Made by a program: the position numbers and the translations under genes. Of a stretch of DNA of 64,000 bases, positions 1 to 64,000 are shown piece after piece. The notes under the pieces were generated by a model. The model was not told the DNA's origin, did not search any database, and saw only the letters and a program-made list of their open reading frames with translations. Origin of the DNA: an uncultured delta proteobacterium (lineage in GTDB: Bacteria > Myxococcota > Myxococcia > Myxococcales > Myxococcaceae); the NCBI GenBank assembly GCA_963776345.1, contig CAVZMH010000019.1:128001-192000 (forward strand), written 5' to 3'. How positions within the stretch are numbered: position 1 is the first letter of the stretch; every line of letters starts with the position of its first letter.

Positions 1-34
1 GGACGAAGGGGACCAGCTGGAGGCGCGGCTTCAT
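1..34 (-). CDS. 5' end of a gene running off the left edge (MKPRLQLVPFV...)
   Basis: ATG at 34-32 on the minus strand, open to the window edge, divergent from the S41 protease; too short to identify. Confidence 0.35.
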   Translation of the reverse strand, partial: MKPRLQLVPFV

Positions 35-132
35 GCCGACATCGGATAGTACGATATCGGAATGAATGTCCATAGGGCTGGTGTGGACTCGCCTCGCCCG
101 GGCGGCCCGGGCTACGCTGGGGGACCAAGACC

Positions 133-1422
133 GTGAACGGCCTCGTCTCTCTCCTCGTCCTGTCCACCCTGGCCGCCGCTCCCGCCCCGGCGCCGCCGCC
201 CGAGGACGCCACCTACCGGCAGCTGGAGCTCTTCGCCCGGGTGCTCTCCTACGTGCAGAACAACTACGTGGAGAAGGTGGACGAGCGGCAGCTGGTCTAC
301 GGCGCCATCCGGGGAATGCTGGAGACGCTCGACCCGCACACCGTCTTCATGCCCCCCGAGCTGTTCAAGGAGATGAAGATCGACACCTCGGGCGAGTTCG
401 GCGGCCTGGGGCTGGACGTGGTCAGGCGCGGGGACACGCTGGTGGTGGTCTCACCGCTCGACGACACGCCGGCGGCGCGGGCGGGCATCCAGCCCGGGGA
501 CGAGATCCTGGCCATCGACGGCGAGAGCACGCAGGGGATGGACGTGGCCCGGGCCACGGCGAAGATGCGCGGGCCGGCCGGGCAGCGGGTGACGCTCACC
601 CTGATGCGAACCGGCTTCCAGCAGCCCCAGGACATCGTCCTCCTCCGCGACCACGTCCGCATCGTCTCGGTGCAGGGCGCGCTGTACGGCGGCATCGGCT
701 GGGTGCGGCTGAAGAACTTCCAGGAGCGCACCGACGCGAACCTCAAGCGCGAGCTCGACCGGCTCCGGGCCGAGAACGGCGGGCGCGAGCTGTCGGGCCT
801 GGTGCTCGACCTGCGCAACAACCCCGGCGGGCTCCTGGACCAGGCGGTGGCGGTGAGCGACCGCTTCCTCCCGGGCCGGCTGACCATCGTCAGCACCCGG
901 GGGCGCGCCGGGCGGAGCCTCACCGAGGAGAAGAGCCGCGACCCCGGCACCGAGCCGGACTACCCGCTGGTGGTCCTGGTGAACGCCGGGAGCGCCTCGG
1001 CGTCAGAGGTCGTGGCCGGCGCGCTGCAGGACCACGGTCGGGCCACCGTGCTCGGGACGCAGACCTTCGGGAAGGGCTCGGTGCAGACGGTCATCGAGCT
1101 CGAGGACGGGAGCGGTCTGAAGCTCACCATCGCCCGCTACTACACGCCGAAGGGACGGAGCATCCAGGAGCGTGGCATCGAGCCGGACTTCCTGGTGCCC
1201 GCCGAGGGCACCGTGCGCGAGCTCCGGGAGAAGGACCTCCGCCGGCACTTCCGGAACCTGGACGCGGGCACCGCCGAGACCGTGCACCGGCTGCCCCCGC
1301 AGCCTCCCTGGGAGGCGAGCCAGAAGCTCACCGACCTTCAGCTCCGGGCCGCGCTCGACTACCTGCACGCCCATCCGCACGCCCCGGGGCGGCAGGCCGC
1401 GGAGCTGCGCCCGTCGCCCTGA
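133..1422 (+). CDS. ctpA: C-terminal processing protease, S41A family (PDZ + protease)
   Basis: Signal peptide, LDPHT, PDZ GGLGL, DLRNNPGG, SASASE, TFGKGSVQ, YYTPKGRSIQ motifs. Confidence 0.93.
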   Translation: MNGLVSLLVLSTLAAAPAPAPPPEDATYRQLELFARVLSYVQNNYVEKVDERQLVYGAIRGMLETLDPHTVFMPPELFKEMKIDTSGEFGGLGLDVVRRGDTLVVVSPLDDTPAARAGIQPGDEILAIDGESTQGMDVARATAKMRGPAGQRVTLTLMRTGFQQPQDIVLLRDHVRIVSVQGALYGGIGWVRLKNFQERTDANLKRELDRLRAENGGRELSGLVLDLRNNPGGLLDQAVAVSDRFLPGRLTIVSTRGRAGRSLTEEKSRDPGTEPDYPLVVLVNAGSASASEVVAGALQDHGRATVLGTQTFGKGSVQTVIELEDGSGLKLTIARYYTPKGRSIQERGIEPDFLVPAEGTVRELREKDLRRHFRNLDAGTAETVHRLPPQPPWEASQKLTDLQLRAALDYLHAHPHAPGRQAAELRPSP

Positions 1423-1497
1423 GAGGGCCTTTCTCCGAGGGCCGGTGTAACGCCCGGGGACGACCCCGTACGCCAGGGTGGAGGACACACCCCGCCC

Positions 1498-2154
1498 ATG
1501 GCCATCACCAACCAGACCGCTGGAACCCGCGTCGACGAGATCGCCGACGGCATCTACCGCATCAGCACCCCCGTCCCGCCGAGCTTCATTCCCGGTGGAT
1601 TCACCTTCAACCAGTTCCTGGTGGCCGACGAGGCGCCGCTCCTCTTCCACACCGGACCGCGCCGGATGTTCGAGCTCACCCGCGAGGCGGTGGCGCACGT
1701 GCTGGGAGACGCGGCCCGGCTCCGCTTCGTGTCCTTCTCGCACGTCGAGGCCGACGAGTGCGGCGCGCTCAACGCCTGGCTCGCGGTGGCGCCCGGGGCC
1801 GAGCCGGTGTGCAGCCAGACCGCGGCCATGGTGTCGGTGAACGACCTGGCCGACCGGCCGCCGAGGGCGCTCGCCGACGGGGAGGAGCTGTCCCTGGGCC
1901 GCCGGTCGGTGCGCTGGCTGGACACGCCGCACCTGCCGCACGGCTGGGAGAGCGGGCTGCTCTTCGAGCCGGCGAGCCGGACCCTCCTCTGCGGAGACCT
2001 CTTCACCCGCACCGGCGCGTCGGAGCTCCCGGCCCTCACCGAGTCCGACGTGCTCGAGCCTGCTCTCGCACATCCACCACTCCGAGCCACTTGCGGTCGC
2101 AAGGTCTCACGATCATTGACACGGCGTGTCAGCGGTCAAGTAGGCGTGTTGTAA
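1498..2154 (+). CDS. Metallo-beta-lactamase-fold (FprA/ODP-like) protein, C-terminus probably truncated
   Basis: FNQFL, SHVEADECG, TPHLPHGWE, CGDLF motifs; coding-like composition is lost after ~2058. Confidence 0.75.
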   Translation: MAITNQTAGTRVDEIADGIYRISTPVPPSFIPGGFTFNQFLVADEAPLLFHTGPRRMFELTREAVAHVLGDAARLRFVSFSHVEADECGALNAWLAVAPGAEPVCSQTAAMVSVNDLADRPPRALADGEELSLGRRSVRWLDTPHLPHGWESGLLFEPASRTLLCGDLFTRTGASELPALTESDVLEPALAHPPLRATCGRKVSRSLTRRVSGQVGVL

Positions 2155-2197
2155 GTGGTCGGAATCGTTTGACACCAGAGGGTCACGTCCCTATCCT
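2117..2197 (+). promoter_or_regulatory. sigma70-type promoter of the GT2 gene with an upstream palindrome
   Basis: TTGACA (2169-2174), 17-nt spacer, TATCCT (2192-2197); palindrome TGACAC-ggc-GTGTCA at 2117-2131. Confidence 0.6.
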
Positions 2198-2254
2198 GCC
2201 GCGCCGCCCAGGGACCGGACACTCGGGCGTGTGGACGAGGGGCCAGCGCCAGAG

Positions 2255-3772
2255 ATGACCACAGTCGAGATCGCGTTCCTGGCTCTGTACTTCGCCGTCC
2301 TGTGCGTGCTGGCCGTCTACGGCTCTCACCGCTACCGGATGGCGTTCCTGTACTACCGGCACAAGTTCAAGATCCCGACGCCGAACGGCACCCTCGCCCG
2401 CCTGCCGCGGGTCACCATCCAGCTCCCGGTCTACAACGAGATGTACGTGGTGGAGCGGCTCATCGAGGCCGTCTGCCGCATCGAGTACCCGCGCGACCTG
2501 CTCGAGATCCAGCTCCTGGACGACTCGACCGACGAGACCTGCGGCATCGCCCGGGCCGCGGTGGAGCGCCACCGCCGCGCCGGACAGGACATCACCTACA
2601 TCCAACGGACCAACCGCAAGGGCTTCAAGGCCGGTGCGCTGGAGCACGGGCTCGTGTCCGCCACCGGCGAGTACGTGGCGGTCTTCGACGCCGACTTCGT
2701 CCCCGCGCCGGACTTCCTGAAGCGCACCGTGCCCTTCTTCGCCGACCCGAAGGTGGGCATGGTGCAGGTACGCTGGGGCCACCTGAACCGCGAGTTCTCC
2801 ATCCTCACCCAGGCCCAGAGCATCTTCCTCGACGGCCACTTCGTCATCGAGCACACCGCCCGGAACCGCTCCGGCTGCTTCTTCAACTTCAACGGCACCG
2901 CCGGCATCTGGCGGCGGAGCACCATCGGCGACGCGGGCGGATGGCAGCACGACACGCTCACCGAGGACCTGGACCTCAGCTACCGCGCCCAGCTGAAGGG
3001 CTGGCAGTTCATCTTCCTGCCCGAGGTGGTGTCCCCGGCCGAGGTGCCGGTGGACATGAACGCCTTCAAGAGCCAGCAGCACCGCTGGGCCAAGGGCTCC
3101 ATCCAGACCGCGCGGAAGCTCCTGCCCACCATCCTGAGGAGCGACCTTCCGGCGGCGGTGAAGCGGGAGGCGTTCTTCCACCTCACCAACAACATCGCCT
3201 ACCTCCTGATGGTGCTGCTGTCGGTGCTGATGCCGCTGTCCATGGTGGTGCGGTTCAACCACGGCCTGTACTCGACGCTCTTCCTCGACCTGCCGTTCTG
3301 CCTCGCCGCCACCGTCTCGGTTTGCTTCTTCTACGTCGCCACCCAGCGGGAGCTGGGGCTCACCGGCTGGCAGCGGGTGAAGTACCTGCCCTTCATCATG
3401 TCGCTGGGCATCGGGCTGGCGCTCAACAACGCCAAGGCGGTCATCGAGGCGCTCCTCAACCAGCAGAGCGCCTTCGCCCGGACGCCGAAGACGGGCAGCG
3501 AGGGCAAGAGCCTCCGCTCGACCGTGAAGCGCAGCTACCGGGGCACCCGGAGCATGATGCCGCTGCTCGAGCTGGGCTTCGGGCTCTATTTCTCCGGGGC
3601 GCTCTGGTTCGCCATCGACGCCCACATCTGGACCTCGGTCCCGTTCCTGGTGCTGTTCCAGGTCGGCTTCCTGTACGTGGGGGCGGTGAGCCTCTTCCAG
3701 GGCCGGTCCATCGTCCGCCGGGCGCTCGCGCCCGCCGTCGCCCCGGCGCCGTCCGCCCAGCGCGCGGCCTGA
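2255..3772 (+). CDS. Glycosyltransferase family 2, cellulose-synthase-like
   Basis: QLPVYNE, DDSTD, FKAGAL, FDADF, TEDLD, QQHRW (D,D,D,QxxRW) plus C-terminal TM helices. Confidence 0.92.
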   Translation: MTTVEIAFLALYFAVLCVLAVYGSHRYRMAFLYYRHKFKIPTPNGTLARLPRVTIQLPVYNEMYVVERLIEAVCRIEYPRDLLEIQLLDDSTDETCGIARAAVERHRRAGQDITYIQRTNRKGFKAGALEHGLVSATGEYVAVFDADFVPAPDFLKRTVPFFADPKVGMVQVRWGHLNREFSILTQAQSIFLDGHFVIEHTARNRSGCFFNFNGTAGIWRRSTIGDAGGWQHDTLTEDLDLSYRAQLKGWQFIFLPEVVSPAEVPVDMNAFKSQQHRWAKGSIQTARKLLPTILRSDLPAAVKREAFFHLTNNIAYLLMVLLSVLMPLSMVVRFNHGLYSTLFLDLPFCLAATVSVCFFYVATQRELGLTGWQRVKYLPFIMSLGIGLALNNAKAVIEALLNQQSAFARTPKTGSEGKSLRSTVKRSYRGTRSMMPLLELGFGLYFSGALWFAIDAHIWTSVPFLVLFQVGFLYVGAVSLFQGRSIVRRALAPAVAPAPSAQRAA

Positions 3773-3812
3773 TCGCGCCGGGGCGGACCCTCCCCGCGGC
3801 GACGGCGCTCGC

Positions 3813-4297
3813 TCACCTCCCGCCGTCGGGGGGCGCGCGTAGCAGGAGGTAGCTCCGCATCTCCGGCGGGGAGGCATCCACGGCCGCGCACCGTCCGTCC
3901 ACCCGCATCCACTCCACCGTGCGCAGGAGGAGCCCGCCGTCGGGGCAGCCGCTGAGCTCGACCGGGAGGCTGGCCTCGCAGCCCGGGCCCGAGGCGCCCA
4001 TCCGCGGCGCCCGTGTCTCGCCCGAGAGCCCGGTGGCGGTGCGCCGGAGCACCACCCGCGCGCTGCTGGCCCGGTCAGGGGTGCCGCCGTCCGCCCAGCG
4101 GCGCTCGACGTCGAGCAGCACCGTGCCCCCGTCGTCGGTGGCCCGGTAGCTCCAGGTCGGGTCGGAGGCCAGCACCCAGCGGCCGGAGAAGTCGTCGCCG
4201 CAGCCCTCGGGCAGCGCGCGGGGCGCGGCGGCACGGGCGGTGGCGGCGGCGTCGCGCAGGCGAGGAGCGCGGCCAGGAGGAGGGGCGCTCTGCGCAT
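3813..4297 (-). pseudogene. Lipoprotein of unknown function, split by an apparent 1-nt frameshift (error or pseudogene)
   Basis: ATG at 4297 overlaps the ftsY stop; MRRAPLLLAALLAC lipobox is in one frame, ...LPEGCGDDFSGRWVLASDPTWSY... in another; span 485 nt is 1 short of a multiple of 3. Confidence 0.6.
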
Positions 4298-5784
4298 CAC
4301 GCCGCCGCGAAGAGCGCCTCCACGAACTCGTGCGGATCGAACGGGCGCAGGTCCGCCACCTTCTCGCCCACGCCCACCCAGGTGACGGGGATCTTCAGCT
4401 CGTCGCTGATGCCGATGACCACCCCGCCCTTGGCTGTGCCGTCGAGCTTGGTCAGCGCGATGCCGGTCACTCCGACGGCCTCCTGGAACTGCCTGGCCTG
4501 GGCGATGGCGTTCTGGCCCATCGTGGCGTCCAGCACCAGGAGCACCTCGTGCGGCGCGCCGGGGAGCGCCTTGCCCAGCACCCGCTTGACCTTGGTCAGC
4601 TCCTCCATCAGCGGCGTCTTGGTGTGGAGCCGGCCCGCGGTGTCGATCAGCACCGCGTCGGCGCCCTCGGCCAGCGCGCGCTTCACCGCGTCGAACACCA
4701 CCGCGCCCGGGTCGGACCCGTCGGGCCCGCGGACCAGCGTGGCGTGCGCCCGCTCGGCCCAGACGTCCAGCTGCTCGGTCGCCGCGGCGCGAAAGGTGTC
4801 GCCGGCGGCGATGACCACCTTCTTGCCTGCCCGGGTGAGCCGGGCGGCCAGCTTGCCGATGGTGGTCGTCTTCCCGGAGCCGTTCACCCCGACCACCATG
4901 GTGACGTGCGGCGGTCCGCCCCCCTGGAGCGAGGCGGGGTGGGGGAGCGAGACCATCCGCTCGACCTCCGAGCGGATCAGCCCCTTCACCCGGCCCACGT
5001 CCGAGAGCTCGCGGCGCTTCAGCCGCTCCCGCGCGGCGTCCACCAGCCCCGAGGCGGTGCGGACGCCGATGTCGGCGGTGAAGAGGATCTCCTCCAGCTG
5101 GGCGAGGACGCCGTCGTCCACCGCGGAGCCCCGCGAGAAGAGCCCGTTGAGCCGGGCCATGAAGCCCTCGCCCCGGGTGCGCTCGAGCCCCGCGGCGAGC
5201 GTGCGTCCTGCCTCCGCCTCGGTGCGTGCCCGCGTCTCCTCCTCGGCACGGAGGCGCTGCGCCTCGGCGGCCTCCCGGGCGCGGGCCGCCTCCTCGTCCC
5301 GGAGCCGGCGCGCCTCGGCCTCCTCGCGGGCCCGGCGCTCGCGGGTCTCCGCCTCGGCGGCCTTCTTCGCCCGGTACTCCTCGCGCTTGGCCTCCTCCTC
5401 GCCTTTCTTGAGCTCGCGGGCCTCGGCCTCGAGCCGGGCGCGCCCGGCGGCCTCGGTCTCGGCGCGGGCCTTCTCTTGCAGCTCCCGCCGCTCGCGGGCG
5501 ATGGCCTCGGCGCGGGCCCGGGCGGCGGCGGCCTCCTCGCGGGCGCGGGCCTCGTCCGGGCTCGGGGGGAGCTCCGGCCGGACCGGCGGCGGGCCGGGCA
5601 GTCCGGCCGGTGGGGGAGGAGGCGCCCCGGCACGACGGCGAGCGCGGGCCCGGAGCGCGAGCGCCGCGGAGGCCGCGGCGACGACGAGGAGACCGCCCCC
5701 GAGCAGCTCGACGGTGTGGCGGTCGAGCCCGAAGAGTTCCGGAAGCGGAGTGGCAACCTGGGCCAGAAGCAGGAACGGCGACAT
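4297..5784 (-). CDS. ftsY: SRP receptor FtsY with N-terminal TM and Glu/Arg/Ala-rich linker
   Basis: GVNGSGKTTT, DTFRAAA, DTAGR, TKLDGTAKGG, GVGE motifs. Confidence 0.96.
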   Translation of the reverse strand: MSPFLLLAQVATPLPELFGLDRHTVELLGGGLLVVAAASAALALRARARRRAGAPPPPPAGLPGPPPVRPELPPSPDEARAREEAAAARARAEAIARERRELQEKARAETEAAGRARLEAEARELKKGEEEAKREEYRAKKAAEAETRERRAREEAEARRLRDEEAARAREAAEAQRLRAEEETRARTEAEAGRTLAAGLERTRGEGFMARLNGLFSRGSAVDDGVLAQLEEILFTADIGVRTASGLVDAARERLKRRELSDVGRVKGLIRSEVERMVSLPHPASLQGGGPPHVTMVVGVNGSGKTTTIGKLAARLTRAGKKVVIAAGDTFRAAATEQLDVWAERAHATLVRGPDGSDPGAVVFDAVKRALAEGADAVLIDTAGRLHTKTPLMEELTKVKRVLGKALPGAPHEVLLVLDATMGQNAIAQARQFQEAVGVTGIALTKLDGTAKGGVVIGISDELKIPVTWVGVGEKVADLRPFDPHEFVEALFAAA

Positions 5785-5856
5785 GAGGCGCCTCTCTTAC
5801 GTCATCTGACGCTTCCGTCGACACCCGCCTTGTGCGGTAAGAGTCGCTCCACCCGC

Positions 5857-6390
5857 ATGCGCCGCGCGCTCGCCCTCGTCTCCCTGCTCAGCATCCTCCC
5901 CGCCTGCATCGTCGAGGCGCCCACCTCGTCCAAGCCCGCCGCGGCGCCGGCGACGTCCCAGGTGAAGCCGGTGCCGGTGAAGAACGGCGCGGTGCTGGGC
6001 GAGCTGGCCGAGCTGGTGGGCGCCACCTTCGCCCCGCCGTCGCTGTCGCCGGGGGACGCCACCCGGGTGGTGCTGGTGTTCCGGGCCATCAAGCCGACCA
6101 CGGACGACTGGCAGGTGTTCGTGCACGTGGAGGACGCCGAGGGCCGCGGAGAGCGGCTGAACGCGGACCACCCGCTGCGCGCCCCGACCAGCGCCTGGAA
6201 GGCGGGCGAGGTGGTCCAGGACGAGTTCGCCCTGACGCTCCCGCCCGGGTGGAAGTCACGGGCGGTGAACGTCTTCGTCGGGCTGTGGCTCCCCAGCACC
6301 AACTTGCGGATGAAGGTGAAGAACCCCGAGGCGGTGCGCACCGACGGGAACGACCGGGTGCTGCTGGTGCAGCTCCCGGTGGGCGGCTAA
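5857..6390 (+). CDS. Hypothetical lipoprotein with an Ig-like/beta-sandwich domain
   Basis: MRRALALVSLLSILPAC lipobox; WQVFVH..NADH..W..GEVV.D pattern. Confidence 0.7.
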   Translation: MRRALALVSLLSILPACIVEAPTSSKPAAAPATSQVKPVPVKNGAVLGELAELVGATFAPPSLSPGDATRVVLVFRAIKPTTDDWQVFVHVEDAEGRGERLNADHPLRAPTSAWKAGEVVQDEFALTLPPGWKSRAVNVFVGLWLPSTNLRMKVKNPEAVRTDGNDRVLLVQLPVGG

Positions 6391-6397
6391 AAAAAAA

Positions 6398-6812
<415 letters not shown>

Positions 6813-6872
6813 CACCCGGGGATGTATCGCGCCTCGCGTCGAGGCGCCACTCGCCCCCTCTCGGAGCGAGGC

Positions 6873-7691
6873 TCAGGCGCCGATGGTGGGGGCGGCGACC
6901 ACCGGTTGCGTGGAGGCGGGAGCGGTGCGGAATCGCGCGTCGCGGAGGACGAGCACCACCGCCGTCACCAGGTAGAAGCCGCCCCGGAGCCAGGACAGGC
7001 GGGTGACATCGGGTCCGTGGAACATCGGTCCGGCGAACTCGCCGCCGAAGGTGTTCTGCGCGGTGTGCATCAGCAGCGGCAGGAGCACGTTCCTGCCGGA
7101 GGCCTGGTAGAGCCAGGCGAAGACCACCGAGGCGGAGAGAATGCCCACGGCTCCCGGGAGGAGCTCTCCGGGGCGGGCGAGCAGCAGCGGCAGGTGCCAG
7201 GCCAACCACACCACGCCGACCAGCAGGCCGGCCTGGAGCATCGACCGGCTCTGCGAGACGCGGGCCAGGGCGAAGCCCCGCCACGCGGGCTCCTCGCCCA
7301 GCGGTCCGCCCAGGACCATCACCAGCGGGAAGGCGACGAGGAGCGAGGGCCAGGCCCGCCACGCCTCGGCCGGCGGCGGCGTCGCTCCGAGCGCCACGTT
7401 CGCGGCGATGCCCAGGAGCGTCACCAGCAGCGGGAAGAGCAGGGCGAAGACGTAGAGCGAGGGCGCCGCGCGCCAGCGGAGGAGGCCTCGCGCCCAGTCC
7501 CCGAGCCCACGCCAGCCTCCGATGAGCGCGGTCACCACCACCGCGGCGATGAGCGGGCCGAACGGGTCGAGGCCCAGCTCACCGCCCGGGCGGACCAGCG
7601 CGACCAGGTACGCGCGCCACGAGAGCGGAAAGGTGAGCGCGTAGAACGCGGCGACCGGGTGTGCGCGAACGATCTGTCGGAGCCGGGTCAT
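6873..7691 (-). CDS. CPBP (CAAX protease/Abi) intramembrane metalloprotease
   Basis: GEEPAWRG, WLAWHLP, MHTAQN motifs; multiple TM helices; ATG at 7691. Confidence 0.88.
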   Translation of the reverse strand: MTRLRQIVRAHPVAAFYALTFPLSWRAYLVALVRPGGELGLDPFGPLIAAVVVTALIGGWRGLGDWARGLLRWRAAPSLYVFALLFPLLVTLLGIAANVALGATPPPAEAWRAWPSLLVAFPLVMVLGGPLGEEPAWRGFALARVSQSRSMLQAGLLVGVVWLAWHLPLLLARPGELLPGAVGILSASVVFAWLYQASGRNVLLPLLMHTAQNTFGGEFAGPMFHGPDVTRLSWLRGGFYLVTAVVLVLRDARFRTAPASTQPVVAAPTIGA

Positions 7692-7842
7692 GGATGCTTG
7701 CTCGCCTGACGCTCGAGCCCGGCCCGGATTGCGCCTGAGGATCTCCGGATGACCCGTTCGAGCTCGAAGTGGAGGCCCTGACCGTCGGGGGCAGCAGGAA
7801 GGCGCGGGTGGAGCGGGTCCTCGGGCGCAGGAGGCGCGGGGA

Positions 7843-8262
7843 GTGCCGAAGGATGCCTTCGATCTCGGCCTCGAGGACATCGCCGACATCCTCTCGACCA
7901 CCGTCGGCGCGGTGAAGGCGGCGCTGCACCGGGGACGGGGAAAGCTCTCCGAGCCGGATCTGGAACCGCCCCGTGCGCCCGCTGCCGGTGCGCTCGACGC
8001 GTTCGTCGAGGCCTTCAACGCCGGAGACCTCGACCGCCTGGCCGCGCTCCTCCTCGACACGTCGACCGTCGAGGTCGTGGGCGCTCCACCATTCACGGCG
8101 CCGCGGCTGCGCGCACCACCGTGCTCCCCGGCATGCTCCTGGGGAGCGCACGGATGGCCGCGCGGGAGGACGGCGGTCAGGGGACCGGCATCGATCCTCG
8201 CTTCGCCCAGGGCGTCCTCCCGCGCCCCGCGCGGCTCGAGCTCGGTCACCTCCGCCGTGAGC
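7843..8262 (+). pseudogene. Remnant of an ECF sigma factor (region 4 + SnoaL-like C-terminal domain)
   Basis: DAFDLGLEDIADILSTTVGAVKAALHRGRGKL (sigma4), then LDAFVEAFNAGDLDRLAALL; no region 2; frame change near 8085. Confidence 0.7.
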
Positions 8263-8365
8263 CGCTGCGGTCACCTCCTCTCTCATCGATGGTCCGGTTG
8301 CCGACCCTCGCCGGGGTCGGCGTTCAGCGCGCGGCAGGTGGACCCGCTTCACCCCGGCTCGGCTC

Positions 8366-9088
8366 TCACCAGATGGCGGAGAAGCCGAGCACGGCCTGCA
8401 GTGCGGTCTGCACCTCGGGGTGCAGCCAGAGGGTCAGTCGCGCGTCGAGATCGATGGACCACACCGGTGAGAGGTGGACCTGGACCAGCGGCAGGCTGCG
8501 GACGCCCGGACGCACGGAGCCGAAAGTCAGCCCGAAGAGATCGGACCAGCCGGTGCCACCGATCGCGAAGTTGAGCGACACCACGTCCCCGATGGTGTGA
8601 GTCAGGAAGATGCTCCCCGCGAGCTTCGGCTGGGGCGGGTTCAGGCTGTACCGGCTGGACCAGCGCGCGGTCACGCCAAGGCTCGTCGCGCCCGAGAACC
8701 AGTGCCGGTAGGCAGCTCCCACCGACGGAATGTAGATGACGCCCTCCACCGAGCTGTACCCGAGGCCGTCGAGGCCGGCGCTCAGCACCACCTCGTCGCC
8801 ATGACGGCTTCCCAGCAGCACACTCAGCCCGGGCGTGAAGAACGAGACCTCCAGCCAGTCGAGTGGAGACCAGGCGACGTTGAGCCGCAGCAGGCCGTTC
8901 GTGCTGTCCGTGCCGGCCGAGGAGCGCGTGTAGTCCACGCCGAGCCCGAAGCTCACGCCCACGTCGTGCACGGGGAGAGTCGATTCCTGCGCCGCCGGCG
9001 GGGTGCCCTGTCCCGCCGGCTCCGCCTGACTGGCGGCCGCCGGACGGACGCTCAGGAGCACCGCCACCACGGACACCCACCTCGTCAT
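8366..9088 (-). CDS. Hypothetical exported protein, probably an outer-membrane beta-barrel
   Basis: Signal peptide, alternating beta-strand pattern, C-terminal aromatic residue (GFSAIW). Confidence 0.6.
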   Translation of the reverse strand: MTRWVSVVAVLLSVRPAAASQAEPAGQGTPPAAQESTLPVHDVGVSFGLGVDYTRSSAGTDSTNGLLRLNVAWSPLDWLEVSFFTPGLSVLLGSRHGDEVVLSAGLDGLGYSSVEGVIYIPSVGAAYRHWFSGATSLGVTARWSSRYSLNPPQPKLAGSIFLTHTIGDVVSLNFAIGGTGWSDLFGLTFGSVRPGVRSLPLVQVHLSPVWSIDLDARLTLWLHPEVQTALQAVLGFSAIW

Positions 9089-9206
9089 GGGCCCCCCTCC
9101 GTCGCCGCTCACGATGGCATGGGCGCCCAGGTCTCGAGCGACGATGGAAGAGCGGCGAACTCGGATGACGGGCATGGCCTCCCCCGCAGCGCCCTCGAAC
9201 GAGACT

Positions 9207-9803
9207 TCACATCCTCTCGTCGATGGCCCGGTTGCTCATCTCGTCCGCCTCGGCGTTCTGCGCGCGCGGCACGTGGATCAGCTTCACCCGCCGGAACGCC
9301 TTGAGCAGGGCCAGCGCCTCGGCGTGCAGCTCGCGCAGCGCCGGGGCCCGGACCTGGTAGACGCCCGAGAGCTGGCGGATGATCAGCTCGCTGTCGGCGA
9401 CCACCTCGAGCTCCTCGGCCCCGAGCTCTCGCGCGCGCCGGAGCCCGAGCAGGAGGGCCTGGTACTCGGCGACGTTGTTGGTCTGCCGGCCCAGGAACTT
9501 CCCCAGCTTCTCGAGAATCCGCCCCTCGGTGTCGAAGAGCACCGCGCCCGCGCCGGCCGGCCCCGGGTTCCCCCGCGCCGCCCCGTCGGAGGCGACTCGG
9601 AGCCTGCGATGCGGTTGCACGGCGTGCGGTGCCCCGGTGGCATGCGGGTGCGGGGCGGGGTGCGCGGGGGCGGGCCGCCCGAGGAGCACGCCCACCAGGT
9701 CGGTCCGCGAAACCCCGGGAAACCGGGCCAGGGTGCGGTCGAGGCTCTCCTCCTCCGCGATGACCCGGAGGAGCTCGGGAAGCGAGGGGCGACGCCCGCT
9801 CAT
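9207..9803 (-). CDS. rnhA: Ribonuclease HI with N-terminal extension
   Basis: SDGAARGNPG, TNNVAEY, DSEL, NAEAD catalytic motifs; ATG at 9803. Confidence 0.92.
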   Translation of the reverse strand: MSGRRPSLPELLRVIAEEESLDRTLARFPGVSRTDLVGVLLGRPAPAHPAPHPHATGAPHAVQPHRRLRVASDGAARGNPGPAGAGAVLFDTEGRILEKLGKFLGRQTNNVAEYQALLLGLRRARELGAEELEVVADSELIIRQLSGVYQVRAPALRELHAEALALLKAFRRVKLIHVPRAQNAEADEMSNRAIDERM

Positions 9804-10531
9804 CCCTTCTTCGCCGGAGGCGGCTCGATCGCCTCCGGAGCGCAGATGATTCGGTGGCACGACGGGCAGACGTCCGTCTCCAGGGTGGTCTTCAGGGTGT
9901 TGTAGAGCTGCGGCGGCAGGCTCATGTTGCAGCCCTGGCAGGTCCCGGCCACCACGGTGACCAGCGCGGGCGTGCGGCGCTTCCGCACCGTCTCGTAGCG
10001 AGAGAGCAGCGGCGGGTGGACGCCCTTCGCCACCTCGGCCCGCTTTCCCCCCAGCTCCTTCACCTGTCCCTCGAAGCCGGCCACCTTCGCCCGGAGCTCG
10101 TTCAGCTTCCCGCCGACGTCCCCCACCTTCGCCCCGTACTGCTGCTCCTTGGCCTTCACCACCTCGCGGAGCTGGACCTGCATCTTCCCCAGCTCCACCA
10201 GCTCCTCGGCCATGGTGGTGTTGGCCTTCTTGGCGATGTCGATCTCCCGGGCCAGCGCGGCGTACTCGCGGGTGGAGCGCTGCTCGGACAGGCGCGCCTC
10301 CCACTTGCGCACCTTCTCCTTCTCCTCGACGATGTTCTGCTCCAGCGTCCGCCGCTGCCGCTCGACCTCGAGCAGCTTGGTGCGCTCGGCCTCGACCTCG
10401 CCCTTGGCCAGGGACAGCTCCCGCTCCAGCTCCCCCATCTGCCTCGGATAGACCTCCGCCGACTTGCGGAGCGCCACGACCTCCAGATCCACCTTCTGCA
10501 GATCGGCCAGGGCCTTCAATCGTTCCTGCAA
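9800..10531 (-). CDS. Coiled-coil protein with C4 zinc ribbon (DUF164-like)
   Basis: LQKVD start, long coiled coil, CQGC...CPSC; typical neighbour of rnhA; TTG start inferred. Confidence 0.88.
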   Translation of the reverse strand: MQERLKALADLQKVDLEVVALRKSAEVYPRQMGELERELSLAKGEVEAERTKLLEVERQRRTLEQNIVEEKEKVRKWEARLSEQRSTREYAALAREIDIAKKANTTMAEELVELGKMQVQLREVVKAKEQQYGAKVGDVGGKLNELRAKVAGFEGQVKELGGKRAEVAKGVHPPLLSRYETVRKRRTPALVTVVAGTCQGCNMSLPPQLYNTLKTTLETDVCPSCHRIICAPEAIEPPPAKKG

Positions 10532-10629
10532 AGCTGGGCTGCCTCCTGCCGCCGATACCGGCGCCGCGGCCTTGTAGCAACGAAGCCTTCGCGGTGCCAA
10601 CGCCCTCGCTCTGCTATCTCCTGGATGCG

Positions 10630-11118
10630 ATGCGTTTCTGTCCTCGGTGCGCCACGGCGCTGGTCCCTCGCCATACCGGCGCCCGGGAGCGCCAGGCCTG
10701 CCCGGGGCCGGACTGCGGCTTCGTCTTCTACGACAACCCGCTGCCGGTGGTGGCCGGGCTGGTGGAGCACGAGGGAGCCGTGCTCCTGGTCCGGTCCGTG
10801 GGCTGGCCGGAGTCGTGGTACGGCCTGGTGACCGGCTTCCTGGAGCGGGGCGAGGAGCCGGAGGCGGGAATCCTCCGCGAGCTCCGGGAGGAGCTGGGGC
10901 TCGAGGGGAGGGTGGTGCGACCCATCGGCGTCTACACCTTCCCCGAGCGCAACGAGCTCATCCTCGCCTACCACCTCGAGGCCAGGGGTGAGGTGCGCCT
11001 GGGCGCGGAGCTCGCCGGGGTGAAGCGCATCCACCCGGAGAAGCTGCGGCCGTGGCCCTTCGGAACCGGGCACGCCGTCCGGGACTGGCTGGAGCGCCGC
11101 CGCGCGGCCCCTCGCTGA
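10630..11118 (+). CDS. NUDIX hydrolase with N-terminal zinc ribbon
   Basis: FCPRC...CPGPDC, YDNP, Nudix box GFLERGEEPEAGILRELREELG. Confidence 0.9.
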   Translation: MRFCPRCATALVPRHTGARERQACPGPDCGFVFYDNPLPVVAGLVEHEGAVLLVRSVGWPESWYGLVTGFLERGEEPEAGILRELREELGLEGRVVRPIGVYTFPERNELILAYHLEARGEVRLGAELAGVKRIHPEKLRPWPFGTGHAVRDWLERRRAAPR

Positions 11119-11155
11119 CTGCGGCCGCCAGCTGACTGCGGCCGCCCTGACCTAG
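11114..11155. repeat. REP-like repeat, tandem copies of GCTGACTGCGGCCGCC(CTGACCTAG)
   Basis: Copies at 11114-11129 and 11131-11155; identical 24-mer at 59050-59073. Confidence 0.8.
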
Positions 11156-11439
11156 TCTTCCTCGTCCGGAGTGACTTCCTCCTCGTCGCCGAAGGTGTCG
11201 AGGTCCTCGGACTCCTCGGCCGCCTCCTCGGCGGGCTCCGGCTCGGGGGGCGCGGGCTCCACCGGGCGCGGCACCGCGGCCAGACGGCCCCGGCGAGGCT
11301 CCGGGGCCGGACGGTTGGCCGGGCTGTCCTTCTGGTCCGCCCCGCACTTCGGGCAGATCGCCTCGGGCTTTCTCAGGTCGTAGAACTTGGTCCCGCACTT
11401 GAAGCAGAGGTGCTTGGTCCCGAGGTCCTTCGCCGGCAT
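11152..11439 (-). CDS. FYDLN-acid domain protein (TIGR02300-like)
   Basis: [33 protein letters not shown] plus acidic tail. Confidence 0.9.
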
Positions 11440-11527
11440 CGACTCACCACCTTCGGTGCAGAGGGGAAACGCGAGGCGGCGATGTAGGCGTCCGGTGCCT
11501 CCCAAGTCAACGCTGGAAAGCCGTACG

Positions 11528-12796
11528 ATGCCCTCGGCGGCCTTGACCTTCTTCTGCGACAGCTGCGGACAGCCCCTCCTGCTCGAGGGCGAGGCATCCC
11601 CCGGACTCAGGGTCTCGTGCCCGAGCTGCCGGGAGATCGTGGAGGTGCCGCTCCCGGCCGGCGACGAGCCCCTGGAGCTGAGCTGGTTCGCCATGGTGCG
11701 CGGCTCCCAGGTGGGGCCCATGGCCCAGGGCCCGCTCGAGCAGCTCATCCGCGCCGGCGAGGTCACCCCCAAGAGCTTCGTCTGGTGCGAGGGGATGGCG
11801 GAGTGGCGGCGGGCCGAGACCCTGCCCCAGCTCGCCGGGTCCCTCGCCGCGACCCGACCCCCGAAACCGGCCAACACCGCCGACCTCTCGCAGCTCTTCA
11901 GCGACCTCGACCTGACCGTCTCCAGGCCGATGGACGCGCGCGCCGTGGAGCAGATGCTCTCCGGGAACCGGGCGCCCAAGACCGCCCTGCCCGGGCCCGC
12001 GGCCACCCCGACGGGGAGCACTCGCACCGCCACCCGGCGCTCGCGTCCGGTGGACGACGACGACCTCGAGGCCTCGGGTCTCGCCCGCCGCAACCCGCTG
12101 TGGAAGGTGGCCCTCGCGGTGGTGCTGCTGGTGGCCGTCCCGGTCGCCGGTCTGTACGCGCTCTCCAGCATGAAGGTCATCCCGCTCGAGGTCCCCCGGG
12201 TCGACCCGGCGACCGGCGCCTCGGTCAACGAGCCCGTCTTCTCGGCCAGGGGCGTCCGTGGGCTCAAGGACCTGCTGCTCGGCAACGCGCCGCCGCCCGC
12301 GCCCCCGGCGCCTCCGCGGGAGGTCCGCGCGCCGCCACCGAAGCCTGCGCCCCCCCCGGCGCCCGTGGCGTCCGCGCCGAAGCCCGAGCCGCCCGCCTCG
12401 CCCGAGCTCAAGAAGCTCTACGCCGACTCCCGGAAGGCCGACGTCGGCCCCACCGTGACTCCCAGCCCGGGCCAGGCGGCCGCGCCTGCGTCGTCCGGTG
12501 CCGGACCGAACGCCCAGGCCCTGGCGAAGGTGGTGGCGCCGAGCGGGCCGGCGTTCCAGGGCTGCATCGAGCAGCAGCTGAGGCGGACGCCGAACTTCCG
12601 GGGCGGCAAGGTCAATCTCGTGGCCACGGTGGGGGCATCGGGCACCGTCAAGCAGGCCCGGCTCGACCGGAAGGAGATCGACGTGTCCGACCTCGGCAGC
12701 TGCCTCAAGTCGCGCGCGAGGAGGCTGGTGTTCCCGTCCTTCGAGGGCGAGGACGTCGAGGTGGAGATCCCCCTGGTGCTCACCGCAGCGCTCTGA
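11528..12796 (+). CDS. AgmX/GltJ-like protein: zinc ribbon, GYF_2, TM, Pro-rich linker, TonB-C-like domain
   Basis: CDSC...CPSC; WF...QVGP...VWCEGMAEW; one TM; FQGCIEQ...CLKS...FPSF C-terminal pattern. Confidence 0.8.
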
Positions 12797-13599
12797 TGCG
12801 GTCCGTGGTCCTCAGCGCGTGGGTGGAGGCCGTGCAGTCCTGGAACGGCACGGGTCCTCCGCCGTCGGCCAGCGCCGTCGGCCTGGTCCGTCCGGGCGGC
12901 CCGGTGGCGCAGCGTCCCTGGGGACCGGAGGCCGCCGCCGCGCTCGCCGCGCCCGGCGCGCTCGCCCCGTACCTGGACCACACGCTGCTCCGGCCCGACG
13001 CGACCGACGGAGAGGTCGAGGCGCTCGGCGTCGAGGCGCGGCAGCACGGGCTCGGTGGCGCCTGCGTGCATCCGGTGCACGTGGCCACCCTGGTGCGCGC
13101 GCTCGACGGCAGCGCGGTCGAGCCGGTCTCGGTGGTCGGCTTCCCTCATGGCGCGCACCTCACCGAGATCAAGCTGCTCGAGGCGCGCCGGGCCGCCGAC
13201 GAGGGCGCCCGCGCGGTGGACGTCGTCGCCCCGCTCGGGCTGCTGAAGGAAGGCGACGTCGGCCGGGTGCTCCAGGAGCTCCGGGCTCTGGTCTCGGCGC
13301 TGGCGCCGGTGCCGGTGCGCCTCATCCTCGAGACCGGGCTCCTCCCTCCGCGCGCGGTGGCGCTCGGAGCGGGGCTCGCGGTCGCTGCGGGGTGCGACGC
13401 GGTCAAGACCTCCACCGGCTTCAACGGCCCGGGCGCGCGGCCCGAGGACGTGGCGCTCCTCCGCGCGGTGGTGGGCAGCGTGCTGGGAGTGAAGGCGTCG
13501 GGGGGCATCCGCACCGCGGCCCAGGCCCGGGCGCTGGTGGCCGCCGGAGCGAGCCGGCTCGGCGCGTCGTCGTCGCTGGCCCTGCTTGCCGGCGGGTGA
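12796..13599 (+). CDS. deoC: Deoxyribose-phosphate aldolase
   Basis: DHTLL, VVGFPHG, ILETG, VKTSTGF, VKASGGIR, RLGASS; TGATG overlap with the upstream gene. Confidence 0.93.
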   Translation: MRSVVLSAWVEAVQSWNGTGPPPSASAVGLVRPGGPVAQRPWGPEAAAALAAPGALAPYLDHTLLRPDATDGEVEALGVEARQHGLGGACVHPVHVATLVRALDGSAVEPVSVVGFPHGAHLTEIKLLEARRAADEGARAVDVVAPLGLLKEGDVGRVLQELRALVSALAPVPVRLILETGLLPPRAVALGAGLAVAAGCDAVKTSTGFNGPGARPEDVALLRAVVGSVLGVKASGGIRTAAQARALVAAGASRLGASSSLALLAGG

Positions 13600-13654
13600 C
13601 TTCGGGGCTGGTAATGAGGCCCTGGCGGGCTAGAAGGACGGGCCCGGGAGTCCC

Positions 13655-14053
13655 ATGGGGCTGACCGCCGCTCAGAAGAGGACGCTTCGCCGCGCGCTGC
13701 AGGCGCTGGTCAGCGACGTGTCCGCGCGGGGGCTCCAGCGCATCGCCCCCAACCGCACCGACGAGACCACGGTGGGCGGGGAAGAGGACGAGCAGCCGCT
13801 CAACGAGATGCTCCAGGCCATCGCCTCGGACCGGAACCGCGCCGTCGGCGATGCGCTGGGGCGCGCGCAGCGGGCGCTGGACAAGCTGGACCACGCCCCC
13901 GACGAGGCCGGTGCGTGCGAGGAGTGCGGCGAGGGCATCCCCTGGGGACGGCTGAAGGCGATGCCCTACGCCGAGCTGTGCGTGGCCTGCCAGGGCAAGC
14001 GCGACGGGCCGCAGCGCGGACCCACCCGACGAGGCCTGACGGATTTCAGATGA
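13655..14053 (+). CDS. TraR/DksA C4-zinc-finger protein
   Basis: Coiled coil, then CEECGEGIPWGRLKAMPYAELCVAC. Confidence 0.88.
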   Translation: MGLTAAQKRTLRRALQALVSDVSARGLQRIAPNRTDETTVGGEEDEQPLNEMLQAIASDRNRAVGDALGRAQRALDKLDHAPDEAGACEECGEGIPWGRLKAMPYAELCVACQGKRDGPQRGPTRRGLTDFR

Positions 14054-15813
14054 CGATGGACCACACCGCACTCATCCGGGAGGTCGACGCCTGGAGCGCC
14101 GCCGATCCCGACGAGACGACGCGCGCCGAGCTGCAGCGGCTGCTCGAGGCCGAGGACTTCCCCGAGCTCGAGGACCGCTTCGCCGGCGGTCTGCAGTTCG
14201 GGACCGCGGGGCTGCGCGGGGTCGTCGGCGCCGGCCCGAACCGGATGAACCGCGCGGTGGTGCGCCGGGCCACCGCGGGGCTCGCCGCGCATCTGCTCGC
14301 CACGGTGCCGGACGCCACGCGGCGCGGGGTGGTGGTGGCCCGGGACGGGCGGCGGATGAGCAAGGAGTTCGCAGAGGACACGGCGGCGGTGCTGGCTGCG
14401 TCCGGCATCCCCGCGCTGGTTCGCGACGGCTTCACCCCCACGCCGCTCTGCGCCTTCCTGGTGGAGCGGCTCGGAGCCTCGGCCGGGGTGATGGTGACCG
14501 CCAGCCACAACCCGCCCGAGTACAACGGCTACAAGCTGTACTGGGGGAACGGCGCGCAGATCATCCCGCCCCAGGACGCCGCCATCGCGGAGGCCATCTC
14601 CCGGGTGGGCCCGGCGCGCGACATCCCGCTGGCCGACCTTCCCGACGCCCGGGCCCGCGGGCTGGTCCGCGACGTCGGGCCCGAGCTGGACCGGGCGTAC
14701 CTCGAGGGCGTGCTCGGGCTCCGGCTCCACCCGGGCGAGGGGACGGACCTCTGCATCGTCTACACCCCGATGCACGGCGTCGGGGGCCCGCTGGCGCTCG
14801 AGGCGCTACGGCGCGCCGGGTTCTCCCGGGTGCATGCGGTCACCGAGCAGCTCGAGCCGGACCCGTCGTTCCCCACCGTGCGCTTCCCGAATCCCGAGGA
14901 GCCGGGGGCGATGGACCTCTCGCGCGCCCTGGCCGAGCGCACCCGCGCCGATCTCGTCCTGGCCAACGACCCCGACGCGGACCGTCTCGCGGTGCTCACC
15001 CGCGCGGCGTCCGGCGAGCTGCGGGCGCTCACCGGGAACGAGGTCGGGGTGCTGCTCGGGCACTACCTGCTCACGCAGGGACCGAGGCGCGAGCGGCCGC
15101 TGGTGATGACCACCATCGTCAGCTCCACCCAGCTCGGGGCGATGGCCCACCGGCTGGGCGCCCTCTACGACGAGACGCTCACCGGCTTCAAATGGATCGC
15201 CAACCGCGCGATGGAGCGCGCGGCCCGGGACGGCGCCCAGCTGGTCTTCGCCTACGAGGAGGCGCTCGGCTACACCGTGGGCACGCTGGTCCGCGACAAG
15301 GACGGCATCGGGTCGGCGCTGGTCATGGCCGACCTGGCCGGCTGGGCCCGGGCGCGGGGGACCACCGTCCTGGGCTACCTCGAGGAGATCCAGCGCGAGT
15401 TCGGGGTCTACCTCTCGCGCCAGCGCAGCTTCACCCTCCCCGGCGCCACCGGGGCCGAGACCATCGCCCGGGTGATGGACGCCTTCCGCAAGACCCCCCC
15501 CGCGCGGGTGGGCGAGCGCACGGTGGAGACGGTGAAGGACTACCAGGCCCGGATGCGCACCGCCCACGGACGCTCTGAGCCGCTCTCGCTGCCACCCTCG
15601 AACGTGCTCGCCTACGGGCTCGAGGGCGGCGGGCAGGTGACGCTCCGGCCCTCCGGCACCGAGCCGAAGATCAAGTACTACTTCGAGCTGCCCGAGCGGC
15701 TCTCCCCCGGCGAGGAGGTGGAGACCGCGCGCCGCCGGGGCGAGCAGCGGCTGGAAGAGCTTGAGCGCGACTTCCTCGAGCTGGCCACCGCCCGGGGTCA
15801 GCCCCGGGTGTGA
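14050..15813 (+). CDS. alpha-D-phosphohexomutase, PGM2-like; probable phosphopentomutase
   Basis: FGTAGLRG, TASHNP, DPDADR, GFKWI, YEEALG, RPSGTEPKIK. Confidence 0.9.
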   Translation: MTMDHTALIREVDAWSAADPDETTRAELQRLLEAEDFPELEDRFAGGLQFGTAGLRGVVGAGPNRMNRAVVRRATAGLAAHLLATVPDATRRGVVVARDGRRMSKEFAEDTAAVLAASGIPALVRDGFTPTPLCAFLVERLGASAGVMVTASHNPPEYNGYKLYWGNGAQIIPPQDAAIAEAISRVGPARDIPLADLPDARARGLVRDVGPELDRAYLEGVLGLRLHPGEGTDLCIVYTPMHGVGGPLALEALRRAGFSRVHAVTEQLEPDPSFPTVRFPNPEEPGAMDLSRALAERTRADLVLANDPDADRLAVLTRAASGELRALTGNEVGVLLGHYLLTQGPRRERPLVMTTIVSSTQLGAMAHRLGALYDETLTGFKWIANRAMERAARDGAQLVFAYEEALGYTVGTLVRDKDGIGSALVMADLAGWARARGTTVLGYLEEIQREFGVYLSRQRSFTLPGATGAETIARVMDAFRKTPPARVGERTVETVKDYQARMRTAHGRSEPLSLPPSNVLAYGLEGGGQVTLRPSGTEPKIKYYFELPERLSPGEEVETARRRGEQRLEELERDFLELATARGQPRV

Positions 15814-16064
15814 AACTCCAACCCCGGTGTCAGCGCTTGCTGCCACACCACACGGCGGAGGCCGAGATGCGTCCCACTGTCGCCACCCAGCGTCGCGTCC
15901 CGCTTCTGACACCGGCCCGCGTTTCTCGCTGTACCTGCTCCCCGTCACGGCCTACGGTTTTCCGCTCAACCGACGGGGACGGCGCCGGCCAGGAGGGAAT
16001 CCTCCGGCGCCCGGGCCCTGGAGGCCCGGACGGTTGCTGATCGCGCTGATCTAGGGGAGGACAT

Positions 16065-16724
16065 GTGAGAGCTGCGAAACTCAATGCAGTCGGCTGGACG
16101 GCAGTCTTCGCGCTGTGCCTCGGTGGGGTGGCGAACGCCCAGACCACCACCGTTGCCAACCACTGGACCGTGGACTCCGGGGAGACGGTCGGGGCGGGCG
16201 CGAACGTGCTCCGGGGTCAGGTGGGCTTCCCGGGCTTCACCGGTGACTTCATCCACGGGCTCGATCCGACCTTCGACATCGGCGCTCGCATCTGGCTGAA
16301 CTACGCGATCGAGGGCGTGACCAACGCCTCGGCGTTCGAGTTCAAGGTCCAGCTGACGCTCCGCAAGCAGTTCATGGACAACGGGAAGCTGAAGCTGGCC
16401 GGGACCTTCGACCCGGGCTTCCTGGTCTGGTCGAGCGGGGGAACCGTCAGCGGCCTCACGTTCCCCATCGGGCTGCAGCTCGGCATCCCGATCGACAGCA
16501 AGGTCACCATCAACGCCTCGTTCGACATTCCGATGTACGTGACCTTCGGGACCTTCGGGAACTTCCACCTTCCGCTCCTCTTCGGCGGCGGGGTCGAGTA
16601 CCTCCTCGAGCCGAACCTGGCGCTCACCTTCCACCTGAAGGTCGGCCCCGACATCGGCTTCGGAGACTTCAGCTCGACGAACTTCGCGCTCTACGCGCTG
16701 TTCGGCGTCGCCTACAAGATGTGA
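16065..16724 (+). CDS. Hypothetical outer-membrane beta-barrel protein
   Basis: GGGGAGG RBS before GTG; signal peptide ending ANA; amphipathic beta-strands; C-terminal GVAYKM. Confidence 0.7.
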   Translation: MRAAKLNAVGWTAVFALCLGGVANAQTTTVANHWTVDSGETVGAGANVLRGQVGFPGFTGDFIHGLDPTFDIGARIWLNYAIEGVTNASAFEFKVQLTLRKQFMDNGKLKLAGTFDPGFLVWSSGGTVSGLTFPIGLQLGIPIDSKVTINASFDIPMYVTFGTFGNFHLPLLFGGGVEYLLEPNLALTFHLKVGPDIGFGDFSSTNFALYALFGVAYKM

Positions 16725-16756
16725 CGGCCTCCAGGCCGTGCTGAGGTGATGCCCGG

Positions 16757-18073
16757 ATGACCCCGTACGAGCTCATCCGGGCCAAGCGCGATGGCGGCGC
16801 GCTGCCGCCGGACGCGCTGCGCGGTTTGCTCGCCGCGTACGCCCGCGGGGAGGTCCCGGACTACCAGATGGCCGCCCTGTGCATGGCGGTCTTCTTCCGG
16901 GGCCTCGACGCGGCCGAGCTGCGGACCTGGACCGAGGCCATGCTCCACTCGGGGAGCACGCTCCGGCGCCGGCCCGGCTCGCCGCCGCGGGTCGACAAGC
17001 ACTCGACCGGTGGGGTGGGGGACAAGGTCTCCCTCTGCCTCGCTCCGCTCGTGGCAGCCTGCGGCCTGGCCGTCCCGATGGTGAGCGGCCGCGGGCTCGG
17101 CCACACCGGCGGCACGCTGGACAAGCTCGCCGCCATCCCCGGGTTTCGCACCGACCTGTCGCTCGCCGAGGCCGACCGCGTCCTGGGTGAGCTGGGGGTG
17201 TGCATGCTCGGGCAGACCGACGAGCTCGCCCCGGCCGACCGGCGGCTGTACGCGCTCCGCGACGTCACCGCGACGGTGGACTCCATCCCGCTCATCGCCG
17301 CCAGCATCCTGAGCAAGAAGCTCGCCGAGGACCTGGACGGGCTGGTGCTCGACGTGAAGGTCGGCTCGGGCGCGTTCATGCGCCGGCAGCAGGAGGCCGA
17401 GCGGCTCGCGCGGACGCTGGTGGACCTGGCCCGGGACCTGGGCTGCCCGGCCGTCGCCTGGCTCACCTCGATGGACGCCCCGCTCGGCCGCGCCGTGGGC
17501 AACGGCAACGAGCTGCTCGAGGCCGTGGACGTGCTCCGCGGCGAGGGCCCCGCGGACGTGCGCGCGCTCACCCTCCGCCTCGGCGCCGAGATGCTGGTGC
17601 TCGGGCGGCAGGCCGGGAGCGTCCCCGAGGCGGAGCGGCGGCTCGCGGCGGCCATCGCCGACGGCTCGGGCCTGGAGCGCTTCCGGGCGCTGGTCCGTGC
17701 GCAGGGCGGAGACCCGGGCCTGCTCGACAGTCCGGCGCGCCTGCTCGGTCCACTGGAGACGACGGAGGTGCGCGCGGAGCGGGCCGGTCACCTCGCGTCC
17801 GTCGACACGCTGGCGGTGGGCCTCGCGGCCGTGGTGCTCGGCGCGGGCCGCACCCGGAGCGACGACTCCATCGACCCCGGCGTCGGACTCACCGTGCTCC
17901 ACCGGCCCGGCGACCGGGTGGAGCGGGGCGAGGCGCTGGTCGCGGTTCACCACCGGTCCGGTCAGGACGTGGGGAAGGTGTGCCGCCGGCTCGCGTCAGC
18001 GGTGCGCATCGGCGACGCGGTCGAGCCCGTTCCGCCGCTGCTCCTCGCCCGGCTGGAGGCCTCGCGGCCATGA
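16757..18073 (+). CDS. deoA: Thymidine/pyrimidine-nucleoside phosphorylase
   Basis: DKHSTGGVGDK, SGRGLGHTGGTLDKL, LYALRDVTAT, SILSKK. Confidence 0.95.
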   Translation: MTPYELIRAKRDGGALPPDALRGLLAAYARGEVPDYQMAALCMAVFFRGLDAAELRTWTEAMLHSGSTLRRRPGSPPRVDKHSTGGVGDKVSLCLAPLVAACGLAVPMVSGRGLGHTGGTLDKLAAIPGFRTDLSLAEADRVLGELGVCMLGQTDELAPADRRLYALRDVTATVDSIPLIAASILSKKLAEDLDGLVLDVKVGSGAFMRRQQEAERLARTLVDLARDLGCPAVAWLTSMDAPLGRAVGNGNELLEAVDVLRGEGPADVRALTLRLGAEMLVLGRQAGSVPEAERRLAAAIADGSGLERFRALVRAQGGDPGLLDSPARLLGPLETTEVRAERAGHLASVDTLAVGLAAVVLGAGRTRSDDSIDPGVGLTVLHRPGDRVERGEALVAVHHRSGQDVGKVCRRLASAVRIGDAVEPVPPLLLARLEASRP

Positions 18074-18912
18074 GCACGCTCTTCGACCGGCTCCAGGAAT
18101 CGGCCGCGGCGGTGCGGGCGCGACTTCCGGGCGCCGAGCCCGAGGTGGCGCTGGTGCTGGGGAGCGGGCTCGCCGGGGCGGTGCGGCTGCTCGAGGAGCC
18201 ACGGAGCCTCCCGCTCGCCGACCTTCCGCACGTGGGCACGCCGAGCGTCTCCGGTCATCCGGGCCGCCTGGTCGTCGGCCGGGTGGGACGGGTGCGGGTC
18301 GGCGTGCTCCAGGGCCGGCTGCACACCTACGAGGGCTGGACCGCCGCCGAGACGGCGTACCCGGTCCGTCTGCTCATCACCCTCGGCGCCCGGGTGGTGG
18401 TCCTCACCAACGCCTCGGGCGGGGTGCGCGACGGGCTTCGCGGGGGCGACTGGATGGCCGTCACCGACCACCTGAACCTCGGCGGGAGGAACCCGCTCGA
18501 GGGGCCCAACGACCCGAGGCTGGGGCCCCGCTTCCCGGACCTGTCGCATGCCTACGACCCGGGGCTCCGCGCGCTGCTCCTGCGCGCCGCGGACGGGGCC
18601 GGGGTTCCGCTCCAGGAGGGCGTCTACGCGATGATGCCCGGCCCCTCGTACGAGACGCCGGCGGAGATCCAGATGCTCCGGCGCCTCGGCGCGGACGCGG
18701 TGGGCATGAGCACCGTCCCCGAGGTCATCGCCGCGGTGCACATGGGCGCCCGGGTGGTCTGCCTGAGCTGCATCACCAACGCCGCCGCCGGGCTCGGCGG
18801 CGCCCTCTCCCACGCCGAGGTCGAGGCGACGGCGCGGGAGGCCGAGGAAGGGGGAGTTCGCATCCTCCGGGCTTTCCTGGAGATGCTGGAGGGGTCGCCC
18901 GGACCGGGGTGA
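18070..18912 (+). CDS. punA: Purine-nucleoside phosphorylase, trimeric type
   Basis: LGSGL, GRLHTYEG, TNASGG, GPSYETPAE, VGMSTVPE, ITN. Confidence 0.93.
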   Translation: MSTLFDRLQESAAAVRARLPGAEPEVALVLGSGLAGAVRLLEEPRSLPLADLPHVGTPSVSGHPGRLVVGRVGRVRVGVLQGRLHTYEGWTAAETAYPVRLLITLGARVVVLTNASGGVRDGLRGGDWMAVTDHLNLGGRNPLEGPNDPRLGPRFPDLSHAYDPGLRALLLRAADGAGVPLQEGVYAMMPGPSYETPAEIQMLRRLGADAVGMSTVPEVIAAVHMGARVVCLSCITNAAAGLGGALSHAEVEATAREAEEGGVRILRAFLEMLEGSPGPG

Positions 18913-18992
18913 GGGTGAATCCCACCTCCGCGGGGGTCTGCGCCGACGTACCTTCCTTACTCGTCTGTCCCCCATGTAAGCTTCCGGCCAGC

Positions 18993-19346
18993 ATGGAGGC
19001 CTCCTCCACCGAGCAGTCGGCGACCGAGCGGCCGCACGACCGGCGGGACTCGCCGCGGGTGCCGTTCCGCTTCCTGGCCCGCTGCGCGCGGGACGGGGAG
19101 CCCTTCGAGGAGACCCGCGGGGACCTCAGCATCGGCGGCGTGTTCTGGGGCACCACCCACGAGCCGCACGCGCCGGAGGTGGAGGTCCGGGTCATCCTGC
19201 CGGGCGAGCACAACGAGATCCACGCCCGGGGGCAGATCGTCGGCCGCCGCGACACCGGGTTCCACATCCGCTTCACCGCGCTCGCCACCGACGACGAGCT
19301 GGCCATCGCCCGCTACATCGACGAGGTGGGCATCGGCTGGGAGTAG
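18993..19346 (+). CDS. Stand-alone PilZ domain protein
   Basis: RRDSPR (RxxxR) and DLSIGG (DxSxxG). Confidence 0.85.
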
Positions 19347-19374
19347 CGGGGAGGCCTCCTGTAGGTTTGTGGGC

Positions 19375-19809
19375 ATGGAGCCGGACTGGTCAGCGCTGGA
19401 GGCGGCCGCCCGCGCGGCGATTCCCCGGGCGTACGCGCCGTACTCGCGCTTCCCGGTGGCGGCGGCCCTCCGCTTCGCGGACGGCCAGGTGCTCGCCGCG
19501 GTGAACGTGGAGAACGCCTCGTACCCCTTGAGCCTCTGCGCCGAGCGCGCCGCGGTGGCGGCGGGCATCGCCGGCGGGCACGGGCCGGTGCGCGCGGTGC
19601 TGGTGCTCACCGGCGCCGCCGAGCCCACCACCCCCTGCGGAGGGTGCCGCCAGGTGCTGGCCGAGCACGGCGCCCCCGACGTCCCGGTGCGCTCGCTGAC
19701 CCTGCAGGGACGCACCGCCGAGCACCGCCTCGGTGCGCTGCTTCCCGACGCATTCCGCTCGGAGTCGCACGACCGGCGCAATCCCCCCCTCCCCGGGGAC
19801 GTATGGTAA
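19375..19809 (+). CDS. cdd: Cytidine deaminase
   Basis: [25 protein letters not shown]. Confidence 0.93.
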
Positions 19810-19838
19810 GCCGCCACCGACGACAGGTGACCTGACCC

Positions 19839-20573
19839 ATGTGGAATCGTCTCAAGCGTGCGATGCGGAGCTTCTTCGGCTTCTTCGTCTCGGGCATCGA
19901 GAACCCGGAGCTGATCCTCGAGCAGAACATCCGGGACCTGAACGACCAGGTGCCGCGGATGAACGAGTCGATCGCCATGGTCCGGGCGAACCTCACGCTT
20001 CTGGAAAAAGAGAACCAGAAGTACCAGACCGAGGTGAACGACCTCACCGCCAGGGTGAAGGCCGCCATCCAGGCCAACCGGGACGACCTCGCCGCCTCCT
20101 ACGCCACCCGGCTCCAGATGGAGCGGCAGGCGCTGGAGCGGAACATCCAGCAGCTCGACACCGCCAAGTCCGCCTACGAGAAGGCGCTGAACGTCAAGAA
20201 GATGTTCATGCGCGAGAAGGAGCGGAAGACGCAGGAGGCGATGAGCGCCATCCGCGACGCCCGCCGCGCCAAGTGGCAGTCCAAGGTGGCCGACGCGATG
20301 GAGTCCTTCGAGGTCGCCGGCATCGACGCCACCCACGACGAGATGCTGCGCAAGGTCCAGGAGGCCGCCGCGGTCAACGAGGCCCGGATGCAGATGGCGC
20401 TCGAGTCGGTGGACCACCAGGCGCTGCAGATCGAGGAGGACGCCGAGAAGCTGCAGGCCCAGGAGCTGGTCAAGCAGTTCAAGATGGAGATGGGGCTCGC
20501 CACGCCCACCCCGGTGTCCGAGACCGGAGAGGCCCCGGAGAAGACCATCGGCAAGAAGGTGGAGGTGAAGTAA
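19839..20573 (+). CDS. pspA: PspA/IM30 (ESCRT-III-like) family protein
   Basis: Amphipathic N-terminal helix [27 protein letters not shown], all-helical coiled coil of 244 aa. Confidence 0.88.
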
Positions 20574-20586
20574 AGCCAGTCTCCGG

Positions 20587-21747
20587 ATGGCCTGGCGGCG
20601 CAAGACGGGGCGGTATCTCTTCCTCGCGCTCCTCCTCGTCGCCGGTGGGTGGCTCGCGGCGAGCTGGATGGGCCTGCTCGACCGGGCCAGCAGACGGCTG
20701 TTCCCGGCGCTGGAGAAGACCGGGACCCTGTCCCCCGGGGACTTCCCCGCCGGGGTCACCGCGCCGGGCGGGGACATCGCCTCCGTCCCCCTCCGTCCCA
20801 CCCTCCTCGGCTTCACGCCCCGCGGCTCGGCAGCGTCGCTCCTGCTGGCCACCGGGGGCGTCGGGGCTGAGGGCAAGGGAGGCCTGCTCCGGACCGGCTA
20901 CTCGCTGGACGCCCGCGCCGTGGTCTTCGCCCGAACCGCCGAGCTCCGCAAGGCGCTCCGGGATGGCGCCGAGCGCGGCGGCGTGGACATGGCGGCGCTC
21001 ACCGTTGACCGGGTGGCGAGCTGGATCCACCCCCTCCGCGACGCCGCGCCCCGGGTGGTGCTCCTGCTCGCGAGGAGCCAGGGGGCGGATGCGCTGGGGG
21101 CGGTGGGCGTCTCCAGCCTTGGCGAGCTCAAGGGGCGGCGGCTGGCGGTGGCCGCCGCCAGCCCCGGCCAGTACTTCGCGTTCTGGCTCCTGATGCGGGC
21201 AGGCCTCGGAACCGGGGACGTGCGCTGGGTGGACCTGCCGTCGTCGCTCGACGCGGGGCTGGCGCTGCGCGAGGGGCGGGCGGACGCCATCGTCGGGCTG
21301 CGGGGCGACGTCGACGCCGCCACGGCCGACCGCGGCGGCCGGGTCCTGGCCACCACCGCCGACGCGCCACACCTCGTGGCGACCGTCCTCGTCGTGCGGG
21401 GGGATTTCGCCGCGCGCTACCCGGATGGGGTGCGCCGCACCATCCGGGGCCTGCTGGACGCGGCGGCAGCCACCGTCCGGGATCCGATCCCGGCGGCGCG
21501 CTTCCTCGGCGAGGTGGCCCCCTCGCTCGGGGACCCACGCGAGGCGGTGCTGGACGAGCCCCCGGCCACCCTGCGCGAGAACCTCGCCTTCTTCGGCATC
21601 GCCGGGCAGGCTCCGGTCACCTACGACGAACTCTTCCAGAGCGCGGCCGCTCTCGAGGCGCGGCTGGGAAAGTCGCCCCCGCCGCCCGCGGCGGAGGACA
21701 CCCGCGACGTGACCGTCATCCGGAGCCTGGGGGAGGCGCGCCCATGA
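20587..21747 (+). CDS. Membrane-anchored substrate-binding protein, NMT1/SsuA-like
   Basis: N-terminal [30 protein letters not shown] motifs of type 2 periplasmic binding proteins. Confidence 0.75.
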
Positions 21748-22541
21748 GAAGGCGCCGGAGCACCCTCCGCGCGGCGCTCCTCGCCCCGGCGAACGTCGTC
21801 GCGCTGGCCACCGCGGGCGGGGCGGCGCTGGTCACCGGACAGGCGCTCCCGGCCCTGGTGGCGCTCGCGGCGGAGGCGTTCTACCTCGCGGTCGTGGGGC
21901 TCGTCCCTGCGCTCCGCCGCGCGGTGGGCTCCGGGGCCACCTCGCCCGAGGACGACGAGATGGAGCGCCTGCTGGCCGAGCTGGCCGAGAACCAGCGCGA
22001 GCACTACTTCGTGCTCCGAGACCTCCGCGACGCCATCCTCGAGAACTACCGGAAGCTCCCCGGCGGCGGGGTGCTGGCTGCGTCCAGCGAGGCACAGCTC
22101 GCGGCGCTGCTCACCGCCTTCCTCCGTCTGCTCGCCACGCTCAACGACCATCGCCGCTACCTGGGCATCGCCGACCGCGAGGCGCTGCGGCGCGAGCTGC
22201 GGCTGCTCGAGGCCGAGCTGGACGGACAGGGCAACCCGCGGCTGCGCGAGGTGCAGGAGAAGCGGGCGGACATCCTCCGCCGGCGGCTGGAGCGGTTCGG
22301 CCAGGCCGAGGAGAGCCGGGCGGTGGTGAGCCACCAGCTCGCCAGCATCGAGGACCTGGTCAAGCTGACCCACGAGCAGTCCATCTCCATCCGCGATCCG
22401 GCGGCGGTCACCGGGATGCTCGACGCGCTCGCCGCCGAGGTCAGCGCCACCGAGCAGACGGTGCGCGAGCTGGAGCAGTTCTTGGACGTCACCGAGGAGC
22501 CGGGCGCCGCCGGGGGCCGCCGCACCCGGGTGCGGGGATGA
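21744..22541 (+). CDS. Hypothetical membrane protein, N-terminal TM hairpin + long coiled coil
   Basis: Hydrophobic N-terminus, charged helical remainder; ATGA overlaps on both sides. Confidence 0.75.
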   Translation: MRRRRSTLRAALLAPANVVALATAGGAALVTGQALPALVALAAEAFYLAVVGLVPALRRAVGSGATSPEDDEMERLLAELAENQREHYFVLRDLRDAILENYRKLPGGGVLAASSEAQLAALLTAFLRLLATLNDHRRYLGIADREALRRELRLLEAELDGQGNPRLREVQEKRADILRRRLERFGQAEESRAVVSHQLASIEDLVKLTHEQSISIRDPAAVTGMLDALAAEVSATEQTVRELEQFLDVTEEPGAAGGRRTRVRG

Positions 22542-23614
22542 GGGCCGGGGCGCTCGCCGCGCGGCTCGCGGTCCGGGTGCACCAGGGGCTCCGGGCCCTG
22601 GTGGACCGGCTCGCGCCGCCGGAGCTGCTGCTGGCCGAGCGGATCACCGGGGTGGCGCGCACCGCCGTTGCCGGGGCGCTGGTCTCCAGCGGGCTGGCCG
22701 AGCGGCTCGACGGCACGCCCCGCACCGCCCGCGAGCTGGTGGGCGACGGGGCGCTGGAGCTCGACACCGCCGAGCGCATCCTCCGCGGCGCCGCCGCGGT
22801 GGGGCTGCTCGAGCGCAGCGGCGCTGGCTTCCGCCGCAACCGCCTCACCCGGGTGCTCCAGCCCGAGGCGCCGCGCTCGCTCGGTGCGCTGGCGGTCTAC
22901 TTCGCCTCCGAGTCGAACCTCCTCGCCTGGAGCCGCTTCCCCGAGGCGGTGCGCACCGGCGAGGTGGCGTTCCGCCGCGCGCACGGCCACGGCATCTGGG
23001 AGCACCTCGCCTCGTCCGAGGAGGAGGGCGCGCGCTTCGCCCGGGCGATGGACGCGGTCACCCGCCTCGATGCGGAGGCGGTCGTCCAGACCCCCGGGTT
23101 CTCGGGCCTCGGGGGCCTGTGCGACGTCGCCGGCGGCACGGGCGCGCTGCTCGAGGCGGCGCTCCGGGCGCATCCGCGGCTGACGGGCGTGCTGGTGGAC
23201 GCGCCGGGCGTGGTGCAGCTCGCGCGCCGCCGCTTCGAGCGCTCCGGGCTGCTCGGACGGGTGCGGCTCGAGCCAGCGGACGTCTTCGCCCGGGTGCCCG
23301 AGGGTCTCCCGGCGTACGTGCTGAAGGACGTGCTCCACGACTGGGACGACGCCCGGGCGCTGGCGCTGCTCGCGGTCGTCCGCCGGGCGATGCCGGCCGG
23401 AGCGCGCCTGCTCCTGGTGGAGCTGCTCCTCGAGGGTGGCCCGGTGGAGGCGCTGGCCTCCCTGGTGGACCTCCAGATGCTGGCGGTCACCGACGGGGGG
23501 CGGCAGCGCTCGGTGGACGAGCTCGCCGGTCTGCTCGGGCGGGCCGGGTTCTCCCGGCCCGTGGTGCACCGGACCCGTACCGCGAGCAGCGTCCTGGTCT
23601 CGGAGGCCGTGTAG
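22538..23614 (+). CDS. SAM-dependent O-methyltransferase (Methyltransf_2)
   Basis: CDVAGGTG, DVF, LKDVLHDWDD, DLQML..GGRQRS. Confidence 0.9.
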   Translation: MRAGALAARLAVRVHQGLRALVDRLAPPELLLAERITGVARTAVAGALVSSGLAERLDGTPRTARELVGDGALELDTAERILRGAAAVGLLERSGAGFRRNRLTRVLQPEAPRSLGALAVYFASESNLLAWSRFPEAVRTGEVAFRRAHGHGIWEHLASSEEEGARFARAMDAVTRLDAEAVVQTPGFSGLGGLCDVAGGTGALLEAALRAHPRLTGVLVDAPGVVQLARRRFERSGLLGRVRLEPADVFARVPEGLPAYVLKDVLHDWDDARALALLAVVRRAMPAGARLLLVELLLEGGPVEALASLVDLQMLAVTDGGRQRSVDELAGLLGRAGFSRPVVHRTRTASSVLVSEAV

Positions 23615-23628
23615 AGTCACCGGCCGAC

Positions 23629-24408
23629 ATGGCCGAGGTCCTGACGAGAGACGATGCGAGGGTGCGGTGGATCACCTTCAACCGCCCCGAGACGCGCAAT
23701 GCGCTCACCACCCAGGTGAACGACACGGTCCGCGAGGCGGTGACCTCCGCCCCGACCAGCGGCGCCCGGGTGGTGGTGCTCACCGGTGCCGGCGGCGCCT
23801 TCAGCTCGGGGCTCGACCTGCGCGTGGCCGCCGAGGAGGGCATGGACTCCGAGCGCATCGAGTCGCGGATGCGCACCCACTTCCACGGGCTCATCCGCGC
23901 CATCCGCGCCTGTCCGCTGCCGACCCTCGCCGTGGTGGATGGACCGGCGGCCGGCTTCGGGTGCGACTTGGCGCTGGCCTGCGATCTCCGGCTGGTCTCC
24001 GACCGGGCCCGCTTCGGGGAGATCTTCGTCAAGCGCGGGCTGATGCCGGACGGCGGCGGCACCTGGATGCTCCCCCGCCTGATCGGCCTCGGGCGGGCGC
24101 TGGAGCTGATGCTCACCGGCGACCTGGTGGACGCCGCCGAGGCGCACCGGATCGGGCTCGCCAACCGCGTCTACCCCGCGCAGCAGCTCGAGTCCGCCGC
24201 CTGGGACTTCGCCCGGACCCTCGCCGCCGGGCCGCCGCTGGTGCACCGGGCGGTGAAGGCGGCGGTGGAGGCGGCGAGCCACTCCAGCCTCGACGAGGCC
24301 CTGGAGGGCGAGGTGCGGGGGCAGCTGAAGCTCCTGGCCTCGGCGGACTTCCAGGAAGGGGTGGTCGCGTTCCTCGAGAAGCGGCCGCCGACGTTCCGGG
24401 GAGAGTGA
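23629..24408 (+). CDS. Enoyl-CoA hydratase/isomerase
   Basis: FNRPETRNAL, AFSSGLDL, GPAAGFG, GLMPDGG, FLEKRPP. Confidence 0.92.
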   Translation: MAEVLTRDDARVRWITFNRPETRNALTTQVNDTVREAVTSAPTSGARVVVLTGAGGAFSSGLDLRVAAEEGMDSERIESRMRTHFHGLIRAIRACPLPTLAVVDGPAAGFGCDLALACDLRLVSDRARFGEIFVKRGLMPDGGGTWMLPRLIGLGRALELMLTGDLVDAAEAHRIGLANRVYPAQQLESAAWDFARTLAAGPPLVHRAVKAAVEAASHSSLDEALEGEVRGQLKLLASADFQEGVVAFLEKRPPTFRGE

Positions 24409-24439
24409 GCGAAGGTGTGAGACGCACACCGGCGCCTCG

Positions 24440-24469
24440 TTGACCCTCCGCTCGGCCGGTCGCTAGGCT
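24440..24469 (+). promoter_or_regulatory. Possible sigma70 promoter of the kinase gene
   Basis: TTGACC (24440-24445), 18-nt spacer, TAGGCT (24464-24469). Confidence 0.4.
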
Positions 24470-24504
24470 TGCTGGCCGCGGTTGCTCCCCGGACCCGGCC
24501 TCCC

Positions 24505-26976
24505 TTGACCATTCCCACGCCGAAGAAGCAGCCGATCCCCTTCGGACGGTACCTGCTGCTCGACCGGATCAACATCGGCGGCATGGCCGAGGTCTGGCGC
24601 GGCAAGGTCTTCGGCGCCGGCGGCTTCGAGCGCCTGGTGGCGATCAAGCGCATCCTCCCCAACATCGCGGAGGACGAAGAGTTCATCTCCATGTTCCAGG
24701 ACGAGGCGAAGATCAGCGTCCAGCTGACTCACGCCAACATTTGTCAGATCTACGAGCTGAACCGGCTCGGCCCCAGCCTCTACATCGCGATGGAGTACGT
24801 CCCGGGGAAGGACCTCCGCTCCATCTTCGAGCGGGCCCGGAAGAAGGGCGAGCCACCCCCGGTGCCGCTGGTCTGCTACGTCGTCGGCAAGCTCTGCGAG
24901 GGCCTGGACTACGCACATCGAAAGAAGGACCAGCACGGCCGCGACCTGAACGTGGTCCACCGCGACGTCTCGCCCCAGAACGTCCTCATCTCCTTCGAGG
25001 GGGAGGTGAAGGTCATCGACTTCGGCATCGCCAAGGCCGCGGGGAAGGTGACCAAGACCCAGGCCGGCATCCTCAAGGGCAAGTTCGGGTACATGAGCCC
25101 GGAGCAGATCCGCGGGCTCCCCCTCGACCGGCGGAGCGACGTGTTCGCCATCGGGGTCTGCCTCTACGAGCTGCTCACCGGGGAGCGCCTCTTCGTCGGC
25201 GAGAGCGACTTCCAGGTGCTGGAGAAGGTGCGCAAGGCCGAGGTGCTCCCGCCGTCCACGTACAACCGGAGGATCCCCGAGGCGCTGGAGCGCATCGTGC
25301 TCAAGGCACTGGCCAAGGACCCGCAGGACCGCTTCCAGTACGCGAGCGAGCTCGCGGATGACCTGCAACGCTTCCTCATCACCTCGGACAGCATCTTCAG
25401 CCGCAAGGACCTGATGCAGTACATGAAGTCCACCTTCGCCGAGGAGGTGGAGCGCGAGCGGGCCCGGTTGGCCGAGTACGCCGACGTCAAGGCCCCCGAG
25501 GGGATGCTCTCCGAGGGCGGCGGCGGCACCGTGCCGGTGCTCGCCCGCACCACCGGCCCCATCCTCGCCGCGGTTCCGACCCCGCCCTCCACGCCCGCGG
25601 TGGTCAAGAGCGCCTCGCTTCCCCGGCTCACCGCCGCCGCCCCGCAGGCGCAGTCCCCCCGCGACGACGAGGGCACGCTCCTGGTCGACGGGAGCGAGGT
25701 GCTCGCCTCGGTGGAGGCTTCACGGCCGCGCGTCCAGCCCATCGTCGGCGCGGAGCCCGAGACCGACCCCGAGCGCGCTGGCAGCGTCGCCGCGCCCGAG
25801 CCCGAGCCCGGCGATGATGCCCCCGTCTCCCCGGTCGACGAGACCATCGTCCGCCTCCGTCCCGGCGCGCCCACCCCTCCGGCCGCGGAGCTCGTGGCGA
25901 TGACCGTGCCCCCCCCGCTACCCCCGAGGCCGCAGCCCGCTCCCGCCGCCGTGGCCCCGAGCCCTGCGCCGGGGTCGCCCACCCCGCCGCCGGCCGTGCC
26001 CGGAACGGCGCCGGTGCCCACCTCGCCCAGCGGACCCGTCCCCGCCCTCGAGGCGCCGCTGGACGCGCCCGTGGCCGACGCCGCCCTGCCTCCGCCCGTC
26101 GAGGCGCAGGACGGGCAGCCCGCTGCGGAACCGGCGGCGCTCTCCGCCGGCGAGCTCGAGGTCGCGGACCGGGCCGCCGCCCTGGAAGCGGGGCGCTCGA
26201 GGCGGCGGATGTGGCCCTGGGCCTTGGGCGCCGTCGCCGCGCTCGGGCTCGGCAGCGCCGCCATCCTGCGGGTCCGCGAGCCTGCCACCGGCCGGGTGGT
26301 GCTGGACGTGAGCCCGCCCGAGGCCCGCGGCCGCGTCCGGCTCACCGTCGGGGGCGCCGACCTCGGGGTGCCAACGCACTGGCCGGTGGTGCATTCCGTC
26401 CCCTCGGGCAAGGTGGAGGTCCTCGCCTCGGCGGACGGGTTCAAGCCGGCCCTGGTGGAAGCGAGCGTCGGGCGGGGCAACGCCGCGACCCCGGTGCTGG
26501 TCTCGCTCCAGCGCGCGGCCACGGTGGCTCGCTTCACCGTGCTTCCCGAGCCGGACGACGCCGAGGTACGGCTCGACGGCCAGGTGGTGAAGCGCTCGGG
26601 CTCGCACGGCCTGTACGTCGGCGAGCTGGCGCCCGGCGCGGCGCACACGGTGCAAATCAAGCGGGCCGGCTACAAGCCGTTGGAGGCGCAGGTGAGCGCG
26701 CGGAGCGCGGAGGAGCCGGTGGAGCTGCGCACCGCGCTCGAGCCGCTGGAGTTCCCGCTGCTGGTCACCTCGGCGCCGTCCGGCGCGGTGGTGTTCAGCG
26801 GCGAGCGGCTGCTCGGGGTCACGCCGCTCTCCGTCCGGGTGCCGGCCACTGCCTCGGCGCTCACCTTTCGCAAGCGCTGCTTCGAGACGGCCCAGGTGCC
26901 GCTCCGCCTGCCCGAGCAGCCAGGGTCGCGCGTCCCGGTCCGGGCGGCGCTGCGCAAGGTGCCCGGCTGCCGTTAG
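24505..26976 (+). CDS. Hanks-type Ser/Thr kinase with TM and extracytoplasmic PEGA domains
   Basis: GGMAEV, VAIK, HRDVSPQN, DFG, YMSPEQ; Pro-rich linker; TM; S.P.GA.V...G.TP PEGA pattern; TTG start inferred (24469 is an alternative). Confidence 0.92.
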   Translation: MTIPTPKKQPIPFGRYLLLDRINIGGMAEVWRGKVFGAGGFERLVAIKRILPNIAEDEEFISMFQDEAKISVQLTHANICQIYELNRLGPSLYIAMEYVPGKDLRSIFERARKKGEPPPVPLVCYVVGKLCEGLDYAHRKKDQHGRDLNVVHRDVSPQNVLISFEGEVKVIDFGIAKAAGKVTKTQAGILKGKFGYMSPEQIRGLPLDRRSDVFAIGVCLYELLTGERLFVGESDFQVLEKVRKAEVLPPSTYNRRIPEALERIVLKALAKDPQDRFQYASELADDLQRFLITSDSIFSRKDLMQYMKSTFAEEVERERARLAEYADVKAPEGMLSEGGGGTVPVLARTTGPILAAVPTPPSTPAVVKSASLPRLTAAAPQAQSPRDDEGTLLVDGSEVLASVEASRPRVQPIVGAEPETDPERAGSVAAPEPEPGDDAPVSPVDETIVRLRPGAPTPPAAELVAMTVPPPLPPRPQPAPAAVAPSPAPGSPTPPPAVPGTAPVPTSPSGPVPALEAPLDAPVADAALPPPVEAQDGQPAAEPAALSAGELEVADRAAALEAGRSRRRMWPWALGAVAALGLGSAAILRVREPATGRVVLDVSPPEARGRVRLTVGGADLGVPTHWPVVHSVPSGKVEVLASADGFKPALVEASVGRGNAATPVLVSLQRAATVARFTVLPEPDDAEVRLDGQVVKRSGSHGLYVGELAPGAAHTVQIKRAGYKPLEAQVSARSAEEPVELRTALEPLEFPLLVTSAPSGAVVFSGERLLGVTPLSVRVPATASALTFRKRCFETAQVPLRLPEQPGSRVPVRAALRKVPGCR

Positions 26977-27046
26977 GTCAGGGCCGCGGCGTTCGGTAGG
27001 TCGGGAGCCCCGGCGTCGGGTAGGTCGGGGCCGCGGCATCCGTTAG
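26973..27046 (+). repeat. Three tandem 23-24 nt GTAG-type REP-like units
   Basis: TTAGGTCAGGGCCGCGGCGTTCG / GTAGGTCGGGAGCCCCGGCGTCGG / GTAGGTCGGGGCCGCGGCATCCG. Confidence 0.65.
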
Positions 27047-27060
27047 AGTCCCTCGCCCCC

Positions 27061-28806
27061 ATGCCACCTCGCTCCCGCAAGGCCAGCGACCCGCTGGCCG
27101 ACCTGCCGCCCTGGGCGCAGAAGCTGGCCCAGGCCTACTACACGAAGACGGTCAGCACCTTCCTGCTCCACGGCGCGGTGCGCGACCTGCAGCCCCTCGG
27201 GCCCGCGGACGACCGCTCCTATGGCCCGCTGAAGCAGTTCCTCACCGAGGAGTTGTTCGGCGGCCGGAGCCACGTCCTGCACTACGACCGCTCGAGCGGC
27301 ATCCGCGCCGCCACCCCGGACTCGCAGAAGGACTTCACCCGGACTCTCACCGCCTACGACACGCTCTACGGGACGGACTACGCCAAGGTGCTCCCGCGCG
27401 ACCCGGGCCGGGCGCTGCAGATCCTCGAGAACTACCTCCGGATGCGCCTGTCCGACGGGCAGTCGCTGGCTCTGATCATCGACTTCGCCGAGACGCTGGC
27501 CCCGGGCGGGGAGATGGGCAGCCTCTCGGCGGAGGACCGGTTCGTCCTGGCCACCCTGGTGAAGTGGGCCTCCGACCCCCAGTTCCTCGCCGGTGACCTG
27601 TCCGTCGTGCTCCTGGTGGAGAACCTGGCGGAGATCTCCGGGCGGCTCTCGCGCAACCCGTACGTCGCCAGCATCGAGCTGCCGCTGCCCACCGAGGAGG
27701 AGCGGCTCGACTTCGTGCGGGTGAAGCTCGACGGGAAGAGGCTGGCCTCGATCTCCGAGATCCCCGCCCCGGCGCTGGCCAAGATGAGCGCCGGCCTGTC
27801 GCGCATCAACCTGGACCGCATCCTCACCGAGGCGGTGGAGCGCGAGGTGCGCATCACCCCCGAGCTGCTGAAGGAGAAGAAGAAGGAGGTCATCCAGGCG
27901 GAGTGCCACGGCCTCCTGGAGTTCATCGAGCCCGCGCACACCCTGGACTCGGTCGCCGGGCACGCCCGGGCCAAGGAGATGCTCCGGCAGGCCGCGGCGG
28001 CGCTGAGGAAGGGCCGGATCGAGGTGCTCCCCATGGGGTACCTGGTGTCCGGGCCGGTGGGCACCGGCAAGACGTTCCTCGCCACCTGCTTCGCCGGGGA
28101 GATCGGCATCCCCTGCGTGAAGTTCCTCAACTTCCGCAGCCAGTGGCAGGGCGTCACCGAGGCCAACCTCGAGAAGATCTTCAACCTCCTCAAGGCGCTG
28201 TGGCCGGTGGCGGTGATGGTGGACGAGGCGGACGCCTTCCTCGGCAACCGCGAGGCCTCGGGCGACTCCGGGACCTCCAGCCGGGTGTTCGCCTCCATCG
28301 CCTCCTTCATGGGCAACACCGAGTACCGGGGGAAGATCGTCTGGTTCCTCCTCACCGCGAGGCCGGATCTCTTGCCCGTCGACCTCAAGCGGCAGGGCCG
28401 GGCGGAGGAGCACCTGGCGCTCTTCTATCCGCAGAACGACACCGAGCGGGACGAGCTCGCCCGGGTGGTGGCGAGGAAGGTGAAGGTGGGCGTGCAGCTG
28501 CCGTCCTTCGCCGCGCTCCTCCCGGGCGGAACGCAGATGTCGGGGGCGGACATCGAGGCGGTGCTGGTGCGCTCCAAGTTCCGGGCGCTGGCCCACGGCC
28601 GCGAGGAGCCCACCGAGGACGACGTGCGGGCGGTGGTGGCGGACTTCGTCCCGCCCTCGTACCCGCTGGAGATCGAGCTGCAGAACCTGGCCGCGGTGCA
28701 GGAGTGCACCAGCCGGGAGCTCCTGCCCGAGGCGTACCGGACGATGGAGCGGGACACCATCACCCGGCGGATCCGGGAGCTGAAGATGCTCCTCGAGGAG
28801 CGCTGA
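27061..28806 (+). CDS. AAA+ ATPase with a degenerate N-terminal AAA and an intact C-terminal AAA (Ycf46/SpoVK-like)
   Basis: Walker A GPVGTGKT, pore loop SQWQG, Walker B VMVDEAD, KRQGR, SGADIE. Confidence 0.88.
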   Translation: MPPRSRKASDPLADLPPWAQKLAQAYYTKTVSTFLLHGAVRDLQPLGPADDRSYGPLKQFLTEELFGGRSHVLHYDRSSGIRAATPDSQKDFTRTLTAYDTLYGTDYAKVLPRDPGRALQILENYLRMRLSDGQSLALIIDFAETLAPGGEMGSLSAEDRFVLATLVKWASDPQFLAGDLSVVLLVENLAEISGRLSRNPYVASIELPLPTEEERLDFVRVKLDGKRLASISEIPAPALAKMSAGLSRINLDRILTEAVEREVRITPELLKEKKKEVIQAECHGLLEFIEPAHTLDSVAGHARAKEMLRQAAAALRKGRIEVLPMGYLVSGPVGTGKTFLATCFAGEIGIPCVKFLNFRSQWQGVTEANLEKIFNLLKALWPVAVMVDEADAFLGNREASGDSGTSSRVFASIASFMGNTEYRGKIVWFLLTARPDLLPVDLKRQGRAEEHLALFYPQNDTERDELARVVARKVKVGVQLPSFAALLPGGTQMSGADIEAVLVRSKFRALAHGREEPTEDDVRAVVADFVPPSYPLEIELQNLAAVQECTSRELLPEAYRTMERDTITRRIRELKMLLEER

Positions 28807-28863
28807 GCCCTCGAGGGGCCGTTCAGCGCAGCCCCGTCTCGGCGTCGCTCGGCCGACGTCCGC

Positions 28864-31608
28864 TCACCCGCCGGTCGCCGCCCTCGTCGGGCGCGCGGGA
28901 CGGAAGAACCGCTCCAGCTCCGGCACCTCGCGCGCGCGCTGGTCGATGCAGAGGTCGAGCTTCTCCAGGGCGAGCGAGAAGTCGCGTGGTCCCCCGAGCA
29001 CGCTCCTGACCCGGGGCCCGAACACCCGCTCGTCCTCGACCCGCTCGCCGGGGCTGCACGACTCGCTGGCCACGGCGAAGAACCGATGCATGCCGCCCCG
29101 GGACGTCAGCGCGACCAGGGTGTCCCACCACCGGTCGACGCCCGCGAGGATGCGGGCCCGCGCGGGATCGGTGTCCAGCGGGCCGTAGCTCTGTCTTCGC
29201 TTCTCGCCGGTGATCACCAACGCCATCTCGCGTGGGTTCAGCCTCCCCGAGATGGCCAGGGCCACGTTCTCGTCGAGGAGCTCGGGGACGCGGGTGCTGG
29301 AGATGCCGCCCAGGAGCCATTCCCGGGTGCGCTGGTTCGCGGTCTGGTCCAGCCGCTGGACCAGCGCCTGGTGCAGGTCGCGCCCGCCGAAGCGCCCCGC
29401 GGTCCGCAGCGCGGAGGCGATGGTCTCGGCGTCCACCGGCCCGCCCCGCGACAGCCACTCCTCGGCGAGGCTCCGGGCCTCGGCGACGAGCTGCGGGTCC
29501 TCGCCTCGCCGGGCAACGAACTCCGCCAGGGCCGGCCGGGCGAGCTTCACCTCGTCGTCCTCGGCCGGCTTCTCGCGGAAGCCGAGCGCCCTGGCGTGGG
29601 GCCCGAACGTCCGCCGCACCCACCTGGCGTAGGCGGGCCCCGGTCGGCCAGAGAGGAAGTCTTCCCGGACGGTGGCCAGCTTGACCGCCGCCTCCAAGAT
29701 CTGGTGTTCGCGGGCCCCGGCCCGCCGGGCGGCGAGCTGCAGCCCCTCGGCGCGGGACACCGCCCCGCCCTCGACCAGCGCCCGGGTGTCGTCGAGCAGC
29801 CCGACCCACTCCGCCGCGTCCAGCCGGCCCGCGCGGACCAGCCGCGCCGTCCACGCCGGATCGAGCTGCAGGCGGTAGTAGCCCGCATAGCCGGCGTTGG
29901 GGAGCACCCAGTCCGGACAGGACTGCTCCTCGAGCGTCAGCTCCGCCGTGGGAGCGTCGAGGAGCGTGCAGCGCGTCTGCTCCCGCCCCCTCGTGCTCCA
30001 GCGGGCGCAGACGGGGATCTGCCAGAGCCCGGTGCGCTCCCCGGTCGAGCCGGCGGGCAGCCAGCGGTCCTGGGAGAGCTGCAGCACCGCCCCCTTGCCG
30101 CCGCAGCGGACGCCGGCCCGGACCCGAGGGACGCCGGGCCGGTCGAGGAAGGTGTTGAACGCCGGTGCGACGTCATGGCCCGCGCTCTCCGAGATGGCGC
30201 GGAGGAAGTCTCGGGCGGTGGCGTTGCCGTCGGCGTGGGCTTGGAGGTAGCGCTGGATGCCGCGGCGGAAGACCTCCTCGCCCACCCACCGCTCGAACAT
30301 CCGCAGCACGGACGCGCCCTTCTCGTAGGTGATGGCGTCGAAGGCGTTCCTCACGTCGTCGTAGCTCTGGACGGGCTGGCGGATGATGCGCGCGCTCACC
30401 AGGGCGTCCGCGTCGGCCGCCTTGTTCCGCTGCGCGACCCGGTCGGCGGGCGTGCCCCACGAGGGCGCCCACCGCTCGATGATCTTCGTCTCCATCCAGG
30501 TGGCGAAGGCCTCGTTCAGCCAGATGTCGTCCCACCACGCGGCGGTGACCAGGTCCCCGAACCACTGGTGCGCGAACTCGTGCGCCGCCACCTCGGCGTA
30601 CTCCCGCCGCCGCTTCACCCCGTCCTGCTCGGGCCGGGCGAGCACCAGCTCCTCGCGGAAGGTGACCAGCCCCACGTTCTCCATCGCCCCGAACTGGACG
30701 GTGAAGGGGATGGCCAGCACGTCGAGCTTCTCGTACGGGTAGGCCATGCCGAAGTAGTCCTCGAGGCCCTCGAGGATCTCCGGGCTCACCCGGGCGGCCC
30801 ACGCGGCCTCGAACGCCCGCCCTCGCGGGGCGATGATCCGGACCGGCACCCGCTTCGTGCCGGCGGCCCGGGCCTCCTTCATCTCGAACGGGCCCACCGC
30901 GAAGGCCACCAGATACGAGGGCAGGGGACGCGTCGGCCGGAACCGCACCTCCTTGAACCCCCCGGCGGCCGGCGTCTCGGTGGCCACCGGGGTGTTGGAC
31001 ACGGCGGTCAGCCCCGCCGGCACGCGCAGCGTCACCTCCCAGGGAATCTTCGCCGTGGGCTCGTCGACGCAAGGGAAGGCCCGCCGGGCCTGGGTCTCCT
31101 CGAACTGGGTGAAGACGTACCAGTCGCCTCCGCTCTGCTGGCGGAAGATGCCGGTGTCCTCGCGGGTGAACTGGGTGCCCCTGAACTCGAGGAGCAAGTT
31201 CACGGGCCCGGCCGGCAGCGGTCGCGGGAAGCGCAGCGCTACCCGCTCGTCCTTGCGCACCACCGGCTCGGCCCGGACCTCCGCGCCGCCGACGCGGGCC
31301 ACGGCCGACGTCACCTGCATCACGTCCGCGTTGAGCCACACCACGTCGCTTGCCGAGTCCAGCGTCCCGTCGATCTCCGTCCGGCCGGTGAACTCGGGCG
31401 AGGAGGGGACGATCTGCAAGAGCACCCGCTGCCCGGCGGGCCGGAAGGTCCTCGGAAGCCGGATGCCCTCGGGGGCGACCAGCTCGGGTGGGGGCGGAGC
31501 CGCGGGCGCCGTGGGAGCCGGAGCGGGCGCGCGCGCTGCCGCCGGTCGGTCGGCCGCACAGGCGGACAGCACGAGGAAGGGGACGAGGAGGGCGAGCCGC
31601 AAGGTCAT
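28864..31608 (-). CDS. M1 aminopeptidase lipoprotein with ERAP1-like C-terminus
   Basis: Lipobox LSAC, TQFE, GAMEN, HEFAHQWFG..WLNEAFA, YEKG. Confidence 0.93.
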   Translation of the reverse strand: MTLRLALLVPFLVLSACAADRPAAARAPAPAPTAPAAPPPPELVAPEGIRLPRTFRPAGQRVLLQIVPSSPEFTGRTEIDGTLDSASDVVWLNADVMQVTSAVARVGGAEVRAEPVVRKDERVALRFPRPLPAGPVNLLLEFRGTQFTREDTGIFRQQSGGDWYVFTQFEETQARRAFPCVDEPTAKIPWEVTLRVPAGLTAVSNTPVATETPAAGGFKEVRFRPTRPLPSYLVAFAVGPFEMKEARAAGTKRVPVRIIAPRGRAFEAAWAARVSPEILEGLEDYFGMAYPYEKLDVLAIPFTVQFGAMENVGLVTFREELVLARPEQDGVKRRREYAEVAAHEFAHQWFGDLVTAAWWDDIWLNEAFATWMETKIIERWAPSWGTPADRVAQRNKAADADALVSARIIRQPVQSYDDVRNAFDAITYEKGASVLRMFERWVGEEVFRRGIQRYLQAHADGNATARDFLRAISESAGHDVAPAFNTFLDRPGVPRVRAGVRCGGKGAVLQLSQDRWLPAGSTGERTGLWQIPVCARWSTRGREQTRCTLLDAPTAELTLEEQSCPDWVLPNAGYAGYYRLQLDPAWTARLVRAGRLDAAEWVGLLDDTRALVEGGAVSRAEGLQLAARRAGAREHQILEAAVKLATVREDFLSGRPGPAYARWVRRTFGPHARALGFREKPAEDDEVKLARPALAEFVARRGEDPQLVAEARSLAEEWLSRGGPVDAETIASALRTAGRFGGRDLHQALVQRLDQTANQRTREWLLGGISSTRVPELLDENVALAISGRLNPREMALVITGEKRRQSYGPLDTDPARARILAGVDRWWDTLVALTSRGGMHRFFAVASESCSPGERVEDERVFGPRVRSVLGGPRDFSLALEKLDLCIDQRAREVPELERFFRPARPTRAATGG

Positions 31609-31661
31609 GGAGGGCGCGCACTGTGGCACGACCCGCCCGGCCTGCGAACGGCGGCGCGCCG

Positions 31662-33578
31662 TCAGTCGGCGGGGCCGCCCACCCGGAGGTTCAACCCCGG
31701 ACGGAGCGAGCGGGCGTGCCGGATGCGGTTCCAGCGCTTCAGGTCGTCCACGCTGACGCCATACTGCTGGGCCACGCTCCACAGCGTCTCGCCCTCGGCG
31801 AGCTGGTGCATGCCCGGCTTGTCTCCGGGGGGCAGAGGTGTGGCGGCCACCGCCGGACGGACGGGCGCGACGGGATGCTCGGCCTCGGCCACCACCGCCG
31901 CGGGCCTCGCCTCGGCCGGAGCCGCCCCCGGCCCGGGCCACACCGTCAGCACCGCGCCGACCTGGAGCCCCTTGCGAGCCTTCCGCCCGAGCGAGTTCCA
32001 CGACTGGAGCTGCTCCACGGACACCGCGAAGCGCTGGGCGATGGTCCAGAGCGAGTCGCCGCTCTGCACGCCGTACTCCACGCGCGTCTTGCCGTCGACC
32101 ACCTCGGTCTTGACGGTCCCCTGCGCCAGCGCCTGGGCACGCCCGGTGCGCGTGCCGGCGGGGACCTCCTCCTCCGGCGCGGGGGCCACGTAGCCCTGGG
32201 CGCGGGCGCGCGCCACCTGCCGCTCGAGGCCGTGCCCGACGTCGGCCAGCGCCCGGCTCGAGGGCACCGGCACCGCGAGCTCGGTGTTGATCCGCAGCGT
32301 CTTGGCGCTGCGGAGCCGGTTGAACTGGAGGATGGCCTCGGGCGCCGAGTGGTACTGGAGCGCGATGCGCGAGAGCGTGTCGCCCTTGCGGACGTGGTGG
32401 ATGCGATAGGTGAGCCGCTCCTGTGCCGGGATGCGGGCCAGCGCGGCGACCACGGTGTCCTTCGTCCCTCGGGGCACGCGGAGCAGGTACGGACGGGCGG
32501 CGGACGCGGGCGGGGTGCACCAGCGGCGCAGCTCGGGGTTGAGCTCGCGGATGGTCTCGGCGCCGGCCCCGGCGGCGCGCGCCAGCACCTCGAGGTCGGT
32601 GGGCTCCACCACCGGCACCTCGTCGAACTCGAGCGGCCGCTGGAAGTCGAACTCGTCGTCACTGAAGCCGAAGGCCCGCGGGTGCTTGGCCACCAGCGCG
32701 CAGGCGATGAGCTTCGGGACGTAGTGCTTGGTCTCCTTGGCCAGCCCCTTGCCGTCGCTGAGCGCCCAGAAGTCGCTGGTTCCGCGGCGCTCCATCATCC
32801 GGCGCAGCTTCTCGCCACCGGCGTTGTAGCCGGCCCAGGCGAGGTACCAGTGGCCGAGCGCGCCGTGCAGCTCGGTCAGATAGCGCCCCGCGGCCACGGT
32901 GGCCTTCAGCGGGTCGCGCCGCTCGTCCACCCAGAAGTCCTGCCTGAGCCCGAAGCGGCGGCCGGTGGCGGAGATGAACTGCCATGGCCCGGCGGCGCGC
33001 GCCCAGGACGTCGCGCCCGGGGAGAAGCCGCTCTCGATCATGGCCAGATAGACGGTGTCCCGCGGAAGCCCGCCGCGCTCGAGCAGCGGGGTCATTATCG
33101 GGATGTACCGCGTGGAGCGCGACATCCACTTGCGGAACCACTTGCGGCCCGGGCCCTGGAAGAACTGGATGTACTGGGCCACCGTGGGCTGCATCTCCAG
33201 CGGGATGTCGTACTCGGCGGCGACCGCGCCCACGTCGAAGGTGGCGAGGTCGGTGACCAGGCCCAGAGCCGCCACCGGCTCGTCGCCGGAGAGCACCTCG
33301 GCGCCGTCCTCCAGCCGCGCCCGCAGTGGGCTCGCCGTCCCCAGCGCGCGCACCGAGCGCAGCACCTCGGGGCTCGGCTTTGCCGCTGGGTCGAGGACCG
33401 CGTCCTCGAGGGCGCGCATCTCCTCCAGCTCCTCCGAGGCCGGCTCGTCGTCCGTGTCCTCCGGGGTGGCCAGAGGTGCGCCAGCCTGCGCGGGCGCCCG
33501 CGGGGGGGCGGTGGGAGAGGGCTCGGCCGATGCGTTGCTCAGCGCGAGGAGGATGGCGAGCGCGGTGGGTGAGATCAT
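31662..33578 (-). CDS. mltD: MltD-like lytic transglycosylase with three LysM domains
   Basis: MIESG, GPWQFI, AGYNAG, ETKHYV; LysM repeats GDTLSRIA, GDSLWTIA, GETLWSVA. Confidence 0.9.
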   Translation of the reverse strand: MISPTALAILLALSNASAEPSPTAPPRAPAQAGAPLATPEDTDDEPASEELEEMRALEDAVLDPAAKPSPEVLRSVRALGTASPLRARLEDGAEVLSGDEPVAALGLVTDLATFDVGAVAAEYDIPLEMQPTVAQYIQFFQGPGRKWFRKWMSRSTRYIPIMTPLLERGGLPRDTVYLAMIESGFSPGATSWARAAGPWQFISATGRRFGLRQDFWVDERRDPLKATVAAGRYLTELHGALGHWYLAWAGYNAGGEKLRRMMERRGTSDFWALSDGKGLAKETKHYVPKLIACALVAKHPRAFGFSDDEFDFQRPLEFDEVPVVEPTDLEVLARAAGAGAETIRELNPELRRWCTPPASAARPYLLRVPRGTKDTVVAALARIPAQERLTYRIHHVRKGDTLSRIALQYHSAPEAILQFNRLRSAKTLRINTELAVPVPSSRALADVGHGLERQVARARAQGYVAPAPEEEVPAGTRTGRAQALAQGTVKTEVVDGKTRVEYGVQSGDSLWTIAQRFAVSVEQLQSWNSLGRKARKGLQVGAVLTVWPGPGAAPAEARPAAVVAEAEHPVAPVRPAVAATPLPPGDKPGMHQLAEGETLWSVAQQYGVSVDDLKRWNRIRHARSLRPGLNLRVGGPAD

Positions 33579-33626
33579 CCGGGACGGGGTACGAATCTCG
33601 AATGCTAGGCGGGGCTGCCTGAGCGG

Positions 33627-35153
33627 TCAACGCCGTGCGGCGGGGCTGGCCTGGGCGCCATGTCCCGGCCCGAGCACGCGGGGCAGGTACGTCGCGTAGT
33701 CGAAGTGGATGCTGTTCTCGGCGGTGTGGCACCCGAGACACACGCTCGGGCCCGGCCTGGGCCGCAGCACGGACTTCCCGGTGCCGTCGGCCACGTGGAT
33801 CGAGCCCGGGCCATGGCAGTTCTCGCAGCCGACGTTCTGCCGTCGCTCCACCTGGTCGACGCGGCAGACCCCGCCGGCCTGCTGGAAGCCGATGACGTGA
33901 CAGGCGACGCAGTCGAGCCGGTACTGCTTCTGTACCCACTCCAGCGTGGCGTAGGCGTGGGCGTGGCCGGTCTTCTCGTACACCGCGAAGGGAGCCGGGT
34001 GGCAGCCCAGGCAGACCTGGTTGCCCACGTACGACGGCTCGCCCCTGGCGGGCGGAGGGCAGGGCTCGCCGTGCTCCTTCGCCCAGGCGAGGTTGAGCCG
34101 GGCCACGTCCCGGTCGTAGTCGGCGATGATCTTCTGCACGCCCGGGTCCTCGGGCAGCGCGGCCTCCACCGGGACGAAGCGGACAGTGAAGGTGCCGGGC
34201 TGGAGCGCGGTGGCCTGCGCCTGGGTGGCGAGCTGCTCCCGCCGCAGGACCAGCTCGTGCAGCCGCGCATCGAGGAGCCGCTTCCGCTCGGGTGACAGTC
34301 CGGGCGTCCCCAGCTCCCGCTTCAGCAGCTCCAGCCGCTGGCCCTGCGCGTTGAACTCTCGCTCGATGTCGCCCTGCCCACGGGCGAGCTCGATGGGCCC
34401 TCCGTGCGGCCCCGGGCTCACGTCGACGCGGAGAATGGAGCGCCCGCGGCTCTGGACCTGGGCGACGGGGACCGAGCCCCGCAGCAGCCGTCCGTCCTCC
34501 CACTCGGCGCCGATGGACTCCGGCGCCTGGGCGGCGACGACCAGGTCGACGCCCCTGGCCGAGTGGGCCTCGGCCGGCGTGCCGGCGAGCAGCCCGAGCA
34601 CCAGGCGCGCGCCGCCGGCGCGGAGCGTCATCGCGCCCTCGGTCAGCTCGGCGGCGGTGGTGCCCGGGACCACACCCACCTTCCACCCGCCGGCGTCGAT
34701 CAGCCGGCTCTGTCCCGGGGCGAGCTCGGGGAGCCCGAGCGAGCGGCGGAAGTCCTTGCCCAGCGCGTCGTCCAGCGGGCCCGGGAACTGGGCGTCGATG
34801 CGCATGGCCCGGAAGGAGTCGGCGATGGCCTGCGCCCGCCGGCGCTCGCCCACCGCCTCGTCCGCGCCGAAGCCGGTGCGCTCGAAAAGCGCATCGCCGG
34901 CGTCCACGAAGAGCGCCGGGAGCCCCGAGGCGCGGGTCTTCCCGATGATCGCCGCGGTCTTGCCCAGCCCGCCCCGCATCGCCTCGCTGCATCCGCAGGG
35001 GGCGATCTGCCCGCGCACGTCCGCGGTGACGAAGATGGCGAAGTGCGTCGCGGCGGGGGCCGCCGGGCTGGCCGGAGCCGGAAGGCGTCCCGATCCTCCG
35101 CGGGTGCAGGACGCGAGCAGTGTGGCTGCAATGAAGACCGAGCGGAGCTGCAA
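33627..35153 (-). CDS. Lipoprotein: UshA/5'-nucleotidase-like N-domain + tetraheme cytochrome c (c554-like)
   Basis: LLASC lipobox; TAD.RG..PCGC..GG, VDAGD; four CxxCH (CLGCH, CVACH, CENCH, CLGCH); TTG start inferred. Confidence 0.8.
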   Translation of the reverse strand: MQLRSVFIAATLLASCTRGGSGRLPAPASPAAPAATHFAIFVTADVRGQIAPCGCSEAMRGGLGKTAAIIGKTRASGLPALFVDAGDALFERTGFGADEAVGERRRAQAIADSFRAMRIDAQFPGPLDDALGKDFRRSLGLPELAPGQSRLIDAGGWKVGVVPGTTAAELTEGAMTLRAGGARLVLGLLAGTPAEAHSARGVDLVVAAQAPESIGAEWEDGRLLRGSVPVAQVQSRGRSILRVDVSPGPHGGPIELARGQGDIEREFNAQGQRLELLKRELGTPGLSPERKRLLDARLHELVLRREQLATQAQATALQPGTFTVRFVPVEAALPEDPGVQKIIADYDRDVARLNLAWAKEHGEPCPPPARGEPSYVGNQVCLGCHPAPFAVYEKTGHAHAYATLEWVQKQYRLDCVACHVIGFQQAGGVCRVDQVERRQNVGCENCHGPGSIHVADGTGKSVLRPRPGPSVCLGCHTAENSIHFDYATYLPRVLGPGHGAQASPAARR

Positions 35154-35271
35154 AGTTCCGTCCGCGGAAGGACGGCCCCGTCTACCACCGCGGCCCGGAC
35201 CGACGCGAGTCGTTGACAGACCGCGCCCCAAGTTGGTTTGAGCGGGCTTGGTGCCGCCCCCCGCAGACCCG

Positions 35272-35511
35272 ATGAAGCTGCCGCTCGAGGAGCTGCTCTA
35301 CCTGCGGCTCGGGGAGTTCCTCGATCAGCTGCACGGCCGGAAGGTGCCCGAGCTCTACCGGGTGCTGCTCGAGCAGGTGGACCGGGCCGTGCTCCGCCAG
35401 GCGCTCGAACGGAGCGAGGGCCAGCTCTCGGCGGCCGCGTCGTTCCTCGGCGTGGACCGGAACACCCTGGCGCGCAAGGTGAAGCGGCTCAAGGTCCGGG
35501 GCCGGTCCTGA
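35272..35511 (+). CDS. fis: Fis-like DNA-binding protein
   Basis: ELYRVLLEQVDRAVLRQAL...AASFLGVDRNTLARKVK. Confidence 0.82.
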   Translation: MKLPLEELLYLRLGEFLDQLHGRKVPELYRVLLEQVDRAVLRQALERSEGQLSAAASFLGVDRNTLARKVKRLKVRGRS

Positions 35512-35536
35512 GCGGGGGCTGCCCCCGCTGGTCTCG

Positions 35537-37123
35537 GTGATGCGCACACTCGCTCGCACTCTCGTCGCCGGGCTTCTGCTGGCCGGACCGGCGCGCGCGC
35601 TCGACGACGGGCTCGGCGAGGTGCCGCAGGAGGTGGACCGCAGCTCGCCGCTGGCGACCGTGCAGGGCTTCCAGGTCGCGGCGCACCACGGCGACTACTC
35701 GCTCGCGGCCTACTACCTCTCCCTGGACTGGGTACCGCGCGAGAAGCAGAAGACCGAGGGGCCACGGCTCGCCCGACGGCTGCGCTTCGTGCTCGACCGC
35801 GCGCTGGTGCTCGACCTCGGGGCGATCAGCAAGGAGCCCCAGGGCGAGCCAGGCAGGCCCGGCTACGACCAGCTCGGGACCATCCCCCTGGAGACGCAGA
35901 ACATCCCCATCCGGGTGAGCCGGTACGAGGTCGACGGCAAACCCACCTGGGTCTTCAGCCCGCTCACCGTCCGCGCCGTCGACGCGCTCTACGACGCCTA
36001 CGCGCCGCCGCTCGGGGAGGTGCTTCCCGAGGTTCTCTTCGCCAGGCCCCTGGGCGGGCTCGAGCTGTGGCAGTGGCTGGGGCTGGTCCTCGCCTTCATC
36101 GCCGCGCTGCTCGGCGGCTGGGCGCTCGAGCGCGTGGGGCTGGCGGTGCTCGGGCGGTTGACCCGGATGACGCGGGTGACCTGGGACGACCAGCTGGTGC
36201 ACTCGGCGCGCGGTCCGCTCCGGCTGCCCTTCTGGGCCCTGGTGCTCGGCCTGGCCACGCCGCCGCTCCTGCTCCCGCCGGTGTGGGCGCACGGGACGAG
36301 CGTGCTCACCCGGTCCCTGCTGGTCATCGCCGCGGCCTGGTTCGCGCTGCGCTTCCTCGACCTCGCCGCGGGGGTGGTGGAGACCCGGGTGGCAAGGGCG
36401 CACGAGAACGTGGCCAACGCCCGCGCGGTGCGGACGCAGCTGGCGCTGCTCCGGCGCGTCCTGGTGGTGGTGGTGTGGATCCTGGCCGTCGCCGCGCTCC
36501 TGATGCAGTTCACGGTGGTGCGGACGGTGGGCGTCTCGCTCCTGGCCTCCGCGGGGGTGGCGGGCGTGGTGCTCGGCCTCGCCGCGCAGAAGTCGATCGG
36601 CGCGCTGCTGGCCGGCATCCAGCTCTCCATCGCCCAGCCCATCCGCATCGGAGACTCGGTGCTGATCGAGGGCGAGTTCGGGACGGTCGAGGAGATCAGC
36701 CTGACCTACGTCGTGGTGCGGACCTGGGACCTGCGCCGGCTGCTCATCCCCGTGACCCAGTTCCTCGAGAAGCCGTTCCAGAACTGGAGCAAGGGCGGGG
36801 TGGAGATGCTCGGGCCGGTGGTCCTCCACGTCGACTGGACCACCGACCTCGACGCCGTGCGGAAGGAGCTGGCCCGGGTGCTCGCCGCCGAGGGCAAGGG
36901 CATGTGGGACGGAACGCTGGCCAGCGTCCAGGTGGTGGACTCGTCCGAGCGCACCATGCAGCTCCGGGTGCTGGTCGGGGGCCACGTCGACTCCGTCTTC
37001 GACCTCCGCTGCCTGGTGCGGGAACGGCTCATCGCCTTCCTGCGCCGGACGCCGGGCTGGCTCCCCCACCACCGGGTGGAGCAGGACCAGGTCCCGCTCA
37101 TCCCCCCGGGTCCAGCGGCCTGA
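35537..37123 (+). CDS. MscS mechanosensitive channel with periplasmic N-domain
   Basis: LLASAGVAG..GLAAQ, QPIRIGD, GTVEEI, FQNWS. Confidence 0.9.
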   Translation: MMRTLARTLVAGLLLAGPARALDDGLGEVPQEVDRSSPLATVQGFQVAAHHGDYSLAAYYLSLDWVPREKQKTEGPRLARRLRFVLDRALVLDLGAISKEPQGEPGRPGYDQLGTIPLETQNIPIRVSRYEVDGKPTWVFSPLTVRAVDALYDAYAPPLGEVLPEVLFARPLGGLELWQWLGLVLAFIAALLGGWALERVGLAVLGRLTRMTRVTWDDQLVHSARGPLRLPFWALVLGLATPPLLLPPVWAHGTSVLTRSLLVIAAAWFALRFLDLAAGVVETRVARAHENVANARAVRTQLALLRRVLVVVVWILAVAALLMQFTVVRTVGVSLLASAGVAGVVLGLAAQKSIGALLAGIQLSIAQPIRIGDSVLIEGEFGTVEEISLTYVVVRTWDLRRLLIPVTQFLEKPFQNWSKGGVEMLGPVVLHVDWTTDLDAVRKELARVLAAEGKGMWDGTLASVQVVDSSERTMQLRVLVGGHVDSVFDLRCLVRERLIAFLRRTPGWLPHHRVEQDQVPLIPPGPAA

Positions 37124-37285
37124 GGCGTCCACCTCCGGGGTCGGCGGGTCGGGCCTGGCCCGGTGTGCACGGCTGACCCACCCGGTCTCGCCCGCGGGAC
37201 ACGCGCGCGCGGGCGGATCTCCTCGGGAATGCAGGGGATCCCTCGCAGGCAGCCGCTGGCCCGGGACGTGAAAGGGGGAGGAGGC

Positions 37286-37519
37286 ATGAAGCCGTCCCCC
37301 CATACCAACGCCGTCGTCCAGGCTCTGGTCGCCTGCCGCGCGCGGCGCGAGCTCAAGGGTACCGAGCGCGACACCCCCGAGGAGCGCCAGGCGATGAAGG
37401 CGGCGCTGTGGGCTCGCCTCGACGCGCGGCTCTCCACGTGGGACCCGAACGCCGAGACCATGGCGCAGTGGGCGCTGCACGTGCTGAGCGCCCCGAGCGA
37501 GCCCCAGCGGGCCGCCTGA
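37286..37519 (+). CDS. Small hypothetical protein
   Basis: Strong [13 protein letters not shown]3-rich codons, 77 aa. Confidence 0.6.
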   Translation: MKPSPHTNAVVQALVACRARRELKGTERDTPEERQAMKAALWARLDARLSTWDPNAETMAQWALHVLSAPSEPQRAA

Positions 37520-37678
37520 GCGAGGCCGCCGCCCGCTTGGTCAGCGAGCGCCCCGGCGGCGCGCCGTGTCGCCATCTCGTCTCGCGGTGCGATGCGGATG
37601 TGAAGTACGGAGCAGTCGCGGCCATGGTCGGGATGACCCACCGATGCGCCGTGTTGGGCCGGGCGGAGGAAGCGCCCG

Positions 37679-37867
37679 ATGCCGACCGCCCCGCCGTCCG
37701 ATGCGGAGAGACCGCCTCCCGAGCGCCCGGAGCGGCGCGTCCTGGCCTGCGCCGTGGGCGTCTGGTGGGTGCGGCGGCTGCTCGAGGCCGCACGGCGACG
37801 TCGCGCGTGGGCCGAGGACCCGGCCGTGGGGGAAGAGGTCGGCCGGACGTTCATCGTCCCGCCCTGA
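37679..37867 (+). CDS. Possible small protein
   Basis: GGAGGA upstream; 62 aa; no recognisable motif. Confidence 0.35.
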   Translation: MPTAPPSDAERPPPERPERRVLACAVGVWWVRRLLEAARRRRAWAEDPAVGEEVGRTFIVPP

Positions 37868-37902
37868 GCCCGAGCATCCTCGAGCCGTTTCTGGGGTAGG
37901 GC

Positions 37903-38223
37903 CTAGAACTTGCCCCAGGAGTTCACGATGAGCGCCCCGGAGTCGCCCTGGAACCTGAGCCGCAGGTTGTCCATGACGTCGTTATCGGTCGCGAAGTACT
38001 CCCAATTCGTGCACTTCCAGCCCGTCCCGTAGAGCTGCCCGCAGATCGACGCCTCGGCGGTATCCGGCGGTCCTAGAAGCTGTTCGACCTCAGTCGCCGG
38101 CATCCCCTGATGAAGCTCGAGCGTGGCCTTCTTCAGCTCCGCCGCTGTGTGCCGCCCCATGGGCTTGGACGGAGTCGTCGCGCAGGCCAGGAAGAGCGCC
38201 ACCAGGACCAAGAGCCGTTTCAT
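37903..38223 (-). CDS. Small lipoprotein, SmpA/BamE-like fold
   Basis: MKRLLVLVALFLAC lipobox; LHQGM..EVEQLLGPPD..WEY pattern. Confidence 0.65.
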   Translation of the reverse strand: MKRLLVLVALFLACATTPSKPMGRHTAAELKKATLELHQGMPATEVEQLLGPPDTAEASICGQLYGTGWKCTNWEYFATDNDVMDNLRLRFQGDSGALIVNSWGKF

Positions 38224-38273
38224 CGGGCCGTAACGTACTCCAACCCGCCCCTCTCGTGTCCGACCGCTTCCCC

Positions 38274-39824
38274 TCACCTTTGAGAGGTAGGCTCGCGCCT
38301 GAGCCCGAGCTTCTTCATCTTGCTCTGCAGCGTCGACGGCTTGAGCCCGAGGATCTCCGCGGCGCCGCCCGGGCCGTAGATGCGCCCCCGCGTCGCCTGG
38401 AGGACGCGGGCCACGTGCTGCCGGGTGGCATCGGCGAGCGTCGAGAGCTCGCCGTCGCGCAGCCGGCCCTCCCGTCGCCTCCGGCCGGGCAGGTCGATGA
38501 CCTCGGGGCCGAGCTCCTCCCCGGGGGCGAGGATGAGGGCGCGCTCCAGCACGTTGGCCAGCTCGCGCACGTTCCCGGGCCAGTCGTGCGCCTCGAGCCG
38601 CGCCACCGCCTCGGGAGTGAGCCGCCGCGCCGTCTTTCCGGTGCGCCGGGCCAGCTCCTCGAGCAGCGCCCCGGCGAGCGGAGCCACGTCCTCGCGGCGC
38701 TCGCGCAGCGGCGGCAGCTCGAGCGGGAACACGTCCAGGAGGTAGAAGAGGTCCTCGCGGAAGCGGCCGGCCGCCACCGCGGCCTCGAGATCGGCATGCG
38801 TCGCGGCCAGGACCCGCACGTCCACCCGCACCGGGCGGTCGCTCCCCACCGGCTCGAACTCGCCGTCCTGCAGGACGCGGAGCAGCCGGGTCTGGAGCGG
38901 CAGCGGCAGCTCCGAGACCTCGTCGAGGAACAGCGTCCCGCCGTTGGCCACCACCAGCCGCCCCGGACGCGCGCGGCCGACGCCGGCGAACGCGCCCTCC
39001 ACGTGCCCGAACAGCTCCAGCTCCAGCGCCCCGTCCGGGACCGCAGCGCAGCTCAGCGAGACGAAGGGGTGCTCGGCGCGCTCCGACCAGGCGTGGATGG
39101 CCCGCGCCAGGCGCTCCTTGCCGGTGCCCGGCTCGCCCCGGATGAGCACCGGCGTGCGGGCGCGCGCCACCTGGCGTGCCCGCCGCAGCAGCGCCTGCAT
39201 CCCCGCGCTGCGGATCCGCCCTTCGAGCTCCGGTCCGCCGCCGAGCTCCTCCTCCATCAGCTTGGCGTGAGCGTGGTCCTGCTGGTGCAGCCGCTCGAGC
39301 GTGACCGTCTTGCCCGCGCCCTGCATGGCGATGGCCAGCAGCTGCGCGTACACCTCGACCAGGTTGACCACCGGCGGCGGATAGACCTCGCAGACGGTGC
39401 GGTCCAGGGTGAGGACGCCGAGCGTCTGGTCTCCGGCGACGAGCGGCGCGACCAGGCAGGCGTGCCCCGGCGGCAGGTCGAGCACGTGATCGAACGGGTC
39501 TCCGTCGCCGTGCCGGTGGTCCTGCTCGAGGAAGGTCCGGGCTCGGCGCGTCTCCAGCGCCTCCTGGATCGAGGGGAACTGCTCCAGCGAGAGCGCGTGC
39601 TGTCGGACGCGGTCGTCGGCGAGCGGGCCGCGCGCGGCGCGCACCACCAGCCGGCCCTGCTCGAGCACGAACACCGTCGCCAGGTCGTACGGCGCGACGC
39701 GCGCCAGCCAGTCGAGGCCGCGGCGGAGCACGTCGTCGATGGCCTGCTCGGAGCCCACCAGCGTGGCGAGCTCCTGGAGGTCCCGGGCGAGGTCCACCGG
39801 GCGAAGCGGGGCGACGGCGGTCAT
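38274..39824 (-). CDS. GAF-AAA-HTH enhancer-binding protein, NorR-like
   Basis: GEPGTGKE, LFLDEV, FREDLFY, WPGNVREL, Fis-type HTH; GAF with DPFD, HAC, LTLD. Confidence 0.9.
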   Translation of the reverse strand: MTAVAPLRPVDLARDLQELATLVGSEQAIDDVLRRGLDWLARVAPYDLATVFVLEQGRLVVRAARGPLADDRVRQHALSLEQFPSIQEALETRRARTFLEQDHRHGDGDPFDHVLDLPPGHACLVAPLVAGDQTLGVLTLDRTVCEVYPPPVVNLVEVYAQLLAIAMQGAGKTVTLERLHQQDHAHAKLMEEELGGGPELEGRIRSAGMQALLRRARQVARARTPVLIRGEPGTGKERLARAIHAWSERAEHPFVSLSCAAVPDGALELELFGHVEGAFAGVGRARPGRLVVANGGTLFLDEVSELPLPLQTRLLRVLQDGEFEPVGSDRPVRVDVRVLAATHADLEAAVAAGRFREDLFYLLDVFPLELPPLRERREDVAPLAGALLEELARRTGKTARRLTPEAVARLEAHDWPGNVRELANVLERALILAPGEELGPEVIDLPGRRRREGRLRDGELSTLADATRQHVARVLQATRGRIYGPGGAAEILGLKPSTLQSKMKKLGLRREPTSQR

Positions 39825-40046
39825 GGGCGCGAGTCTAACGGATGGTCCACCGATTTGCCGGTGCCAATTTCGGCTCGACGGGCGCCGATGGTACCGATAT
39901 CTCGGTGTTCAACGTCGTGTCAGAAGATGTCAAGTTGATGATTTGCTTGCGATTTATGCCAGAGGAACGCATTCAACAGTCGCTGGCGGGTCTCCAAGGG
40001 CCTTGCCAAGCCCTGACCACAAGAAGACACCCAAGGAGCAATGCGG

Positions 40047-40601
40047 ATGCTGACCATCGGAGACAGGTTTCCAGAGTTCAATCTCAAGGCGGCGGTGAGC
40101 CTGGAGAAGGGCAAGGAGTTCAAGGACATCACCCACAAGGACTACGCGGGCAAGTGGAAGGTCGTCTTCTTCTGGCCCATGGACTTCACCTTCATCTGCC
40201 CCACCGAGATCGCCGAGTTCGGGAAGCAGAACGGCCAGTTCGTCGAGCGCGACGCGCAGGTCCTGGGCGCGAGCACCGACACGCACTTCGTCCACCTCGC
40301 CTGGCGGAAGGACCACCCGGACCTCCGGAACCTGCCCTTCCCGATGCTGGCGGACACCCGGCGCGAGCTGTCGACCCAGCTCGGCATCCTCCACAAGACC
40401 GACGGGGTCCCGCTCCGCGCGACGTTCATCGTCGATCCCCAGGGCATCATCCGCTGGGCGAGCGTGAACGACCTCAGCGTGGGCCGGAGCGTCCCGGAGG
40501 TGCTCCGCGTCCTCGACGGCCTGCAGACCGACGAGCTCTGCCCGTGCAACTGGAAGCAGGGCGACGAGACCCTCTCCCAGAAGCTGAAGAAGGCCGGGTG
40601 A
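40047..40601 (+). CDS. ahpC: Peroxiredoxin AhpC
   Basis: DFTFICPTE, GRS..E.LR, ELCPCNW; AAGGAG RBS (ATG at 40041 or 40047). Confidence 0.95.
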   Translation: MLTIGDRFPEFNLKAAVSLEKGKEFKDITHKDYAGKWKVVFFWPMDFTFICPTEIAEFGKQNGQFVERDAQVLGASTDTHFVHLAWRKDHPDLRNLPFPMLADTRRELSTQLGILHKTDGVPLRATFIVDPQGIIRWASVNDLSVGRSVPEVLRVLDGLQTDELCPCNWKQGDETLSQKLKKAG

Positions 40602-41119
40602 TGAACGCGCTGGAGACCCTCCGCAACGCCATCCCGGACGCGGCCAAGGACCTGAGGCTCAACCTCGGGAACGTGCTGCAGCCCACGACCCTGACCAAGG
40701 AGCAGGTCTGGGGCACGGCCGTGGCCTGCGCCATCGCCAGCCGGAACCCCCAGCTGCGCCAGGCGACGCTCGAGGATGCGCTGATCCACGTCGCTCCCGA
40801 GGTGGTGGAGGACGGGAAGGCCGCGGCGGCGCTGATGGGGATGAACAACGTGTACTACCGCTTCCGGCACATGGTGGGCCGGGAGGAGTACGCGCAGAAG
40901 CCGGCCCGCCTGCGGATGCAGCGCCTGGTGCAGGTGGCGACCAGCAAGGCCGACTTCGAGCTCTTCTGCCTCGCGGTGAGCGCGATCAACGGCTGCGAGA
41001 GCTGCATCCGCTCGCACGAGCGGGTGGTGGTCGAGGCCGGTCTCACCGAGGACCACGTCAACGACGCGGTCCGCATCGCCGCGACCTTCCACGGCGTGGC
41101 GGTGGCCCTCGAGATGTAG
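40601..41119 (+). CDS. ahpD: Alkyl hydroperoxide reductase AhpD
   Basis: AKDLRLNL, MNNVYYRF, SAINGCESCIRSH; TGATG coupling to ahpC. Confidence 0.93.
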   Translation: MNALETLRNAIPDAAKDLRLNLGNVLQPTTLTKEQVWGTAVACAIASRNPQLRQATLEDALIHVAPEVVEDGKAAAALMGMNNVYYRFRHMVGREEYAQKPARLRMQRLVQVATSKADFELFCLAVSAINGCESCIRSHERVVVEAGLTEDHVNDAVRIAATFHGVAVALEM

Positions 41120-41211
41120 CGGCCAGGACGAGCACTGCAGCTCGACCCCGGCCGGGACCGACCCGCGCCAGGGTTCTTTCTTGCGGGGGTGGGCATGCGA
41201 CGCTGCGCCGG

Positions 41212-41988
41212 ATGCCCACCCCGCCGTCCCCCCGCGGGCGCCGAGCGACCGCCGCGGTCCTCGCGCTCGGCCTCCTGGCGCTGGCCGGAAGCCTCCTCGG
41301 CCGGTATGTGCGGGCCGTGGGCCTCCCGGGGTCGAGCGCATCCGGCGTGGTGGTGACGCTCGGGGATTCCCTGACCGAGGGGACCGAGTACACCGACCAC
41401 CCCTGGCCCGAGGTGCTCGCCCGGCGGCTCCGCGCCCGGCGCGCGAACGCACCCACCGTGGTGAACGCGGGCATCGGCGGCAACCGGCTGCTCCGGGGCG
41501 GGATGGGCCCGAGCGCGCTCGAGCGGTTCGACCGCGACGTCCTCGCCCGTCCCGGGGTCCGCTGGGTCATCGTGCTCGAGGGCATCAACGATCTCGGCTT
41601 CCCCGGGTTGGTCGAGCCCTCTGCGCCTCCGGTCACCGCCGAGCAGCTCATCGAGGGGTACCGTCGGCTGATCGCGAGGGCCCACGCGGCCGGTCTGAAG
41701 ATCTACGGTGGCACCCTCCTGCCGTTCGAGGGCACGACGAGCCCCGGGTACTTCTCGGCCGAGAAGGAGGCCGTCCGCCAGGCGGTGAACGCCTGGATCC
41801 GGACCTCCGGCAGCTTCGACGCCGTCATCGACTTCGACGCGGCGCTGCGCGACCCGCGGTCCCCGACGCGCCTCCTGCCGGCGTACGACACCGGTGACCA
41901 CCTGCACCTGAACGCCGCAGGGCACCAGGCCATGGGCCAGACCGTCGACCTCCGGCTGTTCGACGAGAAGGCGCCGGCCGGTCGCTGA
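41212..41988 (+). CDS. SGNH/GDSL hydrolase
   Basis: GDSLT, NAGIGGN, GIND, GDHLH. Confidence 0.9.
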   Translation: MPTPPSPRGRRATAAVLALGLLALAGSLLGRYVRAVGLPGSSASGVVVTLGDSLTEGTEYTDHPWPEVLARRLRARRANAPTVVNAGIGGNRLLRGGMGPSALERFDRDVLARPGVRWVIVLEGINDLGFPGLVEPSAPPVTAEQLIEGYRRLIARAHAAGLKIYGGTLLPFEGTTSPGYFSAEKEAVRQAVNAWIRTSGSFDAVIDFDAALRDPRSPTRLLPAYDTGDHLHLNAAGHQAMGQTVDLRLFDEKAPAGR

Positions 41989-42044
41989 GGGACCCTCACC
42001 CCGCGCCCGACGATCCCCACGACCGTCCGGAGCGCCGGCGCGCG

Positions 42045-43559
42045 TCAGCCCCGACCGGCGTCGGCGAGCTGGGGCGCCGCCTCACCGCGCACCGCGGGCC
42101 CGGGGCGCTGGTACGGGGTCCCGGTGGTCCGCTGCCAGGCCACGCGCGCGCGCCAGCCCATCCAGGCCCTGTTGAAGGCGAGCACCTCGCGCGGATCGAA
42201 GTACGGGTTCCTCAGGCCCCCGAGCGACACCAGCGCCAGCACCTGCTCCGCGACGCTCACCGGGCAACCCTCGAGGCGGACGAAGGGCGCGTTGCGGGCG
42301 GCGCGCAGCTTCGCCCCGACCTTGAGCATCTTCCGGTAGATGTCCTCGGCGCGGGCGTGGTGCGGGTCCTTCCGGTTCCGCTCCACGTAGATGCTCTCCA
42401 GCGCCACGTCCGTGCCGTGCAGGTTTCCCTTCCAGCGCGCGCAGTCGCCGATGAACACCACCTTCTCACCCGGCGCGGCGTGGATTGGCCCGTCGTACCC
42501 CCCGAAGACGATGTGCAGCCGGGGCATCTTGGCGTCGGTCTCGGCGTCGAAGAGCCTGAGGATCTCGATCGCCTCCTCGATGGCTCCGGGACAGCCGCCC
42601 CAGCAGTACTCGGTTCGCTCCGGCTCTGGCGGCGGGCCGGCGTAGGCGGTGATCTTCGTCCCCTGGAAGTACTTCTCGACGCGCACCAGCCCCACCTCGA
42701 AGCCGGCGGCCCGCGCCCGGGCCTCGTCCAGCGTCACGTCGCCGCCGATCTCGATGCGCCCGAGGTCGGTGGTGCCCAGCCCCGCGTCCTCGGCGAGACG
42801 GATGTGCTCCACGCTCCGGGGGTCGAGCCCGAGGATGGCGCAGCAGACCGCGTCGAACGCGACCTGTGCGTTTCCGAGCACCACCAGGTTCAGCGGGAAC
42901 GGCCGCGGAGTGAGCATTCGCCCCTGCCCGGCGGTGATGGCGTCGATGGCGATGAACTGCGCCTGCAGCACGTGGTGCAGATCGACGATCTTCTCGCCCA
43001 GCCGGTGATCGTGATCGATCAGACGGTGCCGGTCGTCCTGCAGCCCGATGTACGACTTGAGCGAGAAGGTGACCGTGGTCCAGGGGTGGGCCTTGAACTT
43101 GGGCGTGTTGACGAAGAAGTCGGCCCGGGCCACGGGCTCCGGGACGAAGATGGCGTCCCGCAGCCGCGAGGCGTGGGTGAGCGGCACCTCCAGTTGCGGC
43201 ACCTCGTCGAAGCAGTACCGCTTCACGCCCGGCACGCGGGCCAGCATCCGGTCGAAGCCCGACTGCTCGTAGGCGAGGCGGGTGGGGAGCGTGATGCCGC
43301 AGCGCTCTCCCACCGCGAGCTCGGTCATCTCCGCCCCGCGATCCTGGAGCGCCCGGAGCACGCCCTCCTCGAACTCGGGCCGGGTGTGGGCGTGGGGGAA
43401 GAGCTTCCCGGCGGCGACCAGGTTGGGCTTCACCAGCGTACGCCCGCGCGGGACGAGCCCGAGCGTGTCGAGGCCCTCACGGACGATGGTGCGGATGCGC
43501 TCCGGGTCGTAGCTGTCGCAGTGTCGAAGCAGGACGCGGGGCCGGTCGGGGATGCGCAT
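42045..43559 (-). CDS. DUF362 domain protein
   Basis: LVKPN, HTRPE, PKFKAH...T.SLK, IDAI..GQG; CWGGC and GCP Cys motifs. Confidence 0.82.
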   Translation of the reverse strand: MRIPDRPRVLLRHCDSYDPERIRTIVREGLDTLGLVPRGRTLVKPNLVAAGKLFPHAHTRPEFEEGVLRALQDRGAEMTELAVGERCGITLPTRLAYEQSGFDRMLARVPGVKRYCFDEVPQLEVPLTHASRLRDAIFVPEPVARADFFVNTPKFKAHPWTTVTFSLKSYIGLQDDRHRLIDHDHRLGEKIVDLHHVLQAQFIAIDAITAGQGRMLTPRPFPLNLVVLGNAQVAFDAVCCAILGLDPRSVEHIRLAEDAGLGTTDLGRIEIGGDVTLDEARARAAGFEVGLVRVEKYFQGTKITAYAGPPPEPERTEYCWGGCPGAIEEAIEILRLFDAETDAKMPRLHIVFGGYDGPIHAAPGEKVVFIGDCARWKGNLHGTDVALESIYVERNRKDPHHARAEDIYRKMLKVGAKLRAARNAPFVRLEGCPVSVAEQVLALVSLGGLRNPYFDPREVLAFNRAWMGWRARVAWQRTTGTPYQRPGPAVRGEAAPQLADAGRG

Positions 43560-43594
43560 AGGCCACCTCTGGAGAAGCCCCGCGAGTCTAGCTC

Positions 43595-44071
43595 CTACGA
43601 CGGCGCGGGAAGGCTGCGGATCAGCTCCAGCGCTCGCCGGTAGCGGGCCAGCCGCTGCAGGTCGCGCTCGCTCGGCGAGGCGATGCGCGACAGGTCGCAG
43701 TTGTCCTCCAGGTCGGCGATCTTCACCACCCGTCCGATGGGGTCCGCGGCCGCGCGCCGGACGAAGCGGAGGTAGGTCTCCTCGTAGCCGGGGTCCGAGT
43801 GCTTCCCCTCCTCGTCCTCCTGCTTGGTGACCGCGCGGACGCCGGCCATGACCGCGGGGCTGAACCCCTCGCGCTCCAGCCGCGCGAAGTCGTAGCCGAG
43901 CTGGCGGCAGTCCTCGACGACGTCATGGAGCACCGCCACCATCTTCGCCTCCAGCGACTCCACCCGCATCATCACCCGCAGCGGGTGGAGGATGTACGGC
44001 GCTCCGGACTTGTCGGTGCTGCCAGCGTGCGCGGTGGCCGCGATGGCGATGGCGCGTTCCAGCGTGCTCAT
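43595..44071 (-). CDS. Single-domain HD hydrolase, RelA/SpoT hydrolase (Mesh1/SAH)-like
   Basis: AH...DKSG.PYI.HP, LHDVVED, VKIADLEDN. Confidence 0.85.
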   Translation of the reverse strand: MSTLERAIAIAATAHAGSTDKSGAPYILHPLRVMMRVESLEAKMVAVLHDVVEDCRQLGYDFARLEREGFSPAVMAGVRAVTKQEDEEGKHSDPGYEETYLRFVRRAAADPIGRVVKIADLEDNCDLSRIASPSERDLQRLARYRRALELIRSLPAPS

Positions 44072-44122
44072 CGTCCGGTCCTCCTCGGGCAGGGGACTCT
44101 ATCCCGGCTCGCCGGCCGCCGG

Positions 44123-44632
44123 TCAGCGCTTGCGGAAGCCGACCGCGAGGAACCGGCAGCCCTCCGCTCCGGCGCGTCCCCAGTGCGCCTCGCCCAGCCG
44201 CACCCCGTGCGCGTCTCCCGGATGGAGCGTGGTCGTCACCTCGCGTCCGTCGGCGAGCACCGTGGTCATCGAGAGCTCGCCCTCGAGCAGGTAGTAGACC
44301 TCCTCGGTGGCCGCGTGCCGGTGCAGGCCGATGGCCGCGCCGGGCTCGAGCCGGGCATCGATCATCAGCTCCAGCCCGCCGTGGAACAGCCCCTCCTCGA
44401 GCCCGGCCTCCTCGGAGAAGACCCAGGTCGCGTGGTCACGGCCGTGGCCGCGCCGGTCGTCGCCCTCGGGGAAGGCGCGGTTCTCGTGGACCGCGGTGTA
44501 GACCACCCGGGCCATCGCCGCGGACCGCTTGTGGATCGCCGGGCCGAGCGGCTCGGCATAGACCCGTGCGCCGGGCAGGTGGAACTGCTCCCCGGTGGGG
44601 ATCTCCGGCAGCGGCGGGCGTCGGCTGGGCAT
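44123..44632 (-). CDS. Cupin domain protein
   Basis: IGLHRH..TEEVYYLLEG..PGD..H. Confidence 0.8.
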   Translation of the reverse strand: MPSRRPPLPEIPTGEQFHLPGARVYAEPLGPAIHKRSAAMARVVYTAVHENRAFPEGDDRRGHGRDHATWVFSEEAGLEEGLFHGGLELMIDARLEPGAAIGLHRHAATEEVYYLLEGELSMTTVLADGREVTTTLHPGDAHGVRLGEAHWGRAGAEGCRFLAVGFRKR

Positions 44633-44701
44633 CGTGTCGCCCGAGCCTAGCTCGACGGAATGAGCGACGCCGCAGAGCGCCGCCACCATAACGAGCCTCG
44701 G

Positions 44702-45139
44702 TCAGCGAAGGACGAGCACCGGGATCTTGGTGTGGGTCAGCACCTTGGTGGTCTCGCTCCCGATCAGCACGGCCTGCATCCCTCGCCGCCCGTGCGAGGC
44801 CATCATGATGAGGTCACAGCCCTTCTTCTCGGCGGTTTCCACGATCACCGCGTAGGGATGGGAGTTCGTCTCGGTGATGCAGTCGCAGGTGACGCCGTTC
44901 TCCTTCGCCGCGTTGTAGATCACCGAGAGGGAACTCCGGGCATGCGCCCGGGAATCCTTCTCGTATCGCTCCTTCGTGTCAGCGAGCATCTCGCCCCCGG
45001 TCGTGAAGAGGTGGAAGGGGTCGATCACGAAGAGCCCGGTGACCCGGGCGCCGATGCTCTTGGCGAACTGCATGCCCTTCTTGACCGCGACTTCCGACAA
45101 CGGAGAGCCGTCCGTTGGCAGGAGGATGTGCTTGAACAT
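44702..45139 (-). CDS. Universal stress protein
   Basis: ILLPTDGS, DLIMMASHGRRG, IGSET..VL..PVLV. Confidence 0.93.
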   Translation of the reverse strand: MFKHILLPTDGSPLSEVAVKKGMQFAKSIGARVTGLFVIDPFHLFTTGGEMLADTKERYEKDSRAHARSSLSVIYNAAKENGVTCDCITETNSHPYAVIVETAEKKGCDLIMMASHGRRGMQAVLIGSETTKVLTHTKIPVLVLR

Positions 45140-45356
45140 GGGGACCTCCCCGTGGCCGGTCCGGAGGGTGGACGGGCGGGACCGGAGACCCGGGCCGAGG
45201 AAGGTGAGGGAGGGCGAAGGGGGCTACCGAGAGCCGGCCCCCACTCGCCTCCCGGGGCCGAGAATTACTGATTCAACGTAACGCACCCGGCGGGGAGCGC
45301 AATGAGCCCCGCCAGGCAGGAGGGCGCCGGATCGCTCCGGGCGGCAGCAGTCGGGC

Positions 45357-45387
45357 TTGCCGTCCGATGTTCTAATGTTCTAGAACA
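45357..45387 (+). promoter_or_regulatory. Promoter with an overlapping palindromic GntR operator
   Basis: TGTTCTA-N6-TAGAACA (45368-45387); TTGCCG (45357) with 18-nt spacer to TAGAAC (45381). Confidence 0.7.
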
Positions 45388-45394
45388 AGGCTCG

Positions 45395-46330
45395 GTGAAC
45401 ATCTCTCTCGACCATCGGAGCCCGGTTCCGGTCTTCCACCAGCTCGCCGAGGCGCTCCGGTACCGCATCGCCACGGGTGAGGTGGCGACCGGCACGGTGC
45501 TGCCCCCCCTCCGTCGGGCGGGCCGTCTCTGGGGGGTCAACCTCCATACGGTGCGGCGCGCCTACGGCGAGCTCGCCCGCCTGGGACTGGTGGTGACCCG
45601 CACCCCCGGGGGGACGGAGGTCGTTCGCAACGGCGTCGAGGAGCGGAAGGAGCCCGGCTCAGCCGACCGACGGCAGTTTCTCGAGCAGGTCGTGCAGGAG
45701 GCCAGGCTCCGGTACGGCCTCGACGTCGACCAGCTGGTCGATCTCCTGGCGAGGACCCGGACTCCCGAGACACTTCCCGAGGTCTCGGTGGTCGAGTGCA
45801 GCGCGACCCAGAGCGCGGACCTCGCGGAGCAGCTCGCGTGCCGGTGGCAGGTGAAGGCCCGGGGATGGGTCCTCGATCGGGGCGAGCCGCCCGGCGGCAC
45901 CGTCGTCGGGACGTACTTCCACTTCAACGACATCCGCCTCCGCTGGCCGGAGCGACTGCCGCACATCCATTTCCTTCCCATCGCTCCCGAGGCGAGCCTC
46001 GCCGGAACGCTGCTCGGTGGCCGGCGCCAGTCGAGGAAGCTGACCGTCCACCTGTGCGAGCGGGACGAGGCGATGGCCCGGAACATCGGCGCCGACCTGG
46101 TGCGCATCCTTCCCGCGAAGCAGTTTCGCCTCGTCACCCATGTCGTCTCCCGCGCCGAGGAGGCGCTCGACGGCCCGGCCTCCGCTGGCCCGCTGCTGCT
46201 GTCGCCGCGGATGTGGGGCGAGCTGCCGCCGAGGCTGCGGAGAAATCCCCGCGTCCATCAGGTTCGCTACGTCTTCGACTCCCAGGCGCTCGATGAGCTG
46301 GGTCGGGCACAGCGATGGGAGGCTGCGTGA
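45395..46330 (+). CDS. GntR (YtrA-like wHTH) regulator with extended C-terminal domain
   Basis: SPVPVFHQL..LP.LR..GVNLHTVRRAY.EL; GTG start at 45395. Confidence 0.85.
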   Translation: MNISLDHRSPVPVFHQLAEALRYRIATGEVATGTVLPPLRRAGRLWGVNLHTVRRAYGELARLGLVVTRTPGGTEVVRNGVEERKEPGSADRRQFLEQVVQEARLRYGLDVDQLVDLLARTRTPETLPEVSVVECSATQSADLAEQLACRWQVKARGWVLDRGEPPGGTVVGTYFHFNDIRLRWPERLPHIHFLPIAPEASLAGTLLGGRRQSRKLTVHLCERDEAMARNIGADLVRILPAKQFRLVTHVVSRAEEALDGPASAGPLLLSPRMWGELPPRLRRNPRVHQVRYVFDSQALDELGRAQRWEAA

Positions 46331-48935
46331 ACCGGTTCCCGAGCGTGTGGTGTCCCCTGCTGACTGCCGTCCTCCTGGTCGCACCGGGCCCACCGCCGAC
46401 CGCCGCCGAGACGGACCGCGCCTCGGTCGAGCGGCTGCTTCAGACGATGGAGGCTGCCGTCGCGGCGCGAGATCTCGAGGGCGTGCTCGCCGCCTACGAC
46501 GCCGCTGATCCGGGCCTGGTCGGCCGCGCGCGCGGGGAAGCGCAGGGGTGGTTCGCCCTCGAAGGCGCCCGGGCCACCTTCCGCCTCGGGTCGCTGGCGG
46601 CCGTTCCCGAGGGCCTGGAGGCGGTCGTCCTCCGGGACGTTCGCTACCGCGAGCACGAACGCGGACAGGTCGACGCCCGATGGGAGACCGTCCGGCTGCA
46701 CCGCCTCCCGGCGGGCTGGAAGATCTTCTCCGAGGAGGAGCGGGTCTTCGCGCGGGTGGTGAACACCGACCTGAACGTCGAGCTCCACCCCGAGAGCGGG
46801 ACCATGCGGGGCTCGTCGAGCTTGAAGGTCGAGGTGACCGCTCCGGGCGAGGACCGCCTCCTCCTCCAGCTGAACCGGGGCCTGACGCCGACGTCGATCC
46901 GCGATGGGAGCGGCCGCGCCGTCCGCTTCTCCCGCGAGGCCGATGCGCTCTCGCTTCCCCAGCAGCGGCCGCTCCGATCCGGAGAGACCCGGACGCTCAC
47001 CATCGAGTTCGCCGGGACGCTGTTCAACGAGTCCCGCGAGCAGGCCTACTCGCAGGTGAGCATCGCGCCGGCGGGCTCCTTCGCCAGCTGGGTGACGCAG
47101 TGGTACCCGAGACTGCAGGGCACCGGCTCGAAGTCCCGGGGCCGCATCACCTTCGACGTGCCCGACGGGGTGGTCGTGGCCAGCAGCGGCCGGCCCAGCG
47201 CCCGCACGAGCGCCAGCGGTCGCTCGAGGCAGGTGTTCACCGTGGATCGACCGCTGGATTTCTCCTTCGCCGCGGCCCGCTACTTCCACCGGGAGAAGAC
47301 CGTCGGTGGTGTGCGCCTGGGCATCTATCTCCTCCGTGGTGGAGACGCGAAGGCAGAGCTGTACCTGCGAGAGGGAGCCCGGATCCTGGAATACGAGCAG
47401 GCTCTGTACGGCGCGTATCCCTTCGACGGATATGCCGTCGTCGAGATTCCCTCGGACGAGACGGGAACCCTCGGGGGCTCCAGCGAGCAGGGAATGAACC
47501 TCTTCCCGGTCGGCGTCCTTCCCGAGGACGGGTTCCCGCTCCTTCTGGTGGCCCACGAGATGGGCCACAGCTGGTGGGGGAATCTCGTCGGATCCTCCAG
47601 CGGGCCCATCATCGACGAGGGCCTGGCGCAGATGTCGGCCGTCCTGTGTCTCCACGAGTTCCAGGGCGAGAAGGCGATGCGCAGCTTTCTCAAGAGCGGC
47701 GTCCCGGGCTATGCGCAGTCGGCCACCCAGTACTTCGTGCGCTTCGCCAGCCCAGGAGGGAAGGACTACCCCCTGGGGGCCACGGCGCAGGGCTCGGACG
47801 CCGCGGCGGCCATGCACGACATCGCCGACACGAAGGGGATGTTCGTCTACGAGATGCTGCGGGAGCAGATCGGGCACCAGGCGTTCGTCGGTGGGCTCCG
47901 GGCGGTGGTGCAGCGCTTCGCGGGGAAGAGCGCCACCCTCTCGGACCTGCGCATGGCCTGGGAGACCTCGAGCGGGAAGGATCTGACGTCGTTCTTCCAC
48001 CAGTGGATGGATCGGACGGGGGGACCGGAGCTGGTCCTCGAGTGGACGGTGAGACCCGAAGGCCGGGGATTCGTCGTGTCCGGGACGATCACCCAGCAGG
48101 GCCAGCCGTACGATGTCGTCGCCGAGGTCGCGCTCGTCTTTCCGGGCCGTCACCAGACCACACCGGTCCCGCTGTCCGGTGCGTCCACCGCGTTCTCCAT
48201 CCCGACGGAGCAGAAGCCGGAGTGGGTGGTGCTCGATCCCGAATACAAGATCCTGCGCTGGACGCCCGCCTTCCGGAATCGACGGTTACTGACCGACGGG
48301 ATTGGCCTGTCGAGCATGGGCCGGAACGACGAGGCCATTCCCAAGCTCGCGGAGTACGTCGGGAAGGTGCCCGACAGTCTCGAGGGGAGATATCAGCTCG
48401 GCGTCGCCTGCGAAGAGGGCGGGAAGCTCGGCGATGCAGAACGCGCGTTTCGGCTCGTCCTGGATCGATACGCGAGCCTTGGCGTGTACGAGGCCGCGGT
48501 GACGCTGAGCGCGGTGCACCTCGGCCAGGTCCTCGACCTGGCGGGTCGGCGGGACGAGGCCCTGGCCGCATACCGCCGCGCCCTCGAGCTCCCGGACCAG
48601 CCCACCGCGCACGAGGCGGCCAGAGCCGGCCTCACCACCCCGTACAGGATGAAGAAGAAGTCGCCCGGCCCCAGCCGAGATCTCCTGGCCCGGTTCGTCG
48701 GGAACTACGACGCACAGCAGGGAATCGCTCTCCACGTTGCGCTCGACGAACCGGGGGTGTCCTCACCGTGTCGCAGCCCGGGAAGCCGGCGGCGACGTTG
48801 ATCTGGCTCGAGGGCAGCAGGTTCCGGGTGCCCGGCCCGAGCGGGATCCAGCTCGAGTTCAAGGGCGCACCCGAGGTCATCAGCCTCGACCTGGCCACGG
48901 GCGGGCACATCATCCATCTCCCGAAGACGAAGTGA
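46327..48935 (+). CDS. Secreted M1-family metallopeptidase (SnoaL-like N-domain, TPR, C-terminal beta domain); frameshift near 48755
   Basis: AHEMGHSWWG..IDEGLA; TPR; the frame ends at 48801 but coding sequence continues as GVLTVSQPGK...HLPKTK to 48935. Confidence 0.8.
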
Positions 48936-49095
48936 GCCTGTCTTGAGCGTCGACGGCGCTCGCCGCCAGGAGCGGAGCACGGCAGCGGGGGCCGGCCCTG
49001 CGCCGTCGACGAGGAACCGGAGCCCGGGTCCAGGAACTGGCGTCCCAGGTAGGCCCGGGTGTTTCATTCCGGCTCGCGTCACCGCGGGAGGCGAC

Positions 49096-49617
49096 ATGGG
49101 ACTGCTGGACCGGCTCCGCCGGGGCCGTAAACCCCGGCCCGCAGACACCCCGCCGGCCACCGGGGCAGAGGCCATCGCCCGGTGGCGTTACCTCCTCGTC
49201 ACCGCGCCTCCCGAGGCGCTCGTGGGCGCGCACCTGGACGGCCTCGCCGCGGTCGGGGCGGACGCGCGGCCCGCGATGCTGCAGCGGGTGCGCGCCGCGC
49301 TCTCGGCCCTCGAGCCCGGCGCGGTGGCCCCCGCTCAGCCGGCGGCGCTGGTGCGCGCGGCGGTGCGGGCCGAGCGGCGTGCGCCCGGGTTCCTCGAGCG
49401 GGCGATCGCCGCCGATGCGCGCGGGCAGGAGGCCCTCGGCGCCCTGGCCACCGCGGTGGTGGCCACCGCCGCCGCCGCTCCCTTCCTTCGCGGCTTCGAG
49501 AGCGGGCTGGACGCCGACGCGCTGGCAGATCGCCGTGCGCCCGATCTCGACGCCGACGAGGGCGCGCCGGACCCGTCCGGTGCGTCGCACGACGACGAGC
49601 TGGACGACGAGGACTAG
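49096..49617 (+). CDS. Hypothetical protein with acidic tail
   Basis: GGGAGG RBS; MGLLDRL, RWRYLLVTAPPE, AERRAPGFLER. Confidence 0.65.
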   Translation: MGLLDRLRRGRKPRPADTPPATGAEAIARWRYLLVTAPPEALVGAHLDGLAAVGADARPAMLQRVRAALSALEPGAVAPAQPAALVRAAVRAERRAPGFLERAIAADARGQEALGALATAVVATAAAAPFLRGFESGLDADALADRRAPDLDADEGAPDPSGASHDDELDDED

Positions 49618-50078
49618 GGAACGGCCGATTCCTCGGCGCGGAGCTCGCTCTCCGGTGCTCGCCGGGGCCGGAGGATGGCGTCTCCGACTGGAGCCCCACC
49701 GAGCGTCTCGATGCGGAAGCGGTGCGGCTCCCCCTTCCACAGGAGGTTGTGCAGCCCGCCGATGAACCGGAACCCAACGGAGACGAGGTCGATGTCCACC
49801 CGCCCGGTCCGCCAGGACACCCGCCGCGTCCCGCGCACGGCATAGGTCGGACCGTCGAGCGACACCTCGCCCTCGGTTTCCATCGCCCCGGACTCGAGGA
49901 GCCGCCGCGCGCTCGCCGCCTGGTGTCGGAGCATCAGCTGGATCGGCCGGTCCTGCTCCTCGCCGTCGCGCCGCCAGGTGCCGTGGAGGGTCTCGGTGAA
50001 GTCCACCGTCCCCTTGGCGGAGAGCCGCCTGGCCCAGTCCGGCAAGAGCATCAGCGCCTCGGCCCGCGATGATGTCAT
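49614..50078 (-). CDS. Hypothetical protein
   Basis: Open frame with GC3 bias (FTETLHG...); start uncertain (50078 or 50051). Confidence 0.5.
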   Translation of the reverse strand: MTSSRAEALMLLPDWARRLSAKGTVDFTETLHGTWRRDGEEQDRPIQLMLRHQAASARRLLESGAMETEGEVSLDGPTYAVRGTRRVSWRTGRVDIDLVSVGFRFIGGLHNLLWKGEPHRFRIETLGGAPVGDAILRPRRAPESELRAEESAVP

Positions 50079-50272
50079 CACGACAACAGCCTCCCCGTGC
50101 CGACAGCAGACCACTCCGGGGGCGTGGGTTGTCAACGGACGCACCAACAGTGAAGGGTCGCGCCATGCAGCCAGGGGCTGCCGCACCGCGGAATGTCAGT
50201 GACTCTCATGTGTTGCGGGCGCGGGGGCCAGGAACCTACAGTCCGCCCCCCGTTCGAGCCCAGGAGCGACTT

Positions 50273-51262
<990 letters not shown>

Positions 51263-51271
51263 AGCGCCGCG

Positions 51272-52153
51272 ATGCTTCCCCGGGAGCTCATCCGGCGCAT
51301 CCGTCGGCTGGAGATCGCCACTCGCCAGGTCGTCTCCGCGCTCCTGGCGGGCCAGTACCACTCCGTCTTCAAGGGCCGGGGCATGGCCTTCAGCGAGGTG
51401 CGGCCCTACCAGGCGGGCGACGACATCCGCTCCATCGACTGGAACGTGACCGCGCGCACCAGCGCCCCGCACGTGAAGGTGTTCACCGAGGAGCGCGAGC
51501 TCACCGTGGTGCTCCTGGTGGACGTCTCGGCCTCCGAGGAGTTCGGCTCGCGGGGGAGGCGCAAGTCGGAGATGGCGGCCGAGGTCGCGGCGCAGATCGC
51601 CTTCTCCGCCATCGCCAACAACGACCGGGTGGGGCTCCTTCTCTTCAGCGACCGGGTGGAGAAGGTCATCCCTCCCCGGAAGGGTCGGAAGCACGTGCTC
51701 CGGCTGGTGAGCGACATCCTCTCCTTCCGGCCGGAGGGCAAGGGCACCGACCTCTCGCTCGCCCTGGCCTGGCTCTCCCGGGTGACCAAGCGGCGGACGG
51801 TGCTCTTCGTGGTCTCGGACTTCCTGCTCGAGGGGTACGAGGCGCCGCTCCGCACGGCGCGGATGAAGCACGACGTCGTCCCGGTGGTGCTGCGCGACCC
51901 GATGGAGGAGGCGTTCCCCGCCCTCGGCCTGGTCGAGGTGGAGGACCCGGAGACGGGCGAGCGGGCGCTGGTGGACAGCGCGTCTCCCGGCGTCCAGCGG
52001 GAGTTCCAGGCGGCGGTGGCCCGCGCCCGGGCCGAGCGCACCCGGGTGTTCCGCAAGCTGGAGCTCGACTCGGTGGAGCTCCGCGCCGGCGAGGACCACG
52101 GCGAGGCGCTGGTGCGCTTCTTCCGTGCGCGGGCCCGGAGGCTCGCCGCGTGA
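51272..52153 (+). CDS. DUF58 (VWA-like) protein
   Basis: GMAFSEVRPYQAGDDIRSIDWNVTAR, DVSAS, SDF. Confidence 0.93.
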   Translation: MLPRELIRRIRRLEIATRQVVSALLAGQYHSVFKGRGMAFSEVRPYQAGDDIRSIDWNVTARTSAPHVKVFTEERELTVVLLVDVSASEEFGSRGRRKSEMAAEVAAQIAFSAIANNDRVGLLLFSDRVEKVIPPRKGRKHVLRLVSDILSFRPEGKGTDLSLALAWLSRVTKRRTVLFVVSDFLLEGYEAPLRTARMKHDVVPVVLRDPMEEAFPALGLVEVEDPETGERALVDSASPGVQREFQAAVARARAERTRVFRKLELDSVELRAGEDHGEALVRFFRARARRLAA

Positions 52154-53175
52154 CCGGGCTCCGGACGCTGCTCTTCCTGACGCTGGCCGCTCCGGTGGGT
52201 GTGCTCGGCCCGGCCGCGAGGGGCGCGCCCGCGGAGGGGGCGGCGGATGCGGGCGCCGAGCGTCGCGTGGAGCCGCTGGCGGTGGACCGGCAGGTCATCC
52301 CCGAGGCGGTGCGGCTCGGCGAGCCGTTCGTCTACCGCCTCACCCTGCACCATCCGCCCGGACAGCGGTGGGAGCTGCGCACCCCGCGGGACCTCGGCGG
52401 CTTCGAGCTGCTGGAGCAGAGCCGGACCCGGCAGGACGGAAAGGGGGAGAGCACCACCACCTACCTCCTCAAGATGTCGCTCTTCGCCCTGGGCAGCCAC
52501 GTGCTCCCCACCCTGACCTTCGACGTGGTGGATGCGCAGGGCGGCGGGGTGGCCCGCATCGACGGCCCGGACATCGAGGGGAAGAGCAGCCTCCCCAAGG
52601 ACGCCGATCAGCTGGGGGCCAAGCTCGAGGACATCAAGCCCAACGAGGACGTGCCGGTCCGCAGCTGGCGGTTGCTCTGGTGGCTCGCCGGCGCCGCGGC
52701 GATCGCCGCGCTCGCCTGGCTCGCCCGCCGCGCCTGGCTCCGCCGGCCGAGGCGCCTCGCCCCGGCCGTGCCCCCGCTCCCGCTCGAGGAGCGCATCCGG
52801 CAGGCCCTCGACGCGCTCGAGGCCGAGGGGCTGCCGGCGCGGGGGCTCCAGCGCGAGTTCCACTTCCGGCTGAACGCGCTGGCCCGGGGCTACCTCGGCG
52901 AGCGCTTCGGGTTCGACGCGCTCGAGTGCACCAGCGGCGAGCTGCTCCGCGAGGTGGAGCGCCGCGACTTGCCCGGCGTGGACCAGGCGGGGCTCCAGCG
53001 CTTCGTGGACCAGTGCGACGTGGCCCGCTACGCGCGCGGGGACGTGCCGGTGCCGGCGTGCGCCGGGGCGCTCGCGTTCGCCCGGTCGCTGGTCGAGGCC
53101 ACCCGTCCCGGACCGCCGCCGACCGAGCCGCCCCCCGGGCCGCCGGAGCCGGGGGCCGAGGTGGCCAGGGCGTGA
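52150..53175 (+). CDS. Bat-operon membrane protein (DUF4381-like)
   Basis: GTGA overlap; signal peptide, Ig-like domain, LEDIKP + TM, YLGERFG..ALECTS.E. Confidence 0.75.
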   Translation: MTGLRTLLFLTLAAPVGVLGPAARGAPAEGAADAGAERRVEPLAVDRQVIPEAVRLGEPFVYRLTLHHPPGQRWELRTPRDLGGFELLEQSRTRQDGKGESTTTYLLKMSLFALGSHVLPTLTFDVVDAQGGGVARIDGPDIEGKSSLPKDADQLGAKLEDIKPNEDVPVRSWRLLWWLAGAAAIAALAWLARRAWLRRPRRLAPAVPPLPLEERIRQALDALEAEGLPARGLQREFHFRLNALARGYLGERFGFDALECTSGELLREVERRDLPGVDQAGLQRFVDQCDVARYARGDVPVPACAGALAFARSLVEATRPGPPPTEPPPGPPEPGAEVARA

Positions 53176-54182
53176 TGGCGTTCACCTGGAAGAGCCCGGA
53201 GGCGTTCTGGCTCCTGCTGCTCGTCCCCCTGGTGGGCGCCTGGTCCGTCTGGACCGCGCGGAACCGGGTGGCGGCGCTCCGGTACCCGGTGGCGCGGGTG
53301 CTCGCCGCGGGCGGGCCCGGCCTCCGCGGCACGGCGCGGAAGGCGCTCCCGCTGCTCCGGATGGCCGCGGTGGCGCTGGCGGTCGTCGCGCTCGCCCGGC
53401 CGCAGACGGTGGGCGCGCGGGTGCGGGACCTCTCGGTGGAGGGGATCGACATCATGATCGCCCTCGACCTCTCCACCTCGATGGAGGCCGCCGACTTCCG
53501 CCCGCAGAACCGGATCTACGTCGCCAAGGAGACGCTGAACGAGGTCATCTCCTCCAGGGTGAACGACCGCATCGGCCTGGTGGTCTTCGCCGGCGCGGCC
53601 TACACCCAGGCCCCGCTCACGCTCGACTACGGGGTCCTCCGCGAGGTGGTGAAGCAGCTGCGCACCCGCGTGCTGGAGGACGGGACCGCCATCGGCGACG
53701 CGCTCGCGGTCTCGCTCAACCGGCTCCGCGACTCGGACGCCAAGAGCAAGGTGGTGGTGCTGATCACCGACGGCGACAACAACGCCGGGCGCATCTCGCC
53801 GCTCGACGCCGCGGCGATGGCCAAGGCGCTGCACATCCCGGTCTTCACCATCCTGGTGGGGAAGGGCGGGAAGGTGCCGTTCCCCGACGGGACGGACCTC
53901 TTCGGCAATCCGAGCTACCGCGAGCTGGACATCGCGGTGAACCCGGGCCTGCTCCAGCAGATCTCGAAGATGACCGGCGCCGAGTACTACCGGGCCACCG
54001 ACCGGGAGTCCCTCCGCGCCGGGCTGAACGGGATCCTCGACCGGCTGGACAAGAGCAAGCTGCTCGAGGGGGGCGCGAGCGCCAACTACCAGGAGGAGTT
54101 CCCGCCGTTCCTGCTCGCGGCGTTCCTCTGCGCCGGGCTGGAGCTGCTCCTTCGCTCCACCGTGCTGAGGGTGTTCCCGTGA
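53175..54182 (+). CDS. batA: BatA VWA protein
   Basis: ALARPQ, MIDAS DLSTSM, DRIGLVVF, GTAIGD, LITDG. Confidence 0.88.
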   Translation: MAFTWKSPEAFWLLLLVPLVGAWSVWTARNRVAALRYPVARVLAAGGPGLRGTARKALPLLRMAAVALAVVALARPQTVGARVRDLSVEGIDIMIALDLSTSMEAADFRPQNRIYVAKETLNEVISSRVNDRIGLVVFAGAAYTQAPLTLDYGVLREVVKQLRTRVLEDGTAIGDALAVSLNRLRDSDAKSKVVVLITDGDNNAGRISPLDAAAMAKALHIPVFTILVGKGGKVPFPDGTDLFGNPSYRELDIAVNPGLLQQISKMTGAEYYRATDRESLRAGLNGILDRLDKSKLLEGGASANYQEEFPPFLLAAFLCAGLELLLRSTVLRVFP

Positions 54183-56092
54183 GCGGGACCGCCTGGCGCT
54201 TCACCGTGCTCGGGTACCCGGTGGGCCTCGGCGCCCCGGAGTGGCTCCTGCTCGGGCTGGTGGCGCTGGCGGTCGGCGCGGTGGCCGCAGCGGCGGCGCT
54301 CCGGCGCCGGGCGGCCGTCCGGCGGCTCCTCGGCGAGCGGCTGGGTGACAGCCTCGCCCCGGGCGTGGAGGTGGCGCGTCCGGTGGTGCGCGCGGTGTCC
54401 ACCGGGCTGTCGCTCCTCCTCTTCGCCCTCGCCCTCGGCCAGCCGCAGTGCGGGAGCCGCGCCGAGCTCACCAAGAAGCGGGGCATCGACGTGGTGGTGG
54501 CCCTGGACGCGAGCCGGTCGATGCGCGCCCGCGACGTGCTCCCCAGCCGGCTGGAGCGGGCCAAGCTCGAGCTCTCCACGCTGCTGGACGAGCTCAAGGG
54601 CGACCGGGTGGCCATCGTGGCCTTCGCCGGCGACGCGTTCGTCCAGTGCCCGCTCACCTCCGACTACGCCGCGGCCAAGCTGTTCCTCCGCGCCATCGAC
54701 CCGGACCAGATGCAGGAGGGCGGGACCAACATCGGCGCGGCGCTGATGACGGCGCAGCGGGTGCTGGAGGGCGCCGACCGCGGGGCGAAGGACCGGGTGG
54801 TCGTGCTGCTCTCGGACGGCGAGGACCTCTCCGGCGAGGTGGGCGAGGCCACCGAGGCGCTGAAGGCGGCCGGGGTCAAGGTGTTCGCCGTGGGCATCGG
54901 CAGCGCCGGCGGCGAGCCCATCCCCCTCCTCGACAAGCAGGGCGAACGCACCGGGTACCTGAAGGACCCGACGACGGGGCAGACGGTCCTCAGCCGGCTG
55001 GACGAGGCCGGCCTGGAGGGCATCGCCCAGGCCACCGGGGGCGAGTACTTCCACCGGACGGGCGCCGTGGCCGTGCCCGAGGTCGCCGCCCGCATCGACC
55101 GGCTGCAGAAGACCGAGCTCGAGAGCCGGATCACCGTCCACTACGACGAGCGGTTCCAGGCGTTCCTGCTCCCCGGCCTCGTCCTCCTGGTGCTCGGGAT
55201 GATCGCCGGCGCACCGAGGCGTCGTCGCTCGACCGCGGTGCTGGGCGCGGGGCTGCTCCTCCTGGCCGCGCCGGCGCGGGCGCTCGGTCCGTTCGAGGCC
55301 AATCCACCCGGCGTGGAGCGCGGGCTGAAGGCGTACGACCAGGGCCGCTTCGAGGACGCGCTCCGCGAGTTCAAGGCCGCCGAGCAGGAGGCGCCCGGGA
55401 ATCCGGCGCTGGAGTACAACCGCGGAAACGCGCTCTACCGGCTCGGGCGCTATGACGAGGCGAGGGAGGCGTACCGGCGGGCGGCCGACGCGGCGGGCCC
55501 CTCTCTCAAGGAGCGAGACCTCTACAACATGGGCAACGCCCTGGCGCAGCTCGGCGACACGCAGGGGGCGATCGGCGCCTACCGGAAGGCGCTGGTGCTC
55601 GAGCCGCGCGACGAGGCGGCCCGGCACAACCTCGAGGTGCTGCTCCGGAAGATTCCGCCTCCGAAGTCGCAATCGGGTGACGGAGGGACGGACGGCGGCC
55701 GGCCGGACGGAGGGCCCCAGGACGGGGGCTCGGACGGGGGCCAGGGCGACGGTGGCCAGTCGGGGGATGGCGGGACGCAGCGCGGCGACGCCGGGACCCG
55801 GGGCGGCGCCGACGGTGGGCCGGCCGACGGTGGCTCGCGGGCCGAGCAGCAGCGGTCGCAGGAGGCCGAGCAGGACGGGGGCATGGACGGGGGGAGCCGC
55901 CCGGACGAGCCCGACGCCGGGCCTCCCGAGCCGGACCTCCTTCGGGACGCGGGAGTGGGGCGGGCCGGAGGGTTCGACCGGAGCGAGGCCGAGCGGCTCC
56001 TCGACGCCATGAGACAGAACGAAAGGAATCTCCAGCTCTGGCGGTTCCAGCAGAAGAAGAGGCAGAGAAAGCCCGATGAGAAGGACTGGTAG
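54179..56092 (+). CDS. batB: BatB (VWA)-BatC (TPR) fusion
   Basis: DASRSM, PLTSD, LSDGED; then TPRs (YNRGN, YNMGN, ARHNLE), DGG-repeat linker, EKDW end. Confidence 0.85.
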   Translation: MSGTAWRFTVLGYPVGLGAPEWLLLGLVALAVGAVAAAAALRRRAAVRRLLGERLGDSLAPGVEVARPVVRAVSTGLSLLLFALALGQPQCGSRAELTKKRGIDVVVALDASRSMRARDVLPSRLERAKLELSTLLDELKGDRVAIVAFAGDAFVQCPLTSDYAAAKLFLRAIDPDQMQEGGTNIGAALMTAQRVLEGADRGAKDRVVVLLSDGEDLSGEVGEATEALKAAGVKVFAVGIGSAGGEPIPLLDKQGERTGYLKDPTTGQTVLSRLDEAGLEGIAQATGGEYFHRTGAVAVPEVAARIDRLQKTELESRITVHYDERFQAFLLPGLVLLVLGMIAGAPRRRRSTAVLGAGLLLLAAPARALGPFEANPPGVERGLKAYDQGRFEDALREFKAAEQEAPGNPALEYNRGNALYRLGRYDEAREAYRRAADAAGPSLKERDLYNMGNALAQLGDTQGAIGAYRKALVLEPRDEAARHNLEVLLRKIPPPKSQSGDGGTDGGRPDGGPQDGGSDGGQGDGGQSGDGGTQRGDAGTRGGADGGPADGGSRAEQQRSQEAEQDGGMDGGSRPDEPDAGPPEPDLLRDAGVGRAGGFDRSEAERLLDAMRQNERNLQLWRFQQKKRQRKPDEKDW

Positions 56093-57908
56093 CCCCCTCG
56101 CCGCCGCAGCCGTCCTGGCGCTCGCCGCGTCCGCGCTCGCCGCCGAGGCGCCGGTGGTCACCCAAGAGGTGGACCGCACCGAGGTGGGGACGGACGACAT
56201 CTTCGTCCTCACGGTGCGGGCCGTGGACGCGCCCTCGGGCTCGTCGCTGCAGCCGCCGGACGTGCCGACGGTGGAGACCATCGGCACCAGCCGCGGCGTC
56301 GAGAGCAGCATCCGCTTCGGGGGCGGGGGCCCGCGGGTGCAGCAGACCTCCACCCTCAAGGTGAGGATGCGCGCGCTCAAGCCCGGGAAGCTGGTCCTGC
56401 CGCCGGCGGAGCTCCACACAGGGAACGGCGTCTTCAAGTCCCAGACCGTGACGCTGATGGTGAAGAGCGGGCATGTGCCGGGTCCCCAGGGGACCGCGCG
56501 CCGACCCGACCCGTTCGGGATGAGCCCCTTCGGGGACGACGACGAGAACCCGTTCGACGTCTTCCGGCGGCGGCAGCAGGCCGCGGGCGAGCGCGACCTC
56601 TTCCTCCGGGGCGAGCTGGACAAGAAGGAGGTCTACCAGGGCGAGCAGGCCACGCTGTCGCTGTGGATCTACGCCCGGGTGGACCTGAGCCGGGTCGACG
56701 CGGTCACCATGCCCAAGCTGGATGGGTTCTGGACCGAGGACGTGGAGACGCCCAAGGAGCTCACCGGCGAGACGCGGACGGTCGACGGCGTGCCCTACCG
56801 GGCCTACCTCCTCCGTCGGCTCGCGCTCTTCCCGGTGAAGTCCGGCCCGCGGGAGATCGGCTCCGTCGAGGCCGACATCACCACCGGCTTCCTCTTCGCC
56901 GGCCGGCGCGAGCACCGCGCCTCGCAGCCGTTGACCTTGAAGGTGCGGCCGCTGCCCCCGGGCGCGCCCGCGGGATTCCAGCCCAGCGCGGTGGGAGCCT
57001 GGGCGCTCACCGCCGAGCTGACCTCGGGGCGCACCGAGCTCGGGGCGCCGGTGACCCTCCGCATCTCGGTGGAGGGGCGCGGCAACGTGAAGGATCTCGT
57101 CTTGCCCCGGCCGGTGGTGCTGCCCGCCCTGAAGCTGTACGAGCCCACCACCAGCGACAAGACGTCCACCGTGCGGGGACGCATCCAGGGACGCCGGACC
57201 CAGGAGTTCCTCGTCCTTCCCCAGCAGACCGGCACCTTCGAGATTCCCGCGCTGGAGCTCGCCTACTTCGACCCGGAGACGCAGCGCTACGAGCGCGGCC
57301 GGACCGCGCCGCTGACCCTGGTCGTCGTGCCCGGGGCCGGGACGGCCACCGTCGCCGCGCTGCCCGGGCGCACCGAGGAGCCAGTGGCGCACAACGTGCT
57401 CAACGCCACCGCCCTCCGTCCCCTTCGAGTCTCGGCGGCGCTGGACCGGCCGCCGCCGCCCTGGCGCCGGCCGTGGTTCCTGGCCCTGCTCGGGCTGCCT
57501 CCCCTGGTCTTCGCCGGTGCGCTGGCGGGTCAGGCCGTCCAGCGGCACCGGGCGCGGTCCGACCCGCGAGGTGAGCAGCGGCGGCGGGAGCAGCGCGCCC
57601 GCGGACGGCTCGTGGCGCTGAGGACCTCGGGGCAAGGCATGGACGACGTGGCCTTCTCGGCCGAGGTGGACGCGGCGGTGGCCGAGCTGCTCTCGGTCCG
57701 GCTGGGCGCGCCGGTCACCGGACTCACCCGCGAGGCGCTGCGGGCGCGGCTGGCCGAGGCCGGGGCCCCGCCCGAGCTCCAGGCGCGGGTGGTGCGGGTA
57801 CAAGACTCCTGCGACGAGGTGCGCTTCGCGCCCGGCGCCGCCCGGATGGATCGCGCCGCGGTGCTCGACGACGCCGAGGCCCTCGCCGGCGGCTGGGAGG
57901 GCGCCTGA
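56076..57908 (+). CDS. batD: BatD family protein
   Basis: Signal peptide, repeated Ig-like domains, VYQGEQ, AVG, YFDP, C-terminal TM. Confidence 0.85.
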   Translation: MRRTGSPLAAAAVLALAASALAAEAPVVTQEVDRTEVGTDDIFVLTVRAVDAPSGSSLQPPDVPTVETIGTSRGVESSIRFGGGGPRVQQTSTLKVRMRALKPGKLVLPPAELHTGNGVFKSQTVTLMVKSGHVPGPQGTARRPDPFGMSPFGDDDENPFDVFRRRQQAAGERDLFLRGELDKKEVYQGEQATLSLWIYARVDLSRVDAVTMPKLDGFWTEDVETPKELTGETRTVDGVPYRAYLLRRLALFPVKSGPREIGSVEADITTGFLFAGRREHRASQPLTLKVRPLPPGAPAGFQPSAVGAWALTAELTSGRTELGAPVTLRISVEGRGNVKDLVLPRPVVLPALKLYEPTTSDKTSTVRGRIQGRRTQEFLVLPQQTGTFEIPALELAYFDPETQRYERGRTAPLTLVVVPGAGTATVAALPGRTEEPVAHNVLNATALRPLRVSAALDRPPPPWRRPWFLALLGLPPLVFAGALAGQAVQRHRARSDPRGEQRRREQRARGRLVALRTSGQGMDDVAFSAEVDAAVAELLSVRLGAPVTGLTREALRARLAEAGAPPELQARVVRVQDSCDEVRFAPGAARMDRAAVLDDAEALAGGWEGA

Positions 57909-58600
57909 TGGCCGGCGACGCCGAGCTGCTCTTCCAGCAGGGGCTCCAGGCCTACGGCCGGGGCGACGTGGCGGCGGCCGAGGACGCCTTCCGCACGCTC
58001 GTCGAGCAGGGCCACGACGGCCCCGACGTCCTCTACAACCTCGGCACCACCGCGCTCGCCCAGGGGAAGATCGGCGAGGCGGTGTACGCGCTGGAGCAGG
58101 CGCGGCGCGCGGGCGGTGGCACGGATGTCGAGGCCAACCTCACCATCGCCCGGGGGCGACAGCTGGATCAGCTGGTGGGCGCCCAGGGCGAGGAGCCCTT
58201 CGTGGAGCGGGTGGCCGCGGCCACCTCTCCGGGGCTGTCGGGCGGGCTGTTCGCCGGGCTCTGGGCGCTCGGGTTCCTGCTGCTGGCGGCGAGGAGGATG
58301 CTGGGCCGCTGGCGGGGGTGGCTGCTCGGAGGGGCGATGTCGGCCCTGGCGCTGAGCGTCCCCGCCGGCGCGGTGCTGGGCGCCCACCTCTGGAGCCAGG
58401 AGGCGGTGCACGAGGGGGTGGTGCTCGCCCGGACCCTCCCGGTCCACGAGGTGCCGGAGGCCCGGAGCAAGGTCTCGTTCGAGCTCCACCCGGGGGTGAA
58501 GCTCCGGATGCTCGACCGCTCCGGGGACTTCGTCCGGGTGCGGCTCCCCAACGGTCTCGAGGGCTGGACGGACCCCGCGGGGGTGTCGCCACTGCGTTGA
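57908..58600 (+). CDS. batE: BatE-like TPR + SH3 protein
   Basis: LYNLG TPR, two TM helices, FELHPGVK...NGLEGW. Confidence 0.82.
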   Translation: MAGDAELLFQQGLQAYGRGDVAAAEDAFRTLVEQGHDGPDVLYNLGTTALAQGKIGEAVYALEQARRAGGGTDVEANLTIARGRQLDQLVGAQGEEPFVERVAAATSPGLSGGLFAGLWALGFLLLAARRMLGRWRGWLLGGAMSALALSVPAGAVLGAHLWSQEAVHEGVVLARTLPVHEVPEARSKVSFELHPGVKLRMLDRSGDFVRVRLPNGLEGWTDPAGVSPLR

Positions 58601-58650
58601 GGTCCTTGCCTCCGGCGCGAGCGTGCTACATCTCGGGGCTCGACCCTCTC

Positions 58651-59055
58651 GTGGAATCCCGCTCTCCGTTCCGGATCCTGGTGGTGGAGGACGAGCCCGT
58701 CATCCGGGAGCTCGTGCGGAGCATGCTCGACGACGGGCCGGTGGAGGTGGAGACCGCCGGAAACGGCGCCGACGGGCTCCGGCGGGCGCGCGAGTCCCGG
58801 TTCGACCTGGTGCTGCTCGACGTGGTGCTCCCCGGAATGGACGGGCTGACCGTCTGCCGCATGCTGAAGGCCGACCCGGCCACCGCGTCCACTCCGCTCT
58901 ACATGCTCACCGCCAAGACGCGCCGGAGCGACCTCGAGGCCGCGCTGGCGGCGGGGGCCAACGGGTACATCCACAAGCCCTTCCGGGGCTCCGAGCTGAT
59001 GGAGCTGGTGGAGCGGCTGCGGACCGGCGAGGGCGGGACCGTAGGGGATAGCTGA
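58651..59055 (+). CDS. Single-domain response regulator
   Basis: ILVVEDE, LLDVVLPGMDG, MLTA, KPF. Confidence 0.9.
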   Translation: MESRSPFRILVVEDEPVIRELVRSMLDDGPVEVETAGNGADGLRRARESRFDLVLLDVVLPGMDGLTVCRMLKADPATASTPLYMLTAKTRRSDLEAALAAGANGYIHKPFRGSELMELVERLRTGEGGTVGDS

Positions 59056-59135
59056 CTGCGGCCGCCCTGACCTCGCCGACCATAGGGCCCGACGAGCCCC
59101 TGACCCGGATCTCGACTGCGGCCGCCCTGACCTAG
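59050..59135. repeat. REP-like repeat cluster, same family as 11114-11155
   Basis: GACTGCGGCCGCCCTGACCT at 59054-59073 and 59114-59133, partial CCCTGACC between them. Confidence 0.8.
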
Positions 59136-59458
59136 GGGAGCCGCGGGTGGAGGAAGCGGGCGAGGGCGAAGAGGTCGTCCCAGTCCAGCCCGTCGAACTC
59201 CAGCGCCACGCCGGTGGCGTCCTGGCGGACCACCGAGCAGCGGAGCTGCACCAGCCGGTCGCCCGGGAGCGGAAGGGCCACGGTGAGCGACTGGCCCAGG
59301 GGCGCGCGGAGCCCGAGCACGCGCAGACCGGCGAGCGAGATGTCCTCGGCCACGGCCTGGCGGAGCATCCCCGGGCCGCGGATCTCCACCGGCAGGTGGG
59401 CGGCCACGCGCGGGTGCTGGCGTTCGCGGAGTGAACCGAGGTCGGGGGAGTCCGGCAT
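59132..59458 (-). CDS. Stand-alone PilZ domain protein
   Basis: RERQHPR and DISLAG motifs. Confidence 0.85.
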   Translation of the reverse strand: MPDSPDLGSLRERQHPRVAAHLPVEIRGPGMLRQAVAEDISLAGLRVLGLRAPLGQSLTVALPLPGDRLVQLRCSVVRQDATGVALEFDGLDWDDLFALARFLHPRLP

Positions 59459-59688
59459 GGCGGGGCTCCAGCGTGAAGCGACGAGTCGGGCGAGGAGTGT
59501 GAGGGAGGTCGGCCGCCCGGGCAACTTTCCCTCGACCCCACACCCCGGGGGCAGCGCAGTCCGTCTCGCGGCCCGGGCGCTCCGTCCCGCCCGACGGAGT
59601 GTTTCCGCGGGCGTTTCAGGGGGCTGGAGGGCGGGCACGGTCCGTGAACTGGCCTCCGCCGGTCACCGGGGTGAGGGGGGAGGACACG

Positions 59689-60081
59689 ATGGAGACGCCA
59701 GCGGTCACGGGAAGCGGCGCGACGCAGCCGCCGCAGAAGAAGGGGTTCGGGGACATCCTCGGCTCGGCCCTCGGCGGGTTCGCGAGAGGAGCGGGGGGCG
59801 CGCTGTCGGTGCTCTCGCCGCCGGCGGCGCTGGTCGGGGGTCTCGTCTCGGGGGTGGCGTCGGCCGTCTCGGCGCTCACCGGGGGCGGCGGCGCCCCGGC
59901 GCCGATCCGCTCGGACGCAGACCTGCTCGCGCTCCTGTCGCAGCCCGGGGAGCTGAGCAGCCAGGACTACCTGCGCATCCAGCAGTACATGCAGGCCGAG
60001 GCGCAGCAGTTCACCGCGGTGTCCAACGTCCTCAAGGTGCGCTCGGACTCGGCGAAGGCGGCCATCAACAACATCCGCTAG
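59689..60081 (+). CDS. T3SS needle (SctF)-like protein with Gly/Ala-rich N-terminus
   Basis: GGAGG RBS; C-terminal QQYMQ...SNVLKVRSDSAKAAINNIR; first gene before sctI-like and sctJ. Confidence 0.6.
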   Translation: METPAVTGSGATQPPQKKGFGDILGSALGGFARGAGGALSVLSPPAALVGGLVSGVASAVSALTGGGGAPAPIRSDADLLALLSQPGELSSQDYLRIQQYMQAEAQQFTAVSNVLKVRSDSAKAAINNIR

Positions 60082-60083
60082 CC

Positions 60084-60464
60084 ATGGCCATCGAGCGCGT
60101 CGCGACAGCGAGCATCGTCCCTGCCCCGGACCGGGCGCGCGGCGCCTCACCCGCGCCCTTCGAGCTGCAGCGCCGGGAACGGCCGCCCCCGGCGCCGGCC
60201 CCGCTGGAGGTCGAGCCCCACCGGGTGGCGCCGACCAGGAAGCCCCGGGTCGATCCCGGTGCATGGCTGGGCCGGGTGGCGGCGGCCCAGGCGCGGATGG
60301 ACCGCATCCTCGCCCTCGCGGCGTCGGGGCGGACGTTCTCCCCGGCGGAGCTGCTCTTGCTCCAGGCCGGGGTGGCGGAGGCGAGCCAGACGGTGGACCT
60401 CGCCGGCAAGGTGCTGGACCGGGTCAGCGGCGGGGTGAAGACGCTGCTCCAGACGCAGGTGTGA
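60084..60464 (+). CDS. T3SS inner-rod (SctI/HrpB2)-like protein
   Basis: SPAELLLLQ...DLAGKVLDRVSGGVKTLLQTQ; directly upstream of sctJ. Confidence 0.7.
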   Translation: MAIERVATASIVPAPDRARGASPAPFELQRRERPPPAPAPLEVEPHRVAPTRKPRVDPGAWLGRVAAAQARMDRILALAASGRTFSPAELLLLQAGVAEASQTVDLAGKVLDRVSGGVKTLLQTQV

Positions 60465-61660
60465 CGGTGCGCCCTGCTCTCCTCGCGGTGGTGGCGCTGG
60501 CGGTCTCCTGCGCGTCGCGCGTGCAGCACGGGCTGGACGAGCGGCAGGCGAACGAGATCCAGACCGTGCTGATGGAGCGCGGCTTCCGGGCAGCCAAGGT
60601 GGTGGAGGACGGCCGGCCCCCCACCTGGGCGGTGGAGGTGGAGTCCGCCGACGCCGCCGACGCGGTGCGAGTGCTGGCCGAGCAGGGGCTTCCGCGGGCA
60701 CGTCCGGCGGGCGTCCGGGAGCTGCTCAAGCCCGGGCTGGTGCCGGACCCGGTGGAGCAGCATGCGCTCCTGCTCGAGGCGCAATCCGGAGAGCTGGCGC
60801 GCACGCTCGAGGCGGTGGACGGAGTGGTGTCGGCCCGGGTGCACCTGGTCCGTCCGCAGGCCACCCGCTCCGGGGCGCCCAGCGCGCCGACGAAGGCCGC
60901 GGTGTTCCTCCGGGCGCAGCCGGCGGCGGCCGCCCATCTCCAGGCGATGCGCGACGAGCTCCGGGCGCTGGTGGCCGGCTCGGTCGAGGGCCTCGAGTCC
61001 GCCGCGGTGACGCTGGTCGTCTCCGAGGTGGTGTCCACGGTTCCGCCCCGGGCGCCTGCGCCGGCGCGGTCCGGCTGGGGGCCGGCCCTGCTCGGGGCCC
61101 TGGTGCTCGTGCTCGGGATCGGCGCCGTCGGGGGTTACCTGCTGCTCCACCGTCGTGCTCGCCCGGGGAGCGCGCCCTCGCCGGCGGGGGCGACGCCTCG
61201 CGCTCCGCCCGGTGGTGCAGGCGCCGCTGGCGCGGAGGGAGACCGGATGAGCCACGACCGCGAGGATGGCGGGCGACGACTCCCCGGCGGAATGCGATCG
61301 GCGTCGCCGACCGTCCCCGCGCAGGGCCTCGAGCTCGAGGCCCTGGTCCACCTGGTGCACGCGCTGGGCGGGGCACGCGCCGGGGCGCTGCTCTCGGGGC
61401 TGGCGGACCCGCTCCGCCAGCGCGCGCTGGCGCTGAAGCGCTCGGTCGAGCGAAGAAGCCAGGCCGAGCGCCACGCCGTGCTGGCCGTGGCCTTCGCCCC
61501 CCGGGAGCCGGGGCCGAGCGCGCCGGGAATTCCGGGCGCCCTGGGCGACCGGGTCCGGGCCCTGTTCGCCAGGAGGGGCGTCCCGGCCGGCGCGGCCGCG
61601 TCCGAGCGCCTGGAGCGCTGGGCGCGGCGCCTCGCCCGCGAGCTGGCCGACCGCCCGTGA
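60461..61660 (+). CDS. sctJ: SctJ (YscJ/HrcJ) ring lipoprotein, in frame with a downstream SctK-like helical domain (internal ATG at 61247)
   Basis: Lipobox AVSC, GLDERQANEI, GLP, ELARTL..VDGV.SARVHL, LVAGSVEGL, TM. Confidence 0.82.
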   Translation: MTVRPALLAVVALAVSCASRVQHGLDERQANEIQTVLMERGFRAAKVVEDGRPPTWAVEVESADAADAVRVLAEQGLPRARPAGVRELLKPGLVPDPVEQHALLLEAQSGELARTLEAVDGVVSARVHLVRPQATRSGAPSAPTKAAVFLRAQPAAAAHLQAMRDELRALVAGSVEGLESAAVTLVVSEVVSTVPPRAPAPARSGWGPALLGALVLVLGIGAVGGYLLLHRRARPGSAPSPAGATPRAPPGGAGAAGAEGDRMSHDREDGGRRLPGGMRSASPTVPAQGLELEALVHLVHALGGARAGALLSGLADPLRQRALALKRSVERRSQAERHAVLAVAFAPREPGPSAPGIPGALGDRVRALFARRGVPAGAAASERLERWARRLARELADRP

Positions 61661-61737
61661 GCCAGCACCCGATCGGTCAAGCGCGAGCGGCGAGCAGGGC
61701 CGTCCTCCTGTCAGCCATGCCGCGGCGGCGGCCAGAC

Positions 61738-63363
61738 TCAGGGCACCACCCAGCCCGTGTCCGCCACGAGCGCCGGACCCTCCGCCTTGGCGAAGTGGAC
61801 GATGTGGCCACCCTTCGAGGCGAAGCGCTGGCCCGGAGCGAGCCCGAGCCGCGGGTAGTACCCGTTCACCAGGCGGTGGCTGAGCATCATCTCCACGCGT
61901 TCCACCAGGTAGTCGCGCACGAAGCTGTCCAGCATGTGTCCGAGCGTCTCGGAGAGGATGACGCAGGAGAGGTAGGTGTCCGTCTGCACGCGCTCGGCCA
62001 CCACCGGGAGGTGGCGCACCCGGAACCAGCCCAGTGGAAAGTCCATCCGCACCTTCCGGACGTCGGGCAGGTCGAACGGGTAGGTCAGGCGCGCCACGTC
62101 TCTCCACGCCCCCGGCAGCAGGGCGCGCTCCAGGCCGCCCATCAGCCCCGAGACGTAGACCGCGCCGGCCCGAGGTGGCGTGGCCGGCAGGAGCGCGAGG
62201 TCCGGAGCACGCAGCCACAGCACGACCGTGTCCTCCGGTCCGGTGTCCCGGAGCGCCTCCTCGAGCTGCTGCGCCCCCGCCTCCGGGGCGAGTGCCCGGG
62301 AGACCTGCGCGAGCCCGGCCGCGCGCCTCGTCGCGCCCAGGGCCCTCGCCGCGTCCTCGCCGATGTCGCCCGTTCGGTAGAGCTGGATCAGCCTGGGTCG
62401 AGCGGGGCGCGCGCCCGGGGCGGAGAGCCTCCCGGCGATCAGGTCCGCCTCCAGCAGGACGCCCCTGGAGAAGTAGACGGGGTAGAAGTCCCGCTCGGCG
62501 ACGACCGGAAGGTCGGTGTTGGGGAGGAGGCAGGGGAGCTCGGAGCTCTCGCAGAACCGGTGGACGGGGGCCCAGGTCCTCCCCCCGATGCCGGAGATGA
62601 CCGCGAAGACCGGCTCGGCCGCGAGCCGCTCGTCGAGCTGCCGCTCCCAGGTTTCCGGCGGCCCCTGGAGCTCCCAGACGTGCAGCTGCCACTTTCGGAG
62701 CACGCGGTACATCACCCCCCGGCTCGACTGCATCGGCCGGCTCTCGCCCCGGTAGCCGGCGTTCTTGTCGGCGAAGAACTGCTGCAGGACGTCCAGCATG
62801 CCCTTGCGCGCGGTGGGGTCGGCGTCCGGGGCGACGATGGTGGCGAAGTGGAGCGTGTCCCGGCTGACGCCCGGCTCCGGATCGGCGGTGAGCCGCCCGA
62901 GGTAGGCGACGAGCGAGGTCATGGTGGCGTCGTCCAGCCGGTAGCGGGGCATGAGGTACGCCAGCTTCTTGCCCCGCGGGTCCAGCCCCTCGCGGATGGC
63001 GCGGGCCAAGGTCGCCTCGGTGTACGCGTCGCGACGGGGCACGTAGCCCTGCACGTGCGGCATGGCCTCGTCCTCGACGATGCGCGCCCCGGGCCGGAAG
63101 AGGTACCGCCCGATGATGGGTGGGATGACGCTCTGCCCCTCCCAGCTCCCGAGCCCGCTCCGGCGGTGGCAGGTGGCGCAGGCGGCCGCCTGGCCCTTCA
63201 CCCCCACCCCGCCCTCGCGCTCGCCCCGGAGCGGCTGGCCCGAGGGGAGCACCCCCTCGCGGTACAGGCGCTCGCCCGCGGACGGACCGGCGGCGCGCGC
63301 CGGCGCCGGAGCCGAGGCGAGCGACAGCGCCACAAGGGACAGGGCCCGGACGGCCAGGGACAT
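61738..63363 (-). CDS. Cytochrome c fused to a periplasmic-binding-protein-like domain
   Basis: Signal peptide, CATCH, MPRY axial Met, PVFAVISG...PCLLP; ATG at 63363. Confidence 0.8.
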   Translation of the reverse strand: MSLAVRALSLVALSLASAPAPARAAGPSAGERLYREGVLPSGQPLRGEREGGVGVKGQAAACATCHRRSGLGSWEGQSVIPPIIGRYLFRPGARIVEDEAMPHVQGYVPRRDAYTEATLARAIREGLDPRGKKLAYLMPRYRLDDATMTSLVAYLGRLTADPEPGVSRDTLHFATIVAPDADPTARKGMLDVLQQFFADKNAGYRGESRPMQSSRGVMYRVLRKWQLHVWELQGPPETWERQLDERLAAEPVFAVISGIGGRTWAPVHRFCESSELPCLLPNTDLPVVAERDFYPVYFSRGVLLEADLIAGRLSAPGARPARPRLIQLYRTGDIGEDAARALGATRRAAGLAQVSRALAPEAGAQQLEEALRDTGPEDTVVLWLRAPDLALLPATPPRAGAVYVSGLMGGLERALLPGAWRDVARLTYPFDLPDVRKVRMDFPLGWFRVRHLPVVAERVQTDTYLSCVILSETLGHMLDSFVRDYLVERVEMMLSHRLVNGYYPRLGLAPGQRFASKGGHIVHFAKAEGPALVADTGWVVP

Positions 63364-63968
63364 CAGCGGGTGGCGACCAGCTCGCGGAACTCCCTGATCA
63401 GGTCCTCGGACGAGGCGAACCCGTCGATCCGCACCCACGGCTGACCGGGCGCGGCGCGCAGGAAGGTGACCGGCGTGTGGTCCATCTTGTCGCCGCGGTA
63501 CGCCTTGAACGCCCGCTGCGTGGCCACGCTCGCCTCCACCGTGCCGGTGTAGAAGCGCCACTGGGGTCCGGCGTGGAACTGCCTGGCGTAGGCGGCGAGC
63601 CGGGGCGGGGTGTCCTGCTCGGGGTCGATGGAGATGGACACCATGTGCACCTTGCCCCGCTCGTTCCCCAGCTTCGCCTGGAGCTGGGCGAAGGTCTGGC
63701 TCATCACCGGGCAGATGCTGGCGCAGGTGGTGAAGATGAAGTTCAGGACCACCGGCCGCCCGTCGTCGAGCTCCCGGGCGAGCGAGACCGACTTCCCGTC
63801 CTCACGCACCAGCTCCACCTGGGGCAGGGCGACCTCGGTCGTGGACCGGGTCGCGCGCTTCATGGCCACGTGGTGACCGCCGTGGCAGTCCTCGTCCGCC
63901 GCCCGCGCCCCGCGAACCGGCAGGAGGGCGAGGACGACCGCCAGCGTGCCCGGGACCACAGCTCTCAT
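63363..63968 (-). CDS. SCO/SenC copper chaperone
   Basis: FIFTTCASICP (CxxxC), SISIDPEQDTP, W.FYTG, DH. Confidence 0.9.
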   Translation of the reverse strand: MRAVVPGTLAVVLALLPVRGARAADEDCHGGHHVAMKRATRSTTEVALPQVELVREDGKSVSLARELDDGRPVVLNFIFTTCASICPVMSQTFAQLQAKLGNERGKVHMVSISIDPEQDTPPRLAAYARQFHAGPQWRFYTGTVEASVATQRAFKAYRGDKMDHTPVTFLRAAPGQPWVRIDGFASSEDLIREFRELVATR

Positions 63969-64000
63969 GACCACCTCTCGAGGGAACGCCACGACCCCGG

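Follow-up and report, generated by a model that had tools for sequence, protein, structure and literature searches.

A candidate SctF-like needle or filament subunit at the head of a short myxobacterial type III secretion operon

Do myxobacterial type III secretion systems (T3SSs) lack a needle? The published picture, which the initial annotation had rendered correctly, holds that they do: Abby & Rocha 2012, in the available portions of the paper, describe these systems as lacking SctF, place its loss in the first-diverging lineage and suggest a periplasmic structure (PMC3459982), and the available text of PMC10849154, PMC10433427, PMC12075869, PMC12428579 and PMC11509652 likewise calls them needle-less. 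In the same partial texts, Kil pilus tips are proposed to stand in for the missing needle (PMC12075869), and the exit route of T3SS* substrates is treated as unsettled (PMC10433427). Searches of the open literature, with papers dating from 2012 to 2025, turned up no earlier report of a needle homologue in these systems; automatic Pfam tags already label a minority of the relatives of the gene considered here as PF09392. This gene, termed gene X, opens a short myxobacterial T3SS operon, and it had been read as a diverged filament subunit of the SctF/EspA class. The new data address whether it might be the needle subunit that has been missed.

Gene X and the short T3SS locus

The window, that is, the whole 64,000-nucleotide stretch of DNA that was analysed, carries gene X on the forward strand at 59689-60081. 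Its translation is a 130-aa protein (P0001), preceded on the same strand by a Shine-Dalgarno-like GGAGG (59679..59683) that lies 5 nt upstream of the ATG, and the ribosome-binding site, the Gly/Ala-rich segment and the C-terminus are as originally claimed. GC content by codon position in this frame is of the coding type (0.71/0.61/0.91), and comparison with five close relatives reveals 33-41 differences at third codon positions and 5-9 at second positions. X is a real gene whose ORF is under purifying selection.

Its reported location immediately upstream of sctI-like and sctJ genes was borne out. Specifically, a gene for a 126-aa sctI-like inner rod protein (60084..60464, +) begins about 2-3 nt past the X stop and is followed by the gene for the inner-ring lipoprotein SctJ (60467..61252, +; PF01514, E 1.4e-19), the sole sctJ of the genome, and by a 137-aa ORF (61247..61660, +) that is assigned to the sctK position by location only and has no NCBIfam match. 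The model matches of the sctI-like ORF are weak (PF17001, E 0.13; NF038054, E 0.08); in profile comparison, its family, represented by 58 myxobacterial sctI C-ends, reaches 88% against nine annotated SctI, and the neighbour scores 2.6% against SctF, the opposite behaviour to X. Further T3SS genes, namely sctQ, a fliO-like ORF and sctRSTUV, lie on the same contig about 17 kb further downstream, beyond the window, and sctL-sctN with an SctO-position ORF are found on another contig (C1). The source genome, which is 98% complete, holds a single copy each of sctJ, sctV and a T3SS-type ATPase gene, and its sole T3SS is of the 'short' type; no other X-family member and no FliK/SctP were found in it. 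At the short locus, searches found no SctD, SctP, needle chaperone or linked secretin, and two secretins are encoded elsewhere in the genome.

This locus is the 'short' myxobacterial T3SS of Abby & Rocha and corresponds to M. xanthus T3SS(2) (MXAN_5643-5654), which, according to the available part of PMC10196010, is not involved in killing and is down-regulated during predation. The suggested link to prey killing is inapplicable to the X locus, because the only T3SS of the genome is of this short type. It is restored, for lysis rather than killing, through a paralogue in the long locus, which is probably T3SS* (mxan_2434-2464), a system that PMC12075869 and PMC10433427 describe, in their available portions, as required for prey lysis rather than killing.

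The operon is split between the sctK-position gene and sctQ by roughly 17 kb of opposite-strand genes, which run from about 61700 to 64000 in the window and on to G000:C19:206600 and include cytochrome c-like, SCO-like and apparent multicopper-oxidase genes, the last two recognised by eye; in the close relatives L003-L007, sctQ is only 1.8-2.9 kb from X. On the other side of X lie a divergent PilZ-domain gene (59132..59458, -; PF07238, E 1.9e-11) and, upstream of it, a response-regulator-like gene (58623-59054, +), both of which are kept beside X in many relatives and hint at c-di-GMP control. Between these two genes sits a perfect 20-nt direct repeat (59054-59073 and 59114-59133, 60 nt apart), and further upstream (50069-58600) an ordinary Bat-type operon encodes MoxR AAA+, DUF58, VWA, BatD and TPR-SH3 proteins. 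Expression was viewed in one raw, M. xanthus-like RNA run, in which the X orthologue is covered at both-strand background depth, the same as its neighbours. The short operon stays at background and X stands no higher, and this depth counts against an X needle, because an abundant filament subunit should show an excess. In the same run, the PilZ orthologue has a stranded signal and the T3SS operon has none.

Relationship to SctF and the N-terminal extension

In the AF2 model of X (pLDDT 65.8, pTM 0.30), residues 76-130 (59914..60078, +) are laid out as a helix-loop-long-helix, with predicted helices at 76-83 and 91-129 and pLDDT values of 77-89 across 91-130. These are also the residues that match SctF. 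Comparison of 150 X homologues with eight annotated SctF proteins gave an hhalign probability of 94.5% (P 8e-8) over 57 columns with a common C-terminus, and a broader C-terminal alignment of the family gave 96.7%, at an identity of 11-12% over the aligned columns. The hhalign score of 45.6 compares with 8.4 for the reversed alignment and with null maxima of 15.0 in 60 column shuffles and 24.1 in 60 seven-column block shuffles. In the PDB, profile A10 retrieved chain 7y6c_F at E 8.5e-6 (next match, 0.42), a chain that itself matches annotated SctF at 9e-13; the entry 7Y6C is named in the available part of a paper on the EscE-EsaG-EsaH structure, which comprises the Edwardsiella needle protein EsaG and its chaperones (PMC9426511). 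A10 consists of 26 C-termini found with the family profiles A1/A2 only, after 8 loci picked by PF09392 had been dropped from 32 candidates and the query and L116 had been added. It found EsaG but not PrgI, MxiH or YscF, and no needle protein came up when the PDB was searched with the narrower profiles A1, A2, A3 and A9. Against SctI, whose role is filled by the next gene, hhalign gave 0.2% for X; against HrpA it gave 20% (an alignment of two sequences), and against EspA 0.8% and 3.3% (again two sequences, which makes this a weak test). For the last ~50 aa, the profiles and the synteny thus support the SctF side of the SctF/EspA proposal, and the profiles lend no support to its EspA side. Fold searches returned generic helices and nothing specific.

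Taken as a single protein, P0001 has no Pfam match and no needle match in NCBIfam, and profile searches of the source genome with PF09392 and NF053530 did not find X. It is because the single protein matches no needle model that X has been missed so far. Across the 150 members, the top three Pfam families, all sub-threshold, are HrpF (36), T3SS_needle_F (31) and HrpA_pilin (11), and the commonest NCBIfam match is HrpA (NF053530; 50 members, best 4.7e-5). In the reverse direction, PF09392 matches 58 of 151 Myxococcales genomes at E<=0.3, with 2 of 14 control genomes also matching; two of the 151 exceed the cut-off, because of a longer paralogue class, and among 30 PF09392 loci examined no X-position gene lies above the curated cut-off. 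The X profile in turn matches 29 of the 30 best PF09392 loci (E<=1.1e-6 against this small set), comprising 17 long-locus paralogues, 1 short-type, 2 small and 9 longer paralogues, and the remaining locus is SctI. As a lead only, in the named ESM Atlas clusters nearest to residues 72-130, PF09392 is found on 19-27% of the members. SctF needle proteins are recognised by a PxxP turn. This turn is not conserved in the X family (columns 86-92), and X, with its 130 aa, exceeds the canonical SctFs in the alignment by 45-60 residues and lies outside the small needle size of about 70-90 aa. As judged from the profiles, the C-terminal domain of X is very probably homologous to SctF; X would be an N-terminally extended SctF variant, though not a member of PF09392 by its cut-off.

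The N-terminal extension (residues 20-63; 59746..59877, +) is moderately hydrophobic and is modelled as two low-confidence helices (20-34 and 52-63; pLDDT 47-69) that flank a Pro-Gly turn. Its KD19 maximum is 1.73 (family median 1.53; 58 of 150 members at 1.6 or above), compared with at most 0.42 for three SctF and two HrpA proteins and 1.79 for a Desulfovibrio SctB; true transmembrane helices here have at least 2.17, and no family member reaches 2. The glycine-zipper membrane segment proposed for X survives only in part. An in-register zipper with G at 21/25/29 occurs in 3 of 150 members and is not a family trait (GxxxGxxxG anywhere in residues 16-75 occurs in 32), and what is kept across the family is a moderately hydrophobic small-residue hairpin. 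The N-terminal profile reaches 0.25-0.5% against SctB/SctE and has no match to SctF, and a weak profile match to Hbl L1 (E 0.0018; HblD in 3/150) falls on a Gly/Ala-rich, composition-biased stretch. A pore function of X is quite doubtful; a membrane role is left open, though unsupported, because the hydrophobic small-residue hairpin is conserved. At the start of the extension, F20 has an equivalent in 148 of 150 homologues (median position 25), always with L/M/V/I/F at +4. According to the available text of PMC8983047, the gate-recognition motif (GRM), 36FLTLL40 in FlgD, is conserved across SctF, SctI and SctP, and F20-x-x-x-L24 (59746..59760, +), to judge by its conservation among homologues, would fit this motif of early substrates.

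Distribution of the family and the T3SS* paralogue

Homologues of X are numerous, with 128 matches by phmmer and 2,141 50%-clusters in a profile search at E<=0.001. Common to all of them are a C-terminal helix of very high conservation, the motif RQT..FG.VL in the N-terminal part, the Pro-Gly hairpin and a variable Gly/Ser linker, and Q98 and N128 are invariant in 150 homologues. Confirmed genome loci number 187, and 77 of the 80 best ones have the order X-sctI-sctJ, so that the anticipated synteny across relatives holds; of the other three, one is broken off where its contig ends, and L052 and L058 are not linked to these genes. A family member is present in 260 of 301 genomes of the phylum and FlhA/SctV in 267; by hand comparison of the lists, 258 genomes have both, 2 have X alone, 9 have FHIPEP alone (probably flagellar) and 32 have neither, in a sample in which kin are not independent and one unpublished genome (G180) is included. 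Within the family of the source organism, X and SctV are missing from the same six genomes.

Some members are arranged differently. Those at L052:3340-3942 and L058:7064-7453 have no sctI/sctJ nearby, and in the former the conserved C-terminal helix is fused to an unrelated N-terminus. The same C-terminal module, preceded by N-termini that vary, is also carried by longer paralogues at L141-L143, L153, L156-L158, L160, L161 and L136:9874-10764; those of G146 lie about 2 kb from sctV, and that of G057 lies beside a TPR gene, away from T3SS genes. In G051, a 1.8 Mb genome of the phylum, two tandem family genes and a TPR gene (L138:9732-11566) sit apart from other T3SS genes, and one of the two ends in a canonical needle-like terminus.

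In G108 and G134, a second family copy heads a long cluster of T3SS* layout; both copies also occur in M. xanthus AM003, whose long locus likewise starts with the X paralogue. The gene order there is X paralogue, TPR protein, ~131-aa ORF, FliA-like sigma factor, sctI, sctJ, FliG-like, L, N, O, FliK-like, Q, FliO, R, S, T, U and U-like. SctF needle models are the sole Pfam/NCBIfam matches of the long paralogue (E 0.002-0.02), at 15-18.5 bits versus cut-offs of 29.4/41.7 (PF09392/TIGR02105), and the FliK/SctP-like ruler matches PF02120 at E 2.3e-7. The TPR gene directly 3' of the paralogue in long loci recurs in the distant genomes G001 and G051, and the short locus has none. Its class, SycD/LcrH or SctG-like, is ambiguous: by HMM, the protein scores 4e-14 with the SycD/LcrH translocator-chaperone model versus 1.6e-3 with CdsG, and pairwise profiles built from single sequences give 62% against a Desulfovibrio SctG-position TPR versus 26% against the SycD of that organism. 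Close to sctV and SycD-like genes, the long locus further carries small genes of SctF size, which encode 72-74 aa and come in two or three near-identical copies (L134:7820-8919 in G134; L133:15252-15476 and 17667-17891 in G108), a class that in profile comparison reaches 96.7% against X and 52% against SctF. With this second SctF-like class, the long locus may therefore encode a needle plus an extension, in either order.

The FliA-like sigma factor, assigned by eye, and a 131-155-aa ORF lie between the TPR gene and sctI (L132:18740-19860; L137:8249-9485), and with its FliA-, FliG- and FliK-like genes and FliO the long locus has more flagellar heritage than is usually drawn. Counting genes from 2434 places sctQ at 2445, which agrees with the published tag in the available part of PMC10196010, and the deletion 2438-2451 would by the same count span sctI to the U-like gene. 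The long-locus paralogue is likely MXAN_2434, a correspondence that comes from this count rather than from the DK1622 tags themselves. As MXAN_2434 would lie outside the published deletion mxan_2438-2451, that deletion would not test the paralogue.

A missed needle subunit, its rivals and its known counterparts

What is shown for X is its place in the operon, its joint occurrence with the export gate and its homology to SctF by profile; this suggests that X is a missed needle subunit, exported early and polymerising into a needle or filament, a reading to which we assign a probability of about 0.65. Because X heads the operon and its C-terminal half matches SctF, the 'needle-less' myxobacterial T3SSs likely do build a needle-like filament. 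In the proposed mechanism, F20xxxL24 would dock X on SctU, and SctN would power its export through SctRSTUV; X, exported early, would then nucleate on the SctI rod and polymerise via its C-terminal hairpin into a hollow filament. SctF needles are packed through their C-terminal hairpin. X might pack in the same way, with its ~70 extra N-terminal residues displayed outside. As no secretin, SctP or needle chaperone was found at the short locus, its filament could be a short conduit within the periplasm, or it could rely on a secretin that belongs to a different system. The long-locus paralogue, with its TPR chaperone-like neighbour and FliK/SctP-like ruler, might form a length-controlled needle for prey lysis. 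Counted against an X needle was a cryo-ET study in which 95 tomograms of M. xanthus showed no 'hat-like' structures and whose available portion does not address needles (PMC9380563).

Alternatively, X might be an SctF homologue that builds no long filament, of which a few copies would sit on the SctI rod as a cap or extension and form a stub or plug in the periplasm, so that substrates are released into the periplasm. The short locus without SctD, SctP, needle chaperone and secretin, the bulky N-terminal extension, the background-level RNA of the single run and the periplasmic structure suggested in the available text of Abby & Rocha (PMC3459982) would all suit such a stub, but the very strong conservation along the whole C-terminal helix fits a self-packing surface, and a ruler gene lies close to the long-locus paralogue; overall, we regard it as unlikely. 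Rather improbable, too, is a needle-translocator hybrid, in which the SctF-like domain polymerises and the N-terminal hairpin enters either the outer membrane of the producing cell, as a secretin substitute, or a target membrane. The hydrophobicity of the extension, close to that of one SctB and above that of the needle proteins compared, points in this direction, as do the weak Hbl L1 match and the preference of the long-locus TPR neighbour for the SycD/LcrH model. However, the KD19 of every member stays below that of true transmembrane helices, the zipper is confined to three members, the N-terminal profile gives at most 0.5% against SctB/SctE, the Hbl match lies on a composition-biased stretch, and the TPR protein is closer to the SctG-position TPR than to SycD when single sequences are compared.

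That X is a late filament of the EspA/Bsp22/HrpA type or a secreted substrate, with the 72-74-aa class as the true needle, if any, is very unlikely, although the variable length of the Gly/Ser linker, the many paralogues with variable N-termini (some apart from T3SS genes), the prevalence of HrpA NF053530 among NCBIfam matches and the small tandem SctF-sized genes of the long locus speak for it. X occupies the sctF slot in a genome without any other family member, its profile probabilities are 94-97% for SctF as against 0.8-3.3% for EspA and 20% for HrpA (two sequences each), and the small class itself reaches only 52% against SctF. A chance likeness between amphipathic terminal helices, with X as a cytoplasmic accessory protein, would agree with single-sequence and fold searches that gave nothing specific, but is scarcely credible in view of the shuffle and reversal nulls, the PDB match, the reciprocal PF09392 scan and the operon slot of X.

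A broader version of the needle reading is more tentative. Both myxobacterial T3SSs might have their own distinct, N-terminally extended SctF-family needle, the predatory T3SS* might be a secretin-less, bacteria-aimed injectisome with a needle (MXAN_2434 by count), a chaperone and a ruler, and the earliest-branching non-flagellar T3SS might have kept SctF; the odds that all of this holds jointly seem to us somewhat below even. In its boldest form, the N-terminal hairpin would allow the needle to lodge in membranes or to pierce them with neither secretin nor translocon. An SctF-like X would revise the flagellum-to-injectisome scenario and affect models built on the absence of SctF, such as its loss in the first-diverging lineage and Kil pilus tips as needle substitute. 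It would also give a structural hypothesis to the short T3SS, a system that is widespread in Myxococcales and has no assigned function, and, with a candidate needle gene named, the question becomes testable by one in-frame deletion in M. xanthus.

Among known systems, the EspA/SseB filament proteins resemble X in their T3SS linkage and helical termini but have no profile match to it (0.8-3.3%, from a thin alignment). The HrpA pilin of Hrp1 systems (NF053530, PF09589) has a gene order, Pantoea hrpA-sctI-sctJ-K-L, identical to that of X, is weakly matched by 50 of 150 X members and likewise combines a variable N-terminus with a conserved C-terminus; hhalign gives only 20% (two sequences), however, and HrpA N-termini are not hydrophobic. 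With the myxobacterial short NF-T3SS, T3SS(2) of MXAN_5643-5654, the X locus shares sctI, sctJ, sctQ and sctRSTUV and the lack of a locus sctD and of a secretin, whereas the published system is said to lack SctF and here the first gene is SctF-like, in an operon that, unlike the published one, is split by the ~17 kb insert. T3SS* (MXAN_2434-2464) is absent from the source genome; an X paralogue is the first gene of its long loci in G108, G134 and M. xanthus AM003, and it has what is missing from the short locus, namely the TPR neighbour, a FliK-like ruler, SctD and the additional small genes of SctF size. Compared with SctF itself (PF09392/TIGR02105; EsaG/SsaG, YscF, AscF, MxiH and PrgI-type), the X family is longer (130-190 versus 71-91 aa), adds the hydrophobic N-terminal hairpin and Gly/Ser linker, has no conserved PxxP, stays below the curated cut-offs and has no linked secretin and, at the short locus, no chaperone or ruler. 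At the same time, the C-terminal helix-loop-helix of X aligns with SctF up to the same C-terminus, X occupies the same slot before sctI-sctJ(-K-L), as in mxiH-mxiI-mxiJ and sctF-sctG-sctI-sctJ, and the TPR gene after its long-locus paralogue is placed like yscG after yscF.
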